The notes under the pieces are model-generated. The model saw only the letters and a program-made list of their open reading frames with translations. It did no database searches and was not told the origin of the DNA. A DNA stretch of 64,000 bases, from assembly GCF_001194135.2 (NCBI RefSeq), contig NC_068986.1, positions 66,319,454-66,383,453 on the forward strand, read 5' to 3'. The DNA is from Octopus bimaculoides. Its lineage: Eukaryota. Position numbers and translations under genes: made by a program. Within the stretch, counting starts at the first letter, position 1. Every line of letters begins with the position of its first letter. This document shows positions 1-64,000 of this stretch, piece after piece.

Positions 1-257
1 AACCCCAAGGTTCCGAGTTCGATTCACGGCAGCGACCTGATTAATAATAATAATAATAATATAATAATAATAATAATAATAGTAACATCGATAGGAATGA
101 GAACCCAGGTTCGAAATTTCCCCAAGACACCTGACGAAGGCTGGAGGGTATATCAGCCGAAACGTTGTGTTAACAACAAACAAGATGAGGACGAATATCC
201 GTCAAATGTAGATAATGTAAATAATGTAAATAATTCCTCATCTCTTAAATATAGAAC

Positions 258-258
<1 letters not shown>
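1..258 (+). mobile_element. Stand-alone copy of a Penelope-like terminal repeat (tRNA-like head, (TAA)n, hammerhead); 5' end cut by window edge
   Basis: Near-identical to the reverse complement of 28278-28480. Contains B-box-like GAGTTCGATTC, (TAA)n and CTGACGA...GAAAC, and is followed by (TA)n. Confidence 0.8.
126..171 (+). ncRNA. Minimal type I hammerhead ribozyme motif
   Basis: Stem I GACAC/GTGTT; core CTGACGA(A); stem II GGCTG-10nt-CAGCC; GAAA; palindromic stem III ACGT; cleavage triplet GUU. Confidence 0.75.
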
Positions 259-288
<30 letters not shown>

Positions 289-377
289 GCACATACAGAC
301 ACACACAAATATATACCTATATATATATATATATATATATATAGTTGTGGAGCATTCGGGCAGTGGTATAGTTTCAC

Positions 378-577
378 TGTGGCTGGCTCACACTGTTCTA
401 AATCAGATGTTGATGCATCATTCATATCGACTGTGACATTCTCTGGGCATGGGCATGGACAAGGTCCGCAAGGCCCACAAGGCGAACACTCCTTGGGCGC
501 TACTTCAATTGAGTAAGTTTCACATGGTTTTGGTATCAGTTGTGATAACATGGTGGCCACCTTTGTTTGTTCCGCTG
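378..577 (-). CDS. Candidate exon of an unnamed Cys/Pro-rich protein (PKPCET...CSPCGPCGPCPCPCP...); 3' boundary uncertain
   Basis: Open frame; synonymous variation across CxP repeats (TGT/TGC, GGG/GGA); acceptor tttgttttccatgtggtag at 578; internal GCCACCATG at 551; only a weak donor (ACA|GTGAAA). Confidence 0.45.
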
Positions 578-609
578 CTACCACATGGAAAACAAACTTC
601 AACCAGCTA

Positions 610-885
610 TTCTGATTATATGTCTGTGCACACGTTTGAATGTGGTGTGTGCCAGAGGGCTTGCAAATCCAATGGGGGTGTTAAAAGACATGTTAGGATC
701 CACAATGAGCAGAACTTACCTGCAGGTATTGGTAGTACAAATCAGAGGTGCAATCTGTGTGGGTGTTTTTTCAAAACATTGTCTGGTTTAAAAAGCCACA
801 TCAGACGCCATGAAAGGGCTAAGGTGTAGGTGCAGGAGGTGGTCAAACTCTGTGTAAGGAGTAGACAACCACCACATATATATAT
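610..885 (+). mobile_element. Two C2H2 zinc fingers ending an ORF, probably the 3' end of an RTE-type LINE (alternatively a ZNF gene exon)
   Basis: CGVCQRACKSNGGVKRHVRIH and CNLCGCFFKTLSGLKSHIRRH, stop at 829, short trailer, then (TA)n; no TGEKP linker. Confidence 0.55.
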
Positions 886-2369
886 ATATATATATATATA
901 NNNNNNNNNNNNNNNNNNNNNNNNNNNNNNNNNNNNNNNNNNNNNNNNNNNNNNAGCCAAGACAAATACAATTGTAGTCTTGGAAGCTGTAGAGTCACTC
1001 AAGGATACAAGATGAGCGTTATTTGTAATTCAATGGTACAACAGTGTAAGCGTTTGCTTTGAGATATACTTAGATTGTGATTTCTGCAATGTGGTGCATA
1101 AATTATCAAGTAAAGGAGAGGATTCAGTTGCAAAGTGTTATTTTGAGTAAAGTTATTTGGTTGCTGACCTCCTTTGAGTCTTTTTATTATCACTGGGTCA
1201 GAGATAGTCTCCAGATGGTGACATTGATTTCAAAGCCTTTCCAGATAAGTAATTGGTCATTCAAAGAGATTTATAGATTGCAAATTTATTCTGTCCAGTT
1301 AACTATTGGCATAGTGATCATTGGCAAACTCCAGAGCTGACACTTTCATTTCCCCTTAGCCCTCATGTCACACAATTGTTAATGTTTATTTGAGTTGGGT
1401 CACGTCTTCCAATTGCTATAGATCCATAATGCATCTTGCGGCTGTGCCCATCACCTATATGGTGAGGAATCCTACATTGGGGAGTGGTATCGACTAGGGT
1501 AGGGTAGTAGACTGCTTATTGTGATCATTCATATTTTGGTTTCCTGTAGCTTTGCTCTCTTTTAGAAACCCAGTGAACATTCATATGTTTCCGATTTCAA
1601 AGAAATTTGAACAATAGATATAAGACCCAAGTTAAAAAAGATTCTCAACAATTCAACTTCTCTGGTTGAATTNNNNNNNNNNNNNNNNNNNNNNNNNNNN
1701 NNNNNNNNNNNNNNNNNNNNNNNNNNNNNNNNNNNNNNNNNNNNNNNNNNNNNNNNNNNNNNNNNNNNNNNNNNNNNNNNNNNNNTATGTACATGTATTA
1801 AATGCACACTTTTCTATGCTTGCATGGATTGAACAGAGTTTATTGAGACAGATTTTCTATGTTCTTCTGTCACCAACTCTCAGCTGTTTTCAAGGTAATA
1901 TTTCTCCATAGCCAAACATTTCTCACATAATATTGGAAATGAATGACACTGCTTGTATGGCAGTGACAATTATTTACAACTATCTGCCCGATAGCGAGGC
2001 AAAGCAACACACACACATGTATATATGTACAGACTTCTTTCAGTAACTGTTCACTAGATTTGCTCTGAAGGCTTTGGTCAGCCGAGAGCTATAGTAGAAG
2101 ACACTTACCCAAGGTGCCACTCAGTAGAACTAATCCATGTGATTGGGAAGCAAGCTTCTTACCACACAGCCATATTGGTGCCTGTGTGGGACAGGATGTA
2201 GAATGTGTGTTTTTAGTGTTTATGAGAAACTGAAGCAGGATTTGCAATCATGATCTCTAGAAATTTTTCACAAAATTTTTCTTTGTCTCTTTTTCCCTCT
2301 TTGAATGCCTTATGGGTGAAATATAAAAAAATTATTTATTTAAAGTAAAAACTTACGCAGAACGGTTTC

Positions 2370-2727
2370 AGCTTGCTTACCAACCACATGGTTCTGGGTT
2401 CAGTACCACTGTGTGGCACCTTGGGCAAGTGTCTTCTACTATGGCCTCAGGCCGACCAAAGCCTTGTGAGTGGATTTGGTAGATGGAAACTGAAAGAAGT
2501 CCATCGTATATATATATGTATGTGTGTGTGTTTGTCCCCGCAATATTGCTTGACAACCAATGCTGGTATGTTTATGTCCCTGTAACTTAGCGGTTTGGCA
2601 AAAGAGACTGATAGAATAAGTACTAAGCTGACAAAGAATAAGTCCTGGGGTCGATTTGCTCAACTAAAGATGGTGCTCCAGCATGGCCACAGTCAAATGA
2701 CTGAAGCAAATAAAAGAATAAAAGAAT
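2370..2727 (+). mobile_element. tRNA-derived SINE, family A
   Basis: Matches 23070-23483 (ccacatggttc...ggcaccttgggcaagtgtcttctacta...tgactgaa). Confidence 0.85.
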
Positions 2728-3131
2728 ATTAGTAAACTTTTTACATTAGTTATGCTATCTGAGATTTTGTGTTATTAATCTGGTCATTTATTGATATTTA
2801 TCAATAAGTAGCCAAGAAATTTTGTTTATATTAAAGGATATATATATATATATATATATTGGATTGTATATTGGATCTAATTATTTCAGAATAAGGAATG
2901 ACATCAGAAATGTAGTTATTGATCTTCTGTTTAGCAAGTTCAATGAATTTAATGTAAAAACTTTGAAAATCTGTTGATAAATGAATATATTTTGTAAGTT
3001 GATCATTAAAGAATGTGTGTGTTATGAAAAATTTAGATATATTTGTGGGTGATAAGTATAAAATGAAGAATGAATTAATCTGACTCAAATTAGTTTCATA
3101 GACTGTCACCTATTAATTGAGTCAATCTTTA

Positions 3132-3177
<46 letters not shown>

Positions 3178-3262
3178 TGATGGCATAACATAATACTTGG
3201 GGGACTTCTTTTGTCTTTGCCCCTTCCTCTCATTACTCTACTGTACTTCACATCACAAATAC

Positions 3263-3311
3263 TTGCCTCTTCAGATGTGCCATCTCTGAAGCTCCCTTCC
3301 AATTCATTAAC
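3263..3311 (-). CDS. Candidate internal exon of the divergent gene (VNELEGSFRDGTSEEA)
   Basis: Acceptor tttacctttaacttctgtag, donor CAA|gtattt; phase 0 in, phase 1 out, matching the neighbouring candidate exons. Confidence 0.4.
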
Positions 3312-4413
3312 CTACAGAAGTTAAAGGTAAATATCAACCTTATCAACTTTTGACTGTTCAGTCTGCTAGAAATAGCAACCAAATGTCCATCAAATTACAG
3401 CATTCCATCTTTAAAATGACACATTGGATTTTATCTAGAAAATAAGGAAACAAAATGATCATGGCTGGAATATCTTGATGATACAAGCCTGGGTCTGATC
3501 TAGGGCTAAACAACATCTTAAAAATCTAGTGCAATTTCTGAATGATTGTATATATGTATTATGCTTGTATTTCTTAACAATTGCATGTATATATGTATGT
3601 GAACTTTTGGATGATTGATTTGATTATCTGGAGGATTTCTCTCTGCTTTTTGATTTGTTTGGGGGATTTTAAGGTTTCTAGACATGTTCACCTATTCTTA
3701 GTATCAATTCCCTGTTTGTTATCATTTTCAGATTTATTTTCATTAGGCACTTACTCAGTTTTCTCTGAAATTCTATTCATGATTTTTTTTTCTGTCTGGG
3801 GCCTACAAGAGTCCAAACTAAGCACAACTATATCAATTTCATGAATTTGAGACAGCCTACAAAAATAATGGTGGGCAATGCATTCTGATTAATTAATATA
3901 ATAAAAAAAAATTCAGAGAAATTAAAACATTACGGTTTTATTCTCTCATTAAAATACATTATTGTTTGGTTTATGATAAAAGAAGTCTCTTATAAGTGGA
4001 CTAGTTACTGGCCTTCACATTCATTACTTTATTGATGTCACATTGTCAAATAACACTTATAGCTTTTGAAAAACATTTTCTGAAAATATTAATGGTGATG
4101 TTTGTGATGATAAAATACCTGAGATAACAAAATAATAATAATAATAATAATAATAACAATAATAATAATAATAATAATAATAATGATAACCCTTTAACAT
4201 TTAAACCAACCATATCTGGCCAAAATATTCTACCTGTTTTTTGTTCAAACTAGTCAGACCTGGTTAAAGAAGTAAAAGCAAATATTCTTTGTATCATGAA
4301 ATTAATAACAGGATACAAAACTATCCTTAAGTAACAAACCAGACAGTGAGTGCTTTGTTTTGTTGTTCCTGTATTATTTGTTTATTGTATCCTGTATTAT
4401 TTGTCATAAGACC

Positions 4414-5261
4414 GAGTTTAGTAAGTTTGTATATTGTTGTAACAGTTTTGTACTTTTACTGACAAAAATAAAATGAGAGTATAGGTTTCTTATTAACAGA
4501 AGCAGTATTAAATCAAAATAGCCATCTGTGTATCATACTTAATGTAAATACATCATTGAAAGGCAAATTTACTGTAATATTTGTCCAGAGATAATACCTT
4601 TTATGGATGTGCTGTGTTAAAAGGACATATATTGGAGGCAGGTTGAAATCATCCCAGCAGCAGCTAAAGAGAACACCAGATGCATTTTGGCCTTGTCAAT
4701 GGCATGTACTCACAGCTAGCCATTTGCTTGGATGAGATTTGCCACCCTTAATATATAGAAAAACAGTGGAAAACATTCACTGGTATTGAGAAGTCTGTCA
4801 GTTTAATAAAAATCTATTATATACAATAGAAATAGTATTAACACAAAATAGCCATCTATGTGTCATATTTAATGTAAATACACTGTTGAAAGGCAAATTT
4901 ACTGTAGTATTCATCTTATAGAAGTGCTATATTTATTGACACAATATGTATCAGAAGGAAACAAGTTGTTCCAGCAGTGGCTAGTAAGAATGCTAGATGC
5001 ATTTCAATCTCATTGAGCCTTGATAGTAGTATACATTCACAGTCAGTTACTTGTTAAGATGAGCACATCCATAAGAGGTATTATCTCTGGATGAATACTG
5101 CAGTAAATTTGCCTTTCAATGATGTATTTACATTAAGTATGATACATAGATGGCTCTTTTGATTTAATACTGCTTCTGTTGATAATAAACCTATACTCTC
5201 ATTTTATTTTTGTCAGTAAAAGTACAAAACTGTTACAACAATATACAAACTTGCTAAACTC
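4414..5261. repeat. Foldback / MITE-like element with ~200-bp inverted arms
   Basis: 4414-4613 is the near reverse complement of 5062-5261; an internal direct copy of part of the arm lies at ~4830-4915. Confidence 0.85.
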
Positions 5262-5289
5262 TTCTTCCTGTTCTTCTTTGTAGATGGCA

Positions 5290-6290
5290 AATAATGGGTT
5301 CCAACCTGAAGCAATGTGCCATCTTAGAGTTCTTTAAGAAGCAAAGGTGCAAGTTGTCCAACATCCTCAAAAAGTTGCATGTTGTTTTTAGAGATGACTC
5401 ATTTGACAAGAGTATTGTATGCTGAAGGAGGAGAAATCAGCATTGAAAACAAACCACACAGTGGCAAATCATCAACTGCAACCACTGACACAGACCACCA
5501 GCAAGTGGACAAATTGATTAGCATGGACAGATGAGCTATAACCCATGAGCTTGCTGCACAACTGGACTATGGGCACAATGAATTACTGAAGATGGTGGTA
5601 AATGTTGTGTATTGAAAAGTGTTGACACCTGATTCGAAGGAGAGAAGTGTGGAAGTCTGCTGTGATTTGCAGGAAGCTTTTGAAGCTAATGAAGATAGTT
5701 TTTTTCTGATCTGGTGCCAGGGGATGAAATGTGGCCATATCTTTCTGATCTGGAAATATAAGCTCAGTCCATGGAATGAATGCCATCTCTTCTCCAATAC
5801 CTAAGAAGTTCAAGAGCCAGCAATTGGCATAGAAAGTCATGGTAACCATTTTGAGATATGACAAGAGCATCAGTCATCTGAATTTTCTGGAATATGGTTG
5901 CACCATGAACAGTGAGATACTCAAGACAGCTTTAAAAAGCCATTAGGAGAAAGAGACTGAATTGGAATTTGAGAATTATCCATATTCACTACAACAGAGT
6001 GAGACCAAATCAAGTACTCAGCAAATTGGATGGATCACTGGTACCACATCCATCACACACTCTGGATCCAGTGCCCTCCAACTTCCACCTGTTCAATCCA
6101 ATCAATGGCAGTCTCCAGGGACAACAATTTGTTGACACAAAGTGAAAGTGATTTGATAGCACAAGCAAAGTGAAAGTGGCTGAGAAAAAGTGTACACCTA
6201 AATTTTTTCTAAGGGTATTCAAGAGTTACGTTCAACAATGTTACTAATACATTGCTTGTGAAGGAAGCTATGTATGAAGAAAGAGTTATT
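5290..6290 (+). mobile_element. Degenerate mariner transposase
   Basis: Broken-frame motifs ENKPHSGK (DDPRSGRP-like), VPGDEMW (TGDETW), KVMVTI, PHPSHTLDPVPSNFHLF (HPPYSPDLAPSDFHLF); many stops. Confidence 0.8.
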
Positions 6291-6809
6291 CTACTAACAC
6301 ATATAATTTGAACAAACTATGTCAGTTACTCAAAAAGTTGTGCCTACTTTTGCATTACTTTCAGTAAAACTCTTAGGTGTTAAAATATGTTTCTTTTGCC
6401 TTAGTTATACTTCATTTTATGGCTTACAAGGTGCTTGACTTTATAAGATACTCTTGAATTTTGAAATAAATTTTAAATGTTTTTGTATGACCTTCCCCCA
6501 ACTTAATTCTCCCAATTGTAGGGTCATTCGAAAGTTTGATGCATTCAGATCATTATAAAATCTTACTATTTTCTTTTTAAAAACTTCAAAGCTTTCATCA
6601 TAATATTTCCAAAGTTTGCTTTGTTACTACATGGTCTTGAATTTTATCTCATTGCATAGTTCAGGGCACCACACAGATAAAACTTGGGTCTTTTACTGTA
6701 GCCTCAGGCCAGCTAATACCTTGTGAATGAAAGAAAATAATAAACAGAAACTGTACAGAAACTTGTAGTGTGTGTGTATATGGGTTGTGACAGTTGAAAA
6801 CATGCGTAG

Positions 6810-7300
6810 GCTTTAAAGAAATGAGCCAGTATGGGCATAGGAGGCATCAGATGTGGTGTGCAAGAGACACGACTGTGCTGGTATGGTCATGTGATGTGTT
6901 TGGACAATGACAGCTGTGTAAAGAAGTGCCATTCTCTAACTGTGGAGGGAATCTGTGGTAGAGGTAGACTCAGGAAGACATGGGATGAGGTGATGAAGCA
7001 TGATCTTCAAACTTTGGGCCTCATAGAGGCAACCCTTGGTGATATGCTGTGCTTGAGAAGACCTGTCAAGCCAAGTGAAATCATAGTCATGGATGATGCT
7101 GGTGTCCCGTAACTAGCACCCATGCCAGTGGCACGTAAAAAAACATCTTTCAAGTGTTGGGCTCCACAGAGGCAAAATGGTCGATGCCGGTGGCATGCGA
7201 AAAGCTCCTTTCGAGTGTTGGGCTTCACGGAGGCAATGACGAATGATCAAGGCCTTTGGTATTATGTCACGCTTGAGAAGAAGACCCATCAAGCCAAGTA
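6810..7300 (+). mobile_element. RTE-type LINE 3' fragment
   Basis: ORF 6831-7112: RLCWYGHVMCLDNDSCVKKC...GRGRLRKTWDEVMKHDL, the typical RTE ORF C-terminus. Confidence 0.8.
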
Positions 7301-8694
7301 AGAAATGAAATTACATTAAAATCTCAGATCAGTCAGAGTATACTTGAATATCCACTTAAACCGCAGTCTTAGATCAACCAATGATTATTTCAATAATCAC
7401 AGATGTTGCAGTTTCAGATCAACCTTTCTCTAATGTTCTTTGATTCTGAAAGGTGAAAAGTAAAGTTAACTACTGCAGGATTTGAACTCGGAATCTAAAG
7501 AATAATAGCTAAATACCACCAGGGATTTTATCCAGAATTCTGCTAATTCTGACAGTCTATCACATTTACCATATGATATTGCTGAAAAAAAAAACAGTGT
7601 AGCGATAAATATTCTCTACCTTATCTTAAAGCATTTCTTGAAGAACCATAAATTTCTCTGGCTGTTCTACAAAAGTAAAGATGATATCTAGTGTTATCAA
7701 GAGTTAACAATGCAAAAGAATTACAGACTGAAAATGTGGAGCTCCAACTTCTGAAAGAGAAATTACTGTAAGGATGCTATATTATAATAATATGCTGATG
7801 TCTCCTCAAAAATCTCTTAAATCAGTTGTATCAAACTCACACTACAATCATTGATAATAAAAAAAATTTAAAAACTCACACCAAACAACAGATCATTTCA
7901 TCACTGCCAAACTTTGAAATATTTGAAATTCAAGGCCTGAAGGTTAAAAAATAATAATAATAAAATTTTAGAAAAAGGTAAAAAAAAAAATATGAAGGGA
8001 TTTCTGAAGGAGCAACAACATATAGGAAGTGAAAATCTTATCGTTCACCACAAAATCTTATCGTTCATTTTAAACAAACATAAGGGAATGGAGTGAACCA
8101 ACAAATTTCAACCTTATGCCACAAGCTCAAATGAACTTTAAAAAAGGCCCCACTTAATATATATGTGATAAAAGGTAATTGACGTAATGAGCTGTGCAGA
8201 CAGTCTTATGATGATAGCTACTGTTTAACAATTTCAGGCATAGTCCATTATTTCATTCAATGCAGTGGATCAAATTAAGTTGATTATTTGAAATCCTTAG
8301 ATTTGATTTTGTAATCCTGGTTACCATATGCAAGCATTCATGTGTATACACTTGTAATACTTGTACTCATGAGTGTGTACGTATATACATAGAAATTCTA
8401 CACGCATTCAATACTGTACCCCTACGATAAAATATAAAACAATAAAGTGTGCGTATATGTGTGAACATAGAGAGTGTGTGGGGTAGTAAGAAAGACTACG
8501 TTTGTAGGTTTATTGGGGAGAACTGCAAGGCTCAGTGCCCCTCAGTGATCGCGGTTTCGTCTTGAACCAACAACCTTTAAATTACCCGACACTACGTTCC
8601 TTTCTCTCTCCCTCACACACGTATGCGCACACACTGCATCAAATTTATTACATGAATTCTCACAAAAACAGGCTCTTAATCATCTCGATTTTAC

Positions 8695-8727
8695 CTTGAT
8701 AAAGGCATGGGACGTCGCGTTATCCAT
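8695..8727 (-). CDS. Candidate first coding exon of the divergent gene (MDNATSHAFIK)
   Basis: ggcgATGg start context; donor AAG|gtaaaa; lies in the CpG-retaining region. Confidence 0.4.
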
Positions 8728-9054
8728 CGCCTTCACCTCACCACCATCACCACCACACACGTAAACATTTGCTTAACAAAACCGATCACTTGTTAGTGAA
8801 TGTCACCGATCATAAAAGGTCAAGCAGTTGACTATCATAGTTAATTTATTTCATGCATGTGTATATGTGCGTTTATGTGTGTTCGTGCATTATCTAGCGA
8901 ATAGCGATTGTATGAAGAGGGGTTGAATAGAACATGAATGAGTTGGAGAGGAATAGAGGGAGGGTAAGTGAAAGAGAGAAAGAGGGAGAGGAGTTGTAGA
9001 TTGTGAGGTGTGTGTGTATATATATATATATGTATATATATATATGAACCAATA

Positions 9055-9128
9055 TTGCCTACTGCTCGCCAGATTCCGCGCAGTTCTCCTTCTGAAAACA
9101 ACGTACAAACTTCCAGTGCGCATTAAAA
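9055..9128 (+). other. ALAS: Candidate non-coding first exon of ALAS (start approximate)
   Basis: AAAA|gtaagt donor at 9129 downstream of CCAAT. The ATG exon at 26374 begins at an acceptor, so an upstream exon is required. Confidence 0.4.
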
Positions 9129-12100
9129 GTAAGTTATGTATGACAGTCCGGTTTTCTTATCGCTTTTTCCATTCAACTTACATAATATTTTCTATTTCTG
9201 ATTTTGTGTGTATGTATTATTTTTTTTTTTTCTTTTTAACTTCTGAGTATATTTAACATTGACGCCAGCTCGTTGTCTAATTTTTTAAATCTCTCTCTCT
9301 CTCTCTCTCCTGTCTTTCTCTTTTATTCTCGTTTCTATGGAATCCAAATGTTGTTGAAGAGATGCATCAAATGTACGTGATTATTGGCACGATTTAATTC
9401 TAGATTCTCCTGAAGAATCTCTTTTTCTCTCTCCTGCAATCGGTCAGATGAAGAATTTTGCGAAATGTTTAAACATCTACCAAAAATAACCTTTCGTTTG
9501 CTCTTTTTCTTTCGACAGAATGAACCGCATTTTCTCCTGCTATTATATATATGTATATATATATATAAATTTTTATCTTTATTTTTTACTATCCAAGAAG
9601 GAAAAGTAGTAATTTATATTAAACGCATCTAGTTATTTCATGTCTTTAAAAAAAAAAGAAAAGAAAAGAAGTAGTAATGATTCTCTTAATTATATTATTT
9701 AGCAGTTCTGAAATTCAGAATTAAAATAGATAAAGATCGAAGAAATTTTGAATCTATTTTCTATTTATATCTAAAGACCTCATTGACATTCTAAGCTTTA
9801 CGTATCCCATAACAACTTTCCAGCATAGTTATTTTTCTTTAGTGTGGAGGTTGTTAAGCCGTGCTTAAATATGCATAGAAGAAAATGATGCCTACCACAC
9901 ACACGTACATCACTGAGTGATAATCCGATAGAAGTAAATACAGAAAAATAGCACTGAGAAAGTTGGCGCTATGCAAGTTATTTAAAGTATGGTAGTTGTG
10001 TTTTTAGCTCGATTATATATTAAAAGGAAATGAACAAGGTTTATGTCATAAAGGTTAGCACATCTTATGTAATCATGATGGGAAAATTAACGTCTTAACT
10101 GTAACAAAACTTTACACAGTAATGTCATAAAATTGATAATTAGCTACACTACATTTTTTTTTTAAAGTTTTATAATGATCTGGTTAGTGTAATGATATAA
10201 GCTTGTCATGAATATATTAACGGCTTATTCTTTTCCTATTGTGCTATGGAAATGTGTATGAAAACCAAGTTCCCGACTCCGCAATTTGATTGTATACAAC
10301 CACCCACACATCTATTTAATGTTTTGTTGTTGACTTTTTTTTTTCTTCCTTCATTCACTTATACTCATTAGCTGGGCGAAATTTTGCACGATCCAACAAA
10401 TGTGCATTCTGTGAATGCTCGATCTATTAGAAATAGTAGCTAAATCTCCCTCAAAATACCCTTTCTGTCTTAAGAAAAAAATGGTACAATAAAAAAAATG
10501 TGTTTTAAACAACGGGATGGTCGTAGCTGAAGTGCCTTTGCTCAGCTCTACTTAATCAGGTTTGAGTAGGAGCTAGACATTAACGAAACTCAGCTCTTGC
10601 AGACCAACACTGTGTGCCTATGTACATGTGTCTATGTAAGATCCTAACACTATCTTTTATTTCACTGGTTTATTCTAATTACCTATTAGAAACTGCTGCA
10701 ATCTTTCTTTACCAAATGTCAATTAGAAACATATGGGACGTTTATTATCCCAAAATTTAAAACGTGCTGTGAATAGACAGAATATTGCAGACCTTTGGGG
10801 GTTTCTGAATGAAGCTAGTTACTAAACAATTTACTGTACACAGTGTCAGAATATCTCGCTGTGTTGAAACCACTCTTACAGCAGTAGCTTCACACTAAAT
10901 GTTTATCTCATCATCGTCAGCTACCACAGGTTTGTATTTAAGAAACCTAAGTAACTTTAATTCAATGTTGTTCCAGATGGAGTATAAGGAACCATCTTGT
11001 ATCAGCACCTTCCAACCAAGGCCCTCTTAGAGGAATTTTATCAAGGGGTCCTTTTGAGCCACTTTTTTTTTTTTTTGAGGTCCCAGGAATTTCTCAGGTA
11101 CAGTGCCCCTCCCCCACCTCCCAACAGTAAAACTTCATTGAAAGAGAAATTGTTCAGGTCAATAAAGTGAGTCTACTTAATCTCTGTAAAAGTTGCGACC
11201 AAATTTCTCTCAGATCACCCTAGCATCTTCAAAAAGAAAAAGAAAATAAAAGACAGACATGTTGAATAAAGAAATCCCAACTACACTTTACCTAAAAATA
11301 ACATGGAGATGGTCATAGCTGGAATGCTTTTGATTGTAAGTCTGCTTAATCAAAGTAGACCTGGGGTTAAACAACAGTTGTATGTATTTCTATGAAAGGC
11401 CATCCATTTATGCTGTTAGAGCTTTTCTTCTAGCATTCCTGCAAGCATTTGTTCTTTTTACAACAATGATAGAATGACTTGGATAGTTTTCATGAAAAAC
11501 TACCCAAATTAAAAGTGGATCACTGGCATCTATAAGGACTATACATAGAGGGAAACTCCTGGGGATGATTCAAGTAGTGTTGCTGTAACTTGCCCTGAAA
11601 AATCCTGGTACCTGTTTATTCACAGCTTCATGTAGAATTAAATATTGTATATAGAAATACAAAAAAAACACTCAGTAGATTTTAAATCATTACTCTTGAA
11701 CCAGCAGTCCTACACATCATTTCTATTTGGGTTTTGGGTATTTCTTGATGCCTTGAATTTTTTCTTCACTTCAGAACTGTGAATAACAACCAGGATGTCC
11801 TGACACTGCGTTAGTTTTTCTTCTGGTGTTTGTAAATTTTCTTTATAAGGAGTTAAACAAGGGTGTTGTATACCTAAGGCATTCACAAACCTTGGGAGTC
11901 AGTGCTTTACATTCAAGCAGTGTGAATGTAATTAATAGCTAAGTAATATAGTACATATTGCTAGATTCTTTGATCAAAATTTCTATAACCCAGATATGAA
12001 TAACTGAGATGATAACATGATCAATGAAATGGCATTTGGCAAATATAGTAAGAGATTATTCTCCCGTGATCATGTAGATTCATTCATTTACTGTTGCTAT

Positions 12101-12829
12101 TTTTGTTTAACCCTTTTGTTACCATATTTTTGTTGAAATACATCGTTTTTGTTTCAAATGATTTTAAAAATTAAAAATTTAATAAAATAACTTTATTGAT
12201 ATTAAGCTGTTATATGAATCATAAATTAACACGAAATTTTGATGGAAGGTTTTTATTTAGATCACTTTAAAAAGGAAATTAATCTCATAAAACCAAGTGC
12301 TGTCTCAGGCAGGTTGTTATTAGAAACGGCAAGAGATTTCAGCCACCACTAGCACTATCTACATCAAAGAGTGTAATGAGTGAGATCAATAAAGAAATAA
12401 TTCTCCTGTAGGAGAAATGGTTGAGTGCTTTTTCTTTAATTTCATATCTACTCATTATAGTTTTTATTTAACGCCAGATTGTGTGGAAACTACAAAAGTT
12501 CAAAGCAATCAACAAGAGTCCGTGGCTTTGTGGGGCCAAACTGGCCTAGTGGTTTTTAGTGATTCTATGAGCTTAATTTTGTTAAGTTTTGAGGAATGAT
12601 ATAGGGCAGCATGTTGCTGAAAAATACAGTTGTTGGAATGGTGATATGAGCAGAAGGCTTTGTGTAGAGAGGTTTTGGAAACAAGGTTTTATACATATTA
12701 CTGGAGAGGGATAAATGTAATGGATATGTTAGAATGAGGGTAAAAATAAGTGAAATATAATCATAAAATGATTGTAATATAAAATAAATTGTGAACAAGT
12801 TACATGTATGTATCTATATTTGAATTGTT

Positions 12830-12970
12830 TCATTTGATCTTGCATGCTTGTCACTTCCCTTTGCATTATTACTAATTAAGAAACTACCTTCTTTCCTTTC
12901 CTTATCTCATCCTTCACCTCAGAAGCTTTTTCTCCTTATTACTTACTGACATATTTTATTTTATCGAACC
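12830..12970 (+). repeat. Dispersed repeat, second copy at ~14950-15062
   Basis: gtttcatttgatctt...ttacttactgacata...ttttatcga shared by both copies. Confidence 0.6.
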
Positions 12971-14029
12971 CTCTGGAGGTGAAATAAAGCTAAAAGAAAT
13001 GTCATTGAGAAGAAATACGGGGTAAAATACAGTATGCATTTCACTCTAATATAAGATTTTGGTAAAAGCCATTCGTAATCCTGAACATTTTATATCACTA
13101 ACTGATTTCTAAGTAAACTTTCTTCCTCTCTATTTTCTTTAATATCTGAAACTCTGTGTGTGTTGTTTGTTTTTCTTTCTTTGTTTCTTTTTTTGAGGGG
13201 TGGGGGAGTTACAGGTGTTATTACATTTTAGAACAAGTAATCTATTTCAATGAAATTGACAGGAATCAAGGTTATTTCATTACTGAAAATCTTATTTTAT
13301 CCTTTTTTTTCCCTGATTTTTTTTCTTTAGCTTAGTTCATTAAGTTTCTCATAAACTTTTGAAATACAGGATATTCCACTGGTGTTATGGAAAATAATAT
13401 TAAGTAAACATTATATATTGTATCTGTTGATAAATATTTGTATGATATATCTTTTCTATTTGCATTCATAGTTGAATAAAACATTTTTCTGTGTACAACC
13501 CTAGGTGCATCATCCAAAAATATAATTTCAGGAATCAGTATAGATAATAGGGGGTGAAAATTTTTCGTCAATTTCTGAGATGTTTGTCTATTTTCAAAGT
13601 TCTAATGTAAATGGAACAAGAGAGAAAACATGACACTTTTGAGATGGGAAGATGGGGGTGGGGATAATGAGAATTGATGAGGCAGGAAAACTTGAGAGGA
13701 AAAGACAATGCCCCAGAATAAAGAAAATTAGAAATAGGAGAATGTAAGCAAGTATGCGGGGTTATGATATTGGAAAATAAAGTTACATATTGTAAGTTTG
13801 TCTTACATGTAATATACATATGTGTGTGTCTGTAAAAAGGTACAGACATACTCCAGTTACATGCATCCTAATGGTCTTAGCAAGATACTTTTCACTAAAA
13901 TGCTCAACAAGTTTTCAATAATTGAAAATTATTTGGGGCTATGATATAAAATTTATGCAATGAAAGAATAAAGAGGAATTAACTTTTGATACACAGTATT
14001 AAAGGAAATATATAAAATTAATAAATACA

Positions 14030-14270
14030 GGGGCCTACCAGCCGCTACCAGTTTGTGCCAGTCACAGTTGAGATGTCAGGTGTTCTCAGACCCTGTACCA
14101 CTGCAAACTTTCTGGGAAATGAGCCCCACAAGGTAGAGTGGACGCTGCAGCGAGTGTTGCTGACCATTCTCCACAGTCATTATCATGGGGCATGGCTGAG
14201 CACACCATTTGTTCTGGGATATGTGGCCTATCATCTCCTCCCTGTCCATCTGCTACTTTACCCCCCACCG
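14030..14270 (+). mobile_element. CRE/NeSL-like non-LTR retrotransposon C-terminal fragment
   Basis: RYQFVPVTVEMSGVLRP...EWTLQRVLLTIL resembles the F.P.A.E..G...QR.S.A..RGN tail of restriction-like endonuclease elements. Confidence 0.55.
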
Positions 14271-14363
14271 CACCCTTTTTTCTTCTCTTTCTTTTCCTTT
14301 CTTATCTCACATTTTTCCTGTTTCTTGGTTTTTAGATGTTATAATTAAAATAAATTACTTAAT

Positions 14364-14395
<32 letters not shown>

Positions 14396-15968
14396 NNNNN
14401 NNNNNNNNNNNNNNNNNNNNNNNNNNNNNNNNNNNNNNNNNNNNNNNNNNNNNNNNNNNNNNNNNNNNNNNNNNNNNNNNNNNNNNNNNNNNNNNNNNNN
14501 NNNNNNNNNNNNNNNNNNNNNNNNNNNNNNNNNNNNNNNNNNNNNNNNNNNNNNNNNNNNNNNNNNNNNNNNNNNNNNNNNNNNNNNNNNNNNNNNNNNN
14601 NNNNNNNNNNNNNNNNNNNNNNNNNNNNNNNNNNNNNNNNNNNNNNNNNNNNNNNNNNNNNNNNNNNNNNNNNNNNNNNNNNNNNNNNNNNNNNNNNNNN
14701 NNNNNNNNNNNNNNNNNNNNNNNNNNNNNNNNNNNNNNNNNNNNNNNNNNNNNNNNNNNNNNNNNNNNNNNNNNNNNNNNNNNNNNNNNNNNNNNNNNNN
14801 NNNNNNNNNNNNNNNNNNNNNNNNNNNNNNNNNNNNNNNNNNNNNNNNNNNNNNNNNNNNNNNNNNTATATATATATTTATATTTATATACACACACACA
14901 CACACAAACAAACAATGTATACACTCACATATATATATACATATCTGGATTGTTTCATTTGATCTTACATAATTGTCACTTTCCTTCTCATTATTACTAA
15001 CTAATGAAGAAACTGCCTTTTCTTGCCTGTTACTTACTGACATAGTTTATTTTATCGACCCCCTCCCTCTGAATGTTGATAAAATAGAAGTGGAGCTATT
15101 AGGCTAGTAAACTAAAATATAGGAAGTATGTTTAGTCAGTTTCAACTCGTCTCACTGAAAATAGGTTCTAATTTTATTTGACAGTTGAATGATTATGATC
15201 TATAAGAGCTTTGAGCTATTAAAATTAATTACTCCATGAATATTTATAAGAATAAAGAGATGCTAGTTTAGAAGTTATATAAATTCATTATGCAACAAAA
15301 ATAGTTTAGTAATTAGAAGAAAGCACTGAAATGTGTATAAGATTAAAGTTTTAATCAAAATCTTCAAAAAGCCTCTAGGATGTTGCTCCGTGTAGGGTAA
15401 TGTTTTAAATACTAGTTATATAAAAAGTACAATCAACAATATTATTAAGTGCTATTCTTGGTGAACTGATATTGACCTACACTGAGAACACTGAACTGTT
15501 AAAAGGATATTCAGTCTAATTATAAAATTGGTGAAGCAAACAAATAAATCATTAAAAATAGTGTCTGCTTGTATAAATTGGGAATATAGGATTCTGTTAA
15601 GTTTGATATTTAAGCAAACTAATCAATGCAAAATATTGGGAATTTTGTAATAAACCTCTAATGGAAAGAGAATAATTGGATATTTTACAATTCTACTAAG
15701 GATGTCCTATCAAGCTTTTATTCCCCAGGTTCAATAAATTAAGTTGTTTACTTCATATCACACTATTACAATAACTCAATGTATAAAGTAACAAAGAAAG
15801 TATTACACTCTGCATTGCTATCCTACAAATTCAGTCCCCAAGTCCCCTTAGAATTATGAAATTGAAATCAACCAAATCATGTATGCAGTTTTATTAAGAT
15901 GTCAACTATCCTTCTTATAAACTCTTTCTTCTACATATTCTCCTTTTACACACACACACGCACGCGCG

Positions 15969-15999
<31 letters not shown>

Positions 16000-17084
16000 C
16001 TCTTATATTATTTCACATTACTCTAGAATTCCAACTGATTTCATGGAATCAATCATCTCGTCACATGTGTCACTTTGAATCTAAAATTTGAGATATTCAA
16101 ACATTTCTGCCCTCAAATTAGCTCCTATAAGGTAGAATTAATATCAGAAGTGATCCACCCTTGACCATTCTGTCTTTTTTTAATACAGTATCTAGAACCA
16201 CTTTATCCAATATGTCCTTCCATTTTTCAAAATGCTATGGTGTGATTTGAAGTCAATTTATTTGCTATTTCTAGCAGATGAAGGGACCATTTAATGGCCT
16301 AAAAAAAATATTTCAATATGTCGCATGTTATTAGATAAGTTATGGAAACATTTTTCTTCCATGTTTTCTGCTATTTTGAGAATTACTACATTTTAAAATA
16401 GTTTGATCCTAGCTTGTCATTAGTTCCCATATTTGTTATGTTTATAATGTACATGTGTTCAGGCTTTTAAAGCACAAACCTTTATTTCATTTGGAGTTCC
16501 AACACTTCTTTCTACTAGGCCTAGTATTTGTACATAAATATGACATCAACAAATCAGTCAATACAAAATATGATGTTTTATTCATTCAGAAAGGCCACCA
16601 AGTTTGACGAGTGGGGTAAGTTGATTATATCGACTCCAGTATTCAACTTCATTAAGAAGACAAGATTTAAGAGTGAACACATTTCCAATAAATAATATAT
16701 AGTTCATCATCATCATTGTACTTTTCCTTGCTTGCATGGGTTGGATGGAGTTTATTGAAGCAGATTTTCTATGATCTGATGCCATTCTTTTCACCCACAC
16801 TTCTTGTTTCCAGATAATATTTTCCCATGGCCAGATATTTACCCAGAATATTAGAAGTGAATGACACTGCCTGTATGATAGTGATACTCAGAATTATCCC
16901 ACAATGTGAAGGCAAAGAGGCACAAGCACACACACACACACATGATGGGCTTCTTTCAGTTTCCATCTACCAAATTCATGCTTAGAACAAAGAGACAGAA
17001 GAAATGTTGCATGGTGTTTTGTCAGGCACTCTAACGATTTGCTAATCCACAATCCTGGTGGTAACAATAATAATAATGATTTCA

Positions 17085-17277
17085 AATTTTAGTTCAAGGC
17101 CAGCAACTTTTGGGGAGGATGTAAGTTTATTACATGAACCCCATTAATTGACTGGTACTTATTTTATGAACCCCAAAAGGATGAATTGGCAGAATTTGAA
17201 CCCAGAACGGAAAGATAGACAAATTGCCACTAAGCATTTTGTCTGGCATGCTATCAATTCTGCCAGCTCACCACCCT
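17085..17277 (-). mobile_element. tRNA-derived SINE, family B
   Basis: Matches the reverse complement of 53447-53665. Confidence 0.75.
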
Positions 17278-19449
17278 AGTAACAATAGTAATAATAAAAG
17301 AAGAGCATTCAATAAGTTTGGTTGCTATGAGAAGTAGAAAAAATGACCACACCCTCTAGTTGAAATCAATAAAAGAATTTCAAACTACAGGCCTTTTTCT
17401 TTAAACTACTGAGGTGACTATAACCCAGATTATCAATTTCTTTCTCTCCTAAAAGCACCCTAAGTTACTGATACCAACTAATTCTCATTTGGAAATTTAA
17501 AAAAGAGTTCTTTGAAGCAGTCAAGAACTCTCCGTGATTGATAAGTATTTCATTAGCTGGCAATTAAGAAAGGTGGGTGGCTTCTACTAAACTGATTTTG
17601 GTGGGGAAAGTGTTTATATTTGCCTTTTTTTTAATAAGAGGAAAGTCTTTAGATTTGTAGCTCATCACAATGGATATTGGACTACTCTTCACTATAACAT
17701 ATCTTGAAACTAAAAATCACATTTACTATTAAACCAAAAACAGGCATAACATTTATTTACTGTTGAATAATCCTGCATACACTTTGTTGTTCTTTATTTC
17801 TTTTACATCTTCATTTATTTTAATCTGAATTGTTGATTTCTCAAAGTCAGCCCTGATTTAGCACAACTGTGGTATTTAGAAGACATTGGACTACATCATC
17901 CATGTGTCCTTCCTTCTCTTTCAAAACAATAGGATAGTATTTGAGGGAGATTTGATTGCTGTTTCTAGCAGGTGCTCTGACTCCATGAGGCTTCATTTTG
18001 AAGCAAATAGTTGTGTGTGCAAAAATCTCATGTTTTGCAAAATGTTTCCTGTAACACAAGTATATGCTCATAAATATTAATTACTACATTATTTTAAGTA
18101 GCTAACCTCTTATGGGTGCATTAATTTCTTTTGTGTGTTGGTTGCAAAGTATGTATACGCATGTACACAGAGTGGAAGCAACAACCATGACACAATAATG
18201 TAATGGCTTTCATAGTTTTATCGGTCTGTCTATATATAACCACTGAAAATTTTGATAGCCAACTATATTTTTAAAAAAACGTTTTTTTATAAGCCTTGAT
18301 ATATGTTAAGTGCTCTTAAGCATATTAAGATATGATTTTGTTAAGAGTAGTTTTTAGCTTATCTTCTTTGAGGTTTGATCAACTTCTTTGGATAGCTGTT
18401 TTCAAGTTATTAGCCATTTATCAATCACAACCATCTGTGTGAGTCAGCCATGATATTTCTGACCTCTCATCTAATGCTGTTGTCATTTCCTCTTGTGAAA
18501 ATAGATATGAAGAGGTAGCATATTGTCCAGTGACAGTTCTCTATGTAGTTGCTGCACCTCCAAGCCAAATTCTCTCAGTGTACGTGCTACTGTCTTGCAT
18601 ATACAAAAATGATGAAGTGGTCATGGATGAAATGCCTTTGAATCATGTGTTTACTTAGTCAGGACAGATTTGTTGTTAAACAACAACATGGTCAAACTGT
18701 TGGGTATTAATTCATGATACCACCTATATTTTAGTTTTTAATCTTAAAAAGCTCCTCTGCTCAAGACTAATGGGAAAATGAATGGCAATTAAATACTTTC
18801 TTTATATATTCAGGTTATTATGTTACTGTTTAAAAGAATTTTGTATTTAAAATTATGAGTAGTTGCTAAATATTGTTGGTTATTAAGTAAGGAATACCTG
18901 AAGAAGTGAAATAGCTCTCAAGTGAGAAGAGACTCTTAAAAAAATGAACAAGTAATCAATTACATATGTTGTAAATTTTGTTTTGAACAGCCAAAGCAAT
19001 AGATGCCATTTCTGATTTGCATTTTATTTGTAGCAGTATCATCATGATTGTCATCATTATTACAATTATCTGATTTCTCTATACGGTTAAACAATTACAA
19101 TATGCAATGTAAATGTCTCTGAAGTAAAGCAGGCTTGTAAGATTGATGCTTAGTTCTGGATCTGTAGTGTCAAATGAATGATAGGTGCTTGTTGTACAGC
19201 TTTAACTCATGTCTTCTCAAGCATATTCTGAAGCAACTAATCACATGTTTTGGAGACATCCTGGACATATTGAACATCAGTCTGTTTTGATAACCACTTC
19301 TGCACCTCCCTGTCATGCAGTGCTTGGTAATATGATATACAGTAGGGAAAAAAACCTAGTTCTTATCACATCTAATTTGTTTCTTAGCTTTCTCAGAATT
19401 ATTATTGTTGTCTCTCAATCCTTGGTGACTTTTTGTGGTAATTACACCA

Positions 19450-19860
19450 TCATCATTTTAATGTCTTCTTTTCCATGCTTGCGTGGGTTGGATGGAGTTT
19501 ATTATTGAGGCAGATTTTCTATGGACAAATTGACCTTCTTGTCACCAACCCTCACCTGTTTCCAAGCAAGGTAACAATTACCCATGGACAGATATATTTT
19601 CACATAATATTGAAAATAAATGATACTACTTGTATGACTGACAATTATCACTTGATGTCAAGACAAGGTGAGAGAGAGAGAGAGACACACACACACACTA
19701 TACATAAATATGACAGGCTTCTTTCAGTTTCCATCTATCGAATCCACTCTCAAGGTTTTAGTCAGCTCTGGGCTATAGTAGAAGACACTTACCCAAAGTG
19801 CCACACAGTGGGATTGAATCCGTAACCATGTGGTTCAGAAGCAACTACAGCTGCACTTGT
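19450..19860 (-). mobile_element. RTE-tailed repeat plus SINE A head (antisense); related copies at ~1795-2172, 16705-16990, 33455-33680, 44800-45035
   Basis: catcattttaatgtc...ttttccatgcttgcgtgggttggatggagtttatt motif followed by a reverse SINE A head. Confidence 0.7.
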
Positions 19861-22800
19861 GCCTAACAGCCATTCAAACAACAGTGTGCCAAAGATTAGG
19901 TTTTCTCTTCGAGTGCCAGAAGACATTCCAGTCTTGATATCTAGCTGACCCTCAACAAAGCAAAGAAATTACATTAAAGTCTACTCACATATCTGTGAGT
20001 ACACTGCTACTAAACATGCAAATATCCTACACTACACCCAAAAGAAAACCATCAAACTAATTACCAAAGATTCATTCACCAGCATGTTTTAACCTCTGGC
20101 CTACAAATGTAATATTTCTTCTTTGCATTTATTTATTTAACAGTGATTACTAAATCTTCTCTGAAATTACACTTTGTGTATCATCTCAACTTAAGCTTAC
20201 CTACTGCACATGTCTTTGCTCCAGTTGTCATCCTTATTGTTTTACTCCTTCCCAAAATTCATATTCAAGACTTTCCTACTCAGAACACACCCTGTTATTA
20301 ACTTGCAGTAGTTCAGTCAGACATCAGCTACATAGACTCCACTTGTCTGGAAAGACCTGCAAACATAACTGGCTATCACTCCTACTAAATAAAAAATAAA
20401 ATTGATGTTTATCATCAGTAAAAGAAAAGAAATTGCCTTCATGTAAAGATTTGTGTGTATTCATATAATTTTTTTTTATTCAGTTTTGACAATTATTCTA
20501 TTGACTCTATCAATGTGTTACCATAACACCATCAATAAAATCCATTTTGTTTCTTATGTAAGTCACTGGATAATATAGAACCATCACACACATATGCACA
20601 TTGGCAAGATGAAAGGTGAATAGTAACTAATCAGTCACTTATCTTCTCATCAATAGTAGCTTCTTTTTTTCTTTCTCTTTCCCCGTTGTTATTGTTTCAT
20701 GGCTGTTGCCAGTGATACACTAATAACTGAGATTTCTTTTGTTTCTAGCTTTTTTTTTTTTTCATCAAAATCTTAATGATTCTGCAATAAAATGTTATTG
20801 GAATTTTATATTAGACTATCTCAGAATTATAAAGATGTGGGGTAAAAGATTGTGTGACCTCCAACCTTTCTTCAAGAGCATTAGTGACATAAGTAAAGTG
20901 AAATCAAACCCAATGCTCTAATAGATTTAGCTTACTGAGAAACTTGTTTGTTACTATAAGAACATTCACCATCCAGTTTCTATGATAACTGAATCCCATG
21001 ATTTATTCACTACTGTGGTAGTCAATATAGTTATAATAACATTACCGCCGTTCTCCAGCATCAGCAGCAACCTTTACTGTTGTTAGGCACGTTATGTCTT
21101 ACTGTCTTCTTTTGCCAATTTGTCAGATTCTTTACAACCTTCTGTATAGTTATAATTAACAAATGACCTTGTGGCAAGCTGTGTTAAGTAGAAGATAAGC
21201 TTTCAGAAAACCAAGTCCATAAACTGGCTTTTCTCTAACAATTGAAATAAATTCACTTATTTATACTGCTTATGAAGTAGAGATGAATTGGTCACAAGTT
21301 CAAATCTACTGCTATCCTAACATAATTTCATTATGTTTCTGGATAGAATATTTTATTGTACTTACCGTTGGTCACCTAGTTTTCTAGGTGATATAAGATG
21401 GAAATAGACTGGCATCCTAAACAAGGAGAGATTATTTGCTTCACACTTGGCTCTCAAAGGACTTCACAAAGTTTAGGAGACATATATAATACATACACTT
21501 TCTTTTTCTCATATTTTACATCTACCACTTCCTTTATAATCTTGTTTCTTCTTTAATGCTTCTATTTTCCCCTAAGTATATCTCTTTGTCTTATCTGAAC
21601 CTCCATCCATTCATTATACATGTTTCTCTTTGCCTACATCATTCTCTATGTATTTGTTCAAACAGCAATACATTTATTAATGAGCCTGCACTAATTAATT
21701 AACCATCATTGTCATTTTATGTCAATTATTTTCTAGTGCTGGCATGAGTAGGTCAAGCCTCAAAGCATTTTGCCATGGTCCATCATCTGTTTCACCTGCA
21801 GCAACAAATAAAACCAGCCAACCTTATTGTTCTGTATGTCTTACTTGGGTACTCCAGGCACTAGATTGGTTTCTATGTCCCCTCTAATCTGTCAGTTCTT
21901 ATTCAGAGTTACTGCCCTTCTAGATGGGTGGCCTGTTATGTGGCATGCAAAGTCTATATTTCATTTGCACATTCTGTTTTAAGCACAGTTTCTATGATTT
22001 GATGTTTTACCTATCAACAACTACATTTGCAATATATATTGGGTGCACTTAGCATGCTGCAGAGTGATACAATAAAGTCTACTTAATGCACATTCGGTAT
22101 AATAGAATGGTTTCCAGATGTCCTGGCTTTTATTTCTAATAGTTAGGTGAACTGGAGTATATTGAAATAACTGTTCTTTTATGCATGTAGTGGCTTGGAA
22201 GTCAAGACTGTTGCTTCAGTAGTCAAACATCAGGAAAGATAACATAGTATCTAAGCAGAAAAGAACGCTACAGAAGCCCAGAGTCACCATTGCATTGGCA
22301 TCTGTCAAATGTGTAACAAAACATTTAGAGACAATGTGTAGCAATAAGGATGATTTTATGGTCATCATACATATCGACAGACAAACAAGAAAACATCTAC
22401 TTACATCAGAAGCTTGCTGTATTCAATTGCATGTAGGGGAACTGGGGCAGAGAGCAGCACTGGTGATAAGGTACAAGATATTGACCTGAACTGGCGCTCT
22501 AACATCTTCATAACTGATTCTTTCCTTCTCTCAATTATTAAGGTACTAGACTGCTAAGCAAATTAGTAAGAATTTGTGGAGTTGGACCACTAACCCAATA
22601 ATAATGTTTAGACATTACTACAGCTATTGTGAGGACAGCTTATAGGAAGGGGTAGGGCATAACAGATCAGTTTTTCCAAAATTTTGAAAACAATGTCAAC
22701 TAAAAATCAACATGTAACAGTTAACATGGATTTACAATATCAAATGAACAAAATGATTCTGATAAGCGCTTCCAATGAATTGGGAGGCTATTTTGAATGC

Positions 22801-22967
22801 TCATTTCATATATACATAATCATATTTGAACTACTGTAAAAATTTGAAACTTCAACATATGGGTTATCCACAAATGGAGTGAAACACAGAGTATTGTTTG
22901 GATGAAAATATGACAAATTGTGGGCAAATGTTGAAAACAATCAATGAAAAACGTCCAATGAAAAACT

Positions 22968-23062
22968 GCCTTGGTAGTGCAGTAGGCAGCGCGTCAGTCT
23001 CATAATCTTGATCTAACAGCCGAGTAATCTGAAGGTCATGAGTTCGATCCTCACCTGGGGCA
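22968..23062 (+). tRNA. Elongator tRNA-Met(CAT) with a 22-nt intron (23005-23026); possibly decaying
   Basis: Spliced 73-nt sequence closely matches metazoan tRNA-Met-e as recalled; anticodon at 23001-23003; intron lies after base 37. Confidence 0.9.
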
Positions 23063-23069
23063 GACTTTA

Positions 23070-23483
23070 GGCGCAGGAGTGGCTGTGTGGTAAGTAGCTT
23101 GCTTACCAACCACATGGTTCAGGGCTTGTTCCTACTGCGTGGCACCTTGGGCAAGTGTCTTCTACTATAGCCTCGGGCCGTCCAAAGCCTTGTGAGTGGA
23201 TTTGGTAGACGGAAACTGAAAGAAGCCCGTCGTATATATGTATATATATATATGTATGTGTGTGTATATGTTTGTGTGTCTGTGTTTGCCCCCCCCCCCA
23301 GCATCCATTGACAACCGATGCTGGTGTGTTTACGTCCCCGTAACTTAGCAGTTCAGCATAAGAGACCGATAGAATAAGTACTAGGCTTCCAAAGAATAAG
23401 TTCTGGGGTCGATTTGGTCGACTAAAGGCGGTGCTCCAGCATGGCCACTGTCAAATGACTGAAACAAGTAAAAGAGTAAAGAG
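23070..23483 (+). mobile_element. tRNA-derived SINE, family A (young, CpG-rich copy)
   Basis: ggcgcaggagtggctgtgtggtaag A-box-like head, internal microsatellite, tgactgaaacaagtaaaagagtaaaga tail. Confidence 0.9.
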
Positions 23484-23605
23484 GTAAATAAACTCAATCT
23501 TAATGAAAAAAAAAAAAACACAACAACCATGTTTGCAGAACAACTGTCTCTTTGAAGCTTGAATCAGTCACAATAAAGCCCTCCATTCGGCACAAGGAGT
23601 CCAGA

Positions 23606-24400
23606 TTAAGCTGTACACATCTTGTAGAAGAACACTTGGTTGACATCTATTTCCCTTGAAATACACGAAGGGCAAATATAATCATCACAAAGACCACACA
23701 GCAACCAAACTTCATTCTTCCTGCCTTTGTATCTGCTCCAGAATCTCTTGCAAATGGAGCACTCAGTCTCTTCTTCCTCTGAATCATCTGCACTATCATA
23801 GTTTTCACACTCTGCATTACCTGTTTTCTGCCATTTTGGAGCAAGTTATCCTCTTTCCTTTCCACTCTTAGACTTTTGTTGCTTCTTTGGTGTATTTTTA
23901 CTTCTCTTTTCCTCCTGGAATAATGATGCAATCACCTTCTTCCTCCTTGATTCTGTGTAAATATCAGTAATTACATGAAACAATGCTATTAAATCACTTT
24001 CAGATATTGGCACATATTCATAGGGTGTGGAAGACTTCTTTAGTTCTTCTTCTCTTCTATTTATAAAAGTCTCTGTGCTATGTCTTAAGTGACCCATTAT
24101 ACGTCACTTTCGAATTTCATTGACTGTCAGAATTTTCAAGGATATATTGGTTAATCTAGTGACTGAAATCTGTGATCCAGAACAACGAACTTGAAAAGTA
24201 GTCATCAGGAAAAATACAATATTTATATTCACAGGAAGGATGATGCTATAATGTCATACTTCCTGTTCTGGAGTTGAGAGAAACTGATAAATATCTGGCA
24301 AATGACCCAATATGCCTCTCCTTCCCTATTGTTTGTGTTGTGGCTCCTTCACAGTTGAATGGCTCGTGATTGGTAGGAAGGGCACGCTGAAACTTGTTCC
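23606..24400 (-). mobile_element. Pogo-like transposase C-terminal relic with acidic tract and PHD-like finger
   Basis: DSADDSEEEETECSICKRFW...VWLLCGLCDDYICPSC...FFYKMC; upstream PVNINIVFPDDYF-like segment; in-frame stop at ~23846. Confidence 0.55.
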
Positions 24401-25493
24401 AACAACCTGTAATTGTCCAAATTTTTACAAAACAAACTTCAGCTTACCTACTTTAACATAGGCAAAATGTGTAAACAATAAAAAGAAAGATAAAAGGTAA
24501 TTGTTAATTGTGTTGAATTTTCAGCCTATCCTAGGATAGAAAAAACTCTAGAAAACAAACACAAAATCTTTCAACTTGCTTTTCTCCTGTACAAAGAAAT
24601 ACAATTTTGTTAGTTGACATAGCACTAGCAGATTTTATTCCTTCTTTTTATCTCAGTGCTGTTTCCATGACTTCCCAATATATAGCTTACGTTTATTAAA
24701 TCTTTACAATGTGTACTTACAAAACATGTTGTTTTCATTGACCATCAACATTCAATTACTTTCCCCAGTCCTGTTATGACCATCCTATGTATGATAGCAT
24801 TTAAAATACATTTGTCCTCATGTTGAAGCTTATAGGGGGAAGCTTTTATATGAGAGCACAGCAACTAAATCACCTTCTTTTTGCTTGTAGAGTAAGCATT
24901 TTATGGCTTGATGTTTCTTCCTGCCAGATTTTTTTTTTAACCAGATAGAGTGAAATGTGCTGAGGGTTGCCCAATGTGCTCTCTCTTTATAGCCTTAAAA
25001 AGAGGACATATTGAATAATGTAAACCAACGTGCACTATTTCTTTAAAAAAAATAGATGGAACAGTCCTGTCTTGAATGCCTTTGTTCATAGTTGGTTTAC
25101 TCAGTCGGAACTTAGAGATAATCAAACACAACTAAAGTGTAGTTTGCTTTGAACATATGCCTTTGAGATTTTAAATTTAAGAGCCAACTTATTTTAACTG
25201 ATATTATATGTAATAGTTGTGTTTAAGGTGGGTTGTACTGTTAATAATGGTAATATATCCTTTTTTTTTTCTTCTACTCATTTCAGTAATTGGACAGTGG
25301 CCATGCTGGGACACTGTCAAAGAATTTTAGTCAATCATATCAATCCCCAGAACTTATTTCAGTCTGTTACTTATTTGTCAGATAACAAAGATAGGAAACT
25401 TATAGGGATACAACATACTTAACACCAGTTTTTAGAGTAGTGTAGACATAAACACACATGCATACATACAATAGGCTTCTGCACAGTTTCTTA

Positions 25494-25724
25494 TTTCTTT
25501 ATTGCCCACAAGGGGCTAAACATAAAGGGGACAAACAAGGACAGACAAAGGGATTAAGTCGATTACATCGACCCCAGTGCGTAACTGGTACTTAATTTAT
25601 TGACCCTGAAAGGATGAACGGCAAGGTCGACTTTGGCGGAATTTGAACTCAGAACGTAACGGCAGACAAAATACTGCTAAGCATTTCACCCGGCGTGCTA
25701 ACATTTCTGCCAGCTCACCATCTT
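25494..25724 (-). mobile_element. tRNA-derived SINE, family B
   Basis: Near-identical to 39307-39537. Confidence 0.85.
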
Positions 25725-25908
25725 AGGCTTCTGCACAGTTTCTGCCTACCAAAATCCACTTAAAAGGTATAGCTACCCCAAGGCTATACTTGCCAAAAAT
25801 GTCATGTGCTGGGATCAAATTTAAAACCCTGTAGTTACTAAATGAACTTCTGAAATGCAACAAGCATTTCTGCTCATATATATATGTATATATATATGTG
25901 TATATATA

Positions 25909-25965
<57 letters not shown>

Positions 25966-26386
25966 NNNNNNNNNNNNNNNNNNNNNNNNNNNNNNNNNNN
26001 NNNNNNNNNNNNNNNNNNNNNNNNNNNNNNNNNNNNNNNNNNNNNNNNNNNNNNNNNNNNNNNNNNNNNNNNNNNNNNNNNNNNNNNNNNNNNNNNNNNN
26101 NNNNNNNNNNNNNNNNNNNNNNNNNNNNNNNNNNNNNNNNNNNNNNNNNNNNNNNNNNNNNNNNNNNNNNNNNNNNNNNNNNNNNNNNNNNNNNNNNNNN
26201 NNNNNNNATATGTATATATATATATATATATAAGAACCTTTTTTTTTCTTGACTTTTGTTGTGTTTGGCTTTTATTTCTTTTCTAAATTGTTTTTTTGGT
26301 GTATAACTTATTTTCTATGTGCAAAAACACTTTTTAAAGCTTTTGTTGCTTCTGCTTTCTCTTGTTTCAACAGACATTCTAACAAA

Positions 26387-26552
26387 ATGAAAGCTGCTTT
26401 GACGTGTCCATTTTTGACCAAGTTCTCAGTTAGTTACATCCGCCAGCATGCACCACAGGTGCTAAGCAATATCAACCATTGCCCTTATGCTAGCAATATT
26501 TCTCATTACTCTTCAAGTCTGCAGCAGCAACTTGAGAGTGTTACTCTTGGAG
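26387..26552 (+). CDS. ALAS: ALAS coding exon 1 (mitochondrial presequence, CP motifs TCPFL and HCPY); exon begins at 26374
   Basis: MKAALTCPFLTKFSVSYIRQHAPQVLSNINHCPY...; acceptor ttcaacag; donor G|gtaagt. Confidence 0.9.
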
Positions 26553-27254
26553 GTAAGTCACATCTAAATCATTGTGCACATACTCACACACTGGGATGAA
26601 ACTTTTTGCATAATAATAACTGGTTGATAACATTAAACAATAAAGAGCTTTGGACCTACTAATTTTGATAACAATAATCAGTCAATAAGATTATCCCTTA
26701 TAACAATAACTGGCTTCCAAATTTCCAGTAAAATCGCTTTCCTCACACATACTGCCATCTTAATAAAGAACATTGGAAAATGGAAAAAAATAAAATAGCT
26801 ATGACTGGGATGCTGTTGATTATAGTTCTGCTTAATCAAAAGTTACCTAAGACAGGCTACTTTATTGACTTGCAGTGCCAAAGATGAGATTAGTCAAGTT
26901 CTGTGGGCCAATACAAAATATGGAGTTAATAAGTTGCTTATATTATTTTGCAAACAAAATAATATAAACTAAGTACTGGCTAAGATATATGTACAATGCC
27001 AACTTTCAATATAGGTTGGCTGCAAATAAACTAAATAAATAATTGTACATCACATCTTGATAGATATATGTATTGTTTTGTGGCAGCTCCTCTGATTTTT
27101 GGATGTCATTCAAATGGTTGATCCTTGTTGAGTGAAATAAAGCTATGAGTAGGTCAGGGAATTAGTGTTCAATTAACCAATTTTTATCCTATTATTGATG
27201 AAAGTGCATAGCCTGGAGGTCAGGATGTTGCAATCACGATTTTGCTATCATAGT

Positions 27255-27495
27255 TTCAATTCCTGAACCTAGTGGTGCATTGTGTTCTTGAGCAAAACTC
27301 TTTATCTCATGATGCTCTACAATCACTTCAACACCTGACATGTAGTACGCCATGCATCTGTTCAGGTAATGTTGATTTGATGGAGGGAGTGAGCTTATGT
27401 ACAGCACAAATATTTTATCACTATAAGAAAATTATTTGTGCAAGTTGTTTAGCAAGAAATTGATGAACCATTTTTCTCAGACTACAAGAGACTGC

Positions 27496-27500
<5 letters not shown>
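27255..27500 (+). mobile_element. SINE, family C variant; similar copy at 49872-50128
   Basis: ttcttgagcaaa...tgatttgatggagggagtgagcttatg shared. Confidence 0.65.
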
Positions 27501-27528
<28 letters not shown>

Positions 27529-27935
27529 GTTCCTATTATTGGCTCTATTCATAACCAAAACTCTTACCTTTCAACAATCCAGATTTTCTAACTGTAAAAA
27601 TATCGCAATTGGAATGGTTTACAGCAATAAGTTGCAACTTCAAATTAATAAGCACTTTAGTGCTGAGTTGAGATCACCCCATGGGTTTGGGCCATGATAG
27701 AAGCACTTACATCATGGTCACATTCATATTTATTGCTTTTATTCATACATAGCAACAATTGTGTTGATAACATGCAATGAGGGTGGGGTTAAGAGATACA
27801 ATTAATAAGATCAAAGATCTATGATGTAAGATCAATAATCTAAGAAAGATCATCATCATTTCCTAATACCAACCACCTAAATATTACTGAGCAGCAAAGT
27901 TGAAAAATAAATGCTCAAGAATATTTTAAAACATG

Positions 27936-28119
27936 TTGTTCTCATACTTTCTATCAATAAAAAGTTTTCTTTGACATAGGATTTCCTTCTTTTGCAATAA
28001 AACCTTAACAAAAAAAAACCTTTTGCAATAAAAAAAATATATTTTAAGATATATTGTTCTCATACTTTCTATCAGTAAAAAGTTTTCTTTGACAGAGGAT
28101 TTCCTTCTTTTGCAATAAA
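27936..28119. repeat. Local direct duplication, ~118-bp period
   Basis: ttgttctcatactttctatca...cttttgcaataaa occurs twice. Confidence 0.8.
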
Positions 28120-28277
28120 GCCTAGTAGATTTTGAAGGCTTAATAAATTTCTTCGCTTTTGTTCAAATTTATACAGTTTTCGTCTTCAGTTCTAAGTTCT
28201 TTCTTGTGAACTCTTCACCAGCTAGATACTTTTCAGGAAAAGAGGAATGTTTATTTATTAAAATGTCATTCTATATT

Positions 28278-30943
28278 CATTATTTACATTCGATAGATAT
28301 TTGTCCTCATCTTGTTTGTTGTTAACACATTTCGGCTGATATACCCTCCAGCCTTCTTCAGGTATCTTGGGGAAATTTCGAACCTGGGTTTTCATTCCTA
28401 AGGTATTTTTCGATGTTATTATTATTATTGTTATTGTTCAGGTCACTGCTTGGAATCAAACTCGGAATCTTGGGGTTAGTAGCCTGCACTCTTAACCACT
28501 ACGCCATATGCCCATGGCATATGGAGTGAATTTTAGGGCTTACAAATCTAATATTTTCCTATCCTTCCTTAATACCAGTTCCCATATGCTGCTCATATCT
28601 GCACTCGGTCTGCTTAGGAAGTTGTTGTGTCCTAGCATATGTGCTGCTTCTTTTAGTTTTCGTATTTTCCAGTGGTGTTCTCTGTCTATTATTTTAACTT
28701 CATCCCACACGGGAAGGCGGTCTCCATTTTTCCATACATGATCAGCTATACCTGATTTATCAATATCTCCTCATGTCACTGCTCTGCGATGTTCGTCTAC
28801 CCTTATTTTGAGGGAGTGGCATGTTTCGCCTTTGTATAACCTACCACCGCTGCATGGGATGGAGTACACACAGTCTTTAGTCATATTCTCTTCTATTGGT
28901 GGTTTTATTCAAAGAAGATATTTGTGAAGTGTTGTATTACTCTTGAATACTGTCCTGATGTCATATGGGCCACATATCTTTTGTATCTTTTTGGAGAGGC
29001 CTTTCACATAGGGTAGACAGACTGTGGACAGTTTATAGGCCTCATCCTCTCTCTTCTTCATAATTGGAGTGGATAGTATACTTTTGGGGTAGTTGTTGCT
29101 TAGCAGATCGTTATTGAGCTTGATCATTTCTTCATGGTGTGTACCACGATCGCTACTTATATTCTTTGCATGATGTTTTAGGCACTGAGCAATCTCTCTC
29201 TTTACACTGTATGGATGGTGGGAATTGAAGTTGAGATATCATCCAGTAAAGGTCGGCTTGCGGCATACGGATGTCCTGAATCCATACTTGGTGCATGTTA
29301 TTAATACGTCCAGCTGATTGTCTTTTTCCTTTTCCATTGTGAACTGTATAGATGACTTTATTGAGTTCACATGATCTAACAGCACTTGGACATCTTGGAG
29401 GGGCCAGAGTATGAAGGTGTCATTAACATATCGCAGCCATAGGGTTGGTTTTGGTGGTGTTGATCCTAAAGCCAAATTCTCAAAGTATTCCATGTATATA
29501 TTGGCTATTATCGGTGATAATGGCGAACCCGTAGCTAAACCCTCTTCTTGTCGATATATATCAGTGTCCATACTGAAGAAGGTAGTTTCTACACAGAAGA
29601 TCAACATTTCCATCAAGTTTCTTATTGGTATACTAGTGCATTCTTTTAGATTGGTGTGTCACTAGTTTTTCTTGTATCACCGATAGTGCTTCACCAGTTA
29701 GGACTTTGGTGAACAGGCTTATCACATCTAGACTCACCATCTGATTGGATTCAATGGGGGTATCCTTGATCAATTCTGTGAAGTGGGTGGAATTCTTCAC
29801 GTACGATGTTGACTTTCCTGCTAATGGACTGATTAATATCCACAAGGAAGTGGCTCAGTGGATGACATGCTGAACCTCTACGGCTCAGTAAAGGTCTTAA
29901 TGGAATACCATCCTTGTGAATCTTAGGAAGACCGTACATGTGTGGTAGTTTACTGTAGTGTTGAGTCAGTTGTCTGTACTTCATTGGTGTGAAGTGATCC
30001 TTGTTCTTGATCAGGATCTGTGACAACTTCCTCTCTGTTTTCAGAGTTGGGTTTTTCTTTTCTTTGCTGTAGCTACCATCACTTATAAGACTTGCCAACT
30101 TTTCAGGATAGTCAGACTTGTTCATCACTACTGTAGCATTTCCTTTGTCCGCTGGAAGTATTATGATGGAATTGTCACTCTGTAGTCTTTTGATAGCGAA
30201 CTTTTCTTCCTTACCGATGTTTGGTTTAGGAGGTTTTGCTTTTTTCTAGTACCTGTCTCACTTTCCACCTTAGTTCATCTCCCTGAGCTTTTGGTATCTT
30301 TATGGCTATCTCTTCAATAAGGGCTATTATGTCCAAGTATGGAATACGCTTGATGATTGTCGCAAAGTTGAGATCTTTGTTCAGTACTGCTTCTTCAGAG
30401 CTTTCTAGGTGTCGGCTACTTACATTAATTACTGCTTTCACAGGTGAGTGACGGACTCTAGTCTTCATTCTCTGACCTTTGAGTTTCATAAACTTCTTAA
30501 TCTAGCATGTCTTCACCATTTCAAATTCTTTCATGTATGACTTTTCCAGATCTTGTTGGATTCTCATTCTATCATCATCTCTGGTTATTTTCCTGCGTAA
30601 TGAAGATGACCTCTCTTTGATTTCGTTATTTAATTGATGTTTTTTTCCAATTGTTGTAATGGATCCTCTCACGGACGAGAGCATGTCCTGCCCTTTCCGC
30701 TACTCTTCTAGCTTTATGTGAATTGACTGGTGTCATTATATTCAAGCGAGGTGGTATTAGCTTTGCGTCTCTACATCTACATAAGAAAGTTAGATGGTTT
30801 GAAAGATGAGCTAGTTTTTGATGCAGTTTCTCTATATGTCTCCATTGAAATCTAATGTCAGTTCCGTACCTATTAGATAATACAGTTCTATATTTAATAG
30901 ATGTAAATAATGTAAATAATTCCTCGTCTCTTAAATATGGAAC
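28278..30943 (-). mobile_element. Full-length decayed Penelope-like retroelement (RT + C-terminal GIY-YIG)
   Basis: RT motifs YGLPKIHK, GLATGSPLSP, RYVNDTF; GIY-YIG CVYSIPC...YKGETC...R..EH; ORF stop at 28540; TGTCATTCTATATT duplicated at 28264-28277 and 30944-30957. Confidence 0.92.
28324..28366 (-). ncRNA. Hammerhead motif in the PLE 3' terminal repeat (stem III deleted, likely inactive)
   Basis: GATAC CTGAAGA A GGCTG..CAGCC GAAA TGTGTT; lacks the CGT present in the 126-171 copy. Confidence 0.65.
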
Positions 30944-32934
30944 TGTCATTCTATATTGTTGTTGTTTTAAATTTTTCAGAACAGATTAAACACAACGGTA
31001 AGCCAACTGAGTCTTCAATAAAAGCATGCATTCCTATTTAAGCTCTGTTGTAGGTCCTCTTTTTATTGTCAATTTTTCATTTTCTAGGATCTAGCATAAT
31101 TGCTGTATAGTATCACAATAAATTCATCACTATAAAATTCTTACAAATATTTTTTCCAAAAAGATTTTACTGCATAATGGCTGTAGACAACAGAAAAATT
31201 ACAAATGAAGCTAACCATAAGCCCTATGGCACAGGCCATCAGCAAATCACCATAAATTATTTCAAAATAATTATCTAGAGTTCATATCACAGACTGACAA
31301 GACACTCAAAATGATAAGAATAGAACCAAGTAATTTGTATCCAGCCAGCAAGTTATGGGCTTGAAGTTCTTGTCTAAAGATTAGCATACATGTTCTTAAT
31401 TTAGTCCTCAATTTTCCAACAATCCTTATCCATCATAATAAAAAAATTTTTAATGACAATATTATTTGTTTATTTTTTGTTTGTTTGGATTTTTTTGTGA
31501 GGAGGGTGGGTGAAAGAAAACGATGCATGACTAAAAAAATCTTAGCTTGAAGTGAAAATTAATTATTAAAGTATTATTAAGTTAAGCAATAGTTCTGCCT
31601 CAGAAATAATTATACTCTGTTTTTAGATTAGAAAAAATATCTAATTAAAACACAACAAAAATGAATTTAAAATAAATAAGATATGATGTGAAAATTAATC
31701 ATTATAATCCTTGTCAAAAACAAAATAAATCCAATGGAATACTTATCTGTAGAAGAAGCCATAAATGAAATCTTTATTGGCCCAACACCTGCCAGACATT
31801 GATTTTGCACCTGAAAAATAATTCACTTGTTTTGTTGAGTTTTTTATCTTTTAGTTGGGAGGGAAGGCAGTGTCATGATTCTGACAGAGCCTCTATTGCT
31901 GGTGGGAGAAAATCTAGGTCTTAACCCAAATACATATAACAGAGTGAATTCTGCTAAAGGCATCCAAGGTACCAGGTAGTTGTGTTAAACTGGGTAATGA
32001 ATTAAGTCTACCACAAAAATGGGTATGCTAAGATTTGAACTCAGAATGCAAAGAACTGGAACAAATACTGCAAGAAGTGACAATTTTTAGTTTCACCAAT
32101 CCACTACCCAAAGATTCGTACTTTTTTTATCATCACTGAAAGACTGAAGGCCAAGTTAATATTTTTTTTAAATCATCACAGCATCCACAAGCCATTTAAA
32201 ATTGGTTAAAGAGTAGCATGTTCCAGAAAAACAGGTTCCTTGCCCTGCACAAAACACCTCTCAGTCTTTGCCTCTCAAATAACATTCCCAGATAGGTTGA
32301 TAGCTGTTCGTCTCAACTATGTCAGCTGCAGTATATAGAATCGGTTTTGCTATTCAAATACACAATTAAACACTTGCAATAGATTTTAAAATAAAATGTA
32401 TTCCAAATAGGCCTTACGTGTGCTGTAAAATAGAAGCTAGTCTTATAATTCAAGAAAATTTATTTACTTTTCTTAGTGGCACAAACATAATATCAAAAGT
32501 CTAACAACTTCACCATGTCAGTGAAGTGCCAACACTTGATAGGGGACTTGACACAACAAGAATTTCCATTTATAATGCTTTCCATTGATGTAGCACTATG
32601 AAGTTGTCATGATGTTTGCCTTTTGTTAAAGCCTAATTTGAGAGATTTTTTTAGCAGTTAATTAACCAATGTTTCATGAATAAATTATATCTGGGTGGAA
32701 ATGTCATAAATTTCTCCAGTTGGAATGTTTCCTTTGTGTAAATCTAATTTGTTGTGAATGCTAAGAAATATAATGATGTCTATTCAAACACAATTCAGTT
32801 CACTGCTGTAAATCATAACAATAACCAATGCAGCTTATTTGTGTTATTTTTTTAAAAGCCAATTATTTCATTTTAAACTCAAAAAATTTTACATCCTCTT
32901 TGCTTTACAAATTTCTCTTTCATAAATCTTTTCA

Positions 32935-32939
<5 letters not shown>

Positions 32940-32980
<41 letters not shown>
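32940..32980. repeat. (CT)n microsatellite; others at 34482-34562 and 40270-40311. (TA)n tracts border most N gaps
   Basis: Directly visible. Confidence 0.95.
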
Positions 32981-32984
<4 letters not shown>

Positions 32985-33223
32985 CCTCTCACACACACAC
33001 ACACATTTTCTAGTACTCTCTCTCTCTCTCCTTCCTTTTGTACTCACTCTCCATTTTATCTCACTGTTTTCTTTTGCCTTTCCTCTTCCCTCAACTCTCC
33101 CTCACAGTTTTTGCATTTTACAAAAAAGTCTTAATGCATTGTTAGTGTTAACACTGTCATTGTTAATATTAATATAACTGAGTGGAGTTAGTTTTACAAA
33201 TTTAGACATCCACATACCATTGA

Positions 33224-33261
<38 letters not shown>

Positions 33262-34477
33262 GCATTTGCATAAATTATTTATGTAATTATGGGTTAAATG
33301 ATGATGATGATATTTAGTCAGGTTATGAAATTAGGCCCCTTAGTTTAGTGTTTGGGCTGCAACAGGATATGAACAATCAACCTCTTTGTTCAATGTTCAG
33401 TAGCCTAACAATGTAGCAATACATTGTCATCATTGTTGTTGTCATCATCGCATAATCGTCATCATTTTAATGTCCACTTTTTCATGCTTGCATGGGTCAG
33501 CTGGAATTTGTTGAGGCAGATTTGCTATGGCCAGATGACCTTTCTATTGCTAAGCAAGATAATATATGCCCATGGCTGGATATCTTTATATGAAAAATTG
33601 AAAATGAACAACACTGCTTGAATGAAGGTGATGGTTGTTTACAATTATCATATGTTGGCAACATAAGGAAACACAGACACATACACATAAATCAGAACTC
33701 TGAATTTTGAAACATTTTAGAGAAAAATAAGAAGAAAAACAGTTTTAAAAGATATTATTTTATAGTATCAAAAGGGAGTTTGAGAAACATATTAAAATGT
33801 ATTTACTTTAAAAGTACATATATTACAGGGATACAATATGGAAGTCATATTTGAAAACTGAAATACTATAATGAGTTACAAATTTTACAATATTCTGATA
33901 ACTTATTTGCTTTATTTGTCAAGTTACGACAAAAGCAGCCTAGCATTCAAAGTAGAGGCCATCATGTTGACCTGTCTGAAGCTTAAATTCATTTATTTGA
34001 TAAAATGTATGATAATGTGATTGAATGACACTCTAAAATTTTCAAGTATTTTGACTAAGGTCACAGTTCAATGTCCATAGAAACTAAATCTGATTTGACT
34101 TGAATGAAAGGAAGAATTGAGCTTTAAGAAATTTTAATAAACCTAAGTGACTGGTCTGTTCACTAAGTTTTGCCAGCAATATTCAGGGGAGTAAAATGTG
34201 AGGTACATTTTTTACTATGTATTATATGAAGCTAGAATACATCAAATGAAATCTGGTTAGGAAACCATTCCTGCTCTTGAGTGGTAGACTATAATCTATT
34301 GCCTAGTTTATCACCACTGGGCCTTTGTGCTTAGTTGTCTTTTACTGAAATTTACTTTCTTGCATTCCCAAATTGCGAATAACTTCTATCCTCATTCCTC
34401 CAATCTTTGGTTGCTACCCTTCCCACGCTAACTAAACCATTACTACATATGCGTATGTGTGTGAAACTGTAAAGATA

Positions 34478-34567
<90 letters not shown>

Positions 34568-34765
34568 GAACTTTTGTGAGTTACTTCAATTAACTGTAAA
34601 CACCCTAGTTAGTAACAGATGAGACAAATCATCATTGTTTGAAATAGTTGAATTACTTAAGATAACAACTTACTTGCTAGCTAACCTTCATGGCAAGTAA
34701 ATTTTATAATAAACATAGCTAAATAAATTAAGCAAGTAAATTCCATATTTTAATTAATGTTGTAG

Positions 34766-34885
34766 CTGCTCAAGCTGAAACTTTTGTTGCTTCAAAATGT
34801 CCTTTTGGGACCAAGGAAAATCCACCAAGCAGCCAAAACGTGAAGGAAAATTTCCAACAAAATACAAAAGCTGCAGCATCTAAAG
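34766..34885 (+). CDS. ALAS: ALAS coding exon 2 (third CP motif, SKCPF)
   Basis: tgtag|CT GCT CAA...ASKCPFGTKENPP...AAASK G|gtttgt; 120 nt, phase 1-1. Confidence 0.8.
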
Positions 34886-35170
34886 GTTTGTGTTTGTTGC
34901 TCTTTTTTTTTTCTTTTAATATTGATTCCCTTCCCCAATTATATAAAAATGCATGACTACTGTTAGAAGAATGCATCGCAATGCAATAAGTTAAAACATT
35001 ACTGTTCCATTCCCTGGAGAACACATCTCACTTTTTGTGTGTAGAATTTCTATCAATCCCTATTGTAATGGTTAGTATGAAGAGCATTTGAATGCTCCCT
35101 TCAAATTCTCATCTGAACAGTTATTATTCCAAAGCACATTTGGACTTAATTTTCACATACATATAGACAC

Positions 35171-35550
35171 AGTCATGGCTGTGTGGTAAGAAGTTTGCTT
35201 CTCAACCACATGGTTCCAGGTTCAGTCCCACTGTTTGGCACCTTATTTTCTACTGTAGCCTTGGGCTGACCAAAGCATTGTGAGTGGATTTGGTAGATGG
35301 AAACTGAAAGAAGACAATCATATATATATCCATGTGTGTGTGTCTTTGTGTCTCTCCCACCACTGCTTGAAAACTGGTGTTCGTGTGATTACATCTCCAT
35401 AACTTAGCAGTTTGGCAAAAGAGACTGAAAGAATAAGTACCAGCATTTACAAAAAAATGTACTGGGGTTAATTCATTTGTCTAAAATTCTTCAATGTGGT
35501 GCCCCAACATGGCCACAGTCTAATGACCGAAACAAGTGAAAGATAAAGAT
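35171..35550 (+). mobile_element. tRNA-derived SINE, family A
   Basis: Matches 23070-23483. Confidence 0.85.
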
Positions 35551-35849
35551 ATTTTTTCAAAACTTAGGCAGCATAAAATATGAAAGTTAAATTTGATATA
35601 TAATAGCATGCTTAGTCTTGATATTAAAGAATTTTAAGTAAAAAATGTTATGAAGTAATATAATTCCATTCTTACTTCATGGTTGATTGATTAGTAATAT
35701 GAGAAATTATTCCATATCAGAGAGCTTGTGTAGGCTATAGGTAGAACTCCAGCAAATAAACCATATTAAATCTATAGAGATAGAAAAATGAATGCAAAAC
35801 AATAAGACAATTATTAGAGATATAACTTTTCCTGAGTCCTTATTAAGAA

Positions 35850-36168
35850 GATCTCCTTTGGTCATGAACAAACATGGGATTGCACCTAGAAAGTTCCCCT
35901 CTGAGGCACAAGTCCACACAAGGTTGTTTATGGAAGACCAACAGTCACCCATGCATTCCAGCCTCCCTTCCCCATGCCACCGATGTTATCCAAGGGAAAG
36001 GCAAAAGCTGATACAGCTTGGCACCACACTCCAACAGCTGAGTGAACTTGAGCAATGTGAAATAAAGTGTCTTGCTCAAGAACACAACACAGAGCCCGGT
36101 CCGGGAATCAAACTCACTACCTCATGATTGTGAGCCCAATGCTCAAACCACTGAGCCATGCATCTTCA
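35850..36168 (-). mobile_element. tRNA-derived SINE, family C; second copy at 47985-48272 (-)
   Basis: catgggattgcacctagaaagtt...gaaataaagtgtcttgctcaagaa...gagccatg shared. Confidence 0.8.
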
Positions 36169-37419
36169 CTCTGTGTTACATTTAATATAAATATGGTAAT
36201 TTAGGTAAGAGACATGCTTACTCATTAAATTTGAAATTTAGTAATGTTAAATGTATTTTTATGATAGTAACTGGTTCATTTATGAGGGATTCACTACATG
36301 ATCGCTCTATCTCCTAAAAATAGTAGCCAAATTTTGCTTAAACTGCACTATGCTATTTTTCTTAAAAGTAAAAGAAAGGAATATATTGGATAAAACAGTC
36401 TTCTATACATTATCTGAAAATCTGGGATTATCATGGCCAGAATACTTTGATGATAGATTTGCTTCATCAGCTGACAAAAGTTCAAACTAAAAAACAACAG
36501 AAATTTCATTCTTCAACTGCTTATCCATGTTGTAACATTGAAAATAGAATAATAGGTCATTCATTCAATTACCATTCTCCTTTATTAATTACTTTGTTAT
36601 GTCAGCTTTAAGTTAATGACTTTTGTTTTATCTTGTACAAGTGTGATAAACAGAATCATTATGAGCTTATTTGTGGTCACTCAATCTACTAGAAATAGTA
36701 ATCAAATCTTCCTCATATTCTGTTTTACAAACAGAAAGGATTACTGTGATAATGAAACAATGGATTTAGTTCTTACCGCTAAAATTAATTTCCCTTGCAT
36801 TTTCTCTCTTTTGCTATATTGAATTAAAAGAGAGAATATGTTCATTCGGATAAGCTGTAGAAATCGTTGTGCACGCACACACACAAACACTGAAATTCTC
36901 CAGACATTTAGCTGTTATTTTTAGCATATCGAGTTTCATGGTGAGGGCTTCACATGTTGTGATCCTTTTGCTGTTTCACTATAAATCTACGCATGTGGAA
37001 ACGGACAAAACAGTCGTTCATTTTCACTTTTAGACAGTGGGGTGGGGTGAATCAATTTTGGAGTTTTTCATAAAAAATTTGAAATTAATTTTTTTTTTTT
37101 ACTCCCATATACGAAAACATAAGAATCCAGTGAAAAAAAAAAATCAGAAAGGTTGGTTTTGGTGGGGGTAACTGCGCCAGTCTGCCTATATATATATTCT
37201 TTCAGTTTCTATCTTCCAAATCCACTCACAAGGTTTTGCCCAAGGTGCTAATCAGTANNNNNNNNNNACTCCTACACCTATTAAATATTTTTTTCATCTT
37301 GAATTTATATCTAAGCAAGAATATACTGCAAATGAATTTTATATTTGGCGATGGTTAATATTTATGTATATTCAGAATGGATTTCTTGGTTGTTGATCTT
37401 CACTCTATAAATATTTGTT

Positions 37420-37608
37420 TCAATTTTGGCTGAGGGTGTAAATTGATTACATCGACACCAGTGTTCAACTGGTACTGATTTTATCAACCCCGAAAGGATG
37501 AAAGGCAAAGTCAACTTTGGCAGAATTTGAACTGGGAATGTAAAGACAGACAAAATTCCTCTGAGCATTTTTTGTAGCATGCTAATGATTCTGCCAGCTT
37601 GGCACCTT
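37420..37608 (-). mobile_element. tRNA-derived SINE, family B
   Basis: ccccgaaaggatgaaaggcaaagtcaac core. Confidence 0.75.
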
Positions 37609-38167
37609 CTTTATTCTTTAAATTTTGATTTACATCATCATTTCACATAAAAGAAATATATTTTTATAAAACTTCTTTTTCTCTTTAAATAATTCTGTAT
37701 TTACCTTTCTGTGCTAGATCTGCAGATTTTAAAATTTAGAGGAATTTTTGTAGCATAAGTTGTTTATTGTAGTAAAAGTATGAAGTTGTGTGTTTGTTTA
37801 CCATGAGAATAAAATATAGCTAATATTTATACAGAGAAGGAAGGAATCTGCCTAAAATGTTAAATATTTTCTCTCTTTATCGCAATGTAACCTACTTTCC
37901 TTATTTACTTTTATTATATTGACTCTTGCCAAAGCAGACTTTTTTTATACAGTTACGTACTCTTCCAAACAAGAAACTGCTGTTTCAACATACACTGCCT
38001 CCTTTCTTAGTAGCTTGGAGACTGTAGAGTATTGAGCCACCGCTTTAGACACAGTAATCCCTGTTGCAGGTTTTTGGTACAAGAAACATGAATTATTGAT
38101 TAGGATAGAAGAAAAAAGATATTTAACCTTTTCAATAACAAGCCACATTGGGCAACCTCTTCTATAA

Positions 38168-38304
38168 TACAAAACTCTTTTTTTCAAGTGTTTCTGTTTA
38201 AATTAAGACCTTTCATAAAATTGTAACTTTATGCATTACAAAACTGTCCTTTTTCAAGTGTTCCTGTTTAAATTAGAACATTTCATAAAATTATAATTTT
38301 ATGC
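38168..38304. repeat. Two-unit tandem repeat, ~69 bp
   Basis: tacaaaact...tttttcaagtgtt.ctgtttaaatta...tttcataaaatt.taa.tttatgca twice. Confidence 0.8.
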
Positions 38305-39306
38305 AAGAATCCTATGTTAGCTTCTGGTCACTAACTTAATAATGTCAAGTTTATTTTACTAAATTACTGCAATTTTTTTAATTTTCAAAATTAACTGAAG
38401 CACATAGACTGTGTTTCATTGGGTTGCTAAAGGTTGAATTTATAGAAGAAACATAACTCTGTCACTTTTTAAAGATGTTTTACAGTTTTAAACTGTTGTA
38501 TTATTTGGTTTCATCAATATTTGATGGCATTTTGAGCCAGTTTGTCTTTGTTTAATAAGCTTTAATTAACCATGATGTGACCTATTATGTTTTGGTAAGC
38601 TTCCCATATAAAATTTATCACCTTCCCTACCATATTCTAGGTTCAGTCCCACTGCATGGCACCTTGGGCACGTGTCATCAACTATAGCTTCAGGCCAACC
38701 AAGGCCTTGTGAGTGGATTTGGTTGACAGAAACTGAAAGAAGCCAATCGTATGTGTGTGTGTTACCACTGTTTGACATCTGGTGTTGGTGTGTTTGCGTC
38801 CTCTGTAATCTAGCAGTTCAGCAAAAGAGTCACATTACTTTATGGTGAAGTGGACTTAGACAGTCACTATGTAGAACTTGATAAAACAAATGCCAGTCTG
38901 AAATATGTACTGGAGTTGATATAATCAACTAAAACCTTTGAAAGCAGTGACCCAACATTGCAGCTCTTTAATAACAACACAGTGAACATATATATATATA
39001 TANNNNNNNNNNNNNNNNNNNNNNNNNNNNNNNNNNNNNNNNNNNNNNNNNNNNNNNNNNNNNNNNNNNNNNNNNNNNNNNNNNNNNNNNNNNNNNNNNN
39101 NNNNNNNNNNNNNNNNNNNNNNNNNNNNNNNNNNNNNNNNNNNNNNNNNNNNNNNNNNNNNNNNNNNNNNNNNNNNNNGTAAAAGATTTTTTATTCCAAC
39201 ATGCACACACCACACACACACACATTCAAGCCTGTATTTGTTATGGTTTATGTGTGTAAAATACAATATGCTCTATTTATCATTGCATGGAAATACATGG
39301 AGTCTA

Positions 39307-39537
39307 TTTCTTTATTGCCCACAAGGGGCTAAACATAGAGGGGACAAACAAGGGCAGACAAAGGGATTAAGTCGATTACATCAACCCCAATGCATAACAG
39401 GTACTTAATTTATCGACCCTGAAAGGATGAAAGGCAAAGTCGACCTCAGCGGAATTTGAACTCAGAACGTAACGGCAGACGAAATACTGCTAAGCATTTC
39501 GCCCAGCAGGGTAATGTTTCTGCCAGCTCACCGCCTT
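39307..39537 (-). mobile_element. tRNA-derived SINE, family B
   Basis: Reverse complement of 53447-53665; near-identical to 25494-25724. Confidence 0.85.
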
Positions 39538-39832
39538 CATGGAGTCTATTGTTTAAAGGAATATATACACAGCACACATACACATCATTAAATTCACACT
39601 TACATACAAGTCTCTGACTGGACACAAATGCATCTCTTTTACTTCCCTTGGTAATTACTGGTATCTATGCAGTAACCTCTATGAAAACCTTGTATAAATT
39701 ACTACTACTTCCACTACCACCACCATCACCTCCACACATATACACATACACATAAATTCTCATAATTTTATTGTAAATTTGTTTGATATAATGAATTTCT
39801 TTTCATTCATTATTGTTGCTTTTGATTTTCAG

Positions 39833-39994
39833 TTTCTTCTGAGAAAAGTGCTATTGCAGAGCCACCTAAAGCTGGAACCTTGCAGTATTCAAATGCTTCA
39901 GTCCTTAGGAAGGATGCACTTTCTAATTCTGGACTGATTAACAAGACTGTGTTAAGCCCTCCAATGTTATCTGCTGCACCTCTTCAACCAGTGA
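39833..39994 (+). CDS. ALAS: ALAS coding exon 3 (variable N-terminal linker)
   Basis: ttttcag|TT TCT TCT GAG...PLQPV A|gtaagt; 162 nt, phase 1-1, open frame joining both neighbours. Confidence 0.75.
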
Positions 39995-40267
39995 GTAAGT
40001 TCTGTCTTAGTACAGTAGCTGGAGTGAAAATCCAAGAAAGGGATCAACCTAATGGAAATGATGGATCATCACTTGGTAAGAATTACATATTTTCATTAAA
40101 AAATTTTGTATTGGAATTCTAGAACTACAAGCATTTGGATACCTTATTACTATGTGTCTGTTTCTTTGATTGATAACATCAACACATTGTAATGTGTCCA
40201 TAGCTGAGAGGTTTAACTGTCAATGATTCAATTTGTTTTCTCATAGATAGGTACCAAAGACTAACAC

Positions 40268-40315
<48 letters not shown>

Positions 40316-41159
40316 ATGTGTTCATATCTGATAGGTTTGACTGTCAATGACTCTGTTTAGTCATAGATAAGTACAAAAGAGAGTACTACAGCGAGATCTC
40401 TCTCATAAGCAATTGAAGCATTGTAATATTGTCAAATGTTTAATTCATTTTCAGTTCTTAGGGGGACTTCTGTAGATATAACATAGAGAGGGGCAACTCC
40501 TGGAAACAGATAGAAATACACTGATAGTTTATTGTTCTGTTGTTTTAACGCTCTCTCACTTTACTGAATTTTAAACTTCATTCTTAATGGGTTAATAAAA
40601 TATATATTCGTGTTACTGATTATCAGCAGTTGGGTAAAAACTGCTGAACTGGTGGAATGATTTGATCTGGCAGTCAGGTACATTGCAGCTTTTCTCTCAA
40701 ATAGAACAAGTCAATGCAAGAGCTTCTTTACTGAAGCAATGAGGTATCTATGTCAGTGTGTTAATGAAGGTATTTGCCCCTTTTATTTTCTGTGGATGTG
40801 AGGCAGATGGTCTCATAGCTTTCCTAATAAATAAGGATGATGTTAATCCTGTTAATGTTCAATTGTTTAGCTATTATAATAGACAATTTGGACAATGGGG
40901 ATGCTCTACATCGTAGATTTCTTCAATTATTTGACAAGGGAGATATAGCAATAGTGTTAAGAAGAGAAATAGAAGTTACTTTAAATGAGTTTTGTTTACA
41001 GATTGTAACTTGGGGAGAAAGGCAATTGCAGTAGCAGTAAGAGAGCAAGAGAGAGAAAGGCTGAACAAGCTTGAAAAGTAGCAGATTAGTGTTTGAATAT
41101 TATTACTAAGAAAAGGCTTGCAGTCAGTACAAGATGTGGGAGTTAGTGGGGCATTGATA

Positions 41160-41412
41160 TTCTTGACCCCATGCTGGTGGCACGTAAAAAGCACTACCCG
41201 AATGTGATCGATGCCAAGCCTGGCTCCTGTGACAGTGGCATGTAAAACGCACCCACTACACTCTTGGAGTGGTTGGTGTTAGGAAGGGCATCCAGCTGTA
41301 GAAACATTTCCAAATCAGACTGGAGCCTGGTGCAGCTGCTGGTTCTCCAGACCTCAGTCAAACCGTCCAACCCATCCCAGCATGGAAAATGAACGTTAAA
41401 CGATGATGATGA
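41160..41412 (+). mobile_element. RTE LINE 3' UTR/tail fragment ending in (GAT)n
   Basis: Reverse complement of 54010-54360; ends aacgttaaacgatgatgatga. Confidence 0.75.
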
Positions 41413-41434
41413 AATCCTTATTTGTTACTTTCAG

Positions 41435-41657
41435 GAAAATCTCAATTTTTTGATTATGAGAAGTTTTTTGAGCAGCAAATTGAGAAGAAGAAACAAAACC
41501 ACTCCTATCGAGTTTTTAAAAAGGTCTTAAGAAAAGGAGAAGATTTTCCATTTGCTGAAGAACATCATGATCTGAAGCAGAAGAAGGATATCACAGTATG
41601 GTGTAGTAATGATTATGTTGGAATGAGCTGGCACCCTGTTGTAAAGAAAGCAGTTCG
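41435..41657 (+). CDS. ALAS: ALAS coding exon 4
   Basis: FDYEKFFEQQIEKKK...SYRVF...WCSNDYVGMSWHP; donor CG|gtcagt. Confidence 0.95.
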
Positions 41658-42327
41658 GTCAGTATACGTTGAATATTAACTTTCTAAATGTTGGTTAAAT
41701 TAATTTTCTTTCTTTTTTTTTTTTCCTTTTTAATTATTTGACAGCTTAGTAGTCTACATCAATATATTGACATTACACAAAAACGAAACAAAAACATTAA
41801 ATTACTAACAGTGTCACACATTGAAGTTGCTTTAAAAATATCAATTATTCTATCTTAGAATTAAGTGAGTGGAACTGTGGTGGGGGTGCATGTGCACTGC
41901 AGTGGCAGCTGGCTGGCTTGATAAAAAGTTGATCTACTGTACAACAGGTTAGGTTAAAACTTTATCCTATTAGTGGTGTTGTGCTTTATTTTTGACCAAG
42001 GTACCTAACTTTCAAATGACTTTATCCATGTCACTATCAGTTAGTGCCATAGGCAGCTACATGAAGAAAAAGTCTGGAATTTAACACATATACATATTAA
42101 TGTGTGTATGTGATTCTTAGAAGCTAACTACCACTGATAGGTTTTTCATAGTATTTATACCATTTTATTTACGTCCTGGATTAGATTGATCTAGAAATGT
42201 AGAAGAAACCTTTTTTTATGCTAATAAAATGTGGTTTGCTTGAAGCATTGTATATGATATGTGACACTGAAAGAGTTAGAAGGCCAAACAATGCAAAACG
42301 GACTGTTATTGTTGGTCTTTTATGTGT

Positions 42328-42363
42328 CCAGTATTTCGGGACCTAAAAGTCCCTTCATCAGGG
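42328..42363 (-). ncRNA. Minimal hammerhead-like motif, second family (degenerate)
   Basis: CC CTGATGA A GGGAC-TTTTAG-GTCCC GAAA TAC T GG. Confidence 0.6.
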
Positions 42364-43480
42364 TTTAAGGTTTATGTTATTTTTTTATCACCTAGATTCT
42401 GTTTTTGACCCTACCTATTTCTTCATGAAAACTTGACATGTACCTGTGCCTTTGCTTGGTGGACTGAATTTTGTAGATCATTATATTTTGACCAAAGACA
42501 TAATATATTATTTGTGGTTGAGTTTGGAACATGTGATCAGCTTCTCCACTCAATCCTTACCAATTTATCTTATTAAGGTATATGAAAAAATTGTTTATGA
42601 AATGCAATAAATATTTTTTTTTATATTTAATCTAATTCAATTACTTCATTGTACCCATGACTGCTTCAGCAAGCTGTTATTCGATATCATAAACATATTG
42701 GGAGTTGAACCCAGCAATATAGAGTAATAAAACACCTGTTTACAGATAAGAGCTATACCTCTTGATGAGATTTATCAAAAGCTAGCTGGATTAAGCTAGC
42801 AAGAATTATGACACATCACAACACAGCTCAGCAAAGAGAAATGAGATATAAATTTCCAATCTTTTGGTTAGTATTTCAACATTCCTAATGAGTCACCCGT
42901 CTGCAGTTGTTGCTCAGCGTAGAAGTCAGTATGTGTTTCACTACACAGCAATCATTATTAACTTTGTTGATAGCACAACTTTATCTTAAACCCTGTATAT
43001 AACCAGTCAGAAAGTTACCAACAATTTCACATCTACTGTTGGCAATATTGGTGACTCTTCAGACATGCTGGCCAGAAGTTGTATACTTTCAGCCTGCATG
43101 TCTAAAAAATCATCAATATTACCAAGTGCAAAAGTCGCTAACTTTCTGACCAGCTATATGCAATGGTCAGGAATATATTGCTCATCAATATAAATGTGTG
43201 CGTGTGTGAGATTTTGTGTTTGTTTCCCACCACCATCACTTTTGATTAACAACCAGTGTTGGTTTCTTTCCCCTTGTTACTTAGAGATTTGGCAAAAAAA
43301 AACAGTAGAATAAGTACTGGGGTTGATTTGTTCAACCAAAGCCTGTCATAGCTACACTCCATTGACTGAAAAAAATAAAAGATAAAATGTGTGTGCACAT
43401 ATATGTAATGTTACTACTTACTAACTACTGTCAAAGGTGCTCTGATGATTTCATTTTGTATCTAATTTTGTATCTTTCAG

Positions 43481-43665
43481 AGAAGCTTTGGAAAAACATG
43501 GTGCTGGAGCAGGTGGTACTCGTAATATCTCTGGTAATTCTCCATTGCATGAGTTACTAGAGAAAGAGATTGCTTCTCTCCATAATAAAGAAGCTGCCTT
43601 ACTGTTTACATCCTGTTATGTAGCAAATGACTCAACACTTTGTACCTTAGGCAAGCATTTACCAG
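43481..43665 (+). CDS. ALAS: ALAS coding exon 5
   Basis: [13 protein letters not shown]...[15 protein letters not shown]; tttcag acceptor, G|gtaagt donor. Confidence 0.95.
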
Positions 43666-45049
43666 GTAAGTTTGTGACACCTTTTTTTTTGTATACTTTA
43701 CTGTAATTTCTTGTATAGTAAATAAATTAGAGGTAGTCAATGTAGATTGAAAATTAAACCTTTTCTGAATATTCATACTCAGTTTTCATAACCTTAAACA
43801 GATGAGATACATCTATCTATAGGGAGGGTACTGGTCTATCACAAGTAACTTTTCTTATGCAACACATTTAATTCAGTACTGAAAGCCAGCAAAATAGTAA
43901 ACTCCATTGGACTACTGCCAACACTTGTGAATTATACCATCCTGTGGTACTCATTTAGGACACTGTTGATTTAGATGTGATCTTAATGTATTTGCCATGG
44001 ACACAACACAGTACTGGTGACACAATCTCAAAGTGTTATGCCATTGGTTAGTTTTCTAGTTTCCTATTGACTTGGCTAACTTTTTATAGAAACTCAAATG
44101 AATAAAACACAATATCCAAAGATATGGTTTTTGAGGTTGTGTATACTTTCTAAATTAATGTTGAAATTGTAAAATTATCATCATCATGACCATCACAAAT
44201 TTCATATGACCATCTTTGCATCTTATCCTGTAAGCAAGTATCTAACAATCAAAATTATGTGTTCCTGCAAAGAAACTGCTGTTCTTATTCAAATAGCGAT
44301 AGATCTCACTATCTCTATATTCTAGAAGTTTGGGATAAATTGCAGCATATATTGCCTGTCATGCAGGGTATGTTTCAGGTGCAGGTGATGTTGATGTTAG
44401 ACCAAACTCTGTACTTTTTCCACTCAATCAATGTCTTAAAAATTATTCTTGGAAAAGTTTTATGTTTATTTGATGCCAAGAAATGAGTAAATGCCTTTGT
44501 ATTATAAAAAATTTCAAAAATGCAAGTGGCAGTTTTAATTAGAAATTACTTCACTTGCATTTGACAAAGGCAGGTGCAATATTTACACGTTATTTTAGTT
44601 ATCAATAGTTGCGATAATATATATTAGGTATGGTCAAGGTGCAAGCATGGCTGTGTGCTAAGGTTTGCTTCCTCATCACATAGTCCTGGGTTGAGTCCCA
44701 CTGCATGGCACCTTAGGCAAGTGACATCTACTATAGCTCCAGACCAACCAAATTCTTGTTGGTGGATTTGATAGACAGAAGCTGAAAGAAGCCTGTCGTG
44801 TGTGTGCTTATATCTTCTTGTCTTGACATTGCATGAGAGATGTAAATAGTTATCTTTGTCATACAAGAAGTATCATTCATTTTCATTATTCTGCCGGAAC
44901 ATGCCCGGCTATGGAAAAATATATTACTTTGCTTGGAATCAGGTGAGGATTGGTGACTGGAAATGATATCTAGCCATAAAAATTCTGCCTTAATAAACAC
45001 CATCTAACCCATGCAAACATGAAAGAATGGATGTTAAGATGATGGTAAT

Positions 45050-45084
<35 letters not shown>

Positions 45085-45220
45085 NNNNNNNNNNNNNNNN
45101 NNNNNNNNNNNNNNNNNNNNNNATATATATAGTTGAAATTTGCAGAAAAACAAAAGTCGAAGACAGGTGTATAAAAAACAAGTAGGTGTATTAGTTTGAT
45201 GCTCGGGAAGGTGAGAAAGT

Positions 45221-45256
45221 CTTTTATGTTTCGAGCCTATGCTCTTCAACAGAAAG
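45221..45256 (-). ncRNA. Minimal hammerhead-like motif, third family (CUGUUGA core variant)
   Basis: CTTT CTGTTGA A GAGC-ATAG-GCTC GAAA CAT A AAAG; stem I CTTT/AAAG. Confidence 0.55.
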
Positions 45257-46597
45257 GAACACGAGGAAATAAACAGAGAGAGAATAAAAAAAAACTTGTG
45301 GATTTAGCGGTCAATCAATATATTTCACTTATTGATAGATGTGAGATATTTAAAAATTGTTTTAAATATCGAGAAGAAACCTCAGAAGGTGAGGAATCTG
45401 ATTGTTGGTCTGCATCAGCAAGACATATTCAGAGAAAACATATGGTAAAGAAATTATCAAAATTGCTATTAAGTCATGTCAGAAAGAGGAATCAATGTTT
45501 CAAGCAAAGCTCATTATCAAGATTGAAACGACAAAATCGTGGGAATTTAAGTGTAGTAGTTAAAAATTCAAATCAATTATTGATAGATACATACAATTAT
45601 CAGTTAGTTCAGCTATTAGTCAATGTCAGCATGCTACTTATAATTTATTTTAGCTATAGGTATGATAATGCAGGTGGGATATTTACAAATTACCCCAGTT
45701 ATTGACCCATGTGAATATGTAGTTGTGGTATTTACAAATGAGTTTAGCTACCAATAAATAATTGGCTACTAACTATCATTATGTTAACAATATCAAATAG
45801 ACTCTAAGATGTTGATTTCATGCTTCAATGAGGACATGCTGGTTTGTGTTTAGCTATTGATATTTGACTTTATTGGCTACTATATGTCTGAACAATGTGA
45901 GTTGTGCTTCAAGTTCAGGTATAAAAATCTCTAATTTGTACACTCTTTTCCACAACAAAATAAAAAATAATAATAACCCATGTCACTATATAATATTAAT
46001 TGGTGAAAATCAATTACCTCGGCCCAGAAGCTTGCAATGACATTCAGAATTACAGAATTGTCTAACCTTTATTGGAATGAAAAAACAAAATAAATGGAGG
46101 AATTTTGCTGAAATTTGAGTGTGTTATGTTTCTTATTTGCTTAATACAATTGAACCTAGAGCTTAACAACTATTTTAGGAACTTCTGTGAATCCTGGAGA
46201 CACTATTTTTAGCATCATAAGTAGTTAAATAGCCAATAAATATCAGATGGAAGCTTGAAAGATAAGATTGTATATGCATATTCAAAGCAAAGGTATGAAA
46301 TAAAAATTATATTTATTGCTAGAAAAGGAAAAGTCTTCTACTAAAAGCTTATGAGTTCTTAAGGCAGTGTAGCTAATGAAACATTGCTGGAGAGAAGACA
46401 TTGAACAGTTACAACTTAGATATTTCTAATATATGCTTGATATTAAATTGATAATGATAATCATGGTGTGTGTGTACACAAGTGAAGGCACATGGCCCAA
46501 TGGTTAGGATATTCAGCTCCCAATCATAAGATAAGGAGTTCAATTTCTGACTATAGATATATTCACATGATGTTCAACCCATGCTAATATGGAAAAC

Positions 46598-46925
46598 ATG
46601 TGGCTGTGTGGTAAGAAGCTTGTTCTGGGTTCACTCTCACTGCATGGCATCTTGGGCAAGTGCCTTTTACATCATGTGAATGGATTTGGTAAACAGAAAC
46701 TGAAAGAATCCCTTGTGTGTGTGTTTGTCCCTTACCACCGTTTGACAACCAGTGTTGGTTTATATCTCTGTAACTTAGCAGTTCTGTAAAAGAGACTGAT
46801 AGAATAAGTACCAGGTTTAAAAGAAAATAGGTACTGGGGTCGATTCATTCAGTTACAAATTCTTCAAAGCAGTGCCCCAACATGGCTGTAATCTAATGAC
46901 TGAAACAAGTAAAAGATGAAAGATA
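46598..46925 (+). mobile_element. tRNA-derived SINE, family A; further copies at ~38600-38830 and 44645-44800
   Basis: Matches 23070-23483. Confidence 0.8.
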
Positions 46926-47746
46926 AAGTTGTTTTACTCAGCTAAATGTACCTTGTGTCTAAGCATGCTCTTGTGCTTGAGCTTGTCTCATTTCCCATAG
47001 TGATGAGCAGATGAAAAACACACTTTCTCAGGTAGATTTGGAGTTAGATGACAAAGCTCCTGTCATGTAGTAGATCTTTTATTCCCCACAGAGAAATAGT
47101 TTTGATAGAATTCAAGCTTCACAGTATAAACAAGCCAACTTCTTGAGGAGCAAACACCCAAATATTCAGATTTAGCACACCTATGTTAATTGATACTGGA
47201 TATACAGTGAAATTGTTATTTAATGCTATCAATTTGTAATGTCTGCATGAATAGACAACTTAGTCAATTAACAAAAGATTTTTTTTCTATATGTATTCTC
47301 TAAATTTTGGTTTAAAATCAGTTTTATGTGTTTGACTAGTGAAAGCCTCAATTATCTACAAATCTTTTTAATGTTATCCTAATGATTTTGACTGGCAATT
47401 AGTCCACACTAAGTTTACAAATATAAAGTTGACTGGCTAGGATATATTTAAGTATGAATGGGTTAAATTTGCCTGATCTTACAAACCTTAGATATTTTGG
47501 CTACAGTCATGGTCTGGTAAATAACCTATACAAAAGAAGTTTTGATTTAATTGAGTATAGATATGCAGGAGAGATTGAGCATGTTTATGTAACCCATTGT
47601 ATAAAATTCTAAAGCCAATTCTTACATGAAAACTTCATGGTGGTATAAGTAGCAACAAGGAGAGAAGTAAAAAAATTTTTTTAATCTTTTATCATTTGAA
47701 TAAACTGTTAAATAAATCTATGGAACAGCATATCTCTTTGTGTGTG

Positions 47747-47807
<61 letters not shown>

Positions 47808-47932
47808 CATATGTGTGTAGGTGTGGCATGAAGTGTGTCTCTAATGTGAATATGCATTATGTAATATATATATATTATCTATCTGTGTGTATGTGTATAT
47901 AAATATGTTTGTGTGTGTACATCTTTGGTATG

Positions 47933-47978
<46 letters not shown>

Positions 47979-48309
47979 AAAAAGGTAAAGACCCCCTTTG
48001 TTCATGAATAACCATGGGATTGCACCTAGAAAGTTCTCAGAGGCACAAGTCTGGGCAAGGTTGCCACTGGGCACAAGTCTGGCAAGGGAAAGGTAAAGGC
48101 CAATACAGATTGGCATCAGTGACATCGCCACTCATTTCTACAGCTGAGTGAACTGGAGCAATATGAAATAAAGTGTCTTGCTCAAGAATACAACACACAG
48201 CCTGGTCTGGGAATCAAACTCACTACTTCATGATTGTGAGCCCTATACTATAACTCATGAGCCATGTGCCTTTGCTATATATATACACACACACACACAC
48301 ACATATTTT

Positions 48310-48356
<47 letters not shown>

Positions 48357-48718
48357 GTGTGTGTATGTATATATATATATAACATTCAGTATATATATAT
48401 ATAAATATATATATANNNNNNNNNNNNNNNNNNNNNNNNNNNNNNNNNNNNNNNNNNNNNNNNNNNNNNNNNNNNNNNNNACTGAATGTCCAGTCTTTTA
48501 GTTTTAACTTTGATGTGCTTTGCAATTTTTAAGTTAGTTAAACTAAAGCTGTTCTTTTTTTTTCTTTTGTAGTATTTTTAGATTTCCAGTTTATTACTTT
48601 CATATTCTTAACTCTTTAGATAGAAATCTGTATTTCTAAGTTCTATTTTTTGCTTAATTGTTAGTAACTTTAATACATAATATTAACAAGTTACAATTAT
48701 AGTGCTTATAGCATTTAA

Positions 48719-48936
48719 CCCTTTAGCATTCAGGTATTCTGTCAACTGTAATGCTTATTTATCCACATTTTTTTAATTACTCCTGGATTATCTCATAGCT
48801 TTAAGATTTCTATTGTATTATTATCTATTTTTGGCATGACTTTGTAGGATAGGTGGGAAAGGCCAGATCTAGTCTATTTGAATATAAAACAGCTAGAATA
48901 TCTGAGCTTGATATGGTCGTTTTAAACATCAAAGGG
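48719..48936. mobile_element. piggyBac-like MITE
   Basis: TTAA|CCCTTT...AAAGGG|TTAA termini; a related end lies at ~4188. Confidence 0.75.
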
Positions 48937-49688
48937 TTAAATCAAAACTTAAATACATTAGGGTGCTAAAAATAGCCCAATGATTCACTGGCTAAATAAC
49001 TGTATGCTTTCAGTCAAATATAAGAAATGTATTATTTATTAGTCTAATTACAAATAGGAGTTGAGGTGCCATAAACTGAGAAGTTTCAGCTGAAGGTTTT
49101 ATGTATTGACTCTGCAGCTCTGCACTGCAAAGGATGGTGCGGGGAAAAAAATATGAGGACCTAATATATTAAATTTTTGCCACCTTTCCATATATTATAT
49201 ATATAGCTTGACATTTTGCACTCCCCTTTTTTATGTCATATTCTATATTGTAACTTTTGGGAATAATTAACAATTTTTTTCTAGTAGTGTTACCAAGGAG
49301 GGTTTTAGCTTTCATTTTATCTATGAAACTGGGTCCTAATCTCTGAAATTCTAAGTGGACTTTCATATCATTATTGACCATGATGTTTAAATGCTCTGGG
49401 ATTTTGAAGACATTTTACATTGTTATTTTGTGTAATTTTAATGCTCAGACATTTCCTTAACAACTTTCTTATACTCAGACTTTCCTGCAAAATCTCATTG
49501 CTGCACACCATACAATTCAATCCTCTCTAGACACTTTACATATCTTCTTCACAACCAAAAAACTACTCACAAAGAGAGCATGTCTGATCATGTCTATGTT
49601 ACCTATATAAGGAGTATTTATTTAACTAATTGATTGTGCTTACCCTATAACATATTTTCACACACTCACACACATTCATAGACAGATA

Positions 49689-49883
49689 TGAAGGAATGCT
49701 GCAAAGTTCATGGCTTTAAGAGTATTGTGAAAGGCCTGGTTGGAGGTCCAACCTTTTGAGTCCTTTTATGGGGCTTAGAAAAACTGAAGGACCACTGCAG
49801 TAAGTGTGTGAATCAGAAAGGGAATATGTTCAATAAAATAGTAATTAACTGATCCTCCTGTATTTTCTTTTATCCAAAGCCAT
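49689..49883 (+). mobile_element. mariner-derived MITE, right end interrupted by a SINE
   Basis: aaagttcatggcttt / aaagccat inverted ends; internal KLKDHCSKCV..KGEYV resembles the mariner C-terminus. Confidence 0.55.
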
Positions 49884-50209
49884 GGTTTCAATTCACAGAC
49901 CAGGCATTGTGTTGTTCTTGAGCAAAGCACTTCATTTCACATTGTTCTGCAATCATTTCGTCATCTGACATGTGGCACACAGTGCACCTGTACAGGTAAT
50001 ATTGATTTGATGGAGGGAGTGAGCTTATGAGAAGACAAAAGTTTGATCAATATAAACAAATCATCTGTGTGGTTGTTCAGCAAGAAATTGCCAAACCTTC
50101 ATACGTTGTCTAACAACAAGAGAGTCCATGATATATATATATATATATGAGTAAAAGAGTCAAAAGGAAGAGTATGTATATATGACTTGTTTTTTTCTTT
50201 CTGTTTTAG

Positions 50210-50389
50210 GCGTCCAACTTTTCTCTGATGCTGGTAATCATGCTTCTATGATACAGGGTATCCTCAATAGTAGAGCACCAAAGCATATTTTCAACCATAA
50301 TGATCCTCTCCATCTTGAACAATTACTCAGGAAGGCTGATCCAGGCATTCCCAAAATTGTGGCCTTCGAGACTGTACATTCAATGAGTG
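50210..50389 (+). CDS. ALAS: ALAS coding exon 6
   Basis: [14 protein letters not shown]...FNHND...[13 protein letters not shown]. Confidence 0.95.
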
Positions 50390-51775
50390 GTATGCTTTTC
50401 TTGTTTCCCTTTTTTTTCTCATTACTCTTTATTAAGAAACAGTTATTGTGAACTTACATTATTTCAGAACTGATCACATGAACTTACTCTTCATCTACCC
50501 ATGTTTTTCTCACAGTCCCTGATCTGCAATTGTTCAAACCCTAGTATCAATGAATCAATCTGACCAGTCATCAAGGTCATAGTCTAAGGTTAAGGCCACT
50601 TCCTTTGACTTATATATCAAAAATTTCTTCTTATTTTATAAAAACTTTCCATAACTAAGCAATGATTGAGCTCCTACAAATTAGAAACAGCAGCCAAATC
50701 TCAGTTGCATCTCATCATCTTAAAAGGAAACAGACACATTAGAAAAGATAATTCTAGATACCATCTCCCAAAAATGGGATGGTTTAACTGCTGGAATGCT
50801 TTTAATCATAGGTTTGCTCAACCAACTACTACTTTGTCTTTTTTTTATGCTACCTTCTGACCCCCTGGGTGCGTTTAGTAGAGTATACTCTGTTGTAAGC
50901 TTGCTAAAAAATATTTATTAGCAACAGAATCAATATTAGTACCGAGAAGTAATATTTATCCACACTTAAACATGGATGTTCTGTTAGAACAAACTATACT
51001 GTGGGAGATAAAACTCCCCACTAGCAATTTAAACAAGAGTGCATTTTGCACCAAAAGGCTGAGATGAGAGTTTCTTTCATGGTAACTGCTACTGTATACT
51101 TTGTCCTTAATGGACTGTTTCCTACTGCAAGACATGAGTTCCATTTTATTCCTGTTTTCAACTACCAATCTTGATGGAATAGGTTAACTGAGTACAGGCG
51201 TTTTGGCATCATAGACTGACACATACAGAGAAACAGACAGGCAATCAGAACTATTAAAATTTATTGAAATGATAAATGAAAGAGATAAAATATGGAGTTA
51301 GCTCATTTTTACATGTCATGCATACATAGAAAAGATTATTATTATTATTATTATTAACAAAAGATTTATTTTAAATATCGCAAAATGAAGCCTTCAACTT
51401 TTCAGTCAGTAATTATGAACGTCTCAGTTTTGTTTTTTGGTTGTTTTTTTTTTGCTCATTTAGTTCTTATGTAGAAGAAAAACTAAATATTTTCTGTGCA
51501 AAAGTGTTTCATACAAAATGGGTTTTGTGCAGAATTAACAGTGCCTTGCTCATTTGAAACAATACTGCCCTGTGTCAAAAGTCAAATTGCTGACTTTGGA
51601 GAGTGTAACTAGGATTAAAACTTTCTCATTTATACCAACAATGTAATGAATTATGTCTACATGTTCAGAATGAGAAAAGAGCAGCCATCCAATACAATAT
51701 AAAAACTAAATTGCATTAAGAATGAACTTTATATTTTCTTTTATACAATGTTGTCTTATTTTATTTCTACATCAG

Positions 51776-51940
51776 GTGCTGTGTGTCCTCTTGAGGAACT
51801 CTGTGATATTGCCCATAGATATGGAGCATTGACATTTGTGGATGAAGTTCATGCAGTTGGTCTGTATGGAGAGAATGGAGCTGGCATTGGTGAAAGAGAT
51901 GGCGTCATGCATAAAATGGATTTAATCACTGGGACTTTAG
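51776..51940 (+). CDS. ALAS: ALAS coding exon 7
   Basis: [14 protein letters not shown]...[13 protein letters not shown]...DLITGTLG. Confidence 0.95.
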
Positions 51941-52065
51941 GTAATTCTTCAAAACAAAATAGTTTTACCACTAGTGTGCATTCATCAGGTTGTTGTCTTC
52001 TGGTTTTGTGCTTTTATTCATGCATTGTTGAGCTTAGGTTAAATAATTCCGTAGTAGATAATAAT

Positions 52066-52794
52066 GTGTGGCTGTGTAGTAAGAAGTTTGCTTCCCAGCC
52101 ACACAGTTATGGATTCAGTTCCACTGTGTGGCACATTGGGTAAGTTTCTTCTACTATAGCCCCAGGCCAACCAAAGTTTTGTAACTTGATTTTGTAGATG
52201 AAAACTAAAAGAAGCCCATTGTGTATATGTGTGTGGCAACTGGTATTGACTTATTTGTCTGTAACTTAGCAGTACAGCAAAAGAGCCCAATAGAATAAGT
52301 ACTAGACTTTAATACTTAAGTACTGGATGCTGGTTTGTTTGACCAAAACCTTTTGTGATAGTGCTCCAGTATGGCCACAGTCCAATGATTGAAACAAAAG
52401 ATAAAAGATTGTCAACACAACAATCAGTAAACTCAATGTAAAACTCTTAAAATTCTTAAAAGCACAGCCATGACTTTAAAGCTAAGAAGTTTACTCCACA
52501 ACCAAGTATTTCTAGGTTCCTTCTCACTGCATGATACTTTATGCAAAAGTTTATTACCTTACCTTCAAGTCAACAAAGTCTTAGAAAATTGGTAGAAGAT
52601 AACTGCAGAAACTCCTCCGAATATATATACAGGCACAGGCGTGGCTGTGTGGTAAGAAGCTTGCTTCCAAACCACATGGTTCCAGATTCAGCCCCTCTGT
52701 GTGGCACCTTGGGCCAGTGTCTTCTTTAATAGCCTCAGGCCAACCAAAGCCTTGTGAGTGAATTTGGTAGATAGAAACTGAAAGGACCCTGTTG

Positions 52795-52829
<35 letters not shown>

Positions 52830-53035
52830 TTGCCCCCACCCCACACCATCAATAGACAACCGATATTGGTGTTTATATGTCCCCATAACTTGGCAGTTCA
52901 GCAAAAGAAACCAATGGAATAAGTACTAGGCTTACAAAGAATAAGTGCTTGAGTCAATTTCTTCGACTAAAAAACCCTTAAAGGCAGTGATCCAGCATGG
53001 CCACAGTCAAATGACTGAAACAGGTAAAAGAAATA
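52066..53035 (+). mobile_element. Two successive SINE A copies (52066-52410, 52634-53035)
   Basis: Both match 23070-23483. Confidence 0.85.
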
Positions 53036-53446
53036 ATAAAAAAATAGATGGTGGGGTTGTATATTGGTGGAGGATAACAGAATCAATGTGCCAAGCAAAA
53101 AAACCTCTTGATATAGGATTCTAATATTTTATGTCCAAATAGAGGCCCTTTTTTTTTTCCTTGGTAAATTAAGTACCAATGTATTGAATTTAATATAACC
53201 GATTAAATTCTTTGAAAACAAAAGTCCATCATAGCTGCTATCCAGTGACTGAAACCAGTAAAAGAATATTGACAAAGAAACACTTAAAGTATTAAACAAC
53301 ATTTTATCTTATTTAATAAGTAAAATAGAATTAAACAGTATACTATTTCATCTTTGGCTGTTGCTAAAATGGATGATGAAATTTTGTCTGGTTTGCTAAT
53401 GGTTTTGCCAGCTCACTGCCCTAACAAGTAATGTAATAATAGTTAA

Positions 53447-53665
53447 ACAAGGCAGCAAGCTGGCAGAAACGTTAGCATGCCGGGTGAAATGCTTAGCGGT
53501 ATTTCGTCTGTCTTTACATTCTGAGTTCAAATTCCGCCGAGGTCGACTTTGCCATTCATCCTTTCGGGGTCGATAAACTAAGTAAGAGTTGTGTACTGGG
53601 AATCGATCTAATCGACTAGCCTCCTCCCACAAAATTTCGGACCTTGTGCCTTGAGTAGAAAAGAA
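53447..53665 (+). mobile_element. tRNA-derived SINE, family B; another copy at ~55650-55805 (-)
   Basis: ggcagcaagctggcagaaacgttagc...gttcaaattccgccgaggtcgac...catcctttcggggtcgataaa (resembles the Nin/Deu SINE domain, from memory). Confidence 0.85.
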
Positions 53666-54009
53666 TAATAGTTAAAACTTGAGTCAAATTCCATGTCTAA
53701 CAAAGTTGCTTCCCTTAAACTCTGCTTCCATCTAGGAAGTGACTTTGTGCAATGCAGAACGTTAAGTGCAGGTAAAATGTCCTTACTGTATATCCAATGT
53801 TAAATGATGACGGTACATGGGATGCAGTGATGTCAAAAGCAGGTTGTCAGAGAAGGATTTCATATTTAGCAGATATACAGGATGCTGTTAGGAGTAACAG
53901 TGCCCATGTAATTAGTTTGCTTTTTTTTCAACTACCTGGAAGGCACCCTAGAACACCAAAATGAGATCAACACTGGTTACCAATTGTGGAGGTGATCAAA
54001 AAACAGAGT

Positions 54010-54360
54010 AGCCATCATCATCATTTAGCATTTACTTTCCATGTTGGCATGTGTTAGACGGTTTGACTGAAACTGGTAAGTTGGAGAGCTGCACCAGGTT
54101 CCAATCTGATTTGGCCTGGTCTCTACAGTTGGATGCTCTTTCTAATGTCAACCACTCCAAGAGTGTAATGGGTGCTTTTCACATGCCACTGGTGCCAGTT
54201 ACACAACACAGGCATTGGCCACAACTATGATTTCACTTGGGTCAACAAGTCTTCTCAAGCACAGTATATCGCTAAAGATCTTGGTCACTTATGGCTTCCA
54301 TGAGGCTTGATTGAAAGGTGCTTCTTACTCACCACTGGCACGGGTGACAACCATGACAGA
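54010..54360 (-). mobile_element. RTE LINE 3' UTR fragment
   Basis: catcatcatcattt...gacggtttgactga...gttggatgc...aaccactccaagagtgta. Confidence 0.75.
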
Positions 54361-56951
54361 GTTAAAGAAAGAAAATGAATAGCATAATACCTCTTTGCTG
54401 GCGACAAATGAAGGAAAAATCGTCTGATACTTGTGTATGAAGTGCAATATTGCATGGTTGCCAAAGGAGGGCATTGATTGCCCATGTTCAATTGTATTGC
54501 CATGCATGACAGTACACAGTTGAGCTGTAAGAAAATCTGAGTATAAATAGAATCAGCTTTGAAAGAATGTGATGTATAAGAAAGATCACTGAGTAAAGTA
54601 GTAGCAAACTATCCAATGGGTAGAGTAACAAGGGACTGCAAAAAGGAGAACAATTATGTAACTTTTAGGCTACAATTAATTTTTCGACCTTTATTTAGAG
54701 AAAGAAGATACCCATGGGTACGTACCTGAAACAGAAAGAGAACCATAATTTGTTTTGTTTCAATGTCAATCCAAATTGAGAGGGGAAAAAAAAAAAGTGA
54801 TTAATCCCGCCAATAAAAGCAGGGGAGATAACCACGAAACTTAAAAAAAAGTTGCATTTTAGTCTGGCGACATTATTTCTCAATGAACATCTATTACAGT
54901 TGTCATTATGCTGTCAATGATCAGATTTACTCCACATTGCATCCTACTTTTCATTAATTGTATATTAAAAATTTCTTGGGTGTCAACATTTGTTATCTCC
55001 AACTTTACTATTTTTAATAATTTAGTTCTACATTGATGAACTCAGATGTAGCTCATTATCTGTCAGTCATTAACACTTGATAATTTAGTATCTCTGCAAT
55101 TAGATGAACTAAAACAATGTAGAATAAAGTATCCTGCTCAGAAATATAAACCACCTAAGAAAGATATGAACTTTAAACCTGAGCAGTCAGTCTCACTACA
55201 TGGCAATTTGCAGAGAAGTGCTCAACGAAGCAAAGGCTAGCTATGTCTGGAATAATAAATCTAGGATATACATGCTTACCTGTATTGGCTATTTCAAGGC
55301 TGACCTGAGACTAATTACTTTAAAGCTCTGAGAAGGTAATTTGATCATCATTTTAATGCTTGAACATGTCAGGTGAGATTACATTGGATTGGAGTTTCCT
55401 ACAGCTGTAGGACCTTTCTCATACCAACCCTTACTTGCTCCCAAGCAAGGTAATAATCTCTCCCATTTCCGAGAGAATGGGAAACAGACAACACTGAATG
55501 ACCTTTTGTTTACAAAGATGGTGCAACATACCACAAAACCCAGACACGCTTTCATGGTTGAGTGCAAGCAAAGGCCACCATCTGTATGAAAGTGAGACTT
55601 ATTTACAATCAATGAATGTGCAATTAACTCACAGTAACTACTGAAATTTTTAGGGGGGTGGGGGTGGGATAGTAGATTACATCGACCCCAAAAAGATGTA
55701 AGGCAAGTCAACCTCAGCAGAATTTGAACTCAGAATGTAAAGACAGGCAAAATACCATTAAGCATTTTGCTTGGCATGCTAACAATTCAGCCAGCTCACT
55801 GCCTTGAAGATAACTAAAGTCTTGAGATTATTTTCCTAAGCTATTTCTAAATGAGAATTTTAACCATCAACATAAATTAATGTTCCATAATTCATTGTTT
55901 GTTGAGTTTTCTAGTGTACATTTAAAAAGTTAGAGAGCCCAAATTAATGTAACAAAAATCAATTTAAGGGAATAAACTCATCATGGAAAAAAATAAATTC
56001 CATTTTAATATTTCCTGTTTCTCATGGTATGTATTTCTGAAAGTATTCTAGTCCAAGACAAAGCAGTGTCAGGGTGAGATATAAACTGTTGATGTAAATA
56101 TGCTGGCATTGTATCAATGCAGCCATCTGTGAGTCTCAAATAACTACTTCAATGAACAGTAATTTCAACACAATACTGAAGACAATCTGCTGTTGGTGGT
56201 GTTGGCTACATTTCATTAACTATGGTAGAGAAGTAATTACATTGCAGTTAAAACTAATACAACAGCTGGTTGGACTGGATTGACCAGCTTTGTATAACTA
56301 GCTGAAATGAGGTGCTAAATATAGCTGATCTAACCTATATTAAGACTGAAAAACAAAAATCTTTAAAATAAAAGCTTTCACTGATGTCATATTCAGTGGG
56401 TTTACATGAATTAATGAATGGGAGCAATGGGAAAACAAAAGTAACTAATGATCTTATGAACCGCCTGTTTTTCTCTCTCGAATCAAGGTTATAAAAATCT
56501 TAAGGAACTGCCCAGCTAAGGAAACTCCAGTTTACTAGAGAAGAGAGGGGGGTCCTGAATTGATTTTTTTTTTTTTTTAATGACTAATCTCTAAACCCAA
56601 ACTAATTAGCTCTCTATATATTTCCATCTTATTACAAGCTAATTTCCTGATTTCAAACAGATTTGTATACTTCTTATAAAGACCCCCAAGCTGTATGAAT
56701 TTGAATTTAACTTCTATGCCCGAACCCAGAGAAAGTTTATCTCCAACTTGTCCAGAGTTCAAATACTTTTAGGAGATTATTTAATCTCTTATACCCAACC
56801 ACCAAAATTTGGCATCGTGCCTAATGTTATATATATAAAAAAAAACTTTTTGAGTTTTTTTTTTTTTTTTTTGCTTTCCTCATGTCAGTATTCTGATCTA
56901 AAAGAAATATTTCATATGTAAAGTCAAAATTCTTTCTATTCTATCACACAG

Positions 56952-57220
56952 GAAAAGCTTTTGGTAACATTGGTGGTTATGTTGCTAGTACTGCACAAGC
57001 TATTGATATGATTCGAAGCTACGCATCAGGTTTTATCTTCACCACATCTTTACCACCAACAATACTTGCTGGTGCCACTGCAGCTATTCGCATTCTCAGG
57101 AATGATGAAGGAAGAATGCTAAGATCAAAACACCAAGCTAATGTCAAATATCTCAGAGATAGATTATTGGAAATTGGTATCCCAGCAGTGCAGTGTCCCA
57201 GTCATATTATTCCCATACAT
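56952..57220 (+). CDS. ALAS: ALAS coding exon 8 (PLP-binding lysine, TLG|KAFG)
   Basis: [13 protein letters not shown]...[16 protein letters not shown]...SHIIPIH|gtaagc. Confidence 0.95.
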
Positions 57221-58064
57221 GTAAGCAAAGTATTTATGATTTTTTTTTTTTTTTTTTTAAACAAGCTTATTGTATAGGTATAAAAACAAAATTTAGAATC
57301 CAGTCAAGCAATAAAATGCTTGGTATCTAATATTTAAAGCAAAACATCTGTAAAAATCCTTTCAATTTTCTAAGATTTACACTTACAAAGGATATAGTGA
57401 ATGTGGGAACAGGGGGGATTAGACTCTAGCGTTTATGCTTTTCCCACTATCACAGGTTCAGAGAGGAATTTAAGTATTCAAATTTAAGTATTCAATTATG
57501 TTTTATATATTGTCTAGGAACACTGATCAATTTATTCAGCTTACTCTGAGCCTGCATCCACATACCATGGAAAGACGATAGGTTAATGTGTGTAACAAGA
57601 TTGCAGTACAATGAGAAGAATATATAACCTTGAATGCAAAAATAAAAATATCTTGTTTCACAACATTCAAACTAAATATTTCAGGAAACCAATTTTAAAA
57701 TGAAAGGCGAGGGGAAAAAGAAAAAAAGGATCCAGATAAGCAGTTGCTGAATACCATGGTATAAGTGATGTCTGATTCTGAATGAAAATTGAGTTATTAC
57801 TCAAGATTTTTAAAATCTTTTAAATAGGTTGACTATAGCTGAAAGATCAAGGTGCCTAATCATAATATATAATAGTCTTGAAATTTAAGTTTCACTCTGA
57901 CCAAAAAGCTGGTAACAGAAAAAACACCTATTAATGAAAAGTCTTTCAAACACTTTGAGTTAATGTAAAACTAAGTTATTGGTAGATTAATTTTCTCTCT
58001 AAATCTAATTTTAATAATGCACTTTAATAACTCTACTTGGTGGATTTCTTTATTTCATATACAG

Positions 58065-58283
58065 ATAGGAGATCCAAAAATGGCAACTACCATTTGTAAT
58101 GAACTGATGTCCAAACACAACATCTATGTACAAGCAATTAACTATCCTACAGTTCCTCAAGGAGAAGAAAAGCTGCGAGTGGCCCCAACTCCTCATCACA
58201 GCAGAGATATGATGGATAATTTTGTTGATTCTTTAATCAATGTTTGGCTCAGTCACGACCTTCCTCTGAATCCCCAGAAGTAG
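58065..58283 (+). CDS. ALAS: ALAS coding exon 9 (last)
   Basis: IGDP...HNIYVQAINYPTVPQGEEKLRVAPTPHH...LPLNPQK*. Confidence 0.9.
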   Translation: MGDPKMATTICNELMSKHNIYVQAINYPTVPQGEEKLRVAPTPHHSRDMMDNFVDSLINVWLSHDLPLNPQK

Positions 58284-59857
58284 TCTATGTCAGATCAGAA
58301 ATGGTAATTACATGCTCAACTCAAGGGCACAAAATATCATTTCAACACAAAAAACTTCAGAACTAGATTCAGTTTAGTTCTGAAGAAATTTTGTTAACCA
58401 CTATACTAACAGTAAGTTTTAAAAAAAGTCAAATACGAAAGTATTTCATAATCTGCAAAATAAAAGCATAAAATATAATAGTTTTATTTTGTTTTTTTAT
58501 TCTATATTGAATTCAGTATTTGTATGTTGTCATTTGAGAGATTCTATTTTTCACAGCTTTGTCTGAACATACTGAACTCTGAACAATTTAAAACAGATAA
58601 CACATGCTTTTTAAGAAAATACAGGCTAAAATTTCTCCCTTTTTCGTTCTCTTAAAGAACAAGATTTTCTATGACAAATCACATCCTGTACAGTAAAAAC
58701 CGAAACAAGATCAAAAATTAGTAAAAAGACGACTTTTAAGTGGCATTCAATTGACTGTGTAAGAAATTATTCACTTATCAAACAGAATAATGAAATTTAT
58801 ATGCACACAAAGCTAACAAATAATATCATTAAAAAAAAAGTTGTTTTTTTCCAACTACATTGAAGGTTGTAGAAGCTTAAATTAAAAACTCAATGTTAAA
58901 CAAAGTTGGATTCAGTTTTAATATTTCATCAAAGCTGTTTAACAAACAAATGAAAAGTTTCTTACAGAAGCAGAGGTAACACGAGATGGGTTTGATGATG
59001 GATTTAATTTAAAGAATCAGCTTTTGCCAGTTAATAAGCCATCTTCAAACAGAATAAAACTAACAAAGTTGCATCATTTGTTAATTTTTTTTCTTTTTTT
59101 TTTTTTTCTTTGTGAACACCAAAATTCAAATTATATACTGGTTTAATCAGCTGGATGGAACAAAATATCTCACCTTGTTTAAATCATCAGAATTGAAGAA
59201 ACCTACATTGACTATTACAGTACAGCTTCATGTTGATAAGAACAATTAGCAGCTCACCTCTCCACAAATTTTTTTCAGTCACAAATATTAAAAAGTAGGG
59301 CCAAGGGGGTTATTCCTAAATACTTAAATATATAGAAATACAATTTAACCAAGAATGGATTATATGATGATGACTAGAGAATATTTGCTTTTAAATATAT
59401 ATATATATATAAAATTAGAGCAATAGCTACAAGAGTGAAACTGATTTAATAATTGAGTATTAAAATAACTTGTGATAAGATTTTTTTTTAAAATTATACT
59501 TTTCAATATAATTTACGCAATTTTCCCTCCCCTGTTAATCTATGGAATGAAATAGCTGAGAGTGAAGAGAGAAACCACACTAGCTAGCAGTAATAATTAG
59601 ATGTTTTTATTTCAAGTAAATCAGCTGTAGAGAATTAGGAGTGTAATTTTCACTCTATAAACTACAATATCAGCTTAGAAACAGTAAATGGGAGATAATT
59701 TCTTTCAAATCCAATAACCAACCAGTTTAATTAACATTGGTTGGTTCTCCAAAATCTGCTTTCAAAAATTGTGAGGAAACAAACAAATAAGAAAAAGAAA
59801 AAAAGGATGGGGGGAACCTGATTTCTTTTTGAAATTATTTTATTATAGATTTTTCTA

Positions 59858-59907
<50 letters not shown>

Positions 59908-60423
59908 CATACATACACACACATATACATATATATATAGTTCTTATTTTTTATTTTTTTTTATTTTTTAAAATTGTGTTGCAACCAGCAGTGGTAATAG
60001 TGGAAATTAAAGTGGTCAGCAGACCACTTGTGTAGGCCATCTTTGGCAAATAGCCAATTGATAGATGTGTCGTGGGAAGGGGCAGAAGTCCACTGTTTGA
60101 TGCTGCACTGTCTGGTCCATCTGTCAGTCGGTAAGGATAAGGGATATGGATGCAGCACATATCACAAGGCCCAAGAAAGTGGGAGGAAGGACCTACCGAC
60201 TAAAACCAAATACTATTTATAGAAAGCAACAGCCATTGCTCAAAGTCCTGGACAGATGTGACACCAGGCGGAACTTTTTTGTTTGTTTGTTTGTTTGTTT
60301 TGTTTTGTTGTGTTTTGTTTGTTTTCAAATTGGTGATATTATAGTCATCGTTGCTGTCTTGTGTCATTGTCGTCATCATTTTACTGTCTCTTGCTGCCAC
60401 ATCAGCTGATATTTCTTTGCAGC

Positions 60424-60464
60424 TCACACAGTATTCTGAGCATAAAGCTGAGTCCATTCACGAG
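60424..60464 (-). CDS. UBE2N: UBE2N/Ubc13 last coding exon ((A)REWTQLYAQNTV*)
   Basis: ttttttcctgtag acceptor, phase 1; matches the ARAWTRLYA C-terminus of Ubc13. Confidence 0.9.
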
Positions 60465-61715
60465 CTACAGGAAAAAATACAATAAAATCCACAATAAATT
60501 AAAGAATTTTGACAATAACTGAATACTATAAATTCTTTGCGAAAATTTTTTTAACTGGCAGTCTACTGAACATTTCAATTTCAGAGCTATTCAAGACCTC
60601 TCAAATCTCTTAAATTACTTCCTATATCTTGAAAAAACAATGGGCATGTTAGACAACTTTGACATTTTAAACTAAGTTACAAAGAGCATATCCAACTGTC
60701 TCTGTAATGACAAAGGACTGCATGAAGATTGGAATGGGATTTAGGATTAAATAAGATTGAGCAACTCCAGGAATCCACCAAAATCTTTATACAATATATT
60801 TAAAAACATACAAATAACACATACAGAAAATACAAAGGTGAAATGCAACTGAAACATCAAATATCATAAGATTGCAGCCTCGGTTTAGAATATACTACTC
60901 TTCAATAAAATAAGAGGATCAAATTTTTTTTTTTTTTTTAATATCTATCTTCCACAGTACTCAATGTAGCAGCTTACAATTATTACAATAATTAACCAGC
61001 TCACATAATTCCACATACAGCCATTCACATTTGATTATATTGGCTGCTAAATCATGACTAAACAACATAAGACATATTTAAATTCAAAACTTAAAATTTC
61101 TTTATGTGTATCTAACAGAACACACAATTTATTTCAATGCCATCCTTGTTTCAAAATATATCTAGACCGTAATTCCATCATGAATACAAACATTTAAATA
61201 TGGATACAACACCGACTTACTGGACACTGATGGTCTAGAACTTCTTATAATCTGCACAAATTTTTGAGCAGGAACTTTAAATTTCTGTGGCGGTCCGATT
61301 AGGTTTACTGGGCTGCTGTGTTTAATAGTACACTATTAATAAACTCGTATCATTTATATTGATGTATAGATACTTGTATTTCATCTAATTATATAAATAA
61401 ATTCAATACTTAATTTAGACGTGATCACTCCTATTGTGAAAAAAGTCAGTAATCCTGAAGTGTTCTGGAACCAAAGGTTCCACGAAATTGATGTACTTAT
61501 ATTTTGCTTTCATAACAGATAATCTACAAGTTGTTCTTGACACTATATGAAACAATACTTCTTTTCTAAATAATAATCTTCAGTGATTATCTGCCTACTA
61601 GTAATTTAAGCAGAATTACTTCAACTCCAGGACTAATGTACATCATTAGCCTTACTATCTCAACTAAACTATTGTTTCTCTTTAAAGTAACTATATTTTT
61701 GTATTTGGTCTTTCA

Positions 61716-62040
61716 TGAATATCTCTGTGCCTTGTGCAAGTGTCTTCTACTATACCTGGCCAACAAATGATTTGTGAGAGCATTTGGTAGACAGAAACTG
61801 TGTGGAAGTCGATCATGTATGAATACATATAGACACACAAACATGCATTTGTGTCTGTATTTACCACAGACACCACTTGACAATCCATGTTGGTTTGTTT
61901 ACATCCTCTTGTAGTTCAGCAAAAGAAACCAATAGAATAAGTACTAGACTTAAGAATTTAAAACCTAAGTTGACTTGTTTGACTAAAACCACTCCAGATG
62001 GTGCTCCAGTCTAATGAGTGAAACAAGCAAACAATAAAAG
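61716..62040 (+). mobile_element. Partial SINE A
   Basis: gcaagtgtcttctactata...aataagtactag...ggtgctccag. Confidence 0.7.
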
Positions 62041-62603
62041 ATACCTTAATTTCAATACTGATTTTTATATTCAACCTCTTAACCTTGAACAAAGTTTGAA
62101 AAACAAAAAAGATTTTTCAATAAGATAATTATTTTAAATTTCCTACACTAAAGTACTTTTGAAATGTTTTAAAAATCAAAAATTAAAATAATCACTAATT
62201 TCACAGTGTGAAGAAGGAAAAGGATATCAAAAAAAAAATTTATTCCAGAATTCAGGTACAAATTAGTGCGGTTCTTGAAGCATCTTGCATAATAATACCA
62301 TTTGGTAGTAGTTATTTTCTCTCTAGAAGCTATCAACTGAATTATAATCAAGCAATGCAAGATAAAGTGCCAGTCAATTATAGGATTCTGTCACTGCTTA
62401 CAGTAGTAAACTGTCTATCACGACTGCTAAGAAGTCAAATGGACTGAACAGTCTTTACCACTACTTAAAGAAAAGAAAGCTACTCTTTCTCCAATATATT
62501 GGCTCATCCAGAAATGTATAAACATATTAAATTAAAATATAATGCACACATATGGATCATAAAAATCTGAAGACAATATTGATAAAGAACTTGGTTAAGT
62601 CAC

Positions 62604-62744
62604 CTTTCTGAATTGCTGCTGCCTCATTTAGTTTCCATTGTTCTGCTACATCATTTGCTAAGGGATCATCTGGGTTTGGGGCACTGAGTAGTGCTTGAAT
62701 AGACAGAAGAACAGTACGAATCTGCAATGCTGGACTCCATTTAT
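62604..62744 (-). CDS. UBE2N: UBE2N/Ubc13 penultimate exon; upstream exons not found in this window
   Basis: [38 protein letters not shown]; tttcag acceptor, G|gtgact donor. Confidence 0.95.
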
Positions 62745-63651
62745 CTGAAACATTTAAAGTAATCATACAAAATAACTGAGAATGGCTGGTACTACAATAA
62801 CAGTCGATTGGTAAACCAACAATAGTCAATGAAAATAAAGAAAATGTTAAAAATTTTTTAAATAGGTATGTTCATAATACACTGTAGGAATTTTATTTAA
62901 TTAAACACCTAATCAATTTTCTCTTAAATTTACTTCAACTATTGTTGTGATGTACCTACGTATAGTTACAACTGAGTGAGTATATCAACCAGAAAGGTAT
63001 GCAAATGTAATACAGTTCCTCACAAAAAAAAAAAAGTAACAGCCACTTCAAACACACTAACATGAAAAAATGAATATAAAACAACAAGAAAATTTAAACA
63101 AAAAGCAATGGTTTTTGCTAGAACATCTGCTATAATTACATATGGTCTGATATACAATATATTATTACATCCATTATACAATCAAGAATGACTTCTCTTA
63201 TGTGAATACAATGAATGTTTGAAATATTGCCAGCAACCAAATTCATACAAACACACATGGGCTAAAATAGTGATGAACACAAGATAAACTTGACCCCAAA
63301 AGCCAACCCTGTTATTCATTGTGTAAAATTAAATAATAAATATCAAATCTAATGTGCAAGATTCTGTCTAGCTCAACTGAAAAATAACCAAATATTCCCT
63401 AAAGTACTTGAAATTGTTGAGAAAATTATCAATAAAAAGCTTAAAAGAAGGATATACTTTTATGAAGTCTAACAAATTTAATGGTGTTATAAATTTAGTT
63501 TCAAATGTGTAATAGACTATAGGGGGTTCCTATAAGGTTGTTATCCACCCCTGATTGGAACTCTTCCGTATGACATGTACGCATGCTCAGTGACTTGCTT
63601 TAACTTCCGGCATCTATTTCTAGCATATAGAGTCCACTTTTGCTGGTCATT

Positions 63652-63696
<45 letters not shown>

Positions 63697-64000
63697 CGTG
63701 TGTGCGTGTGCGTGCGTGCGTGTTTTTTTTGATTGATTAAATAATAAATTTACATCATTGAATCTAATATTCCTCTAATTATTAGACTTTATAGTGTGAC
63801 TGTCTCTTCTACACCTCATCATGCTCATGGCCAAATCAGTGAATGGTTGCTGAAAGCACATTGGGCAATACTTCACCAAGAGGAGATATAAGCTTCTGCT
63901 TATTCCTGTCTGAAGTATCGTCCGATACTTCAGACTTATCATCCGGTGAATTTACTTTGTTGACATTCTTCATCGACAGAATTTTTATACCTTTCAACCT

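What the first reader, a model, noticed from the sequence alone, without database searches (positions are those of the whole stretch)
22968..23062. Intron-containing elongator tRNA-Met in an animal
Seen: a 22-nt insert ATCTTGATCTAACAGCCGAGTA exactly between bases 37 and 38. Its GAG can pair with C32-U33-C34, including C32 with the antepenultimate intron G. Known: this anticodon-intron pair is the hallmark of TSEN-spliced introns; animal tRNA introns are typically in Tyr-GTA, Ile-TAT, Leu-CAA and Arg-TCT, whereas Met-e introns are typical of plants. Inference: a lineage-specific intron gain that makes Met decoding TSEN/RTCB-dependent and could yield a circular intron RNA.
Basis: partly seen in the sequence, partly recalled or inferred. 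Interest (0 to 1): 0.78.

Follow-up and report, generated by a model that had tools for sequence, protein, structure and literature searches.

The report
Intron-bearing elongator tRNA-Met gene copy
This is a real methionine-tRNA gene split by a short intron, but the same kind of intron occurs in corals and many other marine animals, so it is not new to this lineage, and this copy looks worn and may no longer work well.

Summary
Window 22968-23062 (+) is an elongator tRNA-Met(CAT) gene with a 22-nt insert at the canonical 37/38 position, and its GAG can pair with C32-U33-C34.

The interpretation of a lineage-specific gain does not hold. One metagenome scan found at least 120 contigs with animal-type tRNA-Met genes interrupted at the same place. 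Across 80 distinct genes:
- Introns are 13-36 nt long.
- 74 introns start with ATC.
- 79 have G at intron position -3.
- 77 have a T4 terminator within 9 nt.

They sit in genuine tRNA clusters beside intron-bearing Tyr and Ile-TAT genes and intronless initiator Met genes. One such contig is from an anthozoan coral.

The window copy is an outlier:
- It differs from the consensus by four changes, all CpG transitions.
- One change, G49A, breaks a T-stem pair and is seen in 0 of 80 genes.
- It has four G-U pairs.
- It scores 37.8 Rfam bits against 50.5-57.3 for relatives.
- A SINE begins six bases downstream, with no TTTT for 740 nt.

It is probably a decaying or weakly active copy of an old intron-bearing family. 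No cephalopod DNA could be reached, so whether all Met-e genes of this genome carry the intron is untested. Recent papers do not list Met among metazoan intron-bearing tRNAs.

The parts
22968..23004 (+). 5' exon of elongator tRNA-Met, positions 1-37. Carries T5 (22972) and T11 (22978), both CpG-to-TpG changes relative to the family consensus.
   Evidence: ARAGORN -i; Rfam RF00005; comparison with 80 related genes: T5 in 7/80, T11 in 1/80.
23001..23003 (+). Anticodon CAT (positions 34-36).
23005..23026 (+). 22-nt intron ATCTTGATCTAACAGCCGAGTA at the canonical 37/38 position.
   Evidence: It shares the family's conserved ends (ATC start in 74/80, G at -3 in 79/80). Its interior is no more similar to other introns than shuffled interiors are.
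23022..23024 (+). Intron bases G(-5), A(-4), G(-3), which can pair with C34, U33 and C32. This is the anticodon-intron helix, leaving U(-2), A(-1) and A38 as the 3' splice-site bulge.
   Evidence: Sequence; the structure was written out and evaluated; GAG at -5..-3 in 50/80 relatives, G at -3 in 79/80.
23027..23062 (+). 3' exon, positions 38-73, including discriminator A73. Carries A49 (23038) and T67 (23056).
23038..23038 (+). A49, which gives an A:C mismatch with C65 (23054) at the first T-stem pair.
   Evidence: G49 in 80/80 relatives; pair 49-65 is G-C in 77/80.
23063..23068 (+). 6-nt spacer GACTTT between the tRNA and the SINE. It holds no run of four T; the next TTTT is at 23802.
   Evidence: 77/80 relatives have TTTT within 9 nt of the discriminator.
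23069..23519 (+). SINE copy of about 450 bp with a tRNA-like head, an internal (TA/TG)n tract and a poly(A) tail. It lies directly downstream and is not part of the tRNA-Met unit.
   Evidence: At least 10 copies in the window at 70-81% identity; every alignment starts at or after 23069 and none extends into the tRNA.

Best explanation
The locus is a DNA-level copy of the elongator tRNA-Met gene family. In many non-model animals this family carries a short TSEN-type intron between positions 37 and 38.

Inferred mechanism, from the established eukaryotic pathway:
- Pol III transcribes the gene from its internal A and B boxes.
- In the precursor, intron bases G(-5)A(-4)G(-3) pair with C34-U33-C32, so the 3' splice site sits in a small bulge next to the anticodon stem.
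- TSEN cuts at 37/38 and at the intron/38 junction.
- RTCB joins the exons and can circularise the 22-nt intron.

The intron is inherited, not a recent gain. Its position and both ends (5' AUC, G at -3) are shared with animal-type Met-e genes from many other sources, including a coral.

This copy is probably decaying or only weakly active:
- All four differences from the family consensus are CpG transitions.
- One of them breaks the 49-65 pair.
- The cloverleaf is about 10 kcal/mol weaker than with consensus exons.
- A SINE sits where the Pol III terminator should be.

What is shown and what is inferred:
- Shown: the gene, the intron position, pairing potential, family-wide conservation, and the copy's outlier status.
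- Inferred: actual splicing, circularisation, and loss of activity.
For: Gene and intron:
-.

Wide occurrence:
- That gave 135 matches.
- 80 distinct animal-type genes have introns of 13-36 nt, ATC start in 74/80, G(-3) in 79/80 and T4 within 9 nt in 77/80.
- Compensatory changes occur at pairs 5-68 (C-G 56, A-T 15) and 7-66 (G-C 55, T-A 23).

The relatives are real genes:
- They lie in tRNA clusters with intron-bearing Tyr-GTA and Ile-TAT.
- Those clusters also hold intronless genes 3-7 mismatches from the human initiator tRNA.
- Tandem arrays have the intron in every copy.
- No intronless Met-e anticodon arm occurs in any of the 128 loci.

Animal origin of the relatives:
- Coral-type exons differ from human Met-e at 1 of 73 positions.
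- The gene next to the tRNA on L086 has only anthozoan named homologues: Oculina, Stylophora, Montipora, Nematostella.
- A further 26 antisense ORFs through such genes lie on ENA contigs of up to 1.6 Mb.

This copy is an outlier:
- 37.8 Rfam bits against 50.5-57.3 for relatives with 16-36-nt introns.
- A49 in 0/80, T11 in 1/80, T67 in 2/80.
- Four G-U pairs plus one mismatch, against one G-U and no mismatch in 53/80.
- The canonical precursor structure scores -16.4 kcal/mol against -26.4 with consensus exons, and it is not the minimum-energy fold.
- The next TTTT is 740 nt downstream.
- The SINE starts at 23069.
Against: - No cephalopod or other mollusc genome could be reached, so the functional Met-e sequence of this lineage is unknown.
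- T5 and T67 also occur in apparently intact genes elsewhere (7/80 and 2/80). Only T11 and A49 may therefore be private to this copy.
- There are no non-CpG differences from the consensus in about 59 other exon positions, which hints at continuing constraint or very recent decay.
- An A:C at 49-65 and G-U pairs can be tolerated.
- RNase Z can release a tRNA from a read-through transcript, so a missing terminator is not fatal.
- Except for L086, the taxa of the metagenome contigs are inferred from exon similarity and neighbouring animal-type genes, not established.
Confidence: 0.7

Rival explanations
1. A fully functional Met-e gene. On this reading the four T/A variants are this lineage's normal sequence, and read-through into the SINE is tolerated because RNase Z trims the 3' trailer.
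For: - A and B box regions match the family consensus except C11T, and the intron ends are intact.
- There are no non-CpG substitutions relative to the consensus.
- T5 and T67 are seen in intact-looking genes from other sources.
- The Rfam score is still above gathering.
Against: - A49:C65 is found in 0 of 80 relatives.
- The combination of four G-U pairs and one mismatch is matched by none of the 80.
- The score is 13-19 bits below relatives.
- The cloverleaf is 10 kcal/mol weaker.
- There is no T4 for 740 nt, whereas 77/80 relatives have one within 9 nt.
Confidence: 0.27
2. One reading: a lineage-specific (cephalopod) intron gain in Met-e.
For: - Reviews based on GtRNAdb say metazoan introns are essentially confined to Tyr, Ile-UAU, Leu-CAA and Arg-UCU.
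- The interior of this intron resembles no other intron more than chance would give.
Against: - The same position and the same conserved ends occur in 80 distinct animal-type genes from many sources, including an anthozoan contig.
- Interiors differ among all lineages, so interior dissimilarity here says nothing about a separate origin.
Confidence: 0.06
3. Not an intron at all: a 22-bp insertion or local duplication (note ATCT...|ATCT) that disrupted a tRNA pseudogene. Alternatively, the tRNA-like head of a SINE.
For: - The intron starts with the same four bases as the 3' exon.
- The copy is degraded, and a SINE abuts it.
Against: - The ATC start is a family-wide feature (74/80), not a private duplication.
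- G(-3) and the A-I helix are preserved.
- None of the 10 or more SINE copies in the window carries the Met sequence, and all SINE alignments begin at or after 23069.
Confidence: 0.03

Closest known systems
Canonical metazoan intron-containing tRNA genes (Tyr-GTA, Ile-TAT, Leu-CAA, Arg-TCT), spliced by TSEN and RTCB
   Same: Intron one base 3' of the anticodon (37/38), short length, an anticodon-intron pair between position 32 and intron -3, and a 3' splice site in a small bulge. In the related contigs the Met-e genes sit next to intron-bearing Tyr and Ile-TAT genes.
   Different: A different isoacceptor, elongator Met, which recent surveys do not list for animals. The family has a conserved 5' AUC that repeats positions 38-40 of the mature tRNA.
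Plant nuclear elongator tRNA-Met introns
   Same: Same isoacceptor and same canonical position. Plants are the group for which Met introns are described (one search lists PMC11700998).
   Different: The exons here are animal-type, 7/73 from human Met-e. In plants the exons are joined by a 5'-phosphate (Trl1/RNL-type) ligase rather than RTCB (established knowledge). Common descent of the plant and animal introns was not tested.
Intron-bearing Met-e genes in coral and other marine-animal contigs (L086, L015, L049, L047, L016, L121 and others)
   Same: Same exons (0-7 mismatches), the same intron site, ATC start and G(-3). This is the family the window copy belongs to.
   Different: Those genes have intact stems, a T4 terminator within 9 nt, and 50.5-57.3 Rfam bits. 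The window copy has A49:C65, four G-U pairs, no nearby terminator and 37.8 bits.
tRNA pseudogenes decayed by CpG deamination
   Same: All four differences from the consensus are C-to-T or G-to-A at CpG, affecting 4 of the 7 CpG sites in the exons. The score is reduced and the terminator is lost.
   Different: No non-CpG change, no indel, and the intron signals are intact. If it is a pseudogene, it is a young or only mildly affected one.

Membership tests
Eukaryotic nuclear TSEN-type tRNA intron | Intron lies between positions 37 and 38, one base 3' of the anticodon. | tested here: met
   ARAGORN -i and the Rfam alignment. The DNA leaves a 4-nt sliding ambiguity because ATCT is repeated.
Eukaryotic nuclear TSEN-type tRNA intron | Anticodon-intron base pair between position 32 and the third-last intron base. 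| tested here: met
   C32 (22999) can pair with G(-3) (23024), flanked by U33:A(-4) and C34:G(-5). G(-3) is present in 79/80 relatives.
Eukaryotic nuclear TSEN-type tRNA intron | The precursor adopts the mature-domain fold, with the 3' splice site in a bulge. | tested here: inconclusive
   The canonical structure is feasible at -16.4 kcal/mol, but the predicted minimum-energy fold (-22.0) is different. The z-score against shuffles is +0.86.
Eukaryotic nuclear TSEN-type tRNA intron | Cleaved by TSEN and joined by RTCB; the intron is released and possibly circularised. | not testable with these tools
   Needs RNA data or enzyme assays.
Elongator tRNA-Met (cytosolic, animal type) | CAT anticodon and exons matching known elongator Met rather than initiator Met. 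| tested here: met
   7/73 mismatches to the human elongator sequence in PMC8216282. It is unlike the initiator, which is present intronless in the related clusters.
Active Pol III tRNA gene | All four stems paired. | tested here: not met
   A49:C65 mismatch (0/80 relatives have A49), plus four G-U pairs.
Active Pol III tRNA gene | A run of at least four T shortly after the gene. | tested here: not met
   Only TTT occurs in the 6-nt spacer. The next TTTT is at 23802. 77/80 relatives have T4 within 9 nt.
Active Pol III tRNA gene | Transcribed, and found in the mature tRNA pool. | not testable with these tools
   No expression data available.
tRNA-derived SINE (the tRNA as SINE head) | The tRNA-like part recurs joined to the SINE body in other copies. 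| tested here: not met
   At least 10 SINE copies occur in the window; none extends 5' of 23069 and no second Met sequence exists.

The most novel reading that the evidence does not exclude
The elongator tRNA-Met intron is a fifth old and widely kept metazoan tRNA intron, present at least since the cnidarian-bilaterian ancestor and lost in vertebrates and in the ecdysozoan model species. Its selected features are a 5' AUC that repeats positions 38-40 and a G at -3. These would point to an intron-dependent step on the precursor, for example an anticodon-loop modification. Current surveys built on GtRNAdb have missed it because non-model marine phyla are under-sampled.
Probability: 0.45. Interest if true: 0.55.

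Novelty: new member of a known kind. Interest (0 to 1): 0.36.

Why it matters
For this locus the answer is modest. It is one probably weakened copy of a tRNA gene, and by itself it says little about how the animal decodes methionine.

The wider by-product is more useful. Animal-type elongator tRNA-Met genes with a canonical intron and conserved intron ends are common in corals and many other marine-animal contigs. Yet recent papers state that metazoan tRNA introns are essentially limited to Tyr, Ile-UAU, Leu-CAA and Arg-UCU.

If whole-genome tRNA scans confirm this, the list of conserved animal tRNA introns needs a fifth entry. The conserved AUC start and G(-3) would then offer a handle for asking what intron-dependent step keeps the intron in place.

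Tried and rejected
- **Orthologous locus through the ALAS exon (51748-52143).** The protein search returned only short single-exon fragments, none identical and none from a cephalopod. Synteny could not be used.
- **Viral contig scan.** No matches.
- **Bacterial and archaeal genome scan.** Four matches: three chance hits, and one host-contamination contig in a SUP05 assembly.
- **Literature look-ups of contig accessions.** JAAUYG, OREC, FXLX and CRYPA gave nothing usable. One badly framed literature search was wasted.
- **Antisense-ORF search.** Using the antisense translation of the tRNA as a protein query found 26 more intron-bearing genes, none with the window's intron and none with cephalopod repeats.
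- **Named coral genomes.** Oculina and Stylophora loci could not be fetched; they are not on record.
- **Homology of the intron interior.** The best alignment score of 8.5 is no better than shuffled interiors (mean 8.2; 103 of 200 reach it). I claim conservation only for the two ends.
- **SINE-head idea.** Rejected.
- **Thermodynamic folding as support for the precursor structure.** The minimum-energy fold is not the cloverleaf.

Full report
**1. The observation**

The sequence at 22968-23062 (+) reads GCCTTGGTAGTGCAGTAGGCAGCGCGTCAGTCTCATA | ATCTTGATCTAACAGCCGAGTA | ATCTGAAGGTCATGAGTTCGATCCTCACCTGGGGCA.

- ARAGORN in its default mode finds no tRNA in the window.
- With introns allowed it finds exactly one: tRNA-Met(cat) with a 22-nt intron after position 37.
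- Rfam's tRNA model matches the same 95 bases end to end at 37.8 bits (gathering 29), with the insertion in the anticodon loop.
- The intron and the T-arm sequence are unique in the window.
- The spliced product differs at 7 of 73 positions from the human elongator tRNA-Met printed in PMC8216282 and does not resemble the initiator. It is an elongator Met.
- The last five intron bases are GAGTA, so G(-5)A(-4)G(-3) can pair with C34-U33-C32. This leaves U, A and A38 as the bulge at the 3' splice site.

One caveat: the intron and the 3' exon both start with ATCT, so the DNA does not fix the junction to the base.

**2. Is the intron lineage-specific?**

I scanned the public metagenome contigs for the animal-type Met-e anticodon arm interrupted by 8-38 bases (CAGTCTCATA-N-ATCTGAAGGTC). 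After keeping exons within 7 mismatches of the consensus and removing duplicates, 80 distinct genes remain.

- Intron lengths run from 13 to 36 nt.
- 74 of 80 introns begin with ATC.
- 79 of 80 have G at -3.
- 50 of 80 have GAG at -5..-3.
- The last two intron bases are free to vary.
- 77 of 80 genes have TTTT within 9 nt of the discriminator.

The stems show compensatory changes: pair 5-68 is C-G in 56 genes and A-T in 15, and pair 7-66 is G-C in 55 and T-A in 23.

These are real genes:
- ARAGORN places them in tRNA clusters beside intron-bearing Tyr-GTA and Ile-TAT genes.
- The intronless Met genes in those clusters are initiators, 3-7 mismatches from the human initiator.
- Tandem arrays have the intron in every copy.
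- No intronless Met-e anticodon arm occurs in any of the 128 fetched loci.

A second route gave more examples. I searched the protein collection with the antisense translation of the gene, because gene callers sometimes call ORFs through tRNA genes. This gave 26 further cases on ENA contigs of up to 1.6 Mb.

**3. Whose genes are these?**

- The coral-type exons differ from human Met-e at a single base.
- On contig L086, a 313-aa ORF 3 kb from the tRNA has an ALK/LTK glycine-rich domain.
- All its named homologues are anthozoan: Oculina patagonica, Stylophora, Montipora, Nematostella and Actinostola.
- A second coral-like contig (L128) has the same gene next to a decayed Met-e copy.
- Other contigs carry animal-type features, a C2H2 zinc-finger exon and ORFs whose sequence looks like LINE reverse transcriptase (my reading, not tested against a domain library).
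- From memory of JGI project numbers, many contigs come from gutless-worm and coral holobiont samples. I could not verify that with the tools.
- Some matches are clearly not animal. They have fungal-like or algal-like exons and were excluded from the 80.

So the intron class occurs at least in Cnidaria and in the bilaterian that owns this window. Its position and both its ends are conserved. The interior is not: the window's intron is no closer to any other intron than shuffled interiors are. A lineage-specific gain is therefore not supported. Inheritance from an old intron-bearing family is the simpler reading.

**4. What is special about the window copy?**

Against the family consensus it has four differences: C5T, C11T, G49A and C67T. 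All four are transitions at CpG, and they affect 4 of the 7 CpG sites in the exons.

- Three of them turn G-C pairs into G-U pairs.
- G49A creates an A:C mismatch at the first T-stem pair. A49 occurs in 0 of 80 relatives, T11 in 1, T67 in 2 and T5 in 7.
- The copy has four G-U pairs and one mismatch. In comparison, 53 of 80 relatives have one G-U pair and no mismatch, and none matches the window's combination.
- Its Rfam score is 37.8 bits, against 50.5-57.3 for relatives with introns of 16-36 nt.
- The canonical precursor structure scores -16.4 kcal/mol. It scores -26.4 when the four sites are set to the consensus.
- The predicted minimum-energy fold of the window sequence is not the cloverleaf.

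Six bases after the discriminator, a SINE of about 450 bp begins (23069-23519, with a poly(A) tail). The family has at least 10 copies in the window at 70-81% identity, and none is joined to a Met sequence. The spacer has only TTT, and the next TTTT is at 23802, 740 nt downstream.

Together these point to a copy that is decaying or at best weakly active. There are counter-arguments:
- No non-CpG substitution is seen.
- T5 and T67 occur in intact-looking genes elsewhere.
- RNase Z can process read-through transcripts.

I put the impaired reading at roughly 60%.

**5. Mechanism**

The steps follow the established eukaryotic pathway and are inferred here, not shown:
- Pol III transcription from the internal promoter.
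- Formation of the anticodon-intron helix.
- TSEN cleavage at both junctions.
- Exon ligation by RTCB, with possible circularisation of the intron.

The family-wide AUC at the intron start repeats positions 38-40 of the mature tRNA. The precursor therefore shows the same sequence from position 32 to 40 as the mature tRNA. This could serve an enzyme that acts on the anticodon loop before splicing, but that is speculation.

**6. What is known**

- PMC12168002 mentions kingdom-specific intron patterns for tM(CAU) without giving figures in the text.
- A phrase search for Met tRNA introns found only archaeal, plant and plastid papers.

The wide occurrence of the animal Met-e intron seems not to be discussed in the papers I could search, although it may well be visible in tRNA databases.

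**7. Limits**

No cephalopod or other mollusc genome could be reached.
- The ALAS-based route failed.
- Named coral genomes were not on record.

Whether every Met-e gene in this genome has the intron, and whether this copy is expressed, remain open. That the window is animal is supported by the ALAS exon, whose named matches are all animal.

**8. Verdict**

- The evolutionary reading as a lineage-specific gain is not supported.
- The functional claim, TSEN-dependent Met decoding, is untested and weakened by the state of this copy.
- It is a new member of a known kind.
- The more interesting lead is the apparently overlooked, widely conserved animal Met-e intron family.

Noticed in passing
L006, L014, L046, L067, L081, L101, L105, L112, L115 (for example L067 around 9566-9670): Met(CAT)-like genes from marine metagenomes carry a 15-17-nt insert at 37/38 and also a second insert of about 11 nt inside the T-loop (GTGGGTTCGAG[TGGTACGACCA]CCCCAC). 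ARAGORN does not call them. They look like two-intron tRNA genes, possibly algal.
   Followed up: no
L012, L019, L022, L023, L099, L116: Very dense tRNA arrays (up to 24-25 tRNA genes in about 4 kb) from pelagic marine metagenomes. They hold intron-bearing Met-e, Tyr-GTA and, unusually, Gly-GCC genes. The organism is unknown.
   Followed up: no
P0121-P0146 (for example L121 10001-10246): Public protein collections contain 'proteins' that are antisense ORFs read through intron-bearing tRNA-Met genes (..APGEDRTHDLQI-x-DYETDALPTALPR..). This is a gene-calling artefact, though it served as a way to find such genes.
   Followed up: partly
L127 (FXLX01000321.1, 1007 bp): A low-coverage contig in an assembly labelled 'uncultured SUP05 cluster bacterium isolate CRYPA' carries an animal-type intron-bearing Met-e gene identical to the one on L061. 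It is most likely host DNA in a symbiont assembly. The host could not be identified.
   Followed up: partly
L086 3471-4409 and 7589-7675; L128 10001-10900 and 11534-11623: In two coral-type contigs an ALK/LTK glycine-rich-domain gene lies next to a Met-e gene. The L128 tRNA copy is decayed.
   Followed up: partly
window 23069-23519 and about 10 other sites (2370-2722, 52631-53031, 35176-35549, 44637-44813 and others): An abundant SINE of about 450 bp with a tRNA-like head, an internal TA/TG microsatellite and a poly(A) tail, in copies 70-81% identical. The copy at 23069 sits where the tRNA's terminator would be.
   Followed up: partly
window 51748-52143 (+), 62557-62829 (-), 29239-30128 (-): From: a 5-aminolevulinate synthase exon (family confirmed by the matches), a ubiquitin-conjugating-enzyme (UBE2N-like) exon and reverse-transcriptase fragments (these two by my reading of the sequence, not tested). 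The window also has several runs of N, which are assembly gaps, for example near 14400-14900, 25960-26200 and 38990-39170.
   Followed up: no
family-wide, intron positions 1-3 (window 23005-23007): 74 of 80 animal-type Met-e introns begin with ATC, the same three bases as positions 38-40 of the mature tRNA. In coral genes the repeat extends to ATCTGAA. Whether this reflects a functional need or the way the intron arose is unexplained.
   Followed up: partly
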